A DNA stretch of 64,000 nt from Chiloscyllium plagiosum (taxonomy: Eukaryota), in NCBI RefSeq assembly GCF_004010195.1, contig NC_057754.1:12868701-12932700 (forward strand), given 5' to 3'. Of this stretch, positions 1 to 64,000 are shown piece by piece. Position 1 is the stretch's first letter. The number at the start of each line of letters is the position of its first letter. The notes below the pieces were generated by a model. That model searched no databases. It was not told where the DNA came from and saw only the letters and a program-made list of their open reading frames with translations. Position numbers and translations under genes: made by a program.

Positions 1-490
1 CACCCTTCCCTTCTGAGTAATGGGGACAGGCTCCGTGCCAGAGGCCTGAGCTCCGTTACTTACCCCTGGTAAGTCGTACCCCCCCCAAGTATCCAAAATG
101 GTATACTTGTTCTTGAGGGGAACGGCTGCAGGGGGTCCCTGCACTGGTTGCTTCCTCCCAGTCCCCCTCACTGTCACCCATCTATCTGCCATCTTTGGAG
201 TTACTACTTCCCTAAAGCTCCGATCTATGACCCCCTCTGCCTCCCGAATGATCCTAAGTTCATCCAACTCCAGCTCCAGTTCCCTAACGCGGTCTTGGAG
301 GAGCTGGAGATGGGTGCACTTCCTGCAAGTGTAATCAGCAGGGACGTCTATGGCATCCCTCACCTCAACCATGTTGCAAGAGGAACATTGCACTGCCTTC
401 ACTGCCATCCCTCTGAAAGTAACCTTTTATATATATATTAAAAAAAAACTGGGTCTAAAGAATACAACAAGCAAAATGCAGCACTTACCT
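1..490 (-). mobile_element. CR1-type LINE, 5' portion (ORF1 region), continues out of the window
   Basis: Closely resembles the 5' part of the CR1 copy at about 28420-28850 (shared ctctgcctcccgaatgatcc, gtgcacttcct and cactgccatccct blocks). Confidence 0.75.
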
Positions 491-1125
491 ACTTTTCTGT
501 GTGAGGTAATCTGTCCCTTCAGGTAGCTGACAAGCTCCTTATTTGAAACTCTGAGCTGATGCACTCGCAGAGACGCTGCCTTATACTGTGTGGAAACTCT
601 TTGAGGAGATCGAGGTGACAGCATTGCTCAGTCTTGTTGCTGTTTTTCAAATTTCTGTCAATGAGCAAACTAATTACAATAACACATTTAATCCCAATTA
701 CGGAGTGTTGCTACTCATACATTATAACAAAATAACAAAAACAGAATCTGGAATCTGCCAGCACTGATACTTTCCACTCAAAAGCCATGACCCCATTCCG
801 AGATCACAAAATATTTCAACCACTGCAGCATTGAGATAGTTTACTCTGATTGTGAAAATATATCTCAGAGCTATTCTGCACTCTAGGCTGTGAGCTGCCC
901 TCTTTAGACAAGAACATTTCACTCACTGATTGAAATATGATTCTTCTCACACACTGAATGTGAGCATCGCTGCGGAAGTCAGCATTAATTTCCCATTCCC
1001 TACTTCCCACGATCCGGAGTCAGATGAAGGACCAATGGAGGAGAACATACTGCCTTTTCTGAGTAAAGGGGATTCAGTGGGCTTCCAACAATGGAGAAAT
1101 CACTGACATCACTCTTACTGACACT
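491..1125 (-). promoter_or_regulatory. 5' UTR and upstream region of a second GPR139-like gene copy (duplicate of 20234-20695)
   Basis: Aligns by eye with 20234-20695, which directly precedes the GPR139-like ATG at 20233. TATA-like TATAAG on the minus strand at 585-580. Confidence 0.65.
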
Positions 1126-1829
1126 GTACAACCCGATACATCACTGACCTCTCTGACCTGATTGCCACTCTCCATCCCCACTCATTCTTGCCTTTTCCTG
1201 TTTACAAAGTGGATACCAGTGCTGTGCTATCATAAAATGGCTGTCGTGTACAAACATAAAATGGCTGACTGACTGACACTTTCGAAATCCATTGTCCAAG
1301 CTTTGCACCTCACAGTTTGTACATGATCACATCTCAGCGCCCTGCAGATGGAATGCAGTGAGATAGGAAGTGACGTTAACCTGGACGCAGGAACAAAACA
1401 GGTTTCAGTTATGGATCTCGACTTTTGTTAGCACAGGTGAGGGATGATTTGTCAAAAGCTTTTTACAAATTTGGTCACACCGTCATGTTTCTGTGATTTG
1501 TGTACAAGGATCCAGGAAAATATGTTGAATATTAAATGTACCATAGGAAAGGATTATTTGAGCCTAATGTCTCACAAATGCACACACACAGTGACGAGCT
1601 TTAACAGTTGGAAATCCCAAAATATTTGGTCATTCCGTGTCCCTGTATAACTGTGTGAGCATGCGTGTGCGACCAGGGCATGCATTATTAGGTGTAATAA
1701 GACTTTAGTCCAGGACCTATTAAATATTCAATAATATTGAATAATATTGAATCGTCACTGTGCGCGTGTGTGTGTGTTTGTATTTGTGAGACATTATGCC
1801 TAAGTAGTACACTTCCTCTAGTACATAAT

Positions 1830-2070
1830 GGGGTGGCACAGTGGCACAGTGGTTAGCACTACTACCTCACAGTGCTAGAGATTCGAGTTCAATTCCCACC
1901 TCAGGCAACTGTCTTGGTGGAGTTTGCACATTCTCCCGGGTTTCCTCTGGGTGCTCCGGTTTTTTCCCTCAGTCCAGGTTAGATGATTTAGCCACGCTCA
2001 ATTATCCGTAGTGTTAGGTGTAGGTGTGGTCATTGAAGGGCCTATTTCCACACTGTATGTAATCTAATCC
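1830..2070 (+). mobile_element. HE1-like tRNA-derived SINE (internally deleted)
   Basis: A box (tggcacagtggttagc), B box (gagttcaattcc), core gtggagtttgcacattctccc and a LINE-like tail ending in (taatc)n. Confidence 0.85.
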
Positions 2071-3109
2071 AATTTTCCAGATCCTTGTACAGAAATCGCA
2101 GAAAGTCAATGTGATGGTTTCACCCAATTTCAGATGTGCTTTTGAGACATGTTCCCCTCTCCTGTGCTGACAGAATCCCTGATCCATAACTGAATCCTTC
2201 TCTGTCCTTGCCACCCAGGTTAACATTGGACAATTTAGTCTGCATTGTCCCTCCTCAGTGTAACATCGAAACGCCATCGCTTCCCTTATCACTATATTTT
2301 ATCTGAAGGAGGCTGAGAGATGACCTTGTGAGGAGCTGTTTTAATCGGCAAAACCAGGACGAAAGATTACGAGGGTGTCAGCCATTTCATGTTAGTCCAG
2401 CACTGACATCGACTTTATAAATAGGGAGAGGCAAGAAAGAGTGGAGTCTTGGGGAGTGCGTGTGTATCTGAGTGCAGTGTAGATTCACCAGAATGATAGC
2501 TGAACAGCAAGGGGTCACTAGGGAGGGAGGGAAATGACTCAATCCCAGGGTTGTGTCCCTGGGTTTTAGAAGGATCAGAGAAAATGAAAGGTTTTGAGAC
2601 AATAACAGAAGTGGCTGGGATAGATAGAGAGAAAGGCCTCTTGCTGCTTCTGAGTCTAAGATGAGAATCAACGTCTAAAACTCTAACAATACTCTGAAAC
2701 CGTTTCAAGATGAAAATGAAGTTAAAAAGAATCCCATCTGTCTGTGTGATATTGCACAGACTATGCCTTACTCACTCACTCACTGAACCTATTCAACCCA
2801 CTTCCCAGCCTTTCTGTTCCCTCTTTGCATTTTACTGTCCCGCATCCGTTTATGTTATCAGCAAACGAAACACAGGATCCCATCATCTCAGTCATTCATA
2901 GAGACTGTGTCCAGTGCACTGTAGGTAGAGTTAGGCTGTGATTTGAGTTAAATCCCAAGTGACCATTGGGTGACCGTTTGGCTCTTTACAATGTCTCTAT
3001 CACACACACCCACACACAAGCAGTCTCAACGACATACACTATCTCTCTCATACACCATCACGCTTGCTCTCTCTCCAATACAATTTCTCGCTGTTGTTTT
3101 GTTTACTGT

Positions 3110-3127
3110 ACACTCTCTCTCTCTTTC

Positions 3128-3173
<46 letters not shown>

Positions 3174-3222
3174 ACTCTCTCTCTCTNNNNNNNNNNNNNN
3201 NNNNNNNNNNNNNNCATTCTAT

Positions 3223-3271
<49 letters not shown>
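3110..3271. repeat. (CT)n and (CA)n microsatellites flanking a 28-N gap (3187-3214)
   Basis: Read directly from the sequence. Confidence 0.95.
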
Positions 3272-3274
<3 letters not shown>

Positions 3275-3714
3275 ATCTCGGTTTGGTTGTTGTGTCTAAA
3301 AGAACCACGGTGACCTCAGGGGGAGGATGGGATTAGGGATTTGAGCTCAATTATCACCGTTGATCATATCGAATGACAGAGCATGCTCGAGGGACCGAAC
3401 GGCTCCTACCTTCTATGTTTCTATGTGATGTCTCCAGGGTCACTGACAAGACCCTCGTTGAGTGGGAGAGAAAACTTTGGGGACGACCAAAGAGACTGTG
3501 ACCCAATATGGACAGCTTAACTGAGTGGGCAATTCACTGGCAGATGGAATATAATGTGGCGAAATGTCCATGTGCAGCACAGATTTCCAAATTAAGAAGG
3601 TGACAGATTAAAATCCCCGTTCTCTGTCCAGTCCACACTTCCGTATCCAGGGAGTTTTTACCCTGAGGGAAGCAGGATTCTGACTGGATATTATTACATT
3701 GCAACATGAAGGTA

Positions 3715-6345
3715 CTAAACTGTCTCTATCTCTAAAATGGAAGTTAGACTCGTAGACCATAGAACATTACAGCACAGTACAAGCGCTTTATGGAACCGCT
3801 CGTCTCATAGAGGAAGTTAGACTCATTCAACACAGAACAGTGCAGCGCAGTAAAGGCCCTCTATGGAACCACTCGGCTTATACAGGAAGTTAGACTCATA
3901 GAACATAGAACATTACAGAGCAGAACAGAGCTTTAAGAATCCGCTCAGTTGATATGGAAGTTAGTCTCATAGAACATAGAACATGATAGCGCAGCACAGG
4001 CCCTTTATAGAACTGCTCGGTTAATAAAAGAAGTAGCAACATAGCACATTACAAACCAGTACAGGTCCTTTATGGAACTGCTTGGCTAAGTATGACCGTT
4101 ACATTCATAGGGAATAGAACATGACAGCACAGTACAAACCCTTTATGGAACTGTTCGGCTAATAAAGGAAATTACACTCACAGAACTTAGAACATTACAA
4201 CGCAGTACAGGCCCTTTAGGGAACCGCTCAGCTAATTATGACCGTTATATTAATAGGAAATAGAACATGACAGCGTAGTACAGGCCCTTTATGGAACTGT
4301 TCGGCTAATAAAGGAAGTTAGACTAATACAACATACCACATTACAGCCCAGTAGAGGCCCCTTATGGAACTGCTCAGCTAACAAACGAAATTAGACTCAT
4401 AGAACATTACAACGCAGCCCAGGCTCTCTAGGGAACCGCTCAGCTAATTATGACTGTTATATTCACAGGAAATAGAACATCACAGCGCAGTACAGGCCCT
4501 TTATGGCATCGCTCAGCAAATAAAGGAAGTTCGACTCATCAAACCAAGAACATTACAGCCCAGTAGGGGCCTTTTATTGAACTGCTCGGCTGATAAAAAG
4601 AAGTTAGACTCATCGAACATAAAACATGGCAGCGAAGTACAGGAGCTTTATAGAACCGCCCTTCTAATAAAGTATGTTAGACACATAGAACATATGGCCT
4701 GTACTGTGCTGTAATGTTCTTTATGAAACAGCTCAGCTAATAAAGTAAGTTAGACTAATACAGCATAGAATATAACAGCGCAGTACAGGCTCTTTATGGA
4801 ACGGCTCGGCAAGTACGGGAAGTTAGACTCATAGAACATACAGCATTACAGCGCTGTACAGGCTCTTTATGGAATCACTCCTCTAATAAAGGAGGATAGA
4901 CTCATGGAACATAGAACATTACAGCATACTACATGTCTTTTATGGAACCGCTTGGCCAACAAAGGAAGTTAGACTCATAGAACATAGAAAATTACGTGCA
5001 GGACAGGCCCTTTACGGAACTGTTCGGCTAATAAATGAAGTTAGATACATAGAACATTACAGCGCAGAACAGGCCCTTTGTTGAACCGCTTGGCTTATTA
5101 AGGAAGTTAGACTCATAGAACATAGAACATGACAGAGCAGTGCAGGTTCTTTATAGAACTGTTCAGCGAATAAAGGAAATTAGACACCGAGAACATAGAA
5201 CATTACAGCACACTACATGTCCTTTATGGAACCGCTTAGCCAACAAAGGAAGTTAGATTCATAGAACATAGAAAATTACGTGCAGTACAGGCCCTTCATG
5301 GAACTGCTCAGCTAATAAATGAATTTTGACTAATAGAACATAGAACATTACAGCACAGTACAAAAGCTTTATGGAACCGCTCGGCTAATACAGGTAGTTT
5401 GATTCATAGAACATTGAACATGACAGCGCAGTACAGGCCTTTTATGGAACCACTCGGCAAATAAATGAAGTTAGACTAATACAATTTCGAACGTGACAGT
5501 GCGGTACAGGCCCTTCATGGAACCGTTGGGCTAATGACAGAAGTTGGACGAATAAAACCTAGCACATTACAGCGCAGTGCAGGCCCTTTATGGAACCGCT
5601 CGACTAATAAAGGAAGTTAGACTCATAGAACATGAAATATGACAGCGCAGTACAGGCTGCTTCTGAAACCGCTCGGCAAATAAAGGAAGTTAGTCTAATA
5701 CAATTTCGAACATACAGCCCAGTACAGGCCCTTTATGGAACCATTGAGCTAATAAAGGAAGTTAGGCTCATAGAACACACAGCATTACAGAGCAGTGCAG
5801 GCCCTTTATGGAACCGCTTGGCTAATAAAGAGTTCAACTCATAGAACATAAAATATGACAGTGCAGTAGAGGCCCTTTAAGGAACCGTTCTTCTAAAAAA
5901 GGAAGTTAGACACAGAACATAGGGCCTGTACTGCTCTTTATGAAACCGTTCGGCCAATAAAGGAAGTTAGACTAATGCAGCATAGAATATGACAGTGCAG
6001 TGCAGGCTCTTTATGGAACGGCTCGGCAAATACGGGAAGTTAGACTCATAGAACACACAGCATTACAGGGCAGTAGAGGCCCTTCATGGAACTGTCCGTC
6101 AATAAAGGAAGTTAGACACATAGAACATAGAACATTACAGCGCAGTACAGGTTCTTTATGGAACCGCTCAGCTTATTAAGGAAGTTAGACTCATAGAACA
6201 TAGAACGTGACAGCGCAGTACAGGCCCTTTAGGGAGCCACTCGGCTAATTATGATTGTTTTGATCACAGGAAATAGAGCATTACAGCACAGTACAGGCCT
6301 TTTATGGAATTGCTCAGCCAATAAAGGAAGCCAAACTAATACAAC
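3715..6345 (+). repeat. Tandem array of a ~73-bp unit (about 36 diverged copies)
   Basis: Consensus GGAAGTTAGACTCATAGAACATAGAACATTACAGCGCAGTACAGGCCCTTTATGGAACCGCTCGGCTAATAAA. Some units lack one CATAGAA. Confidence 0.93.
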
Positions 6346-6844
6346 ATTTTAATTCGCATCCTGGTTTCCATGGAGAGACATTACATGACTATACTTGGCA
6401 TATTTTCTTCACATGCCTGGAGTTGGAGGGTGATAGACAAGTTAAGTGGGCAATTGGAAAAATGAAAATCTGTGGTGTCACCTGATGGGTATTTAACCAA
6501 AACAAAATGACTGAGTCTGAGACTCTCTGCATATGCTCCTAGCTCGTCAGCCCTGACCAAAAAATCCTAACCACAGTTCTACCCTTGTACTGGTCGAGAT
6601 TTTCTAATCAACTTGATTAGAAATGTTATTACCCACTATTGAAACAATTGGGACTTGAAACCACACCTCCTGGCTCAGAGTTAGGGTCACTACCACTTGC
6701 CACACGAATCCTCTTTGAATTATATGTTAGCTCATTTGGCTGAACAGCTGCATATAAGATGCCAACAGTGCAGATCCAATTTTTGCACCAGCTGAGGTAA
6801 CCTTTGCTTTAATTTCAAAAATGTATTTTATTTATCAAGAAAAT

Positions 6845-7365
6845 TGTGTCCAGTTTTGGTCACCTTGTTAAAGGAAAGACATAAGTAAACAAGAAAGAAT
6901 CAAAGAAGATTTACGAGGATGTTGCCAGAACTAGTAGACCTGAATTATAGGGAGTGGTTGGCCAGGATAGGACTTTTATCCTTGGAATGCAGGAGAATGA
7001 GGGATGAACTTATTGAGGTATATAAAATCATGAGGGGCATAGATAGGATGAATGCATGCAGTCTTTTTCCCAGGGATGGGGGTTGAAACGTAGAAGGCAG
7101 AGGTTTAAGATGAATGGGGAAAGCTTTAAGAAGGACCTGAGGGGGCAACTTCTTCATGCAGAGAGTGATGGAATGGGCTGCCGGAGAAAGTGGTTGAGGC
7201 AGGTACAATAGCATTATTTTAAAAATATTTGGATAGTTACATGGATGGGAAGGCTTAGAGGATTAAGGACTAAATGTGGACAATTGGAACTAGCTGAGTG
7301 GGCACTATAGTCAGCATGGATCAGTTTGTGCTGAAGGGCATGTTTCATGCTTATTAGTCTATGTT
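6845..7365 (+). mobile_element. CR1 LINE 3' fragment
   Basis: Decayed ORF2 C-terminus (CVQFWSP...RRFTRMLP...LIEVYKIMRG) plus 3' UTR. Confidence 0.85.
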
Positions 7366-7419
7366 TTTACTTGAAACATTAATGTTTCAAGGAAACAAAC
7401 ATTGGAGTTTGGGTATCTA

Positions 7420-8005
7420 ACAAACAAACCAAAGGCATCTCTTTCTTGTGTAAGATTATGCTTCCATATAATTGAGCTGTTGGTAAAGTCTGATAACTCG
7501 GCAGACCCACATTTAACTTTGGCAGGAAGACCTCAGACAGGGGTCCTTCTCCATTGCGCCTTGGTGGGAGCTGACCCAAGCTTTAATGTGTCCCTCAACA
7601 CATACTCCTGGACCTAAAAATATGCCAGTCTGCAACACTTGGTTGGGGTCAACTCCTTGTTGTGGAAAACCAAAAGGTTTCGGGTAGACTAAAGAACGCC
7701 TTTCACTGAGTTGATGGATCTCCAAGCGAAATCAATGTTTGTGTTGGTGTGCATTCCAGGAAACTGTGTCCTGTGTCATGGAACTGCTCGGGATGAATGT
7801 CGACAAAAACCACTGCATCTTTCTCCAGACTTCCTGTGCAAAGTCACATTGCAGAAAGAGATATGTGACATTCTTTACCCCTCCACAGCTGCTTCAAGGG
7901 CAGTGTGCAGTGGTGCAGGCTGATCGGGCAAACGAAAAAGATCTCGCAGATAGTGCTCTTCGCACCACAAGCCAAGCAATGGCTTGGTGCTTGTTGGAAA
8001 GTTCT
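7420..8005 (-). mobile_element. Tx1/L1-clade LINE, ORF2 C-terminal fragment
   Basis: Minus-strand translations AIAWLVVRRALSARSF and AQEVWRKMQW-like segments match the Tx1 ORF2 C-terminal zinc-knuckle region. Confidence 0.65.
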
Positions 8006-8488
8006 GTGTGAATTTGTGTGTGGTTATGTGTGTAACTGTGCATGTCAATGTCTGTATGTGTGGAACTTTTTGTGTGTGGGTATGTGTGTGAGCGTTTATT
8101 TGTGTATGTCGACGTGGTTGTGTGTGTATCTGCGTGTATGAGACCACGTGTGATTATGAGTAATGGCATATGTTACTGCGTGTGTGTGAAACTTTGCGTG
8201 TGCATGTGAATCTGTATGTATGTAAGTATGTGCAGTCGTGTGTGTGTGTGTGTAGATCTCCATGTTTGTGTATGTGAGTGCGTTTGTGTATTTAACTGAG
8301 TATGTATGTCTGTGTGAGCCCATGTATGTTACTGTTTGATTCAGAAGTGAAATGGCCCTTCAAGTGCACATCACAGGTTGTGTGTGTGTTGTGGTTCTGC
8401 AATTATTGACTGCAGGACAGTTTGCGTTATCATGTAAGGAGCTTCCTTCCGCCAGACAGCTCAAAGTGCCACAGAAAATCAATGGAGG

Positions 8489-9551
8489 ATGAGAACTGTC
8501 CTGTTCTTGGTTCTTATGTTCTTTGTGATGGTGCAGCCAGGCACTGCCGACGATGTTGTGAAATAACATCCTCCCTTAGAACATGAGTCCACCTCTCCTG
8601 AAACAGACTTCACAAGCATTCAGAAGGGCAGACTGAAGTCAATCATCCCCCTGAGACCAAGTTCCATTCCGTTGGTTTTAGTTGTCTAGAGCCTAAAATC
8701 AATCAGTTAATATGTACGAATGCTGCTCCTGGGATGCTAAGCCAAGATTTATTGTTCATCCATTATTGCCCAGAAGACATGTAGGAATGAATCTGGAGTC
8801 ACATGTAAATCAGACTTGATAATGACAGCAGATTTCCTTCGCTTAAGGACATTAATGAAATAGCTATTCCCTTGGTTCACCACCACGACCCGGGCCTCGG
8901 ATAATCAGCAGCATTTATATATCTGACATTAGACTACTTGAATATGATTCAAGTTTGATCATCTGTCATGATGAGATTTGAAAACAAGCCCTCAGTACAT
9001 GAGATTGATGGTCCTGGATATGAGTCCAATGTCCCACTCAGTCCACCATCCAGTTTCTGCATTTGGTAAATTATTGCAGACATTTCCCATGAGTGAATAA
9101 TCAACTTCTGTTCTGAAATATTTTATCCTTTTGATCCTTTGGAATAAATAAACAATGGATTGTATCCTTTTAAACCATCCCATGTCAACCTATCCTTGAT
9201 TATATCATAGTTTCAATTGGCAAATTGTTCTTCCTGGGCATGTCCATTATACACCAGTTTCTCATCAGTAACTGAGAGAGCATTTCTCTTTACAGTTCAT
9301 GTGTCCATCTCACGGGGTTGGTTGTAAGTTGTGGCCCCTGACTGCGGGCATCAATGAATTAATTTTCTTTGTTTTCCAGATGAGAGAGAAAGAGTGAGGT
9401 TGGGGGATGAGAGAGAGTAAGAGAGTGTTTGTGTACGACAGAGAGAGAGAAAGAGAAACAATGTCCAGCAGAGGGAGTGCGTGAGTGGGGATTTATGCCT
9501 CGTGCTTGATTCATATTGTCAGAGATGCTCAGCTGCGCAAGATGCTGCAAA
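8489..9551 (+). pseudogene. Beta-defensin-like pseudogene (paralogue of 32848-33841)
   Basis: Exon 1 (8489-8582) reads MRTVLFLVLMFFVMVQPGTADDVVK*HPPLE, with TAA at 8564 and the donor changed to ATGAGT at 8583. The intron is homologous to 32942-33713. The acceptor ttttccag ends at 9379, followed by a GA-rich insert and a frameshifted Cys exon (tgt at 9462, att cat att = IHI, aga tgc tgc aaa = RCCK ending at 9551). Confidence 0.85.
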
Positions 9552-9689
9552 TGGACACAGGAAACAGTTACTTTCTCCCTGTTTAAACATCTGTTTGTCT
9601 GTTAACTAATCTCTCTCTCTCTCCTTGACTTTCCATGCCACATCTTACTGCCCCTCCATATCCGTTTCTCATCTCTCCTTGCATCTTTT

Positions 9690-9920
9690 TCAGCCCCTTT
9701 CCACATTTATTCCCCGCCCATACCCCACCGCCAGGCCAACCTTCTGTCTGGGAATCCTTGGGAAAAATGAATGAGCGTTTTCACCCTTTCCATCACTCAC
9801 GATCTTACACACTTCAACAAGATCCTTCTTCAGTCTCCTATGCTCTAAAGAAAAATGTGCCGGCTTGTCCAAGCTTTCCCTATAACTCAGACCTTTCAGT
9901 CCTGGCAACAACCTTGTGGA
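9690..9920 (-). mobile_element. CR1 LINE fragment
   Basis: ORF 9690-9911 reads MLPGLKGLSYRESLDK...DLVEVCKI. Confidence 0.75.
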
Positions 9921-9921
9921 T

Positions 9922-10040
9922 TTGCCCGTAGTGTTAGGCGAAGGGGTAAATGTAGGGGAATGGGTGTGGGTGGGTTGCGCTTCGGCGGGTCGGTGTGGAC
10001 TTGTTGGGTCTAAGGGCCTGATTCCACACTGTAAGTAATC
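9922..10040 (+). mobile_element. HE1-like SINE, 3' half
   Basis: Nearly identical to 47928-48035 and ends in (taatc)n. Confidence 0.85.
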
Positions 10041-10915
10041 TAATCTAATCTAATTTAATCTGCACCAGATGGACCAATGGGCTGAGAAGTGGGAGATGGA
10101 GTTTAATTCAGATAAATGCGAGGTGTTGCATTTTGGGAAAGCAAATCTTAGCAGGACTTATATATTTAATGGTAAGGGCCTAGGGAGTGTTGCTGAACAA
10201 AGAGACCTTGGAGTGCAGGTTCATAGCTCCTTGAAAGTGGAGTCGCGGGTAGATAGGATAGTGAAGACGGCGTTTGGTATGCTTTCCTTTATTGGTCAGA
10301 GCACTGAGTACAAGAGTTGGGAGGTCATGTTGCGACTCTACAGGACATTAGTAAGGCCACTGTTACAATATTGCGTGCAATTCTGGCCTCTTTCCTATCG
10401 GAAACATGCTGTGAAACTTGAAAGGGTTCAGAAAAGATTTACAAAGGTGTTGCCAGGATTGGAGGATCTGAGCTACAGGGAGAGGTTGAACAGGCTGGGT
10501 TTTTTTTCCTGGAGCGTCGAAGGCTGAGGGGTGACCTTATAGAGGTTTACAAAATTATGAGGGGCATGGATAGGATAAATAGACAAAGTCTTTTCCCTGG
10601 CGTCGGGGAGTCCAGAGCTAGAGGGCATAGGTTTAGAGTGAGAGGGGGAAGATATAAAAGAGACCTAAGGGGCAACTTTTTGATGAAGACGGTGGTACAT
10701 GTATGGAATGAGCTGCCAGAGGATGTGGTGGAGGCTGGTACAATTGCAACATTTAAGAGGCATTTGGATGGGTATATGAATAGGAAAGGTTTGGAGGGAT
10801 ATGGGCCGAGTGCTGGCAGGTGGGACTAGATTTGTGGGGATATCTGGTCGGCATGGACGGGTTGGACCGAAGGGTCTGATTCCGTGCTGCACATCTCTAT
10901 GATTCTATGACTCTA
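10041..10915 (+). mobile_element. CR1 LINE 3' portion
   Basis: ORFs 10069-10527 and 10557-10829 encode the CR1 ORF2 C-terminus (WAEKWEMEFN...YCVQFW...WNELPE). (ctatga)n tail. Confidence 0.92.
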
Positions 10916-11695
10916 TGCCCTGACTGATGAAGGCCAGCGTGCCAAAAGCCGTCGTAACTGCCCTGTCTACCTGTGACTGCACTTTCTGAGAACAATGCAT
11001 CTGAAATCCAAGATCACTCTGTTCCACTACACTCCTTAAAGTCCTACCTTTCTGAGTGAAACTCCTGCCTAAACTTTACTTTCCAAAATGCAAGACCTCA
11101 CACTTATCTCTATTAGACTGCATTTTCTATGTATCATCCCACTTACCCAGCTGATCAAGGTCCTGCTGCAATTTCTGATCACCTTCATTATTGTCCAAGG
11201 TACCACCTATTTTAGTGTCATCAGCAAACTTACTAATCATGCCCTGTGCATTCTCATCGAAATTATTGACGAAGATAACAAACAGAAATGGGCCCAGCAA
11301 CGATCCGTGAGGTACACCACTAGTCACAGGCCTCCAGTCCGAAAAGCATCCTTCCACTATTACCCTCTGCTTCTTACCGTCACGCCAATTCTGAATCCAA
11401 TTTGTCAGCTCCCCCTATTCTATGTGATTTAACCTTCCAGAGCAGCTTACCATGTGTAACCTTATCAAAAGCCTTACTGAAATTCGAATAGAACAGATCT
11501 ATAGCTCTGCACTCCTCAACCTTCCTGGTCACTTCAGCAAAGAACTGTCACAAATTTGTGAAGCATGATGTCCCATGCAGAAAGCCATGCTGACTACTCC
11601 TAATCAACCCCTGTCATTCCAAATGCATGGATGTCTTATCCCACAGAATCTTCTCAAGTAACTTACCCACCACAGATGCTAAACTTACTGGTGTT
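10916..11695 (-). mobile_element. CR1 LINE RT fragment
   Basis: ORF 11127-11357 contains SGVPHGSLLGP and KFADDTK. Confidence 0.88.
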
Positions 11696-12003
11696 TAACT
11701 TCATTCACTCACAGGATGTCAGCTTCACTGGCTGTACAGCATTTATCCCTATTTCCCATCAGCCCTTGAGTAGGTGGTATTGAGCTGCCTTATTGAAGCG
11801 CTGACAGAATTCCAGAATCAAACCGAGTTTTTAGAAAAATGGAATGTAGCAGAACTTAAACTGCAGCTTTCTCTGTTTCTGCTCCTGGTTTAACATTTGA
11901 CCGGTTAGTATATGTTTAGTCTTCTCTGTCTGTTTTATAAAAAGCATCAATTCACATCGCACAGTATTTCAGTTATCTGGCTGTGTCCTTCTCCCTAGAC
12001 TAC

Positions 12004-12218
12004 CGAGGAGAAAGTGAGGAGTGCAGATCCTGGAGATCAGAGTTGAGACTGTGGTGCTGGAAAAGCACAGCAGGTTAAGCAGCATCCAAGGAGCAGGAGA
12101 ATCGCTGTTTTAAGCATAAACCCTTCCTGATGAAAGACATATGCCCGGAACATGCATTTTCCTGATCCTCAGATGCTACCTGGCCTGTTCTGACTTTCTA
12201 GCACCAGACTCTCGACTC
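12004..12218. mobile_element. Penelope-derived palindromic non-autonomous element
   Basis: Imperfect hairpin (gtgctggaaaagcacagcagg...ctgacttt ctagcacc) with CTGATGA at its centre. Same family as 26652-26855 and 58561-58737. Confidence 0.7.
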
Positions 12219-12474
12219 CCTAGAATCCATGTATATTCCAAAATCAATTTACTTATCATCTGCAAAACCTGATGCTCTGTCCTGTAAATCCAAGTCTAAT
12301 TCATGAATATAGAACAGAAATATAGCAGGCCTAAACTGAACCTCTGTGCAATAGCACTGTGCAGCTCCCTTCAATAATTTCCAGAGATGCCAATGTCTAT
12401 TGAGAGGTAGGAATTGAAGGCAGTTTGTATCAATTTCGAACAGTGCTGGGGAAATGAATGAAGAGTAATTAATT

Positions 12475-13700
12475 ATGAGTGTTAATCTGAAGTCCAGGCC
12501 GCTGAAGTTTATGTGTGTTTGGGAGGTGGGGGTGCTGGGCGGGAGAGTGTTGGCTCATGGAAAGCTGGGGGTGATGCGAGGGCAGGGAGAGTCAGCTGTC
12601 ACTTCGTCTCACACTCCTGGGTCTTCAGATGAGGTTGGGCAAGGCAAGGTGCCGGCTTCCTGCCCAGAACCTAGAGTCACAGGTACTGCAGAAGGCAAGG
12701 TTGCAGGAGCAGATTCACCGAGGTCACAGCTGGGGCCAGGGGGAGTGGGACAGGGTTCAGGCGCGGTTTCAGGGATCCCAGGGACAGGTGTTGCAGGGTG
12801 AAGGTTGGGCACAGAGGTAGGCATATTGGGGCTGGGTTTGGGCATGGAATCGAGGGTTTGGGGTCAGGGTTCCTGTGCAGGAGCGACGCTGGTGCTGCCG
12901 CAGAGGCATTGTCACACTAGGGTGTGGCAGTGAGAGGGTCCAAATCCGAGGAGAGACCACGTGGGTGGGTGAGGGGGAGTATGGGTGGCAGTGCCAGCCG
13001 TGACCACCGGTGTGGGTTGGGCAGCCGAATGGGTGGGGCAGTTATTCCTAACCTGACCAACCTCGCGAAACAAGTGGCCGCACAGTCTCCACACCCTCAT
13101 GGAGCACCGTGAATGAGCCCTTACTGACCTCCTCCCAGCGCAGGCAGGTGAACACCTCGCACTGGAAGGAGTGCATGTGTCTGAGGGCAGGGTCCTTCAG
13201 ACAGAGCTCGAGTGGCTGCACACCCAACCGCATTTCCACCAGATTTTGGAGATGGGGAGGAGGAGTTCACTGCCAATAAAGGGCAGGACATTAGAGATCG
13301 CAATATCTCTGAGCTGTGACCTCCAACACATCGATGGGGAGGGATGTCCCGCCCACAGTGAGCCCCTTTAGCATGGCCAGGTGGAGCGCCTGCTCAGTCT
13401 TGAGGAAAAACTTGGCGTTCCCATGCATGTGGGCTGAAGCAATGATGGCCTGTGAGTCGACCACACTAGCCTTACTGCAGGCCTCCATGGTCATACTTGG
13501 GTAGGGATAGGCCTTTACCCACAGGTGTTTAGTTAGGTGTCTGAATGGGTTGGAGTCATATTCGGGGCTTGAGCAGTCGAGCTGAAGGCAGCAGTTCCCC
13601 CGGCATACGTACAGCTTGGATCTGGCATTTTGAGCCTCGCCACTGTGTGCTGCTGGACAGTTTGAGGTGGATCTGCTCTTTGTGAGGGTCAAGCAATGGT
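12475..13700 (-). mobile_element. Tx1-like LINE ORF1 region (degenerate)
   Basis: ORF 13291-13743 (KHLWVKAYP...AIIASAHMHGNAKFFLKTEQAL...GLTVGGTSLPIDVLE) and a zinc-knuckle remnant near 13030-13090. Confidence 0.75.
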
Positions 13701-14490
13701 AGCCAACCCTAGACTGAATGCCCTGGGCAACAGCGGTGACCAACCCTAGTCTGGATAGCCCGGGAAAGAATGGTGACCAACCCTAGGCTGGATGGCCCAG
13801 GAAACAGAGGTGACCAACCCTAGACTGGATGGCTCAGGCAACAGCGGTGACCAACCCTCGACTGGATGGCCCAGGAAACAGCAGTGACCAACCCGAGACT
13901 TGATGACCCAGGAAACAGCAGTGATCAACATGAGACTGTAAGGCCCAGGAAACAGCAGTGACCAACCCTAGACTGGATGGTCCAGGAAACAGCGGTGACC
14001 AGCACAGCCCTAGTATAAATACCTCCCCATTTCTCCTTTTTTTAGCTTTGACAAAGGGTCAGTTAGACTCGAAACGTCAGTTCTTTTCTCTCCTTACAGA
14101 TGCTGCAAGGTTTACTGAGATTTCCCAGCTTTTTGTCTTTTTTAGGAACAGCAGTGACGAACCCGAGACTGGATGGCCCAGGAGACAGTGGTGACAAACC
14201 CGAGACTGGATGACCCAGGAAACAGCAGTGACCAACCCAAGACTGGATGGCACAGGAAACAGTAGTGACCAACCCGAGACTGGATGGCCCAGGAAACAGC
14301 TGTGATCAACCTGAGACTGGATGGCCCAGGAAATAGTAGTGACCAACCCGAGACTGGATGGCCCAGGAAAGAGCGGTGACCAACCTGAGACTGGATGGCC
14401 CAGGAAACAGCTGTGCTCAACCTGAGACTGGATGGACCAGGAAACAGCAGCGACCAACCCTAGAATGAATGGCCTGGGGAAACAGCCGTA
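13700..14490. repeat. 37-bp tandem repeat (about 17 copies) interrupted by a Penelope-derived insert at about 14005-14140
   Basis: Unit TGGATGGCCCAGGAAACAGC(A/T)GTGACCAACCCGAGAC. Confidence 0.92.
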
Positions 14491-14559
14491 GTGTTTATTT
14501 ATTCCCCAGCACCCGCGTTGTGTGTGTGTGTCGGTGTAGGACACAGTGAAAAACAACGA

Positions 14560-16200
14560 GCGCAGAAATCTTTATTTATTTCTCCACCAGAAAGAAAGGA
14601 ACCACCCGAGTGGCCAGAGACAAGCAGTGCCCTTCTCATCAAAGGACAATGCTGCGTGATCAAGAATGTGAAAGAGTAGGGCAGGGGTTAAATCAAACTG
14701 TAGCTGGAGGGGGAAATAAAACACTCTGCCTCCGTGGTGCCCACCTCTCCCTGAATAGCTCGAGGGTGTTGGTGGATACCATGTGCTCCTTCTCCAGGGA
14801 CACGTGGGTTCTAGCATAACTGCAGAAGAGGAGCAGGCCATCAGCCCTAATGACCTCCATGGCCCGCTGCCTGGACGTGTGTATGACCAATTTGGCCAGG
14901 CCCAGGAGCAGACTCACGAGGAGGTCATCTGATCAAACCTCCCCCTTCAACACTGGGTGATCAAAGGTTAGGAGCATGGGGCTGAAGTGCAACTAAAAAC
15001 TGAAAATGTGTTTAAAGAAAGCAAAAATGGAGAGCAAATGCCCACACCAAAAATATACCTCGTCCACGGACGCAACAGTTGCACAGAACAAGCAGTTGGT
15101 CCGGGAGTCCGTGAACCACCGCAATCTGCCATTGCAGAGGACTGTTGTATGCGATACCCTCCACCCTAGATCCTCGACAAAATCCATTTTTCCGACTACG
15201 ATTCCTCAGCCGGGCTGAGGTAGACCCCCAGGTAGAGCAGATGGATGGTACACCGGCTGAACCCCTGTAACTCCTCCAGTAGAGAGTCCACCCGCCACGG
15301 GCCACCCAGTAGTCCTAAACATTGACCCAGATGATCCTGGTGGGAGATGCTGCCAAGTACACTACCTGGCATTCACGCATCCTCTCCATTCAGCCGGGTT
15401 GGTGAAACTGAAGAGCACGTTGTCGGCATAGGCTGAGAGGACCACTCCCATGCCCGCGCTGCGCAGAGCCAACCCTGATAACCTCCTCCACAAGAGGAAC
15501 AGGAAAGGCTCTACACACAGAGAATACAATTGGCCGGGCAGGAGGCAGCCTTGACGTAAACTTCTCCCAAAGCGAAGGGTAGCCGTCAGGGACCCATTAA
15601 CTCTACGGCAGTGTACAAAAGTTGGATCTGGGTGACGAATGCCCGCAGTGTCCCGAGCAGATACTCGTCATCGAATGCCTTCTCCTGGTCGAGAGACAGT
15701 AAGGTGCTCGGCAGACCAGCCCGTCGACAGAAATGGATCAGGTCCCAGACCAGATGGACGTTGTCATGTATCCTCTGGCTCAGGACTGTGTAGGACTCAT
15801 CCGGGTGAATCATGTGGGCCAGCACGGAAGCCAGGTGAGAAGAAAACACCCTAGCGAAGATTTTGTAGTCCGTGCCAAAGCGAGAGACCAGACACCAGTT
15901 CTTTAAAGAACAATGACCGCCCTGCACCAAGAAAGGGGCAGCTCTCCAGCCGTTAGACACTCCCACAGGGCCTGTGCATAATCGCTCCCCAGGACTTCCC
16001 AGATTGCCCTGAAGAACCCCAGTCTGCCCGTCCAGTCCCGGGGTCTTGCCCCTCAAGAGACGGTCAAGGGTGCCGGTCAGCTCCTCTAAGGTGACCGGAG
16101 CATCGAGCCTTCCAGCATCCTCTGTTCTGAGCTGCGGCAGGTCGTCCCATAGAACTCTGCGAGCATCCTCGCTGGACGATTCCGGAGAGAACAGAGCCAT
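14560..16200 (-). mobile_element. Tx1-like LINE ORF2 (RT plus C-terminus), internally deleted
   Basis: ORF 15586-16200 contains GKTPGLDG, TDYKIFA and LSLDQEKAFD. Downstream RQGC and LSAYAD motifs. AATAAA-rich 3' end near 14575. Confidence 0.88.
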
Positions 16201-17269
16201 GTAAAAAAATAAATCACCCTAGTCTCCTCTTGACACGGTTCACTTTGAGGTGTCTGGATACAATTGCAGTGGAAACACTATTTAATGTGCTGTTGTGTCA
16301 CCATAATCTTACCAGATCATATTGGTTGCTCTCTCATTAGAGGGAAGCGACTGATGGTGATTTAACCTAAGGCCCATCAGACCTCAAGCGCAGGAGGAGA
16401 GGTTGAGAAGGAGAGTCCTTCATGGTAAACTGACACCAGTGAAGGGAATTGAACCCATACTATTAGTATTTCACTGCTCGGCAGACTGACAATTCAGCCA
16501 AATGAGATAAACCAATTCCCTCTTCTTGTGTATAATGTCAGGAATACTGCTCAATGTCAAATCATTTCCACATTCCAGAGAGAGAGAGAGCACATTTTTC
16601 CACGTGAGCATGTTCCACCTCAGTCCAACTGTAACCCTTTCCACACCAGACTTGTGTGCGTTTGTGTGTAGATGGTGCTGTCAGTTTTGGATGGTGCTGT
16701 GAGCTGCTGCTCTCTTTCACCCTCCATCACCCCCATGCAATACCGTGGGAAGGCCAGCAGAGGGTGACATTGTATCACTTTCACCACAAGGGAGCTCCAT
16801 TGCACTATTTTGACTCTGCTCCCCATGACAGGAAATTTCTGATTAGACTGCATTAGAGTAGCAGCCCATTGAAATGGAGCAGCTTGATGCTGAAAAACAG
16901 GAAGACCAGACGTTTGTTACCATTTGTTTGGTGGATGGGTTCTGATAACGTCATAGAATCACCTGCCATAATTTCTAACATCAACACAACTTATAGGTGT
17001 CAGTATGGAGTTTGTTGCGATGTCACTATGCAGTGATACCACGTATTTAATAGTGTAACATTCTCTCATTAACTATTCTGTTTAATTTCATCAGCACCCT
17101 CTGACGGATTTGATTGTGATGAAGACTTATAGAGGGTTGCAAGCTGATAAGAATTACCAAGTTGGAAATTCCATTTCCCCGAACAATTCCTTTGGATTCT
17201 GCTGTGATGGGAAATCTGCAGGTTCCCAGCTCAACTCGCTCCCTGCACTGGGATAAGGACTCTCTGTCA

Positions 17270-17770
17270 GGAGTGTGGGGGAATACTTCCCACATCCCTG
17301 GATATGTGCAGCTCGAACACTCAAGGAGCTTGACACCATCCAGGACAAAGCAGCCAGTTGATTGGCATCACATCCACAAGCAATCACACCGTCCACCACC
17401 AGCATGCAGTAATACCAGTGCGCACTGTCTACAAGTTGCACTAAAGAAATTCACCAAATATCCTCAACAGCACCTTCCTAAGTCCATGAACATTTCCATC
17501 TAGAAGGACAAGGGCAGCAGATACCTGGGAACACCACCCCCTGCAAGTTACACTCCAAGCCACTCACTATTCTGACTTGTAAATATATTGCTGTTCGTTC
17601 ACTGTTGCTGGGTCAAGCATCTGGAATGCATTTCTTTACAACATTGAGGGTTTACTTACAGCACATGGACTAACAACCGTTCTAGAAGGCAGCTTACCAA
17701 CAAATTTGCAAAGGGGCAACAGGGGATGGGTCATAAACACTGACCCAGTCCGTGATGCCCATGTCCCATG
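17270..17770 (+). mobile_element. Old LINE 3' fragment (CR1/L2 group)
   Basis: Decayed ORF2 end (LDTIQDKAA...SIWNAFL...FKKAA-like). Confidence 0.55.
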
Positions 17771-17861
17771 AGAGAATTTTTAAAAAAAAATCTATGGTCT
17801 GGAAATGATGGGACCCTCCTGTGGATTTCACTGAGGAGTTTTATTTATTCAAGATGCAAGA

Positions 17862-20233
17862 TCATCGTGTAACCAGGTGTTTTACTGCGTTACTGATCTT
17901 CGGTCTGAACCCAGACAATGCTGCTGCATAAATAAATGTGTTTATGCAACAACTTAGGAGCTGCAGCTTTATTGAAGTGATACAACTTTATTGGTGCAAC
18001 TTTATTAAAGTGATACAGAAAAGGTGGGAAATCATTAGGATCTATTGTTTGAATGACATAATATAAGAAATTTACAACATAGATTAACCACAGGAGGTTG
18101 AAGCTTTCAGAATGGTAAAGAGCAAAATCACAGACTTCCTTCTGCTCTCCATCTCTGGGTCTCTGTGATTCTCTCCTTTGCTCTCACCCTTCAGCCTCTT
18201 CCAGACTCGGCTGGTCACTAAACTGTGTCTGACTGTCAGAGCATTGAGCAACAGAATAAAACCGAATGGTAGTAAACGAGTCAAAACCGTATCAAGCCAA
18301 TCCACTAAAACCCACCAAGTCTCAGTAAAGTAGCTTGATTTTGTTTTACAGTAGAATGGCACATTGTTGATTAACCTCTGAGGCTCATATTGAAAATAGA
18401 AAGGGATGTTTTTCAAACAGAACAGGGTGCAGGTTGTTTCTAGAACCACAGTCGCAGTTTTCTCAATGCAATATTTTGTTTGCAGCCTCTGACAACAAAT
18501 AGTCACAAATCGGTCAAAGGAAAAAGTGACTGTGAACCAGAGCAGTCACTGGCTGTACATAACAGGACCCAGTAATACTACACACAGGAGTGAGGTCCAG
18601 GAAAGACCATGGGAAATAAGTGGGAAAATCTCCACAGTATAACCACAATGATAATGACCATCAGATCGGCAGCCGCCATCACCTCCAGGTAACGATTTGT
18701 GCAAGGTGAAATACCACACTTTCCTGAGAAAGGATTGCAGTTGCCAGCAAATTAACTGTGGGAGATAAATCGAAAAAGAAACAGTGAATTACTGTTGATA
18801 AAATACCCTGCCTCTTAAAGAGAGCAACAATAAGAATTTATCAACAAAACTTAAAGCATTGTGTGTGTGGAAGTGGCTTGGTGTTGAGTGAGTTTGAATG
18901 TTAAGGCTTTTGATACCACCTCAGATTGACCTCCAGCCCAGTTCTTCCAGAGATTATAGAGTTTAGATCGACACTGAGCTCACGGTCCCTCCTAGGAGAG
19001 CAGAGGGAAGTGTAAGTGTGTTTAATAGATTCTTGCAGTTCTCAGTTCCAACTCTGGCAGCTGCAGAACCCCATGAGAAATCTTTATACAAACTCAGTCA
19101 TAGGAGTGGTGATTGGACTGTCGATAAACCAAACTCTCCCTTTTTCCTTGGATCAGGTCATCGCCTGCACTTCGCATTGGCCCAAGTCCTGATCGGAGCC
19201 ACAACAGGAGCAGGACACAGGTCATCAGAACTATGTAAGGTTTCAAACAAGACTACTCCATGTGCCTTACACAAGTGCAACATAACAGAGCATGCAGGTC
19301 TCCCTGAGTGACAATGTGTGAGTGTTAGGACTGTTGTGATGATTACCCTGTAAATCTACACATCTATACATCACAAATGTCTCAATGTGTGGGGATCAGG
19401 AGGGCAATCTGTCAAGGTTTGAATTCCCTGACCAGAGACGGTGAGGAGAGAATTTCAAGAAGGGATGGCGGTTAGATGAAGCTTTATAAATCAAAATGGG
19501 GCACATATCCCACAATTAATTTGCTGAACAAAACAAACTCTCATTTAAACGGACCAATTGATCCAATATCCACTGCCATTTGTGAAAAAGAGTTCCACAC
19601 CTCTCCCACCCTTTGTGTGTAGAAGTGTTTCCGAACATCTCTCCTGAACACTGGCCCTAATTCTCAGACAGTGCTCCCTCATTCCAGAGTCCTCAACCAA
19701 TGGAATAAGTTTATCTTTTCCTGTTAATATGTTGTAGGATTTGGCTCAGATCATCCCCTAACCTTCAAAATTCTCGCGAAAACAGGTCTCACTTGGATAA
19801 CAAAGACAGAAAAAGCTCAGCAGGACTGACAGCATCTATAGGAGAGAAAGCAGAGTTAATACTTTGTGTCCAGTGACCTTTCTTCAGAACTAACTTGCCT
19901 GATCTCTCCTCATAGCTTCACTCCGTATGAAACCGGAACAGATGACAGAACACTGAGATCTGAGAATGCTGCAGCAGCAGTGATGTTGGGAGTGTCTCTC
20001 AGTGGGGAATTGTACCGAGAATGCTGCTCAGTGAATTGCTGTCACTATTCCCGTGTCTGGAAACGACTAACCAGCCAGTGAGCTGGAGACATTATTGTTC
20101 AAAAGATAAACCCAGAGAGCAGATCAGCAACAGATTAACACATGTTCAATTCTCATGATGCCATACCAGGAACACTAATAAAAGCAAGGATGGTGTAGAA
20201 CACTCTTTCCACGTGATCAATTGGTAGATGCAT
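17862..20233 (-). pseudogene. GPR139/GPR142-like class A GPCR pseudogene (two exons)
   Basis: Exon 1 (20233-20167) reads MHLPIDHVERVFYTILAFISVP followed by the donor gtatgg. Exon 2 starts at 18755 after cccacag and reads VNLLATAILS..KCGISPCTNRYLEVMAAADL..LDLTPVCS..WFTVTFSFDRFVTICCQ..LLPFGFILLLNALTV..DPEMESRRKSVILLF..LLSCCINTFIY. It carries about six frameshifts. Confidence 0.9.
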
Positions 20234-23200
20234 TTTTCTGTGTGAGGTGATCTGTCCGTTCAGGCAACTGACAAGCTCCTTTCTCATACATCATAAAGAA
20301 ATATCAAAAACAGAATCTGGAATCTGCCAGCAATATCACTGTCCACTCAAACACCATGAGACCCATCCCGAGATCACAAATTATTTCGTTTAATGTTGTA
20401 TCGGGACAGATTATTCCAGTTTGAAAATATGTCTAAGAGCTGTCCTTCTGCACTCCAGTGTAGGAGCTGCCCTTTTTAAATAAGAACATTTCCCTCACTG
20501 ATTGAAATGGGAATCTTCTCACACACTGAATGTGTGCGTTGCTGTTGAGGGCAGCATTTAATCCCTATTCCCTATTTCCCAGGATCTGGAGTCACATGAA
20601 GGACTGAGTGAGGAGAACACACTGCCTTTCCTGAGGGAATAAGATGGGCTTCCAACAATGGAGGCGTCACTGACCTCACTCTTACTGACACTGTCCATCC
20701 AAACGTCTATAGAAAGGCAGAGTTTTAATTGTGAACAGGGATAGAGTCACCTTGGTGTTTATGTGCATACATCATTTAATGTGACAGGATCTGCCGAAGA
20801 GGGAAATAGCAAATGTATAGGATCGTAGGTATCACAAATGACACAGTGAGGAAAAAAAAAACAAGAAATGTATGAAAAGAAAACAGAGCTGAAATCTAAC
20901 CTCAGCAAGTCTGGCAGTATCGGTGATGAGAGAACCACATCCCAGATCTCCCACACCAGGCTTTGAACCATCAATGTCTCTGCCACATCTGAATACCCCT
21001 GTGCCAATTAACTCTTGGGAGAGATATTAATCCAGAGATTCAGCTTCTGAATTGGACACCGAGCTCCTGACAGTGGGTCTGAAGAACCTTGTTTCTTGCC
21101 TGGTATGTGTTGTTTGTACCTATGTGGATTAGTAAGTTTGTCTCCTATCCATCCCATTGCGAACTCATCTACAGCCTGACCGTAGGCCCTGAACCTCAGC
21201 ACTGGAAGGGAACACAGCCTCCTGGACTCACGTTCATTGCTGCAGAAAAGGATGTCGATTCCTGTGAGTACCCTCCTACAATTCCATTACTTTTGGTGTT
21301 CTCCCACTTGACTGGTTTTCTGTTCCATCTGGTATCACTCTTACCAAAGATGAGGCTCCTGTATCCCTGCTGTCTGGCTCCCTACGCATACCACGCTCAC
21401 AATCACACTCTCCTGTCACTGAACACTGACCAAATCAGACAGTCTAACTCTAAAAGGTGTGACAGCCTCCTGCTGCAAATAATCCAACGAACATTCTCCT
21501 TCCCCAAGGCACTGTATTTCAGCCTAATGCTCACATACTGCAGCTGTGACACATTATTCATTGCTGCTGGCCTTAATGTGCTCCAATTAACTGCTTTCTT
21601 TTCTCGAATTAAGCTTATATTTACATGTTTTCACATCGTTTCTTGAACTTACAGCTCATCACTAGCTTAATATAAAGCTTACAATAAGTATTCCAGTGTA
21701 AGGTCCACCTAAGTGGTAAATTGCTCTCGTTTGACAAGATTCATATGCTCCACCCAAAATGGATCGATCTGAATAAGTTATGGAGGAGCCATTTTCAGCT
21801 GCTTCTTTGAGTAAATAAGGCCGAGTGTATTGTTACGCAGGGGAGATCTTGTCAAACGCTCCTTAAAAGTGGGAATTTCACATCTTTATCTGTAGTTTTC
21901 AGTTAAACCCAACCTAATAACATGTACAGACAACATTTGATTTGTCCAAAAGCTCAGATTCTCACACTTGGTTCTTCATTCTCCTTTTAGACTTTTCTGT
22001 TGCCGGTCAAACTGCATCATCTTGAAGAATGAGGATGGTGGTGACGGGATGGTGGGAATTTCACTGCAATAATCATCGAGAAACACAAGAGAACAGCGCC
22101 ACCAGAACAGCTGGTGAAATGTGAAATGGAATGAAAAAAATGTAATAAAGAAGCAGCTGTAACAATGCTCACTTTTCCTAAACATCCATTTGGTTCCGGA
22201 ATGTCTGTTCAGGAATAAGAACGATATTTTTCACTTAGTCTGGTTCTATGTGACTTCAGAGCCAGAGTAATGTGTCACTGTCTCTCAGTTGCCCTTTAGA
22301 TGATTACTGATAGATGATGAATGTTGGAATGTGTCACTCACACCCCATGAATAAATGAAGAATCTGAAATATACAATAAGGCAAGATGGAATGGGATGCA
22401 ATTCTGGATGGAGTTCGCCGGTTGAAAGCATGCTGGGCAGTGACAATTCACATCATGTGCAGAACTCCAGATCCTGAGGGGAGCTGATCCCAAAAAGTCT
22501 TTTCTGACAGCAAGAGATTGCGGAGAAACCAAGGTTGGGAGGAAAGGTGAGCACATCAGACACATAGCAGCACCAACTGAGAAGGCTGAATGGCCTCTTA
22601 CTTTTGCCCGCTCTGCTCTGTCCTCAAACACCCATACCTTGCTTATCAAAACAGACTAAAGGATAAATCCTTTGGTACTGGCAATCTGAAGCCGTTACTG
22701 ATGGAGACACTCAGCAGGTCTGCCAATATCTGTGCAGAGACAGAGAGAGAAGCAGAGTTCACCTTTCTAGTCTGCTCTCACTCTTTTTCAGAATATCTTC
22801 AGGAATGGAACTGGAAATGTGAGCAGTGTTTCTCTCACACTTCGGACACTGCCATACCAGCTTAGGATTTCTCCAGCATTCTCCATGCTCGACCTTCCCC
22901 AATGAAAGATATCCTCAGATCCCACCAACACCCAGGGTTCCCCATCTCCATCGGCAGTGATGGGCTCAGCCATTATCAGGGACACAAGTAGCTTAATCAC
23001 TGCTTTCACCATCCTCTGCTGATCACTGTTCAGCCACAGTGTGTGGCGCTGGACCACTGGGACATGTTATATGAACAAACAGACGGTTCAGCAATCAATC
23101 ATCACACAGCTATGGAGGACACAGCCTCCACTTTCAACGTGCTAAAGGGTCAGACCATTGACTGTGCCCATTGTGAATGGGAGAGGGAGGATTGTGCAGG

Positions 23201-24399
23201 CTTGTTACAGTCGCCCATCGAACTGTTTGTTGATGTTGCGGCACAAATCAGTGACTGTAATTGGCTGAGGCGGGAATAGAACCTCTGAATTCCAGCCTGG
23301 AATTTCTGTCCCACTGCTCTACAGAATCCCATGGAACAGAAGAGACTCTCTGAGGGGACAGATAGCAGTCTTAGCTGGGCCTGGGAAGGCTGTGACATTG
23401 AGTCCAGCCTCTGCCTCATTAGTTCAGCTCAGACACAGCCTGCCAAGGCTGGGTTTGAAACCCCATCCTGAAAATGCTACCTGGGACTCTGGAATAACAG
23501 GCCGACAATAATACCACTCCACTGTCACCACCCCAGTAATCACATGCAATTCTAATCCCATTTCCAGCACTTGTCCCACAGTCTTGCATGCTTTAGTGTT
23601 ATAAGGGCACATTGAGAATTCCGGATAATACAGCATAACACCAAGCCATACAGCCCACCATGTCTATGCTGACCATGATGCGATTCTACTCTCATCCCAT
23701 TTGCCTGCTCATTGTCTGCATCCATCAACTCACTGCCTGTTCATGTGTCTTGATGAAGAGGTTTTTTGTTAATCAGGAAATAAATCGAGGATAATGGGGA
23801 AAAGGCAGGGAAGTGGGTTTGATGACGATCAGATCAGCAATGATCTAATTGGCTGGTGGAGCAGTCTCGATGGGCACTCCGCCGATGGTCAGAATATCAT
23901 CTTTGAGGTAGGGAGACCAAAACTAGACACAATAATGCAGGGGTGATCTCACCAAGTTCCTGTATAACATCAGTGAGTCATCCCGACTTCTGAACTCCAA
24001 TCCTCTTGCAATGAAGGCCAACATGCCATCTACCTTTATCATTGCTTGTTGTGAGTCAGACAGGGTTCACAGTGTGGGCAAGATTCCAAACAGCTTAAGA
24101 AAGAGAGTCAGACAGGATGGGGACTGGTTCCACTTCAGAAGGAAATTTTGAAGAAAACAACAGCAGCTGATAAGAAATGTTTGACCATTGACAGCTGGTG
24201 GTGGTTTAACCAGAGCAGTCCCCCCCCCCCCCCACCTCAGGCAAGGGGAGACACTGAGAAGTTGGGACCTGCAGGGGCTTAATGAGTTGGAGCAAGGTAG
24301 TGAACATCCTGTTTCCAAGATTCCAAACGACATCACAATGGCTGGAAAGGCAGGTTTAAGAGGGATACAAGCAGTTTGTGGAGAGATATTCACAGTTTA

Positions 24400-25190
24400 A
24401 TCAGTTTCAAAATGGAGTATAATGTTGTTAGTAAATAAGTTGTTCATCTTGGAATGAGAGAACAGAGCAACAGCGGACTCTTTAAATGGAGAAAGCTGCA
24501 ACACAAAGGGACTTAGTGGAACTTGTGCACATTACACAGAAAAGTCACACAGAGGGGCAACAGAAAATCCGGAAGGCGATTGGAATGTAGGCCCTTACTT
24601 CAAGGAGGTTGAAGTATTAGAGTATGGAAGTCTTACTGCGCCTGTACAAGGTGCTGGTGAGATCACATATGGGGAACTATGAGAAGTTTTAGTCACCATG
24701 TTTAAAGAAATACATAATTTCATTACAAGCAGTTCAGAGAATTAACACTCAGAAGATTCTTGGGGTGGAGAAATTGCCTTCTAAGCAAAGGCGAAAGCAG
24801 GTTGGACTCTATTTACTGGAGTTTAGGAGAATGAGAAGTCAGCTCCCATGAAATATACAGGATTCTTGAAGGGATTGACAGGATAAATGCTCAGAGGATG
24901 CTTCCCCCTTATTAGGGAGACAAGGAACAGACCCTCAGAATAAAGGAACTCCAATTTCAGACTGAGTGGAGGAAGAAGTTCTTCTCTCAGAGGATTGTAA
25001 AGATTCGTAGCTCCTTATGACAGAGAGCGATGAGAGCCAGAATCCCTCCACAATTTCAGGCTGACAGAGAAAGTGATTCTTGATCAGACGGGGGAACCGA
25101 GGGTTATGGAGACAAAGGCAGGAAAGGAATATTGGAACACATATGATTCTGTTGAACAACAGAGCAAGTTTAAGGGGTCAGATATCCTTC
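24400..25190 (+). mobile_element. Old CR1 LINE 3' fragment
   Basis: Degenerate ORF2 C-terminus (LYKVLVRSH...AVQRELT...IDRINAQRM). Confidence 0.65.
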
Positions 25191-25415
25191 TCCTCATCAT
25201 CTCTCTTTTGATCTTTATCTCAGCTGGAACAGGAATTTAACTTTCATCGTGGGCATCACACTACGCTGCAATCGAGCCACCAAGCCAACTGAGCTACCCA
25301 AGCCAATATCAATGCAACAGCAATGATATGAAGATGGAAACTTGAAAGATTGTTTTCAGATAGTGATAAATGGGAACACAGCAAGATACAGACAATAATT
25401 GAGAAACAGAAAGGA

Positions 25416-28400
25416 GAACATAGAACATAGAGCAATAAAGCGCAGAACAGGCCCTTCGGCCCTCGATGTTGCGTCGACCTGTGAACTATTCTCAGCTCGT
25501 CCCACTACACTATCCCATTATCATCCGTGTGCTTATCCAAGGAATGTTTAAATTTCCCTAATGTAGCTGAGTTAACTACATTGGTAGGTAGGGCATTCCA
25601 CGCCCTTACCACTCTCTGCATAAAGAACCTGCCTCTGATATCTGTCTTAAATCTATTAACCCTCAATTTGTTGTTATGCTCCCTCGTGCACTCTAACGCC
25701 ATCATCCTAGGAAAAAGACTCTCACTGTCTTCCCTATCTAATCCTCTAATCATTTTGTATGTCTCTACCAAATCCTCCCTTAGTCTTCTTCTTTCCAATG
25801 GGAACAGACCCAAATCTCTCAGCCTTTGCTCATTAGATCTTCATTGCAGACCAAGCAACATCCTGGTAAATCTCCTCTGCACCTTTTCCAATGTTTCCAC
25901 ATCCTTCCCGAAATATGGCAAACAGAACTGCACACAATATTCCAAGTGTGGCCGCACCAGCGTTTTCTCTAGTTGCAGTATGACATTACGGCTCCGGAAC
26001 TCAATCCCTCTACCGATAAAAACTAACACACGGTATGCCTTCTTAACAGAACTATCAACCTGGGTGGCAATTTTCAGAAATCTATGTACATGGACTCCAA
26101 ATCCTTCTGTACATGCACACTAAAGAATCATTCCATTGACCCAGTACTCTGCCTTTCTGTTATTCTTCCCAAAGTGAATCACCTCACATTTAGCTGCATT
26201 GAACTCCATTTGCCACCTCTCAGCCCAATTCTTCTGTTTATCCAGGTCCTCCTCAACCTGCAACATTCTTCTACACGGTCCACTACTCCACCAATTTTAG
26301 TGTTATCTGCAAACGTACTAACCCATCCACCTATGTCTACGTCTAAATCATTTATCAAGCTGACAAACAGTAGTGGTCCCAAATCAGATCCTTGTGGCAC
26401 ACCACTAGTAACCGGACTCCAGGCTTAATATTTTCCATCAACCACCACTCGTTGCCTTCTTACATAAAGCCAGTTTCTAATCCAAACTGCTAAATCATCC
26501 TTAATCCCATATCTCTGCATTCTCTTCATGTGGAACCTTACCAAAAGCTTTACTGAAGTCCATGTGAATTGCCCTACCCTCATCCACATGCTTGGTCACC
26601 TTCTCAAAAACCTCAATGAGGTTTGTGAGACATGACCTGCCCTTGATGAAGGTTGAAACTTTATTGCTGGAACAGCACAGCAGGTCAGGCAGCATCCAGG
26701 GAACAGGAGATTCGACGTTTCGGGCACAGGCCCTTTCGGGCCTGTGCCCGAAACGTCGAATCTCCTGTTCCCTGGATGCTGCCTGACCTGCTGTGCTGTT
26801 CCAGCAATAAAGTTTCAACTTTGATCTCCAGCATCTGCAGACCTCACTTTCTCCTCTGCCCTTGATGAAACCATGTTGACTGTCACCAATCAAATTGTTA
26901 TTTGCTAGATGATTATAAATCCTATCTCTTAAAATCCTTTCCAAAACTATTCCTTCAACAGACATAATGCTTATTGATCTATAATTACTTGGGTCATCTC
27001 TACTGTCCTTCTTGAACAAGGAAACAATATTTGCAATCCTCCAGTCCTCTGGCACTAAACTTGTAGACAACCTGATGACTCAAAAGATCAAAGCCCAAGG
27101 CTCCAGCACCTCCTCCCTAGCTTCCCAGAGAATCTTTGAATAAATCCCATCCGTCCCACAGGACTAGTCTACTTTCACTTGTTCTAGAATTGATAGCACC
27201 TCTTCCATATTAACCTCAATCCTTTCTAGTCTAATATTCCGTATCTCATTCTTCTCGTCTACAATATTCTCCTTTTCCTGAATGAAAACCAATGAGAAAT
27301 AATCCTTTAGCAACTCTCTGATCTCCACAGGGTCTCCCATTCTGTCTTTGACTGGCTTCAGTCCTACCCTAGTCATCCTTTTATTCCTCACATACCCATA
27401 GAAAGCTTTAGGATTCTCCTTTATTCTATCTGCTAACGAGTGTTCATATCCACACTTTGCTCCTCTAAACTCTGTTTGAATCCTTCCTAGATAATCTGTA
27501 GCTCTCCATCGCTTCATCTGAACCATATCGTCTCATAAGCCTCCCTCTTCCGGTTAACAAGAGATACAATTTGTTTAGTAAACCACAGTTCCCTTACCTT
27601 ATCACTTCCTTCTTGCCTGACTAACATGGCCACTCCTCCCCCTCTTTACCTTCTCTGACCGTATTGAAAGATCTGAATCCTGGAACTGGCAACATCCATT
27701 CCTGACCCTGGTCTATCCATGTCTCTGAAATGGCCATAACATCGAAGTACCAAGTACATATCCACGCTGCATGCTCACCTACCTTTTTTCAGATCCTCCT
27801 GGAGTTGTCGTAGACACACTTCAAACCAGCTTGCTGTCTGCCAGCGCTCTCATGTGACTGTGAAATCCTGCCCCTGTCCTCCGTAATCTCATCCTCCTGT
27901 GCACGGGAACTACACCAGTTTCCCATTCCCCTGCTGAGCAAGTTTAAACCCACCCGAATAGCACTAGCAAATTTCACACACAGGATATTACTACCTCTCT
28001 GGTTCAAGTGAAGACTGTCCTGTTTGTAGATGTCCCACCTTCCCCAGAATGAGCCCCAAATATCCATGTACCTGAAAACTTCCCTCCTGCTCCATCCCTG
28101 CAGCCACGTTTTCAGCTGATATATCTCCCTGTTCCTCACCTCGCTATCACATGGCACGGGTAACAAGATAACAACTCTATTTGTTCTACCTCCCAGTTCC
28201 CTGAAATCCTGGCTTACATCCCCATCCTTCTTTCTACCTGTCTTGTCGATAGCTTTGTAGACCATAGCTTGAGGCTGGTCACCCTCTCCCTGCAGGACCC
28301 CAAAGACACGATCTGAGGCATCACGGATCCTGGCACCTGGGAGATAACACACCAGCTGTGAGTCTTGTTCGTTCCAAACAAACCTTCTTTCTGACTCCCT

Positions 28401-29070
28401 AACTATTGAGTCGCCAATGACTAACACTCTCCTCCCTTCTCTCTTTTTCTTCTGTGCAACAGGGACAGATTCTGTGCCAGAGACGAGCACACCACTGCAT
28501 GCCTCTGGTAAGTCATTCCACCCCCCCCCCCCCAACAGTATCCGAAATGGTATACATGTTTTTCAGGGGAATGACCACGGGGGATCCATGCACTTATTGT
28601 TTTTTCCCCCTTCTAACATTCACCTAGCTTTCTTCGTGCCTATGAGTAACTGCTTCCCTGTAACGCTTATCTATCACAGTCTCTGCCTCCCGAATGATCC
28701 GAAGTTCATGGGGCTCCCAAACGCGAAGAGGAAGAGTTGAGTGCACTTCCTACAGATGTACTTGGATGGGAGATTAATGGCGTCCCCCACCTCAAACACC
28801 ATGCAGGAGGAACATTCCTCTCCCTCCACTGCCATCCCTGGTAGTCTCTCCTCAGAAAGTAAACAAAAGATGCGTCCCTGATATTTAAGTTTAGAGTTGG
28901 TGGTTGGGTGGGAGGCTCGGGTTTAGAAAACACTCACTGGAGGGAAATAAAAAAAGTCCCTCCTTTACCAGAAACCTCTGATCTCCGATGTCAGATGTAA
29001 AGTCTCAAGTCACAGACTCACTGCTTCCGACAGGCCCTTGGTCCGACCTCTCACCCTTCGAGCTGCTGCT
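25416..29070 (-). mobile_element. CR1 LINE, near full length with a deletion in the endonuclease region; ORF1 of SGNH/esterase type
   Basis: ORF 27789-28535 contains VIGDSIVR, LPGARIRD and DSLHLN. RT fragments contain PQGSDLGP and FADNTK. (CATAGAA)n tail at about 25416-25432. Confidence 0.92.
26652..26855. mobile_element. Young palindromic Penelope-derived insertion inside the CR1
   Basis: Perfect 82-bp inverted arms (26652-26733 and 26738-26819). Flanking direct repeat ctgcccttgatgaa at 26637-26650 and 26856-26869. Confidence 0.88.
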
Positions 29071-29429
29071 GCTACTGCTGAAAAACAGAAATGGATATTA
29101 TAGGAAATATTGAAGAGGGAAAACAGAGTGAGAGAGAGAAAAAGAGGGGTGGGGGGGGGATAATCAGATAGAAGCGGCGAGATACAGACAGGCAGGTGGA
29201 TAGGAACAAAAAAAGAGATGGAGAGAGGGAAAAGCAGAGAGAGATGCTGAGAAGGGGACAGATCAGGAAAGCTGCAGAACTAATGGATATAACTGACAGC
29301 ACCTTCCAGGATCCCAGGACGTCTCAGAATGTTGGACAGACCTATAATGTTTAATGAGTGCTGTCACTGTTTTAATAGGGAAGAGAATGAAATTGCACAC
29401 AGTCAGCTCCCAATGTTCACAATAAAGAA

Positions 29430-31205
29430 TCAACGAAAGAGTAGGCCCGATCAGGGATAGTATAGGGAATTTGTGTGTGGAGTCTGAGGAGGTAGGGGAA
29501 GCCCTAAATGAGTTTATTGCTTTTGCCTTGACGAAAGAAACGAACTTTGTAGTGAATGAACCTTTGAAGAGCAGGTCTGCATGCTGAAATGGATAGAGAT
29601 AGAGGAAGCTGATGTGCTGAAAATTTTGTCAAATATTAAGATTGACAAGTCGCCAGGACCGGACCAGATTTGTCCTCGGCTGCTTTGGGAAACGTGAAAT
29701 GCAATTGCTTCGCCACTTGCGAAGATGTTTTCATTCTCGCTCTCCATTGGAGTCGTACCTGAGGACTGGAGAGAGACAAATGTAATTCCTCTCTTCAAGA
29801 AAGGAAATAGGGAAATCCCCGGCAATTACAGACCAGTAAGTCTCACGTCTGTCGTCTGCAAGGTGTTGGAAAGGATTCTGAGGGATAGGATTTATGACCA
29901 TCTGGAAGAGCATGGCTTGATTAAATGCAGTCAACACGGCTTTGTGAGGGGCAGGTCATGCCTCACAAATCTTATCGAGTTCGTTGAGGATGTGACTAAA
30001 AACGTTGATGAGGGTCGAGCTGTAGATGTGGTGTATATGGACTTCAGCAAGGCATTTGATAAGGTTTCCCATGGTAGGCTCATTCAGAAGGTCAGGAGGA
30101 ATGGGATTCAGGGGAACATAGCTGTCTGGATACAGAATTGGCTGGCCACCAGAAGACAGCGAGTGGTAGTAGAATGAAAATATTCTGCCTGGAAGTCTGT
30201 GGTGAGTGGTGTTCCACAGGGCTCTGTCCTTGGGCCTCTATTGTTTGCAATTTTTATTAATGACTTGGATGAGGGGATTGAAGGATGGGTCAGCAAGTTT
30301 GCAGATAACACAAAGGTTGGAGGTGTCGTTGACAGTATAGAGGGCTGTTGTAGGCTGCAGCGGGACATTGACAGGATGCAGAGATGGGCTGAGAGGTGGC
30401 AAATGGAGTTCAACCTGGATAAATGCGAGGTGATGCATTTTGAAAGGTCGAATTTGAAAGCTGAGTGCAGCATTAAGGATAGGATTCTTGGCAGTGAGGA
30501 GGAACGGAGGGATCTTGGATTGTAGGTACATAGATCCCTTAAAATGGCCACCCAAGTGGACAGGGTTGTTAAGAAAGCATATGGCGTTTTGGCTTTCATT
30601 AACAGGGAGATTGAGTTTAAGAGGCGTGAGATCTTGTTGCAGCTCTATAAAATTTCGTTAGATCGCACTTGGAATACTGCGTCCAGTTCTGGTCGCCCTA
30701 TTATAAGAAAGATGTGGATGCTATAAGAAAGATGTGGATGCTTTGAAGCGGGTTCAGAGGAGGTTTACCAGGATGCTGCCTGGACTCGAGGGCTTGTCTT
30801 ATGAGGAGAGGTTGACTGAGCTCGGACTTTTTTCATTGGAGAAGAGGAGGAGAAGAGGGGACCTGGTTGATGTATACAAGGTAGTGAGAGGCATAGATAG
30901 AGTCGATAGCCAGAGACTATTTCACAAGGCAGAAATGACTAACACGAGGGGTCATAGTTTTAAGCTGGTTGGAGGAAAGTATCGAGGGGATGTCAGAGGC
31001 GGGTTCTTTACACAGAGAGTTGTGAGAGCATGGAATGCGTTGCCAGCAGCAGTTGTGGAGGCAGGGTCATTGGAGACATTTAAGAGACTCCACGACATGT
31101 ATATGGTCACAGAACTTTGAGGGTGCATACATGAGGATCAGTGGTCGGCACAACATCGTGAGCTGAAGGGCCTGTTCTGTGCTGTACTGTTCTATGTTCT
31201 ATGTT
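29430..31205 (+). mobile_element. CR1 LINE, 5'-truncated
   Basis: ORFs 29725-30177 (NYRPVSLTS, QHGF, DFSKAFD), 30199-30525 (GVPQGSVLGP, FADNTK) and 30734-31120. Tail ttctatgttctatg. Confidence 0.95.
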
Positions 31206-32689
31206 ATATGTTCTGGTCGAGGGGTAGTTATTGGTGCCAGAGCACGGGGAGTAAATCTCAAGTTCTCCTTCCAAGAAATGTTTGGGTTTGGTGGAGGTTC
31301 AGATCCTGGGAGAGATACACCGATGGGAACTAGGAGAAAGTTGTTTGGGATAATCAGGAAAATTGCTTTCAAGGCTGGTTAACTGTAACCTTCCGTGTGA
31401 AGGGGAGCTGGAACCTCACTCGGTCATGCCAGGCAGCGTCGGAAGTAAATATGGAATCGGAAAAGGTAGGAACAGTAGAGCAATCAGGAAAGCAGAAGCG
31501 ATAGCTTAATCTCCCAGCCTCGTTCAAACATTATAAATGTACCAAACCCTACTGAATTGTAATGGATTCCTGCTTGACCTCATGCCAATGATGGCCTCAA
31601 CAAGCAGCAGCCGTTCTTAATCTGAAACAAGACATGGCTGCCTTTTTAAAGTTAGCTTTGTGCTTCCTAGGTTTGATGAGGAGATGAGGGAGATGAACTC
31701 AGATCTTCTGGATCAAAGATGGGAACACTTCTATGGAACCACAAGAGCCCTAGGTAACGTGCCTATTATTGTTAATTCTTTAAGAGTAAGTCAGTGCGTG
31801 AGAATCAGCTGGAGACTAATCTCTCGTCAGGGATACAAGAGCAGGCAAAAAACCTGGAAATGAACACAATGAGCAGAAATACTTCCATTTCAGAGGCATG
31901 AGGGAAACAATCTCTGATCATTTTGGACAATCGATCGTTTTGTTAAATATTTGACTCTAAAGCGGATCTCACTGGCCACAAGGCTCCATTCAGTCTCCGA
32001 GAGTTCAATAATTGCTGCATTGTCGAACGGTAAAGACTGGAAAGGATCCAGCATGTCATTGTGCGCTTGTTTGTTCAGTACACAGACTGCCCTCAGCTGA
32101 ATGCTCAAATATCTGTCTCCCATATTGTACACATTGCATTACTATAGACAACACACAGAGTGCACACTGCTCACTGTCCAAATTTCAGTTGTTCCACAGT
32201 GTAAATAATATATCACTGTTGGCAGTACACACTTTCCATACTGCAGAGTGTCCATACGTTAGTTATCTCACGCTGTCGATATTGTATTACTGTGGATGTC
32301 ATATAACGATAGACACTTCACACTTTGCACACTGCTGAGTATTCAAATTCCAGCCACCCCGCAAAGTAGCCGTTGTGTTGCTGTAAACAATCCAGCAGCT
32401 GAATCCTGCTGTGTACCCAAATATCAGGAATCCCACACTGTCGCTATCATATTAGTGCAGATTGTGTCTGTGTGTGTGTCTGTCTGCCTGCTTGTGTCTT
32501 TGTGTGTGTGTGTTTGTATGAGTGTATCTGTGTGTATGCGTGGGTATGCATATGCATTTATAATTGTGTATATGGGTATAAACTATTTTGCGTTTGCATG
32601 TATGTGTATCAGTGATTGTGTATATGGTATATATTGGTTTCTGTGTGTGTCTGGTTGCTTAAGTACACATTTCTTTGTCTGTTTGTGTT

Positions 32690-32847
32690 ATTGTTTGACT
32701 CATAATTCAAATGTCCCCTTCACGTGTGCATCACGGATTCTATCCGTGTTGTGGTTTTGCAATTATTGACTGCGGAACAATTTGTGTACCATTTAAGAAG
32801 CTTCCATCCTCCAGGCAGCTTATAGTGCAGCAGAACGTCAGGGGAAG
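32690..32847 (+). promoter_or_regulatory. Candidate beta-defensin proximal promoter and 5' UTR
   Basis: AP-1 TGACTCA (32696), E-box CACGTG (32721), RUNX TGTGGTT (32750) overlapping C/EBP-like TTTTGCAAT (32755), and TATA-like TTTAAGAA (32792). The block is conserved at 8330-8488. Confidence 0.55.
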
Positions 32848-33841
32848 ATGAGAACCGTCCTGTTCTTCGTTTCTGTGGCCTTCGTGATGGCGCAGCCAGG
32901 CACTGCGGATGAAGTCATGAAACAACGTCTTTCCTTTAAACGTGAGTCCATTTATCCTCAAACAATATTCACAAACATTCAGTGGGTAGCTTGAACTAAC
33001 TCATCTCTCTGAAGACCACATTTTAACCCATTGGCTTAAAAACCTAAAATCAATCAGTTAATATGCACGATAACCATTTGTGGAATGCTAAGCCAAAATT
33101 TATTGTCCATCCATTATTGTCCAGAAGGCACTTAGGAATGAATCTGGAGTCACATGCAAATCAGACCAATTAATGTCAATAGGTTTCCTTCGCTTAAGGA
33201 CATTAACGAAGTAGCTATTTTCTTGTGTCACCACCAGCATCCCTTCGCCAGATATTCAACAGCATTTCCATACTTTACATGAGATTATTTGAATATAATT
33301 CATATTTCATCATCTTCCTCGATGAGATTCAAAGGCAGCTCTTCAGAACATGAGCTTGATGGTTTTGGATATCCAGTGATAGTCCCATCAGTCTACCCTG
33401 TGCATTTGATGAATTATGGCAGACATTTCCCATGAGTGAACAATCCACTTCAGTTCTGAAACATTTCGTGTTTTTCTTTTTCCTTTTGGAGTAAATAAAC
33501 AGCAGATTATACACTTTAAGACCATCCCCTGTCAATGCATGACCACCAATGACCTACTCTTAATCACATCATTGTTGCAAACGACAGATTGCCCTTCATC
33601 GGAATGGCCTCTGTTCATCATGTACAGATTTTTCATCAGGGGTCTCACAGGCTGAGGTGAAATCTTGGCCACTGACTGCAGGAATCAATTAGCTTCTCGT
33701 CTATGCTTTCCAGATTTATTCAGGCACTGTGAAATTATCAGAGGGGTGTGCAGAGATGGACCATGTTTCGATGATGAAATCCACATCGCTGTGAGGTGCG
33801 CAAATTTTGACCGTTGCTGCAAAAAAGACCTGAAAAAGTAA
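32848..33841 (+). CDS. Beta-defensin-like prepropeptide, 73 aa, join(32848..32941,33714..33841)
   Basis: MRTVLFFVSVAFVMAQPGTADEVMKQRLSFK|HLFRHCEIIRGVCRDGPCFDDEIHIAVRCANFDRCCKKDLKK*. Hydrophobic signal peptide, phase-1 GT-AG intron (gtgagt...tttccag), six Cys as C-x6-C-x4-C-x10-C-x5-CC, and GxC at Cys2. The 222-nt spliced ORF is uninterrupted. Confidence 0.9.
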
Positions 33842-33894
33842 GGTTAATCTGAGGCTGTGCCTGAAGCTAACTGCAGTCTCGCTTCTGAGTCGTG

Positions 33895-33900
33895 ATTAAA
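33895..33900 (+). terminator. Polyadenylation signal (ATTAAA) of the defensin gene
   Basis: Lies about 55 nt after the stop codon and is followed by GT-rich sequence. Confidence 0.6.
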
Positions 33901-34094
33901 GTTCATTGTGTTACTCACATCCCGTGGCCTATGTCTGATTTCAGACTGTGACTGATGTGTCTGGTATTGTCATTGGTGTGGGGGTGGGGAAGGGGGGGGG
34001 GGTGTTAGTGGCAATGGTCAGTAATGGCAGAAACATGGTCACCACTGTCAGCTCCTAACTACCCAACTTCATTGAACCATTGTCAACACATCCC

Positions 34095-34630
34095 TTTATT
34101 GTGTCCGACCCATCTCCCACACTTACACCATCAACACCTTACCCCTCTTGCAACAGAGATCGGGCTCCCCTTGTCCTTACCTTCCATCCCACCAGTATCC
34201 ACACCTAGAAAACCATCAGCTGCCATTTCCAACACCGAGAGTGAAATGCCACACCAGACAAATATTCCCCTCTCCTCCTATGTCCACCTTCCGCAGGGAT
34301 CATTCCCTCTGAGACACTCTGGTCCACCATTCCTTCACTCCTAACAGCCCCAACACCCATCTGGCACCTTCCCATGCAACCCCATAAAGTGTAACACCTG
34401 CCATTTACCTCTTCCCCCCTCAGTATCTAAGAACCTAAACATGCCTTTCAGGTGAAGCAGCGATTTATCAGCACTTTCCACAATCTAGTCTGCTGCATTC
34501 GCTGCTCACTATGTGGCCTCCCCTACACTGGGGAAACCGAGCGTGGACCGAATTGGACTTTTCAGGACATTGACGTTCTGTCCCCAAAAAAGACCCTGAG
34601 CTTCCAATTGCCTGCCACTTTAACACCCCA
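34095..34630 (+). mobile_element. Penelope-like element fragment (GIY-YIG region)
   Basis: PLVLTFHP and NLVCCIRCSLCGLPYTGET motifs. Confidence 0.75.
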
Positions 34631-34655
34631 CCTGAGTGTCTAAAATTTAGGCTGT

Positions 34656-35271
34656 TGTCAGAAGTATCTGTCGATTTTTATTAACGACAAAATGGCTTTT
34701 GAAATTAAAATGACATAACAAAATTGCTGCAAGCAATGATTTGACTCTGTGAACTTGAAATGATGCTTTGTTAAGTTGTTTGTATTTAGAGATAAGGTAG
34801 AACAATGGATTTTTCATGATATGAACTATAAGAAAATGATTTGGTATTCGAACTAAACTTGAACCGCTGCAATGGCTTGAAGTTTTACGTAAATTAAGAC
34901 CAGTTTCCCAGGAAATATCATTGGATTAGCCTGTTGTCAATCATATCACCTTATTACAGTTGATTGAACGTTTCTTGTAATTAAGAACCCTTTCCCAGGA
35001 AATATCATTGGATTAACTTGCTGTAAATCATGACACCTCATTATATGTGAATGGTCTTTTTTTTTGTAATTAAGGCTGAACTATCTCTTCAAAAACACAT
35101 GAGAAATGTCTAATTTTCGAATGTAATTGTGTAACTTCACCACGGAACACAAAATCTTTAACCTCTGTGTTGCTAGACAGAATTGCGTCAAGGTGCCTTA
35201 ATTCAATAAACTAATGACCGCTTTCTATTGAATCTTTTGACCGATCTCGACCCCTCCTGAGGGGTCTGACA
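34656..35271 (+). mobile_element. LTR of an endogenous retrovirus-like element
   Basis: Terminal inverted repeats TGTCAGA...TCTGACA, internal direct repeats, AATAAA at about 35205, followed by PBS-like TGACCCTTCG. Confidence 0.7.
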
Positions 35272-38200
35272 TGACCCTTCGCTGTTTATTTTCCAGTCCA
35301 GCCCAAAAGGATCGGTTTTAGCAAGGGTTCGGTCTGGGGGACTAAGGGTGGTGGTGTTGGGGGGCGTGGGTGGTGGGGGTGGTGGCGGAGAGATTCATTG
35401 AGGTTGGAGTTGCTTTTGTACTTACGGACAATGGTTTCCGAAAATTGATGAACTATGAGGAGAGTTTTGAATTCTGATTCTCCCGTGCTTCGTTAATTTC
35501 CGCGTTTAATAAAAACCTCCAATCTTTGGATCTTCAGCAGTTTTCAGCGGCTCGTGGCCTCAACAGTTTTAATACAGGCAGTAAACTATTAGGGAGGCAG
35601 GAGGGCCACGATATTTGTGGCTATTACGGGGGCAGTTGACCCCGATATTTAATACAGGTGGTTGATGGTAACTTAAAGTATATTGACTAAGATATATCTG
35701 CTTCTAATAGATAGAAAGGAAGCCTGAAACTTAATAATAAGTTAACAACTAATAATATTAACTTAATAAAAAAAAACTTAAGTTGATTAATAAAAGAAAA
35801 TATTGCGATATTTTATAATGAAAGTCAATTTGTTTTTTAAAAAAGGGTATGAGGAATAAATTACATTTTGGGGAATTCTGATTGGTGACTAATATTTTAA
35901 TCAGTTTCTATACAACTGAAGTAGTTTTAAAATGGGTAATTGTATTGACAGAACAGACGATCCATCCTCAACGTTTGTAAAATTATGTGAAAAAGCTCGA
36001 GATCCAGGATTGTTTTGAATCTGATTTGCATTTTGGAAATTTAATATGATTTCTTTTAATGTTAAGGATCCTTCAGTGATTAGGAAATAAAATATTAACT
36101 CCTGTTCTTTTTACAGGTCATGACTCCCCTACTGTCGGTTTTTAACTAATCTTTTTTATCCTTACATGAAAGTCAACCTTATTCGATTTCAAATCAGTTT
36201 AATAAGGAGGAAGACAATATTATAACCTTTGTTATTTCACACTCATTTGTTTGCGCTTAATTTTAAATCTACCGTGTTTTATTGGTGATTGAGGTTTGTT
36301 TCATTGGTGAATGACCATTGAAGTTTCAGTTCAACACTAGGTTGTGATAAATCACCTAAAAAACTACTATCCTATGGTAAATACCCGTGTCTTTGGATTC
36401 ATCCATCATTCATTCATTAGAAGTGTTTTTCTTTTTCATTTGAGTAGACAAAACGTTTTAAGGCAGCTCCAGTTATTTCATGACCTATAGCAATGTAAAT
36501 GAGCAAGGACTGGTCAGGACCACTTAAGAAACCTAACCTTGGACTTTCTGGGTAATTATAGTGGATTTCAAAGTTGGAACTGTTTACATGTTACGTTTTA
36601 AATATTAAATACTGCATAACTGAACTTCCATTTTATCTTGATGCATGTAAGAAAATAAAATGTTGCATGTTACTCAGATACATATTATAAAAATAATGAC
36701 CATTGATATATCACCACAGAGGATATCTGCTCTCAAAACAAGACAAAGAGAACTAAGCTCTGTTGATTCTCCACTGTCCAAAAAAATAAATGAAAACTTG
36801 TTTTCCGGTCTCTTCTTCAGCTGGATCCCCACTCAGTAATGCGCAAAGTACCGCTCCACTCAGTGCACTCCCCAATATCCAAACTGAATTCTATCCACAT
36901 TATTAGATGTCCGGAACAAATCGACAAGTCCTAGAAAAAGGACTACTGCTTGACTTAGTAGGCACTACTCTAACCCAGCATTCCACTCTTTGGTCAATAG
37001 GGACAGCCAAACATATCGAGGAAAAGGATAGTAAATCAACCACTATTTCTTTTGCAGCATCACTGCCCCTTTGCCCATGGAGTTAGCAGGCTCCATAATG
37101 TCACAGCCATGTGATACACTAACCAGGACAAGTGAACGAAACAAATCACCTATTTAGTTATTGTCCTCTTGCAATTTTTGATTTGCTGAAACTTCAAATC
37201 CTAAAACTATCTTTCAGATTATGACAATCAAGATGCCAAAATGTAAAATTAGGAACAGGCTTTAAAGTTAGACAAACATAAATTGATAAATTGGTAAAAT
37301 AAGGTTAAATTGGAAATAGAGGCTAGGAGATCAACTACAGAAGGGAAGAGAATGATGCAATAAAGCAGCAGAGTACAGTTTTTAAAATGTCCTATTGGCT
37401 TAAAAATAATGATTAAATGTCCTATTGACTTAAAATAATGATTAACTTATTTATTATTTTTAATAATATTTAATAATATTTATAATAATCAATTATATTA
37501 GCCCAAATCAAATTTAACTGGCAGTGTCGCTTGTTTTAATTCCTTTACACATTGTCAGTGACCTGTCTTATTGACTCATGGGTAATTTAAAACATGGCGG
37601 CATTAATTCATTGTTAATTAAAGAATGGAAAGCTACCTTACTGGCCAGTTGAAGAAATATATATATAGTCATGAGAAAACAGTGTAAGGCTACTAAGGTT
37701 GAGGACTATATAAATAAGGTTAAAGCAACAATACTATCAATTAAATAACTTTGTTTCTATTTGGAATCCCGAGCCTATGTCTAGCATACCGAGTCTTTTT
37801 GAAGATTGAGATTTTCTTCCAGTATACAAACTGAGCCGCTAATATCTCCTGATTTTAACCAGCCTTAATTTAAACCACCCACCCGTTACAAACCTTTCTT
37901 TATTTTGAAAATGACGCAACCAGCCTTCATAGCCGATATCATTGGGACAAGTGGCCTGCGCCATCCTAAACTGGTTCCCATCCTAGGAATTAGAGTTATG
38001 TTAATGAAGCATGCCCCTGACCGCAAGACCAACCCAGCCCAACTTGCTCAATATGTGAAAGGGTGATGCGAATGTAAATGCAGTAAAATTCTGGGAGTAG
38101 CCTGAATATGAATGGCTTGTGTTACAAGACTGAAAGATGTGGCTATCTGTCGGATGGAAGTGACAAACAATTGAACAATAATCAAGACGCCCAATTATCT

Positions 38201-39000
38201 TGACTTAACCCTATGTTTTTGCAATGTTTTCAACCTGGAGTTACTATCAGGATCCAGATCAACAGTACGAACCAGTCCATGGATTTCCAGTCGCAAATGA
38301 GGTGAGTCGTGTTTTTTTTATTATTGGGATGGCCAGAACCGGACTGAACCATGATGCAAGTTACAGGTAAAACAAATTATATCCAGCGCCCGGGCGATCA
38401 CAAATGCCGTATGCCAGCCCTGATATGTTTGATTGGAACCAGGATACCCACTGGGGGGTGGAACCTACCTCATGTACCTACCCGACGACCACTGCTGGAC
38501 AATATTTTCCGGAGGGGATCCTGAAAATGGGTACAGGCGATCCCCAGCACTTCACCTTTGAGACTGTGAACAAGACAGCAAAATCCCCCAGGGACAAATG
38601 CCTGGCCCTTGCTTTAACTGTTGAAATGTGGGCAATACCTCGGAGCTGATGTTGGGAATCGACATACTTTCATCCTATCAAAAGGAAAATCTACTAATAT
38701 ACACTGACTCTTCATTGTGTTTTTAATATGATAAACGATGTTGGAGCCTTGTGGGAATATTGAAGGTTTTGAACCCCCAAGGGGGCGGTGTCATAGTAAT
38801 GCTTTTTGTCCAATCAATCTGACACTTATCAAGATTTTCGGCTCACGCTGATGAAACTGATACAGTTCCTGAAGTAGTGGGCAAGTATATGCAGCTGTCA
38901 AGCAAGCAGCCTTACACCCCAAACTTCTGATCCCATTGGGTTCCCAGCAAAACCTGGTTAGACAAAGCATAAGGACGGGTATGCCAGACCTGAGTAAGGT
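35272..39000 (+). mobile_element. Decayed ERV internal region (gag and RNase H remnants)
   Basis: MGNC start at about 35932, zinc knuckle PGPCFNC*NVG at about 38601, and RNase H GKST(N)IYTDS..VFNMINDVGALWEY*RF*T at about 38680-38785. Confidence 0.65.
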
Positions 39001-41089
39001 ACAGAAATCACGGGGGAATGATTTCTGTTCTGTGCCAATTCACAATGCAGAGGTTGATCTCTCTATTGCTTACTGACTGTAAGCAGGTTTAGTGTTTGGA
39101 TTGTTCTCCATATTGTTTGTAAATCTGAAGTAATTTACAAATGACCATTTCTGAAATAATACAGGCACTTTATATTACAATATACTACTGATTGAATTAT
39201 CAAGTGATTTGATTTCGTATATAGATCCTGACCAAACAGAGACTGTGTGCCAACTATGCCCTTGTGTGCTAAGAGACTGAATGTTACCAAGACTATTGCA
39301 CAGGGATGGAACTCATGACGAAAGGAAACATGAGTGATCGTTCCAGATATCATTCAGCTTATGGAGCTATTCTGCTCTTACAAGCTACTAGTAATGAGAT
39401 CACTGCCTGGAACAGGTTGATTTAGCTGGATTGCCTTTACTTCAGGCTGTGGGGCGATTCCAGTCAATCCTCGACAGGAATCCTCCATGAGTGGTAAAGA
39501 CGACTGAGGAGTTTTCAGCTCACACACATTGCTGGGAAGATGAACACAGAGAGAGAGAGGGAGCAACAGGCTGTTCCTTCTCAGGAAGGATGCATTTTCT
39601 CCCTCTCTGAGTTGAATCACACAATAACGATATCCGGCCCCAAACTGGACCAAATGAAGTCTGTTTGAACAGTTTCTGAACTGTACTACTCCAGCACATT
39701 CCCTGATCCATATAGGTACGTCATTGGTGCTGTTGGACACCCAGCCATTTCTTTTGGAACAAATAGCAACACCAGTTTTAAAGATGCGTTTATATGTTAC
39801 CTATACTTTTATAATGCAACTTGTAATATCTTCACAATATCTGCAATTAAATGAATGTATCTTATTCATAAATTAGCTCCCCAGTCTTAATCTTCCATAG
39901 AAGATAAAATATTCATCAGGTATTCACCAGCTCAAAACCTTATATGGTTAATAAGAACATTTCTCATTCTCAGGCCTAAACGTTTAATCGTTCATAACAT
40001 AATGCCTTCATCGCAAGAACGAGTAAAGAGAAACACGTTTGAAACATTTCAAAAGCAATTTGTTTTTCACTTCAGTGGAATTACAACCTACACACAGTAC
40101 GTCACATGTGGTCTCAACAACGGCCTGTACAGATACAGTAAAACATCCTTAAGATCAGCCCCAATACTCGTTGCAAGAAAAAGTATCATTTCATTTAATT
40201 TTCAAATCACGTGCTGCCTGTACAGATTAACTTCATGTGATTGATGTACCAGGACACACAAATCCCTTTGTACCACGGAGTTCTGCATTCTGCCTCCAGT
40301 TATATAATTTACGGTTGTTTAATGCTTCCTCCCAAACACAAACTTCCCATCACCCACATTGTACTGCTTTTTTTTTACTCTCTGCTCTCCCCTGTCTGTA
40401 TCCCATTGCAGACGCTCTGCCCTTCCCTGTTTGTATTCCATTGCAGACGTTCTGCCTACACATGAAATCTTGCTGAATGACTATCCTGGTGTATGAGCAA
40501 ACTGAGCTCCAATCCATTCAGCCCCTTCATCCAAATCATTGTAAACTGTTGATGGCCTCACATTGATTCCTGAGGAATTCTGCTAGTTACAGCTTTCCAA
40601 CCTGAAAATAAGTAATTATCTCGACTCTGTATTTCCTGGTAGCGGACCAGGGCTCTCCTTTTCCTGTTTAACAGCCTAGCAAGGTTGCATGGCCTCCTGC
40701 TATGTGTAGCTGATTGTCGGTTTCTTTCTGATCTCAATGATCCTGCATTCGGGCCATTTGTTGTCAGATGATCAGGTGGAGTTCGTACTGTTAATGATCC
40801 TGATCCCTGAGAGGTTAAAAGATGAACACTGAACATAGACTAACATTTGGGGGGATCGCTACCCCGTCAAAAATGCTATCTTTCTGATGCAACGGTAGAA
40901 CCATCTGCAATGTCAGTCGTGTGCTCAATTTTGACCTTCAGACACTGAGGAGTGGGGAGAGTTCCTATTTGCCTCATGAACGTGCGTCCCCTTAACAACA
41001 CAACCAATAATCTTCATCAATAATTTCAGTTTTGTCTGTTGTGTTTAAAATTGCTGCAGTCACTACACATTAAAATAAGCGATTGTCTT

Positions 41090-41460
41090 CGAAAGGTGAC
41101 CTGATAGAGGTTTATAAAATCATGACGGACATGGATAGGGTAAGTAGGGTAAACATTTTCCCTGTGGTAAGGGAGTCCATAACTAGAGGGCATAGGTTTA
41201 GGGTGAGACGGGAAAGATGTAAAAGAGACCTAACGGGCAACTTTTTCATGTACGCGTATGGAATGAGCTGCCAGAGGAAGTGGTGGAGGCTGGTACAATT
41301 GCAACATTTAAAAGGCATCTGTATAGGTATATGAATAGGAGGTGTTTGGAGGGATATGGCAGGTGGGACTAGATTGGGTAGGGATATGTGGTCAGCATGG
41401 GTGAGTTGGACTGAAAGGTCTGTTTCTGTGCTGCACATCTCTCGGACTCTATGACTCTAT
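41090..41460 (+). mobile_element. CR1 LINE 3' end
   Basis: GDLIEVYKIM...TRGHRF and a (ctatga)n tail. Confidence 0.88.
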
Positions 41461-41964
41461 GGCCTAGTCTTCACTGTTCGCTGGGGATGAGAATGCCACA
41501 GACAGCACAACCCTAAGGAGATAAGTACATCCTTATCTCAATCTTAAATGGTAGAACCGCGAAATTTAAAAGTGTATGAACCTTACAGCAAGTCAGCTCC
41601 CCATTTTAAAAATGAGGGCACAACCAATAGGAAAGACATAGACCATTAAGCCCCTCAAACCTATCCCACATTCCCATTGACTCTGTTCAGTAAAATATTT
41701 ATCAAATTCAACCTCCACTCTTCTCTTGGGTGGACATTTCTGATAGTGTAAACCATAGAGCGTATGAAATTGGTGCAGAACTAGACTCTTTGGTCCATCA
41801 AGTATGATCTGCTGTTCAATCATGGCTGACATGTTTCTCAGCAAAATTCCCCGGCCTTCTCACTGTAACCTTGATCCCCTTATCAATTAAAAAGTATCCA
41901 TCTCTGTCTTAAAGACAGAACTGTGTCTCTGTCTCTATGTCTGTATGCGTGTGTGTGTTTCAGC

Positions 41965-43165
41965 TTATTGGCAGGAGACAGAGGGTGGTGGAGGATGGTT
42001 ATCTTTGGGACTGGAGGCCTGTGACCAGCGGCGTTCCACAGGGATTGGTGTTGGATCCACTTTTGGTTGTCATTTATATCAGTGACTTAGATGACAGTTA
42101 TGCAATGTATGTCGAGCAAATTTACAGATGACACCAAGTTTAGTTATATAGTGGAAGGTGAAGAAGGTTACATAATATTACAAGGAGATATTTTTTTAAT
42201 TGGATCAATGAATCATAGAAATGTACAGCAAGAAACGGACACTTTAGTCAAACTCATTCTTGCCAACCAGATGTCGTAAATTAACTTAGTTTTATTTTCC
42301 AACATTTGTACCATATCCCTCTGAACCATTCCAATTCATGACTCCATCCAAATGCGTTTTAAATGTTGTAATTGTACCATCCTCCACCACTTCGTCTGGC
42401 AGCTCACTAATTACATAAACCACCTTCTTTGTGAAAATGGTCCCCTTCGGTCCCTTTTATATCTTGTACATCTCACCTTAATTCTACGTCCACTAGTTGT
42501 GGACTTCCCTACAGTGGGGTAAAGACCCTGACTATTCACCCGATCCATTTCAAGACATCCAGTCCTTCCTCCTCTGCGTTTTGGACATTTTGCAAGATGT
42601 CACCATCTATTTTCCTAAAGTCTTTATTTTCCGTATCCTTTTCCACAGTAAATACTGATGCAAAATATTCATTTAGTATCTCCTCCATTTTCTGTGGCTC
42701 CACACAAAGGCCGCCTTGCTGATCTTTGAGGGGCCCTATTCTCTCCTTAGTTACCCTTTTGTCCTTAATATATTTGTAATAATCCTTTGGATTCTCCTTA
42801 ATTCTAATTGCCAAAGCTATCTCATGACCCTTTTTGCCCAACTGATTTCCCTCTTAAGTATTGTCCTACTTCTTTTGTACTCTTCTAAAGATTCACTCGA
42901 TCTACCCTGTCGATACCTGACATATGTTTCCTTCTTTTTCTTAACCAAATCCTCAATTTCTTTAGTCATCCAGCATTCCCTATACCTACCACCCTTTCCT
43001 TTCACCCTGACAGGAATATACTTTCTCTGGATTCTTGTTATCTCATTTCTGAAGGCTTCCCATTTTCCAGCCGCCCCTTTACCTGCGAACATCTGCCTCC
43101 AATCAGCTTTCGAAAGTTCTTGCCGAATACCGTCAAAATTGGCCTTTCTCCAATTTAGAACTTCA
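41965..43165. mobile_element. Cluster of CR1 fragments (+ 41965-42200; - 42210-42535; - 42540-43165)
   Basis: GVPQGLVLDP motif, a reverse 3' end, and RIKENPK...ILNEYFASVFT on the minus strand. Confidence 0.8.
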
Positions 43166-44589
43166 ACTTTGAGATCACTATTTTAAAACGAAAAGAATAA
43201 TGGTCCCTCTATCTCTCTGTCTGCCTGTCTGTATGTCTCTCTCTCTCTCCTCAACTTTACCCCCAACACTAATAACACTGCATGGATACAACACTGTGGA
43301 CTGACTTCCTCCGGACACCTCACCATCTCCCTGTTCCCCACCTGCAGTAGCACTGACAGCAGGGCCACTCAGTCCTATCCTCCCTCGCTCACTCTCTTTC
43401 TCCCATTCCAGGAGAAACAGCCAGGAATAGGACAGAAGGGGCCAAGCCGGGTGGTGGGGTGCTCGATATCCGTTCCATCACTCCCACACCCCCGCCATGT
43501 GGGGAGAAGTCTGGTAGGAGGCGGAGACCTCGTGTGGAGATTCTGAAGCATCCACGTCCCACCGACCGAGTAAGGAGCAATGTTCAGTGAAGGGCAATTC
43601 TCACTTTAAACCCACTGGCTATTCCATTGCCCAGGCACAACTTAGAAGCCGTGGCCCTGATGCCATCTTCCTTTTGTGTCGAGTTGGTACAAATGGAATT
43701 CCCACGGTCTCGGTGGGCAAGAGGGTGGGCACACAACACATCATCTCCAGTACCTCCCAGGAAGGGAGCACAGAGAATGCCTCCTACACATCCTCCTGTA
43801 AACAGCTCAGATACTTGAAACTAATCTGTGATATTTACTGCTCTCCCTACTTGTCCTGACATCTTCAATAATATGTGTTCATATACACGCAGCGCTCTCT
43901 GCTCCAACACGCCTTCATAATGGTATAGAAGGTTTTAAATTGACTTTCAGAGTTATTCCTATCAGGGTGCATCGCCTCACACTGCTCTGGATTGATCCTG
44001 ATCTGCCATAAACCTGAAAACTACACCAACGTGTCACTGTCCTGTTGGAGTCCCACTCTGTCCTCCACACACTTTATAATTCTTCCGGGTTTGGTATCTG
44101 CAAACATTGAAATTGTCCGACAGTCACATTCCACACAGAATTACTGACTCACTCACTATTGTGAGCAATTGCAATACTAACACGCTCCCTGAGGACAGAC
44201 TTAAATACTGATACACATCAGACAGAATGATGAAATATTGGCAAAATTACCATGGAGCAAGAAATATGGTGATGGACACTCCATCTCTGTATTAGTTTCT
44301 GTGTATTAGTAAGTGCCTCTAAGTCTCTGTATTAGTCTGTGTCTATCTGTGTGTATCAATGAGGAGCGAGTCTGGCAGTCTCTATTTTGCTTAAAGTGAT
44401 GTAATATCCCCCTGACACGGGATCCGAGGAATGGTCCTTTCATTTCTGTCCACAGACCTGTTGATCTTTCTGTTGCTGTCAGTCTCTGCTGGCCTCCCCT
44501 CACCACTGTACAGTAGGGGTGTTGGGTGAAAATCATCAGGGTTTCAGTTTGGAAGGGACAGAGGGAGGGCAGCAGCTTACAGCACCATT

Positions 44590-46392
44590 AACACACACAC
44601 ACCCACAGGCACATAAACACACAAACATACAAAACGACACACACACACACAGACACACAAACACAGACAGACACACACCCACAGACATACACACACAGAC
44701 ACACACCAACAGACAGACAGACACACACACGCACACACAGATACGCACACGCACTCACAGAAACGGGCACACATAGACGCAAGCACACACACAAACACAC
44801 ACAGATTCAGACATCGACACACACTCACAGGAACAGACACACACATGCAAACACACACACGCAGTCAAACAAAGATACATACACAGATGCACACACACTC
44901 ACAGAAACAGACACACATGCATACACACATACAGCTGCACACAGACAAACACACACATACTCACAGAAATCCCACACCCACACGGATTAACCCACACAGA
45001 CACACCCACACACACAAACCCAGAGGCAGAGAGACACATTGACACACAAACAGACGCACACACGCCGACCGACACACACACACAACACACACAGCTACAG
45101 ATTTCACCAGTTTCCTTTATCCCTCAGCCCCCATGGTCCATCAGCCTCATTCCGAATGAAGGGATTATGCTCGATATTTCGTCTCTCCTGCTCCTTGGAT
45201 GCTCCCTGAACTGTTGTGTGTTTTCAGCAGCACACTATTTCAACACAGGCACACACACGCACACACACACAGAAACACACACAGACAGACAGACAGACAG
45301 AGACACACACACATACCGACACACGCACAAACACACCGACAGCTACACTTCCCTCCCACGCAGGCATCCACACGCCCCGCACACACAGACACCCATACTC
45401 TCCACGCATGCACACATACGCTGTCACACAGGCACACACACAGACTCACACACACACACACAGATGCCCACAACCACCCATACACAGACACCCACATTCC
45501 GCACACACATGCGCACACACATATGTATACAGACACACAGGCACGCATACACACAGACAAGGACACACACTAACACACACAGACACTCAGACACACAGAG
45601 ACATGCACACACACAGATGCACATACATACACACAGCTGTACACACACAAACATACAAACACATAGACACACACATTGGCACACGCACACACACATGCAC
45701 GTACACACACACATCCTCTAAAAAACCATGTTTAGTGACTTACCCTTGCAAGTAATCTTACATATAAGAAAGGATTGAAAAGCCCTAAAACACGCCAGCA
45801 GAGCATCGCACTGTATCACTTTCAGCAAAAAGAGGGAGAGGGAGAGGGAGGAAGGGAGGCATTCAATGATTCACCCCAAAACAAAACAGTTCCCATTGCA
45901 CACAGATGCAGAGATAGAGATATAAACATACATACATACACTAATGCAGAGCACACAGACAGATAGAAACACATAGATACACATATAGACACACACAAAT
46001 CGGTAAGCCCGGACAGAAATATGCAGATACAAACTTGGACATACACAGACGCATGGAACCATAGAGTTATACATGAGGTTTGAAAACAGACTTATCAGCA
46101 CATACACTCAATGCGAACGATAATCTCAAACTAAACTATTCCCACGTTCCTGCGCTTGGAGAATATTTTTCCAAACATTCTCTTATTCTTGTACTTAACA
46201 AAATGTCTTTTAAACATTGCAACTTTACTCACACCTATCACTTCTAAGGACGTTCATGCCATACACGAACCAAACGATGCTGTCAGTCTCTGCTGGCCTC
46301 CCCTCACCACTGTACAGTAGGGGTGTAGGGTGAAAATCGTCAGGGATTCAGTTTGGGAGGGACAGAGGGAGGGCAGCAGCTTACAGGACCAT

Positions 46393-46472
<80 letters not shown>
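44590..46472. repeat. CA-rich low-complexity and microsatellite tracts (44590-45090, 45245-45715, 46395-46472)
   Basis: Read directly. These tracts explain the His/Thr- and Cys/Val-rich ORFs here. Confidence 0.9.
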
Positions 46473-46473
<1 letters not shown>

Positions 46474-46973
46474 NNNNNNNNNNNNNNNNNNNNNNNNNNN
46501 NNNNNNNNNNNNNNNNNNNNNNNNNNNNNNNNNNNNNNNNNNNNNNNNNNNNNNNNNNNNNNNNNNNNNNNNNNNNNNNNNNNNNNNNNNNNNNNNNNNN
46601 NNNNNNNNNNNNNNNNNNNNNNNNNNNNNNNNNNNNNNNNNNNNNNNNNNNNNNNNNNNNNNNNNNNNNNNNNNNNNNNNNNNNNNNNNNNNNNNNNNNN
46701 NNNNNNNNNNNNNNNNNNNNNNNNNNNNNNNNNNNNNNNNNNNNNNNNNNNNNNNNNNNNNNNNNNNNNNNNNNNNNNNNNNNNNNNNNNNNNNNNNNNN
46801 NNNNNNNNNNNNNNNNNNNNNNNNNNNNNNNNNNNNNNNNNNNNNNNNNNNNNNNNNNNNNNNNNNNNNNNNNNNNNNNNNNNNNNNNNNNNNNNNNNNN
46901 NNNNNNNNNNNNNNNNNNNNNNNNNNNNNNNNNNNNNNNNNNNNNNNNNNNNNNNNNNNNNNNNNNNNNNNNN
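46474..46973. other. Assembly gap (500 N)
   Basis: Run of N. Confidence 1.
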
Positions 46974-47718
46974 AACCTGAACAAAATGTGCTGAATGGGA
47001 ATCAGTGTAAACTGCCCTTTGGTTCGAGTGATATGAAACACAGAGGTCAGTGTTTATGGTCGGTGGCCGATAATCCTCTCAGTCCCAGGCATCTCTTCAG
47101 GAGATCCTCAGCGTAGTTCCCTCAACACAACCATCGTCAGCCGCTCCAAACATGTCTTTCCCCTATAAGCTTAGAAGTGGGGATGGTCCCTGAAGATCAC
47201 ACAATGCCCAGAACAACGTGCACCCCTCAGCTCCTGAACCAGTCTCTGTGTCCATGTGCAGCAAAACCTGGACAGTAGTCAGGCTTGTGCTGTTAGAATG
47301 TCGGTAACATTCATGTAACAGTACGGCTGGACACTGCACATTCCCACCGTGAAAGGAGGAGCTCAGTCAGCATCTCAAGCTCCCTTCACAGAAATATGAA
47401 AAAGCCATTCAGCCCATCAATGCTACTGCATAGGAAGAGGGATAGCCCATTCAGTCCCTGCAGGTTATCACACAGGAAGAGAAGGAATGCAGTGTTATAG
47501 ACCAGACCAGAACCCCTTAAAATATTTTAAAGCAGTACCCTAGATCCAAACATTTTCTTATTCTAAAGGCAATTGAGATGTAATTGGTCCAAGTGCAATG
47601 TGACTAGTCAAACTGCTCGATGTTATCCAAAACATTTTACTTAAACACTGTCATTAAAATACAATCAAAGAAAGAGGAATTTAAAATAACTTAACATGAT
47701 TGGAAAACTTAACCAAAT

Positions 47719-48056
47719 GGGCGGCACGATGGCACAGTGGTTAGCACTGCTAACCACTGTGCCTCACTGCTGCCTCACAGCGCCTGAGACCCGGGTTCAA
47801 TTCCCGCCTCAGGAAAACTGTGTGGAGTTTGCACATTCTCCCCGTGTCTGTGTCGGTTTCCTCCGGGTCCTCCGGTTTCCTCCCACAGTCCAAAGATGTG
47901 CAGGTCAGGTGAATTGGCCATGCTAAATTGCCCGTAGTATTAGGTAAGGGGTACATGTAGGGGTATGGGTGGGTTGCGCTTCGGCGGGTCGGTGTGGACT
48001 TGTTGGGCCGAAGGGCCTGTTTCCACACTGTAATGTAAACTAATGTAAACTAAACT
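47719..48056 (+). mobile_element. Full-length HE1-like SINE
   Basis: A and B boxes, core gtggagtttgcacattctcccc, and 3' ggccgaagggcctgtttccacactgtaa plus an (aaact)n tail. Confidence 0.92.
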
Positions 48057-50831
48057 AAATAGATACAGTGCCTATCACTAACTAACTGTACCAATAGAGT
48101 AAGATCCCAGATACACAAGCACTAAGTAAAAAGGCACATTCAGACCCAGTGCAGGAGGTAAAAACCTATCCAGAGAAAATTCAGAGAGACTAGCAGCCAG
48201 GAGACAGTTAGTGATTCTTCCAACTCTTTCGACATCCCAATAGCTTCTGATCCTACTGAGAAACTAAAACCCAGAGATCCTAATCTGTGAGGGTTGGCCA
48301 CACCCATTCATGCCTCATTAAAATAAACTCAGCTCTTTACTCATTACCAACATCTGTTTTACATTTGGGCACACTGTGGACACTCATGTCTTAAGTTTGG
48401 GAAGCACTCCGATGCCAAATAAACCTTCAGCTGCATAGCTTGCGTTCTTTGGAAATCGAAATCTTCCGGACATTGTCCCAAATATCTGCCCATTCCTCTG
48501 GTGAAGATGTCTACTCCCAATTGCTGAACACAAATTCCACACAACTGCTCGATGTCTTTTGAGACACTACCTCCTATTAAATGCTAGAGGGTGCTGACCG
48601 AGATAGTGCCCGTGGACTGAAGCACTCTCATCTCCATATTCGACTTATAGGGCCTAACCATTAATTTATTCTTTTTCTGTATAAAATCCATAATCTCTAA
48701 GTAACAAAAGTGGTCCCTCCGAGAGAGCTCATATTTCTGGTTCAGCTGCTCGAAAGACATCATTCCCTCCCCGTCAAATAAGTCTCCCAAACAGGAAACT
48801 CCTCTGGACTCCCAGAGCCAAAATCCAGAATCCATCAATCCTACAATGGGAGTAAAAGGGGAAGTGTCATGTTTTGTAAGTTGCCCTCACTTTGTTGCAT
48901 CATTCTCCATGCTTTAACTGTGTTAAGGACAATTGGATTTCTGCAATGGTCCATAACAATCCGCATCTTGCCAATGAACAACAGATTAATGAGGGGATAT
49001 TTTGCCTGTGAGGCATCGATGTCTAACCACATTGACCGTGGGTCTTGGCAAGCCCAATCAGTCACATAGGCTAGGAGGGAACTCAATTGATATTTGTTAA
49101 AGTGTGTAAAATCCACATCCCTCAGCCCCCGCAGAAGCTGCAATTCGGTGACCTTCATAAGAGGTCGCCTGTGATGCCAAATAAAAGATCCAAGCTGACT
49201 GTAAAGCTCCGTATAAGCTGCCTGGGCAGCATCAAAAGGTGCATTTACATGGGATAAAATAAACGGGGGAATACATTCATTTTGACCGGAGCTATTCTAC
49301 CCAACCAGGATATCGAAAGATCCTCCCAGTGCTGAAGGTCGTGCCTTATGTTCTCGAGCAACTGCAGAAGGTAGATTTATCTAATTGATTGAAGGCTGGG
49401 GTGATAAAAATGCCTAAATACAGGAAACCTTCCTCTGACCATCTGAAAGTGAATCGGATTCTACCTCCAAGATCGGGTACTCTAATAAGACCCCCGACAG
49501 GCATGGTCTCCGATTTCATAAAATTGATTTTATACCCAAGAAAGATCCAAATACATTAATCACTTGGGGCACAGATATCATCGAGTTAGTTAGAAAGAGA
49601 AGAACGTCATTTGCATAAAGTGTGATCTTATGCCATCCTGATCCTACCTCCAGGGCAGTAATATTGTGGTCCCTCCAGATGGGTTCTGCCAAAGGCTCAA
49701 TCACCAATGTAAATAGTAACGGTGAAAGAGGACACCTTTGACGGCTGCCTCTGCCATTGCTAAAATTGTCAGACCTTATACCATGAGTGAAATCCGCTGC
49801 TTTATAACGAGATAATACTGTCACCCACCTGGCAAAGGCCCCACAAAGGCCAAACCATTCCAGGACATAAAAGAGTTACGGCCACTACCAAGCCTGGAAT
49901 CGACCCTTGCTGGCACACCTGAACCATATTAGCACTCTACTATTATTATTAGACGACCTGTGATCCCTAACAAAACCTGTCTGGTCCTATTTCACAATGA
50001 AGGGCAAGACGTTCTCCAGCTTCAACGCCAGCATTTCACCAAAATATTGAAGTCCACGTTTGATAAGGGTATAGGCCTTTATGAAGTGCAATCCTCGGGA
50101 GAATAACATAAATATTTCCTTCTCTCAGAGAGGATGGGAGGCAGGCCTGACTGTACGAATAATTGTAAATATCCAACAGCCAGCATGTCTATGAACTCCT
50201 TTTAAATCTCACTCTAAAATCCATCTGGGCCCGGTGCTTTACCACTCTGGAGCTGCCTCACCGCCTGCTATATCTTTTGGATTGTCAGAGGAGCATTCGA
50301 AAGAGACATCTGCTCTGACGTTACACCTGGGAAGTCCAGGGTGCTAAAAAGGGGCTTCATTGTTGCCAATCTCCTCACAGCCCTCTGATTGGAACAGCCC
50401 AGAAAAAAACTTAATGAATGCTGCATTAATCTTTCTGGGATCTCAAGTGATTTTAACAGCACACTCGTGAATGGATGTGATAGACTGGGGGCACTCTTCT
50501 TTCTGGCCAAGTATTCCAAGTATCTACCCGGATTATCACCATACTCGAATACCCTCTGTTTCGCAAATGAAATCGCTCTCTTTACTGTCTGGGTGGGCGC
50601 AGCGTTCCGAGCAGCCCGGAGCATTGTGATCTGTTGCAACTTCGTTACAGACGGTCTGTCAAAATATGCTCTGTCAGCTGCTGCTCTCTCTTCTACCGCT
50701 TCCGAGTCGCCGAATAATAAATAATCAAACCCCTTGCACAGGCCTTGGCAGTCTCCCAGAACACCGTCGGATTACTGGCCGTCCAAATTACTGCACATTT
50801 TTTTTTTAAAATCCCATGAAAAATATTCAAT

Positions 50832-51597
50832 AAGGAAACAAATCTTAGCAGGACTTATACACCTAATGGTAAGTTCCTAGGGAGTGTTGCTGAACAAAGA
50901 GACCTTGGAGTTCAGGTTCATAGCTCCTTGAAAGTGGAGTCACAGGTAGGTAGGATGGTGAAGAAGGCGTTTGGTATGCTTTCCATTATTGAGTACAGGA
51001 GTTGGGATATCATGTTCCGGCTGTACAGGACATTGGTCAGGCCACTGTTGAAATATTGCGTGTAACTGTGGTCTCCTTCCTATCGGAAAGATGTTGTGAA
51101 ACTTGAAAGTGCTCAGAAAAGATTTACAAGGATGTTGCCAGGGTTGGAGGTTCTGAGCTGCAGGGAGATGCTGAACAGGCTAGGGCTGCTTTCCCGGGAG
51201 CGTCATAGGCTGAGGAGTGAATTATGGAAGTTTACAAAATTATGAGGGGCATGGATCGGATAAATAGACGAAGTCTTTTCCCTGGGGTCGGGGAGTCAGA
51301 ACTAGAGGGCATAGGTTTAGGGTGAGAGCGGAAAGATGTAAATGAGACTTAAGGGGCAACTTATTCACACAGAAGGTGGTATGCACATGGAATGACCTGC
51401 CAGAGGATATGGTGGAGTCTGGTGCAATTGCAACATTTAAGAGGTATTTGGATGGGTATATGAATAGGAAGGGTTTGGAGGGATATGTGCCGGGTGCTGG
51501 CAGGTGGGGCTAGATTGGGTTGGGATATCTGGTCGGCATGGACGGGTTGGACCGAAGGGTCTATTTCCATGCTGAACATCTCTATGACTCTATGACT
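50832..51597 (+). mobile_element. CR1 LINE 3' portion nested in L1
   Basis: Near-identical to 10140-10915. (ctatga)n tail. Confidence 0.92.
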
Positions 51598-52069
51598 AGC
51601 TATCCTTCAGGGGGAAAGTATCCATGCACCAGTGCTGCGAGCCTGTCCCATCGCCACCATCCTTAACCTCCATGTACACTGCCACATTATCAGAAATGGC
51701 TATGTTCCCAATTCTACAGGATAGCACTGAATTCAAAAAGGCCAATGGGGCAAAAATATGTCAATCCTAGTTTGGCACTTATATGAGTTAGGTAAAAAGG
51801 TGAAGTCCCTACCCTAAGAGAGTACCATCTCCACACATCCACCAAGCCCAGCACCCTGTTTAGATCCATCAGCTGCCTAGATTGCAGGGAAATATCCGCA
51901 AGAACCGGAAACACCCTATCCACCTTGGGATCCATATGTTGGTTAAAGTCGCCCCCTATAATTGTATAATGCCCCCCAAGGGCCATCATCCTGGAGAGTG
52001 CATCCGTTAATTTGAACGGTGTACCAGGGGCAAGATGGAGGACGAGAACCATTTCTGGCTGTAAGAGCT

Positions 52070-54067
52070 GCTCCTTTTTTTGAGACATTTTAGGTGCTGG
52101 AGGTGATTTCCTCGAATTCCAGGAGCAGCAATTACTGTTTTATGTACTGTTGCATTGTTTTGGAACTTTGGGGAAAAGAAATGTCAAAACAACAGCAGTT
52201 TCAAAAGGGATAAGAACAGAGAAAAGAAGCGCATGGTGAGGACAGTGCAGGGAAGAGAGAGAGAGAGAGAGAGAAGGGGAGAGAGAGAGAGAGAGAACTT
52301 GCACAGTTACGGCGTTTGCTGTTTTTGATTTCATGTATCGCTGGCCATCGGAGTGCATCTGGGAAAATTAACAAACAATGAATTTCACGACTAATCTTGG
52401 AGAAACCTGTTTGGGCGAAGTTCACAACACAGAATCAGATAAGTAGATAAGTTAATCGTTGTTTTAAGTCTATCCAATAGAAAGGCTGCAGTAGTGAGTA
52501 TTCTTGATTAAATGTTTTTGGAGATAAGTCTCTTGATTAAACTTAAAATATAAGCCATAACTATTAATTTAACCTGGTGCAGTGTTTTGTCAAGGAATAA
52601 GACGGTGTTATTTTCTGGGTCTATAGATTGTGAAGGAGCAAAAATGGCCTTTGCAGTGATATGTACTTTTTGTCAGATATGGGAGGTTAAAGAGAGTTTA
52701 AGGGTTACTGCGGATTATATCTGCCATAAATGCTGTTGGATGCGAATCTTATCGGTTGGATAGACAGTTAGAAGCGATAAGGTATTTGCAACAGCAACAG
52801 TAGGTGATGGATGGCAGTTATAGGAAGGGGGAAAGTCACAGATACAGTTTTTTTAAGAAGTAACATAGAGGATTGATGAGGGCAGAGCAATGGATGTGAT
52901 CTATGTGGACTTCAGTAAGGCGTTCGACAAGGTTCCCCATGGGAGATTGATTATCAAGGTTAGATCTCATGGAATACAGGGGGAACTAGCCAATTTGGAG
53001 ACAGAACTGGCTCAAAGATAGAAGACAGAGAGTGGTGGTTGAGACTTGTTTTTCAGAATGGAGGCCTGTGACCAGTGGAGTGCGACAAGGATCTGTGCTG
53101 GGCCCTCTACTTTTTGGCATTTACATAAATGATTTGGATGCGAGCATAAGAGGTACAGTTAGTAAGTTTGCAGATGACATCAAAATTGGTGGTGTAATGG
53201 ACAGCGAAGAGGGTTACCTCAGATTACAACAGGGTCTGGACCAGATGGGCCAATGGGCTGAGAAGTGGCAGATCGAGTTTAATTCAGATAAATGCGACGT
53301 GCTGCATTTTGGGAAAGCAAATATTAGCAGTACTTATACACTTAGGGAGTGTTGCTGAACAAAGAGACCTTGGAATGCAGGTTCATAGCTCCTTGAAAGT
53401 GGAATCGCAGGTAGATAAGATAGTGAATAAGGCGTTTGGTATGCTTTCTTTTATTGTTCAGAGTAATGAGTACAGGGGTTGAGAGGTCATGTTGCAGCTG
53501 TACAGGACATTGCTTCGGCCACTGTTGGAATATTGCGTGTAATTCTGGTCTCCTTCCTATCGGAAAGATGTTGTGAAACCTGAAAGGGTTCAGAAAAGAT
53601 TTGCAAATATGTTGCCAGGGTTGGAAGATTTCAGCTATAGAGAGAGGCCGAACAGGCTGGGGCTGTTTTCTCTGGAGCGTCTGACGCTGAGGGGAGACCT
53701 TATAGAGTTACACAAAAATATGAGGGGCATAGATAGAATAAATAGACAAAATCTTTTCCCTGGAGTTGCGGAGTCCAGAACTAGAGGGCATAGGATTAGG
53801 GTGAGAGGGGAAGGCTATAAAGACCTGAGAGGCAACTTTTCAAGGGTGGTACGTGCATGGAATGAGCTACCAGAGGAAGTGGTGGAGGCTGGTATAATTG
53901 CAACATATAAGAGACATTAGGATGGGTATGTGAATAGGAAGAGTTTAGAGGGATATTGCCTGGGTGCTGGCAGGTGGGACTAGATTGGGTTGGGATATCT
54001 TGTCGGCATGGATGGGTTGGACCAAAGGGTCTGTTTCCATGGTGTACATCTCTATGACTCTATGACT
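52070..54067 (+). mobile_element. CR1 LINE with 5' UTR and ORF1 start, a large internal deletion and RT 3' part, nested in L1
   Basis: MAFAVICTFCQIWE at about 52644. ORFs 53032-53358 (GSVLGP, FADDIK) and 53573-53920. (ctatga)n tail. Confidence 0.88.
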
Positions 54068-56094
54068 CTCTCCCATGTTCCTCTCTATGTATTAAAGCTT
54101 TATGGATCAGAAACAGTTGACTTTCGTCCTTAATGTTGTCAATCAACTGATATAGAAGGTTCTTCTGAATAAGAAAAGCTACTCCTCTACATTTTGAATT
54201 AAAGGATGAAAATAACACCCAGCCAAACACTGTCTCCTGTAACCTTAATGTTCCTTATTGGTTAGATGTCTTTTTTTCTGGCACCAAGGTTACATCAACC
54301 CTTTCCTTTCTAAGGCCTGAAAGCATCAATTGATGATTGACTCCCGTTTAATGTTCCGAGTGCACCATTTAAACGAGCGGTTCGCCATAGCCAACCGAAA
54401 CAGCCCGTGCTCCCCCTGTGAGGAAGGACCCCTTTATTGCGCACTGCGAGGAAGTGGTAAACAGTTCGTATAAACTTGAAAATGCAACTGCAAAAACGAC
54501 CAACTCAAAACTCCGAACAACTCCTTGTACAATGAACCAACATATAACACAATTAAGAAGTGATTCTCCCTCCTTCCCCACAGGGAGCGCTCATACTGCC
54601 CAGTAATCCCCCTTGGCTCCTACGAGCTGAAGCGCTCGCCAAACCCAGACAAAACAAACTTAAAAAAGTTATATGTGTCTTACAACAAGAAAATTAAAAG
54701 TAGGCACTCAACCCGTCCCATTCATATCCAAGGCAGTCCTCGTGAAAAAAACTGTAGCCCTCCCCCCACCACCCCCACCCCCGAACACTGCTCCCATTCC
54801 GTATTAAGAGAGAGAAACGAAAAGGAAATGAGGGAAAAAAAATTGGGAGGGGAGGAAGACAGGAGAAAAGAGACAAAGAGAAATTAATGGGCCCCCCACA
54901 TATTAAAATAAAACCAAAACCAGGTAAACGAGGCAAACCACAGAGGAAACAAAGAGAACATGATTGTCCATATTATTTGAGCCAGCCAATCTGTCTTACG
55001 GTGTCCAGGAAGTCCTTTGCATTTTCTAGTGAGTCAAAATTAAACAAAGACCCTCCGTGGTTGAAACGTAATATTGTCGGGTATCGTACAATATACTGAA
55101 TATTCAATTCCCTCAGCCTCCTTTTTACTCTATCAAAGGCCTGCCTCTTGTGGATCATGGCCATAGAAAGGTCCTGGAAAAACATAATTCGCGATCTTTT
55201 GGATATAAAAGCTTGTGGATCCTTCCACATTGCTGGAGAACCATTTGTTTCTCTCCATAGTGCTGGAGTTGCACAAGGACTGGGCGGGGTGCTGGTCTCA
55301 CCCGGGCTTGTGCACTGCGATCTGGTAGGCCTGCTCGACCTGCACCTCGCCCGCCTCGAATTCCAGCTTCAAAAACTACCGAAGCCATTGCTCCAAAACC
55401 TGATGTGCCGGCCTTCATCTTCCCGTCCCGCCAGCCCGACCAGGCAGATATTCTTCTGATGGCCTCGATTTTGAAAGTCGACCTGCTCCTCCACGCCCGG
55501 TACCCGCCTCCCAAGGCCTGAACCCGACCTGCTGAGTATTCCACTGCAGTTTAAGAGGACACAGTCCGCTGCTCAACTCCATGACATTTGTATGAGACGC
55601 TGGATCTCCTAGTCATGCTTCTGCAGCATGGCCGAGGTAGGTTCCAGCCTGGTCTGGGTCTCCTCCATCTCTGAATCAATCTTCTCTCGGAGTTTTACGT
55701 ACTCCATGACTGAGCTCTGCTCTAATGGTAAGCCCCCTGGCGGGTTCACAGAGGCCGACGCCACAGCCACGGGCGTATCTATTGCTGCAGGGCAGTGACT
55801 GCTAGTTGCGATCCACGTGGTCCTTTACCCTTAGTCATTTTCCTTACTCACTTCAACTGACATACAGAAATACGGGGGATCAGTATTTTTACCACAATGG
55901 GTAAGAAAGAGAAGGTGAATGCACCACTTTGTCTGCGTTCTGGTTTAGAGCTGAGCAGGGCAAACCTACTGGGTCGCCAATATCTTGTATCTCCGCCGAA
56001 AATAAATCACCTTTAATAACTTTTTAAAAAATGGTTTGAAGCTGTTTCTTGTAGACAGAGACAATGGAAAACCAGTAGATGTGATATAGTTAGA

Positions 56095-56540
56095 TATTCA
56101 TTGCTTGTGGTCATGCCAAAAACTTTGTAGGTATTGGGGCGCTACAGCGAGTGTTTTGGAAGAGGTCTTGGAAACCGAGGTCAAGGTAGATCTGGTGTCC
56201 CTCCTCTTTGGTTCGCCGAATCACCCATTTTGGGAAGAGGTTGTTTAGTATTCTTTCAATTTGTGCGAGGAAGAACATTCTGATAAGGTGGGTGTCGGAA
56301 AATCCCCCAGGATTCTCGGGGTGGTGTAGGTTAGTTATGGAGCACATACCAATGAACTCCCTCACCATTATAGTGCACCAGAAAAATGAACTTTCTGATA
56401 GGACGTGGCGGCCCTTTTTGAACCATGGAGACACGGGCTTATTAGCTATTTTGGTCAGGGCCATTGTGTGACCATTAGCATTGTGTCTAGTGTCCCAGAT
56501 GCCCCATGGGAGGAAGAATTCTAAACAAACACGGCTACAC
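56095..56540 (+). mobile_element. L1 ORF2 C-terminal end and start of the 3' UTR
   Basis: HCLWSCQKLCRYW...CARKNILIRW...WCRLVMEHIPM...TWRPFL. Confidence 0.8.
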
Positions 56541-57239
56541 AATACCAGCTTTCGATACACTAAGGAGCCAATTAGGACCCACAGTCGGAACATACAGGAA
56601 AGCTTAAGCCATACATCTTGCACATTGTTTCTGAGCTTGATAAAGATGTCCCCAGGAATCCAGGGATCTGAGCTTCAACTGCTAGGTTAAGGTACAGAAG
56701 GTTGGATATTCATGTTATAATTGGATGATTACTTGACTGACAAATTGAATAAATGTGGCTCTTCTCAGATAAATGGGACGAGCTGGAGGAATCAAACTTT
56801 GGGGGGGGGGGGGGGGGCTCCAATAATAAGAATAAGAACATAAAATAAATATGCTGAGAGATAAGCTCAAATGATCAGTTATATCAGATGTCCAATCCAC
56901 CTCACAGAATCAGACACCATAATCCAGATGAGATATCTGTTTAGCATGGAGCACAGTGCAGACCAGGCTAGTGTCCTGCTCAATACAACCCAGTACTCTG
57001 TACAGACAGAGCAGACCACACCAGTTCATGTGGAGATGTGCAGTGTATAACAGTGAATTGCTCTGTAAAGCTGGAGCAGTTAGTGCTGTGTCCACCACCC
57101 TAATACATTGTTCAGTAAATAGTGTGTTAGATCACTGCCCAGCATGGGGAAACTTGCAGCCCATGCTGGAAGTGACAGGATATGTAGCTCCCATCCATTT
57201 AGACTTCATACTTCCATTATGCCAAGGGATGTAGAACAT

Positions 57240-58850
57240 CTAGTCAAAAGGTAGGAGGAAGTTTACATAAGGTTGAGGTGGCAAGGATCAGACAGGTCTC
57301 TAGAGGCTTACAAGTCAGCCAGGAAGGAACTGAAGAATGAACTCATAAGAGCGGGCATGAAAAAGCCTTGGTGGGTAAGATTAAGGTAAGTCTAAGACAT
57401 TCTACACTTATGTCAGGAACAAGAGAACGGCCAGAGTGAGGGTAGGGCTCATCACAGATTGTGGAGGGAATTTGTGTCATGAGTGGATGGGGGTAGGGGA
57501 AGTCCTTAATGAATGCTTAGCTTCAGTATGTATGACTGAGATGGACATTGAAGTTTATGGGGACAGCGTGGAACAGGCTGATATGCTAGAACAGGAGGAT
57601 GTAATGAAAACTTTGAGAAACACAACAATAGGTAAATCTCCTCGGCCAGACGGAAGAGAAGCAAGGATGCTACAGGAAGCGAGGGAACAGATTGCTGCAC
57701 GTTTGGCAATGATCTTTGCGTCCCCACTGTCCACTGGAGTCATGCCAGATGAAAGGAGATTGGCAAATGTTATTCCCTTGTTCAAGAAATGGAATAAGGA
57801 TAATCCTGAGAATTATAGACCAATCGGTCTTATGACAGAGGTGGGCAAAGTTTTGGAGAGGATTCTGAGAGACATGATTTCTGATTACTTGGAAAAACAT
57901 TTTTTGATAGAGATAGTCAGTATGCCTTTGTGAGGGGCAGGCCATGCCTCACGAATCTTATTGAATCATTTGAGGATGTGACGTAACACATTTATGAAGG
58001 TAGATGAATGGATGTGGCATATATGGATTTAAGCAAGGCATTTGATAAATTTATCTACGGTAGGCTCATTCAGACAGTAAGGAGGCATGGGATACAGGGA
58101 AATCTGGCTGTCTGGATACAGAACTTCTGGCCCATAGAACACAGAGGGTGGTAGTAGATGGAAATCATTCAGTCTGGAGCTCTGTGATCAGTGGTGTCCC
58201 GCGGGATCGGTTTAAGACCTCTGCTCCTTGCGATTTTTATAAATGGCTTGGTTGAGGAAGTGGAAGGGTGGGTTTCTACGTTTGCCAATTACACAGATGT
58301 TGGTGGGGTTCTGGGTAACTTTGAGGTATTTTGTAGGTTGCAACGGAACATTCACAGGATTCAGAACTGAGCTGATGAATAGCAGATCGAGTTAAACCTG
58401 GAAAAGTGTGAAGTTATTCACTTTCGAGGGTCGAATTTGAATGTAGAATATTGGGTTAAAGGTAGTATTCATGGCAGTGTGGAGGTACAGAGGGACCTTG
58501 GGGTCCATGTCCAGAGATCCCACAAAGTTGCCACCCATGTTGATGTCAAATCAGCAACAGCGAGGACTGCAGATGCTGGAGATCAGGGTCAAGATTAGAG
58601 TGGTGCTGGAAAAGCACAGCAGGTCAGGCAGCATCCAAGGAGCAGATGATTAGGGCTCCAGCCTGAAACGTCGATTTACCTGCTCCTCAGATGCTGCTTG
58701 ACCTGCTGTGCGTTTCCAACACCATCGTAATCTTGACCCAAGTTGATGTGGTCGTTTAGAAAGGATATATTATGTTGGCTTTCACAAGCTTGGGCACTGA
58801 ATTTCAGAGCAGTGAGGTTATGCTACAGCACTATAAAGCCCGGATTAAAT
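57240..58850 (+). mobile_element. Degenerate CR1 LINE containing a palindromic Penelope-derived insert (about 58561-58737)
   Basis: ORF 57436-57933 (NVIPLFKK, ENYRPIGL). The CR1 sequence resumes at about 59604. Confidence 0.85.
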
Positions 58851-58853
58851 CAT

Positions 58854-59603
58854 TGTTATGAAGTTGAAGGTGTGTTTAGTACCTTTAAAGCGAGAGTGAA
58901 TGTTGTTCTGCACTGAGAGCTGGAAGCACCTGTCATATGAATAGCTAGCAGTCTCAGAGTAGACTGGAAAATATGAAGCATGCTGTGAAACAGATACCTT
59001 GAGTTTTGGTTGCGGTTTTGACAACAATTCGAATTTAACCAATCAGTTTAAATTACGCCCCGGTAAACTAAAGTCAATCGATTTTGAATTTATTGTTTTC
59101 CCAACATCCAAACAATGAGATGATCCAATGTTGAGGGGGATAAAAGAGGCAGGCAGTTCGAGAGTTAGACTGAGAGTAACTGTCATCTAGAGAGAGAGTG
59201 CCATGCAAAACTCTCTCTGTCAACGATACCGTTTCTGTATGAAACATCCCTGCACTAAAATTCAGAAGACAAACCAGGGTGATCTTCAGCTGAAGGAAGG
59301 AGGAATTGGAGATGACAGATGCTGTGTGATTTTGAAATTAAGTTGATGTAATTTTAAGACGGGCTTGTCTTATTGGAACATTATGTTGTTATAAAGTTGG
59401 AGGCAGATACCAATCATTTCAAAGAAAGAGGGGCTTAGAGTTATGAATAGCTGTTGTTCTATGTTCACTTTTAGAGTTAAAGAATAAATTGATGTTATTT
59501 ATCCTTAAAGAGTAGAATTTGGGATTTGTCACTCGTACTTTAACAGCTTACGAGACGAGTTGAGTTTTCTGGCTGTTTGAGTTAATTAGCGGAAGGGTTC
59601 ATT
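58854..59603 (+). mobile_element. Probable solo LTR inserted in CR1
   Basis: Starts TGTTATG, has TATA-like GATAAAAG at about 59139 and AATAAA at about 59483, and interrupts a continuous CR1 reading (YKARIK | HVEHCVQFWSP). Confidence 0.55.
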
Positions 59604-61544
59604 TCCACACGTGGAGCATTGTGTTCAGTTCTGGTCGCCTTGTCATAGCAAAGATGTGGAAGCAAAAGAGAGGTTGCAGAGGATTTCCTGCAGTGAAACA
59701 GAAATATTGACACACACCACACACAGCAAGTGAAATATTGTGAAAGTCACCACGCGAAAAAGTAAATACTGCCAGATTCTCCATGTCTGTATAAATATCA
59801 GTGTGTCACTGTGTGTATAGTATGCCTGTATTGATGACTGTGTATCTGTGTGTGCATGCGCATCAGTGTATCTGTGTGCCTGTATTAGTATCAGTGTGAC
59901 TGCATCAGTTTCTCTGTGTGTGTGTCTGTGTATTTGTATTCATTTTTGTATGTCTTTGCCTGTCCGTATTCGTCTCTGTGTGTACCTGCGTGTCTCTGTG
60001 TGTATCCGTGTGCATAGCGGATCTGTCAGCCTCTGTGGTGTTTAAAGTGAAGCAATTCCCCCTCTGCTGACCTTCACACTCTACTACATCGACGGCATTC
60101 GTGATGAAGTGTTCCGACCCAAAACGTTGATTTTCCAACTCCTCGGAGGCTGTCTGACCTGCTGTGCTTTTCCAGCACCACACTCTGGACTCTGATCTCC
60201 AGCATCTGCAGACCTCACGTTCTAACATCAGAGTTTCAGTCTGGGAGGGAAGCAGCTCACAGCACCATCCAAACTGACAGCACCGTCACCACACACGCAC
60301 ATGCACACACACATATAGGCAGGTGTAGGGAGGATCGTAATTGTACTGAGGACTCTAAGAGTGGAGAATGCTCATGTAGAGTAATGTTTGTTCTCCTTCT
60401 CCTCCTTCGTGAAACAGAGTGTACACAATAATGAGTATTTCCACTGCAACTGCATCAATCAAGGTCGACCGAACCATTTGTAAGGTGATATAATAAAGAA
60501 CGTTTATTGCACGTTCTTTAACTTGAAATCTTTTGTAATGCACTCTTACAAATTATAAGTGAGAAAGGATTGAAAAGTTCTGAAATTAACCCAATGAGGG
60601 TGGTAATATCTCAGGAAAAGCGTCGTTAGGTATCAGATGAAACGAATATGTGCTTCAAAAAGCGTTATTTGAAAACCCAAGCAGTTACGCAATATGAGAG
60701 ATTCACAGAATTTGATGTCCTCTGAGAGAGAGAAAAAAATCTAACACTTGTGCAGTGGCATGGGGAGGCCAGCAGAAGGTGACATCGTATGACTCTACAC
60801 TTAACATTGACAGACAGTAGAAATGGGGGAAGGGGGCAGGGTGTTGATCTCAGATTCAGTGGATTTACCACAAAAACCACAAAGGCCATATTTCACAGAG
60901 ATGACGACAGAGATGCACACAAACATACATAGACACATTATACACACAACACATATAGATATAGATTTGAACACTTACACACTAACACATGCACACTCCC
61001 GCACACAGAAAAAAAGTTTATTTAAGATAGAGATAAATACGTTTTTCATTAATAAGGAAACAATTGATCAGTTCGCGAATGCAAAAGAATGCGGCTCAGA
61101 AACATTTCACACTTGATCAAACGGCACAGCAGATCCAATTGGCTAAATGGCTTAATTCCACGCCAACTTGCTATTTTCTGAAGTGATTCAATTTTGAAGG
61201 TCGAATACAAATGCAGATTACAGGGTCAAACATAGCATTCTTGGCTGCGTGGAGAAACAGGCGGATTTTAGGGTCCACGTTCATAGGTATCACCAAGTTG
61301 TCAACTCAAGTTGATAGGGGTATTAAGAGAAGTGGCTTTTAATTGCTGTAATTTTCCCAGATTTCAACACTTCATTTGACAGTTCATTCCAAACACTCCG
61401 AGAAAAGGTTACCACTTTTATCTCTTTTAAAGCTTTTCACCTCACCTTCAATCTGTGTGCTCTAGTTTTGAACTTCCCCAACCTCAGAAAATATCCTTGG
61501 TTATTCGCCATTTCCACGGCCCTCATGATTTTATAAACCTCTAT

Positions 61545-64000
61545 CTGCCGCTTCCGGTTGTCAGTTCCAGCTGTCCGCTGCAGTGGCCAGTGTATTAGGT
61601 CCAGGTCGATGTGCTTATTGATTGAATCTGTGGATGAGTGCCATGCCTCTAGGAATTCCCTGGCTGTTCTCTGTTTGGCTTGTCCTATAATAGTAGTGTT
61701 ATTCCAGCCGAACCCATGTTACTTGTCATCTGAGTGTGTGGCTACTTAGGATAGCTGGTCATGTCGTTTCGTGGCTCGTCGTGACAAGCCTGGGACACAA
61801 CCAGACAGAACGGATTCAGGATGATCCAGGTAATGATTACAGACGCACACAACAGACTACACAAATACAGACAAGAAATTGCGCGCCAAAAATCGTTTAT
61901 TTCAAAAACCACCAATCAGGATTGGACCCGGACCATAGAACAGGCCATCACCATAGTACAGAACAGGACCACACACCGCAAAAAAGGCACTAAACGAAAA
62001 AATGGCCAAACTAACACATAACAGAGAGGACACCACAACACACTCCTGGGTTAGAAACATCTCCCACAGACAGCTCACAGACACGGAAAGAACAACACTG
62101 GCCAAGGGACTCAATTACAACCACAGGGTCGCCAAGACAGCAGACTTCCTAGCAGCACTACAATGCACACTCAGAAACGAAGGACTGACAGAAGAGACAC
62201 AACAAACAGTGAGACAAAGTATCGTACCACTGATAACAAGGAAAAGACAAACACATTAACTCAACACCAAGGAGAGGGAAGCAGTAATAGCACTAAAAAA
62301 CGATAAGAACATAATCATACTACCAGCAGACAAAGGCAGAATGACGGCCATCCTGGACAAACCAGACTACATCCAAAAAGCGCAACAACTACTTACTGAT
62401 ACCAACACCTACCAAAAGAGGGAGTTTGACCCCACGCCACAGCTCGCCAGTAGGATAAACAACACATTAAGGAACCTACAAAAAAACGGACAGATAACCA
62501 GGTTTGATCTACAGAGAATGAAACCCGAAAGCAACAACACCCCCAGATTATATGGACTACCTAAAGTGCACAAACCAGACACCCCACTCAGACCCATAGT
62601 ATCACTACAAGGGACACCATCACACAAACTGGCTAAAGAACTGCAGTAGAAACTGAAACACCTGATCAACTGATCCAGACACTCTATACAGTCAACACAG
62701 GAATTCTTGGACATCATCAGAAATATACACATAGACAAGGAAGAGATTATGGTCTCATTTGATGTAACGGCACTGTTCATCTCTATCGACAAAACCCTAG
62801 CCAGAGAAACAATAGCCAACCTGCTGGACATACATAACAGTCAACAAGACCGGGAACCTATCAACAAAGACTGCATACTCAAACTACTGGACCTGTGCCT
62901 CACAACACACTTCATATTCAACAACCAATATGTGAACAAATCAACGGCACACCCATGGGCTCACCCATCTCTGGACTCATAGCAGAAGCGGTAATGCAAA
63001 GGTTAGAACAAACAGTCTAACCGCAAATTCAACTCAAACTCTGGGTCAGATATGTGGATGATAACTTTGTAATCATTAAAAACACAGAAATCGAGAACAC
63101 ACACCGGATCATCAACGCAACACTCACAGGAATCCGATTCACGAGAGAGGAAGAAAAGGACAACCAACTCCCATTCCTAGACGTTATGATACAGAGAACG
63201 CCGAACGGAGAATTCACCACAAAGCTATACAGGAAAGCCACACACACAGACCAAGTCCTAAACTACGAAAGCAACCACCCCAACACACACAAAATAAGTT
63301 GCATCATGACACTGTTCGAAAGGGCCACACCACACTGCAGTACACCAGAACTGCAAAAAGAGGAAGAAGAACACCTATACAATGTCTTTGCCAAAAACTG
63401 ATACCTCCGCAATTTCATCATCAGATGCCTAAGGGAAAGACAACGAAATGAGGACATGCCACAACCCAAAGTACTAGCCATACCCTAACCTACATCAAAA
63501 ACATTTCTGAACTGACAGCCAGACCACTAGAATTCATAACAGCACACAAGTCAACAGCCACTCTCAGACAACAACTCACCAGGACAAAGGACCCGATATC
63601 CAGCATGAGCAAAACCAATGTGGTGTACAAAATACCATGCAAGGACTGCACAAAACACTACATAGGACAAACAGGAAGACAGCTAGCTATCCGCATCCAT
63701 GAACACCAACTAGCCACGAAACGACATGACCAGCTATCCTTAGTAGCCACACACTCAGATGACAAGCAACATGAGTTCGACTGGAACAACACTACTATTA
63801 TAGGACAAGCCAAACAGAGAACAACTATGGAATTCCTAGAGGCATGGCACTCATCCACAGATTCAATCAATAAGCACATCGAAATGGACACAATATACCG
63901 GCCACTGCAGCGGACAGCTGGAACTGACAATCGGAAGCGGCAGATAAAAATCACGTTAAATGCCGGAGGAAACATCACAGAAGCGCTTCACAGGAGGCTC
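61545..64000 (+). mobile_element. Penelope-like retroelement (RT plus GIY-YIG) with an inverted terminal segment
   Basis: PADKG, YGLPKVHK, SFDVTALF, YVDDNF, LPFLDV and NVVYKIPCKDCTKHYIGQTGR motifs. 61545-61780 is the reverse complement of about 63705-63945. Confidence 0.93.

What the first reader, a model, noticed from the sequence alone, without database searches (positions are those of the whole stretch)
32848..33900. Intact two-exon beta-defensin gene missed by the ORF track
Seen in sequence: splicing 32848-32941 to 33714-33841 gives a 73-aa open frame. It has a signal peptide (likely cleavage GTA|DE), a short pro-like segment, six Cys in beta-defensin spacing (6-4-10-5-CC) with GxC, and an ATTAAA signal. 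Established: signal exon, phase-1 intron and Cys exon is the vertebrate beta-defensin layout. Inference: defensins of cartilaginous fish are poorly characterised as far as I know, and small split genes like this are often unannotated, so this may be an undescribed shark host-defence peptide.
Basis: partly seen in the sequence, partly recalled or inferred. Interest (0 to 1): 0.92.

Follow-up and report, generated by a model that had tools for sequence, protein, structure and literature searches.

The report
Shark beta-defensin gene, expanded family
Two small exons form an intact gene for a secreted six-cysteine beta-defensin-type defence peptide, one member of a large and fast-changing family in this shark genome, but whether this particular copy is switched on is untested and its promoter looks weakened.

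Summary
Observation confirmed: exons 32848-32941 and 33714-33841 join through a 772-nt GT-AG phase-1 intron into a 73-codon frame with a hydrophobic leader and Cys spacing 6-4-10-5-CC. The predicted fold ranks beta-defensins first, without a significant score; Pfam hits stay below cut-off. Conserved splice sites in paralogues support the gene model (14 of 14 compared). The genome holds at least 126 related exon-2 places, 77 with six Cys and no stop, in 21 sequence clusters; 18 of 26 loci examined are complete two-exon models. Across 14 paralogues the mature exon changes 2.3 times faster than the intron (omega 1.5-2.1). Against this copy: its TATA box reads TTTAAG where 15 of 15 paralogues keep TATA, and its own branch shows no clear constraint. 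Expression and activity are untested. Nine literature searches found no shark beta-defensin paper, but one bamboo-shark paralogue already carries an automatic 'Beta-defensin' label. The scan noted this family four times before, on other DNA of this genome. Verdict: new member of a known kind.

The parts
32755..32763 (+). TTTTGCAAT, resembles a C/EBP (NF-IL6) site; the consensus is recalled, not from a call
   Evidence: A match to the recalled pattern at about -93 in 9 of 15 upstream regions, including the pseudogene; one of the 15 is all N. No shuffle control; a lead only.
32792..32797 (+). TATA-box position; reads TTTAAG in this copy
   Evidence: 15 of 15 other paralogues with this exon 1 keep TATA here; the pseudogene copy reads TGTAAG. 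A contig of DNA run X1 matches 32660-32982 with 0 other letters.
32848..32907 (+). Signal-peptide codons 1-20 (exon 1)
   Evidence: Translation, hydropathy, conserved in 14 paralogues. The cleavage site is inferred.
32908..32941 (+). Short pro-like segment (exon 1, 11 codons plus one base)
   Evidence: Exon 1 is 91-100 nt in every subfamily where it was found.
32942..33713 (+). Phase-1 GT-AG intron, 772 nt
   Evidence: Homologous introns of 592-815 nt with identical ends in 14 of 14 paralogues.
33714..33841 (+). Exon 2: six-Cys beta-defensin domain (Cys1-Cys6 at 33728-33820) and stop codon
33842..33900 (+). 3' UTR with ATTAAA at 33895-33900; lacks about 53 nt near 33878 that the C16 paralogues have
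   Evidence: Run X1 has a contig identical over 33434-33877 that continues with paralogue-like UTR letters.
8342..9381 (+). Broken second copy (pseudogene): ATG at 8489, stop at codon 26, donor AT instead of GT, acceptor kept at 9379, exon 2 not significantly recognisable
   Evidence: 75.7% identity over 856 nt plus 76% over 50 nt. The exon-2 remnant scores 87 against a shuffle mean of 73 and maximum of 96.

Best explanation
This is a beta-defensin gene of a shark-specific expanded family, and it most likely makes a secreted host-defence peptide at an epithelial surface. SHOWN: intact two-exon frame, conserved splice sites, hydrophobic leader, six-Cys motif, a predicted helix plus three-strand fold, and a birth-and-death family whose mature exon diversifies fast. 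INFERRED from beta-defensin biology: the leader takes the 73-aa precursor into the ER and is cut after Ala20; three disulfides form (1-5, 2-4, 3-6); the 11-12-residue pro-segment may be trimmed; a 4.8-6.3 kDa peptide is secreted. Its net charge is only +2 to +3 and it has an acidic DDE patch. I therefore think it acts more by binding a target (a microbial surface molecule or a host chemokine-type receptor) than by strong electrostatic membrane lysis in salt water; this step is my inference. The TTTAAG promoter suggests lower expression than in its TATA-bearing paralogues.
For: Spacing 6-4-10-5-CC fits the beta-defensin consensus C-X4-8-C-X3-5-C-X9-13-C-X4-7-CC (PMC515299 Background). A phase-1 intron 5' of the Cys region is the shared beta/big-defensin hallmark (PMC7203481 passages). 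Pfam's only two hits are beta-defensin families, and 9 of 21 family members hit PF00711 at E<=0.1, best 8.9e-6. The PDB sequence hit is spheniscin-2, E 0.07. The model has pLDDT 83.2, H4-7 and three strands; Foldseek ranks 1-15 and VIA ranks 1-8 are all beta-defensins. The three ESM Atlas clusters shown are beta-defensins, score 0.78-0.83, a lead only. Family: 126 exon-2 places, 77 intact in the strict spacing, 74 of those with AG 14 nt before Cys1. Tree length on one topology: mature core 3.58, intron 1.54, exon 1 1.14. Omega of the core is 1.49 (MG, LRT p 0.043) to 2.1 (GY), and 2.2 without the six Cys codons (p 0.0002); exon 1 is 1.14 (p 0.60). Positive selection on the mature region only is reported for mammalian defensins (PMC515299 passage).
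Against: Both Pfam scores are below cut-off (16.8 vs 22.2; 14.4 vs 21). No fold match is significant: best Foldseek E 0.42, best Z 4.5. The TATA box is changed in this copy alone among intact paralogues. On its own branch exon 2 changed at about the intron rate (0.045 vs 0.052) with 5 nonsynonymous and 0 synonymous changes by rough polarisation; the burst of change lies on the C46 branch (0.84 vs 0.059). A neutral copy keeps frame, Cys and splice sites in 7-24% of simulations over such a branch. Pooled pN vs pS over six disjoint pairs is not significant (p 0.12; 1 of 6 pairs p 0.028), and in two pairs pS also exceeds the intron rate. The core tree rejects the intron topology (AU p 0.012, fewer replicates than recommended), so gene conversion or exon exchange may inflate the rates. 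The copy sits alone beside a pseudogene.
Confidence: 0.55

Rival explanations
1. The copy is a true beta-defensin family member but is silent or nearly so: a young pseudogene whose frame has not yet decayed.
For: TTTAAG instead of TATA, against 15 of 15 paralogues. No detectable constraint on its branch. 7-24% neutral survival. 49 of 126 exon-2 places in the family fail the intact pattern. A broken copy lies 24 kb away, and its two nearest exon-2 relatives on C16 share only the 3' part of the intron.
Against: ATG, donor, acceptor, six Cys, stop and ATTAAA are all intact, which neutral drift usually breaks (76-93% of simulations). TTTAA variants can support transcription, and two other subfamily members with intact frames show no TATA in 120 nt upstream (the variant claim is recalled).
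Confidence: 0.25
2. The gene is expressed, but its main role is reproductive (sperm coating or maturation, or protection of the male or female tract and egg case), as for the expanded epididymal beta-defensins of mammals.
For: Mammalian expansions are tied to epididymal expression and sperm function (PMC6362941 passages). Many family members are neutral or acidic: 26 of 74 have net charge <=0. Sharks fertilise internally (own knowledge), whereas teleosts had at most four genes per species in a 2014 review.
Against: No tissue data. Fish beta-defensins are mostly highest in skin and immune organs (PMC3978493 passages). This copy is net positive and lacks a long C-terminal tail.
Confidence: 0.14
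3. It is a defensin-fold peptide recruited to a non-immune receptor or ion-channel role, as with platypus defensin-like peptides or crotamine.
For: Such peptides share the fold and appear in the lists: 2mn3 at VIA Z 3.2 and crotamine at Z 2.9; 2mn3 is the top profile hit, E 0.23. Fast mature-exon evolution is also typical of such families (own knowledge).
Against: They rank below or tie with immune beta-defensins. Nothing in the window points to a venom system.
Confidence: 0.05
4. The pattern is a chance arrangement in repeat-rich DNA.
For: Sub-threshold Pfam scores; three word-index protein searches found nothing.
Against: 0 of 200 shuffles give the motif; 14 of 14 paralogues share both splice sites.
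Confidence: 0.01

Closest known systems
Tetrapod beta-defensins (Pfam PF00711, PF13841; hBD-1, hBD-2 1fd3, hBD-4 5ki9, mallard AvBD3 7lzl, crocodile CpoBD13 7t9q, penguin spheniscin-2 1ut3)
   Same: Six-Cys motif inside the consensus; all six Cys in one exon behind a signal/pro exon; phase-1 intron; predicted helix plus three strands; fast-evolving mature exon; multigene clusters with pseudogenes.
   Different: Below the Pfam cut-offs; 19-39% identity in the top 15 structural matches. Weakly cationic, with a Glu four residues after Cys3 kept in 17 of 21 clusters. An 11-12-residue pro-segment, whereas mammalian mature peptides follow the signal directly (PMC3978493). Clusters lie on C45, C46, C49 and C50, and none was seen beside cathepsin B on C9.
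Teleost beta-defensins (zebrafish BD-1 to BD-3, seabream defb1/defb2)
   Same: Precursor length (73 aa vs 60-77), prepropeptide, net charge within +1 to +5 (PMC3978493).
   Different: Teleost genes have three exons with the Cys split 4+2 (PMC11541337) and up to four genes per species (2014 review); here two coding exons and at least 18 complete models.
Invertebrate and amphioxus big defensins
   Same: Phase-1 intron before the Cys module; the C-terminal domain superposes (6qbk, Z 3.3).
   Different: No hydrophobic N-terminal domain: only about 12 residues lie between the leader and exon 2.
Chiloscyllium punctatum chiPu_0020313 (GCC16467.1, UniRef100_A0A401REA7, labelled 'Beta-defensin')
   Same: Same family; best hit of the family profile (E 1.6e-8); 74% identical over 46 aa to a C49 paralogue.
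   Different: A different subfamily from the window gene. The record is a 71-aa 'hypothetical protein' whose N-terminus runs into what is the intron end in the paralogues, so it lacks the signal exon.

Membership tests
Vertebrate beta-defensins | Six Cys as C-X4-8-C-X3-5-C-X9-13-C-X4-7-CC | tested here: met
   6-4-10-5-CC; consensus from PMC515299.
Vertebrate beta-defensins | Phase-1 intron just 5' of the Cys module; signal/pro exon separate | tested here: met
   Genomic layout; identical sites in 14 of 14 paralogues; hallmark per PMC7203481. Use in RNA not shown.
Vertebrate beta-defensins | N-terminal hydrophobic secretion leader | tested here: met
   Hydropathy 2.9 over 11 residues from residue 4 and conservation. 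No SignalP; the cleavage site is not tested.
Vertebrate beta-defensins | Short helix plus three-stranded sheet | tested here: met
   Model pLDDT 83.2, H4-7, E11-13, E21-24, E33-37; top rows are beta-defensins, TM 0.57-0.68 for ranks 1-15, but no E<=0.001 and best Z 4.5.
Vertebrate beta-defensins | Disulfide pairing C1-C5, C2-C4, C3-C6 | not testable with these tools
   Model coordinates are not returned; the pairing is inferred from spacing and superposition.
Vertebrate beta-defensins | Profile match (PF00711 / PF13841) | tested here: inconclusive
   Only beta-defensin families hit, but below cut-off; 9 of 21 members hit PF00711 at E<=0.1.
Vertebrate beta-defensins | Cationic mature peptide | tested here: met
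   Net +2 (exon-2 part) to +3 (after residue 20), pI 8.3-8.6; weak.
Vertebrate beta-defensins | Expression and antimicrobial or chemotactic activity | not testable with these tools
   Needs tissue RNA and assays.
Tetrapod cathepsin-B-linked beta-defensin cluster (orthology) | Adjacent to CTSB | tested here: not met
   The cathepsin B propeptide maps to C9:579 kb, the window to C45. No defensin exon in C9:580-680 kb (about 6.8 kb of N). Wider flanks not read.
Teleost beta-defensins | Three exons, Cys split over two exons | tested here: not met
   All six Cys and the stop lie in one exon.
Big defensins | Hydrophobic N-terminal domain before the Cys module | tested here: not met
   73-aa precursor with about 12 residues between leader and exon 2.
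Alpha-defensins | C-X1-C-X3-4-C-X9-C-X6-10-CC | tested here: not met
   First spacing is 6; consensus.

The most novel reading that the evidence does not exclude
Sharks carry an unreported, mammal-scale beta-defensin repertoire (tens of working genes in at least 20 subfamilies, many neutral or acidic) on several of the smallest chromosome-scale scaffolds. It keeps the two-exon layout that would then be ancestral for jawed vertebrates, with the teleost three-exon, few-gene state derived. This gene is an expressed member, and the family supplies salt-tolerant, target-binding defence peptides.
Probability: 0.4. Interest if true: 0.65.

Novelty: new member of a known kind. Interest (0 to 1): 0.45.

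Why it matters
Reviews I read place beta-defensins 'from teleost fish to mammals' (PMC7203481) and name no defensin among the antimicrobials isolated from sharks and skates (PMC6795676 section 14; PMC12734493 table). A two-exon family in a shark fills the gap between amphioxus big defensins and bony-vertebrate beta-defensins. It points to the two-exon layout as ancestral and shows that large expansions are not confined to amniotes. It also offers at least 66 distinct natural six-Cys cores from a marine animal for testing salt-tolerant activity. The existence of shark beta-defensins would not surprise a specialist; the size and diversity of the family might. This single copy is not the best representative for assays because of its altered TATA box.

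Tried and rejected
RNA: no RNA holder listed among 16 runs. Two single-cell RNA runs, read at about 2 and 6 in 100, laid 0 reads, which the tool marks as no test; run X7 gave only five short 90-95% pieces inside the intron. None of this is evidence on expression. Run X1 covers the intron, so it behaves as DNA, and it may not be independent of the assembly.

Protein searches: the word-index search found nothing with the exon-2 peptide (33-107 aa), alignment A2 (80-2000 aa; 3278 candidates) or A3 (20-107 aa; 10 candidates). The full HMMER search gave 4 hits: one real family member; P0004, a repetitive protein with 5 matched stretches, set aside; P0005 and P0006 (10 stretches each) not inspected. 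No orthologue of the window gene in another species was found; other shark genomes cannot be searched here.

PF00711 against the own genome gave 28 weak matches, best E 0.15. The script found the six-Cys motif in only a minority of them, and the same search rings in 3 of 14 control genomes. CTSB synteny was not found in 100 kb. The pseudogene's exon-2 remnant is not above shuffles. No exon 1 was found within 10 kb upstream of two C8-type copies, two C49 'CEFVGG'-type copies, two C46 'CGKDNG'-type copies or the C16 copies (some stretches contain N).

Literature: nine searches; six exact phrases such as 'shark defensin' gave 0 papers. Most subscription journals are not in the library, so absence from print is not shown. 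No supplements were opened; gene tables of shark genome papers could list such genes. Complex prediction was not run, since no specific partner is claimed.

Full report
OBSERVATION. The sequence matches the finding exactly. Exon 1 is 32848-32941 and ends at a GTGAGT donor; a 772-nt intron ends in a pyrimidine tract and CAG; exon 2 is 33714-33841. The joined frame has 73 codons with a phase-1 junction in codon 32, a hydrophobic leader, six Cys spaced 6-4-10-5-CC at 33728-33820, and ATTAAA at 33895. The strict motif occurs once in the window and in 0 of 200 shuffles; a loose motif occurs in 4 of 100. The rest of the window looks like retroelement fragments and simple repeats (two ORFs give sub-cut-off RVT_1 hits), plus a broken rhodopsin-family receptor.

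WHAT IT IS. The exon-2 peptide hits only beta-defensin Pfam families, both below cut-off, and only spheniscin-2 in the PDB (E 0.07). A model built with 21 family members has pLDDT 83.2 and a short helix plus three strands. Foldseek ranks 1-15 are beta-defensins (best E 0.42); VIA-align ranks 1-8 of 48,161 chains are beta-defensins (best Z 4.5, rmsd 2.7 over 36 residues). No single score is significant, which is usual for 41 residues; the agreement of motif, layout and ranking carries the assignment. The spacing fits the published consensus (PMC515299, Background section and passages read), and the phase-1 intron is the hallmark shared with big defensins (PMC7203481, passages).

THE FAMILY. The window lies on C45 of a 3.56-Gb genome. 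The exon-2 peptide gave 53 matches at E<=10 and exon-1 DNA gave 19; four further paralogue queries gave 76, 17, 52 and 92. I could fetch only part of these. A profile run over 208 fetched loci found 126 distinct exon-2 places. Of these, 77 have six Cys in the 6-4-10-5 spacing without a stop (the filter imposes this spacing) and 74 of the 77 have AG exactly 14 nt before Cys1. They give 66 distinct cores in 21 clusters at 60% identity. Placed copies: C49 23, C46 9, C50 9, C8 7, and 10 on eight other scaffolds; 68 lie on unplaced contigs, some probably allelic. The count is a lower bound on places but overstates genes. One subfamily (C8 type, about 60 long matches) looks passively amplified: no exon 1 found, few private changes per copy, omega 0.73 and not different from 1 among 26 of the 30 best hits (these were picked by protein similarity). 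Of 26 loci examined for both exons, 18 give complete models with six Cys, GT and AG (13 in the window gene's clade, 5 in others), and one more is possible. The only named relative in public protein sets is a Chiloscyllium punctatum hypothetical protein labelled 'Beta-defensin' in UniRef, 74% identical over 46 aa to a C49 paralogue. This places the genome among sharks.

EVOLUTION. Among 14 two-exon genes of the window's clade, the mature core is more diverged than the intron in 88 of 91 pairs (not independent). Against the nearest C46 genes the distances are exon 1 0.10-0.14, intron 0.15-0.18 and core 0.49-0.55. Tree lengths on the intron topology are core 3.58, intron 1.54, exon 1 1.14. Codon models give core omega 1.49 (MG; p 0.043 against 1), 1.69 (MGK) and 2.1 (GY), and 2.2 when the Cys codons are dropped (p 0.0002); exon 1 is 1.14 (p 0.60). 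Against a simple reading: pooled pN vs pS over six disjoint pairs is not significant (p 0.12), pS exceeds the intron rate in two pairs, and the core rejects the intron tree (AU p 0.012, under-replicated), so conversion or exon exchange may contribute.

THIS COPY. With two 5'-truncated C16 copies added, the burst falls on the C46 stem (core 0.84, intron 0.059), while the window's own branch has core 0.045 and intron 0.052, with 5 nonsynonymous and 0 synonymous changes by rough polarisation; the split is nearly a trichotomy (68% support). Neutral simulation leaves frame, Cys and splice sites intact in 7-24% of runs, so intactness favours but does not prove function. Fifteen of 15 other paralogues with this exon 1 keep TATA about 56 nt upstream of ATG; this copy reads TTTAAG at 32792-32797 and the pseudogene at 8342-9381 reads TGTAAG. 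A contig of DNA run X1 shows the same letters, so this is unlikely to be an assembly error. The 3' UTR lacks about 53 nt found in the C16 paralogues; an X1 contig appears to carry them, suggesting an allele or an assembly slip. Expression could not be tested.

MECHANISM. Shown: gene anatomy, family, predicted fold, net charge +2 to +3. Inferred: ER entry, cleavage after Ala20, 1-5/2-4/3-6 disulfides (pairing from PMC7203481), secretion. Fish beta-defensins are moderately antibacterial, inducible and high in skin, and mammalian ones are chemotactic through CCR6 (PMC3978493, passages). Given the weak charge and that 26 of 74 intact family cores are neutral or acidic, I favour target binding or immune signalling over strong lysis; this is inference. 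Odds: working host-defence gene 0.55, silent copy 0.25, mainly reproductive 0.14 (PMC6362941, passages), other receptor or toxin-like role 0.05. Family membership as a beta-defensin gene is about 0.95.

COMPARISON AND NOVELTY. The layout is tetrapod-like (two coding exons, Cys in one exon), not teleost-like (three exons; PMC11541337, passages). It is not beside cathepsin B in the 100 kb read, unlike the chicken, human and mouse clusters. Nine searches found no paper on shark beta-defensins. I read section 14 and passages of PMC6795676 and passages of PMC10707392, PMC13337447 and PMC12734493; none mentions one. Other papers were seen as listings only, no supplements were opened, and most subscription journals are outside the library. 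Four earlier notes of this scan describe the same family on other pieces of this genome; they are not independent support, and my family counts predate or do not rely on them. Verdict: a real, new member of a known kind. The interest lies in the size of the family more than in this copy.

Noticed in passing
window 8342-9381 (+): Pseudogene copy of the same gene: stop at codon 26, donor AT, TATA position changed, exon 2 eroded.
   Followed up: yes
window about 17950-18900 (-): Broken rhodopsin-family GPCR gene with stops and frameshifts; PF00001 E 1.9e-7 on 18084-18542.
   Followed up: partly
L159-L188 (C7, C8, C23, C32, C38, unplaced); further rows on C6, C11, C16, C39, C47, C48: A defensin exon-2 subfamily spread as dozens of near-identical copies inside a shared block of about 2.3 kb with LINE fragments; no exon 1 found; evolution looks neutral. 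Possibly carried by a mobile or duplicated unit.
   Followed up: partly
L139 (C16:72.35 Mb): Two copies 4.8 kb apart, 70% identical in peptide to the window's exon 2, sharing only the 3' part of the intron; one has a stop at Cys6.
   Followed up: partly
L018-L023 (C46:3.84-4.31 Mb): Closest two-exon paralogues: exon 1 region 85-91% identical in DNA but mature peptide only 24-39% identical; an extreme burst of change confined to the coding core.
   Followed up: partly
C49 (1.4-7.9 Mb) and C50 (1.8-7.8 Mb): Megabase-scale clusters with 23 and 9 exon-2 places among fetched loci; one C49 subfamily has a long hydrophobic C-terminal tail.
   Followed up: partly
L094/L197 (C46:3859743 and 3860126): Two nearly identical Cys exons only 383 nt apart in tandem.
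   Followed up: no
window 33878-33880: 3' UTR deletion of about 53 nt relative to the C16 paralogues; DNA run X1 seems to hold the longer form.
   Followed up: partly
window 3732-6330 and 13703-14486: Tandem arrays: a 73-nt unit in about 36 copies, and a 37-nt unit in two blocks of 8-9 copies.
   Followed up: no
window 25956-25855 (-): A second loose six-Cys pattern in an open stretch, on the strand of a LINE-like fragment; probably chance.
   Followed up: no
L189-L190 (C9:579039-579244, -): Cathepsin B propeptide exons near the start of C9; no defensin exon in the next 100 kb.
   Followed up: partly
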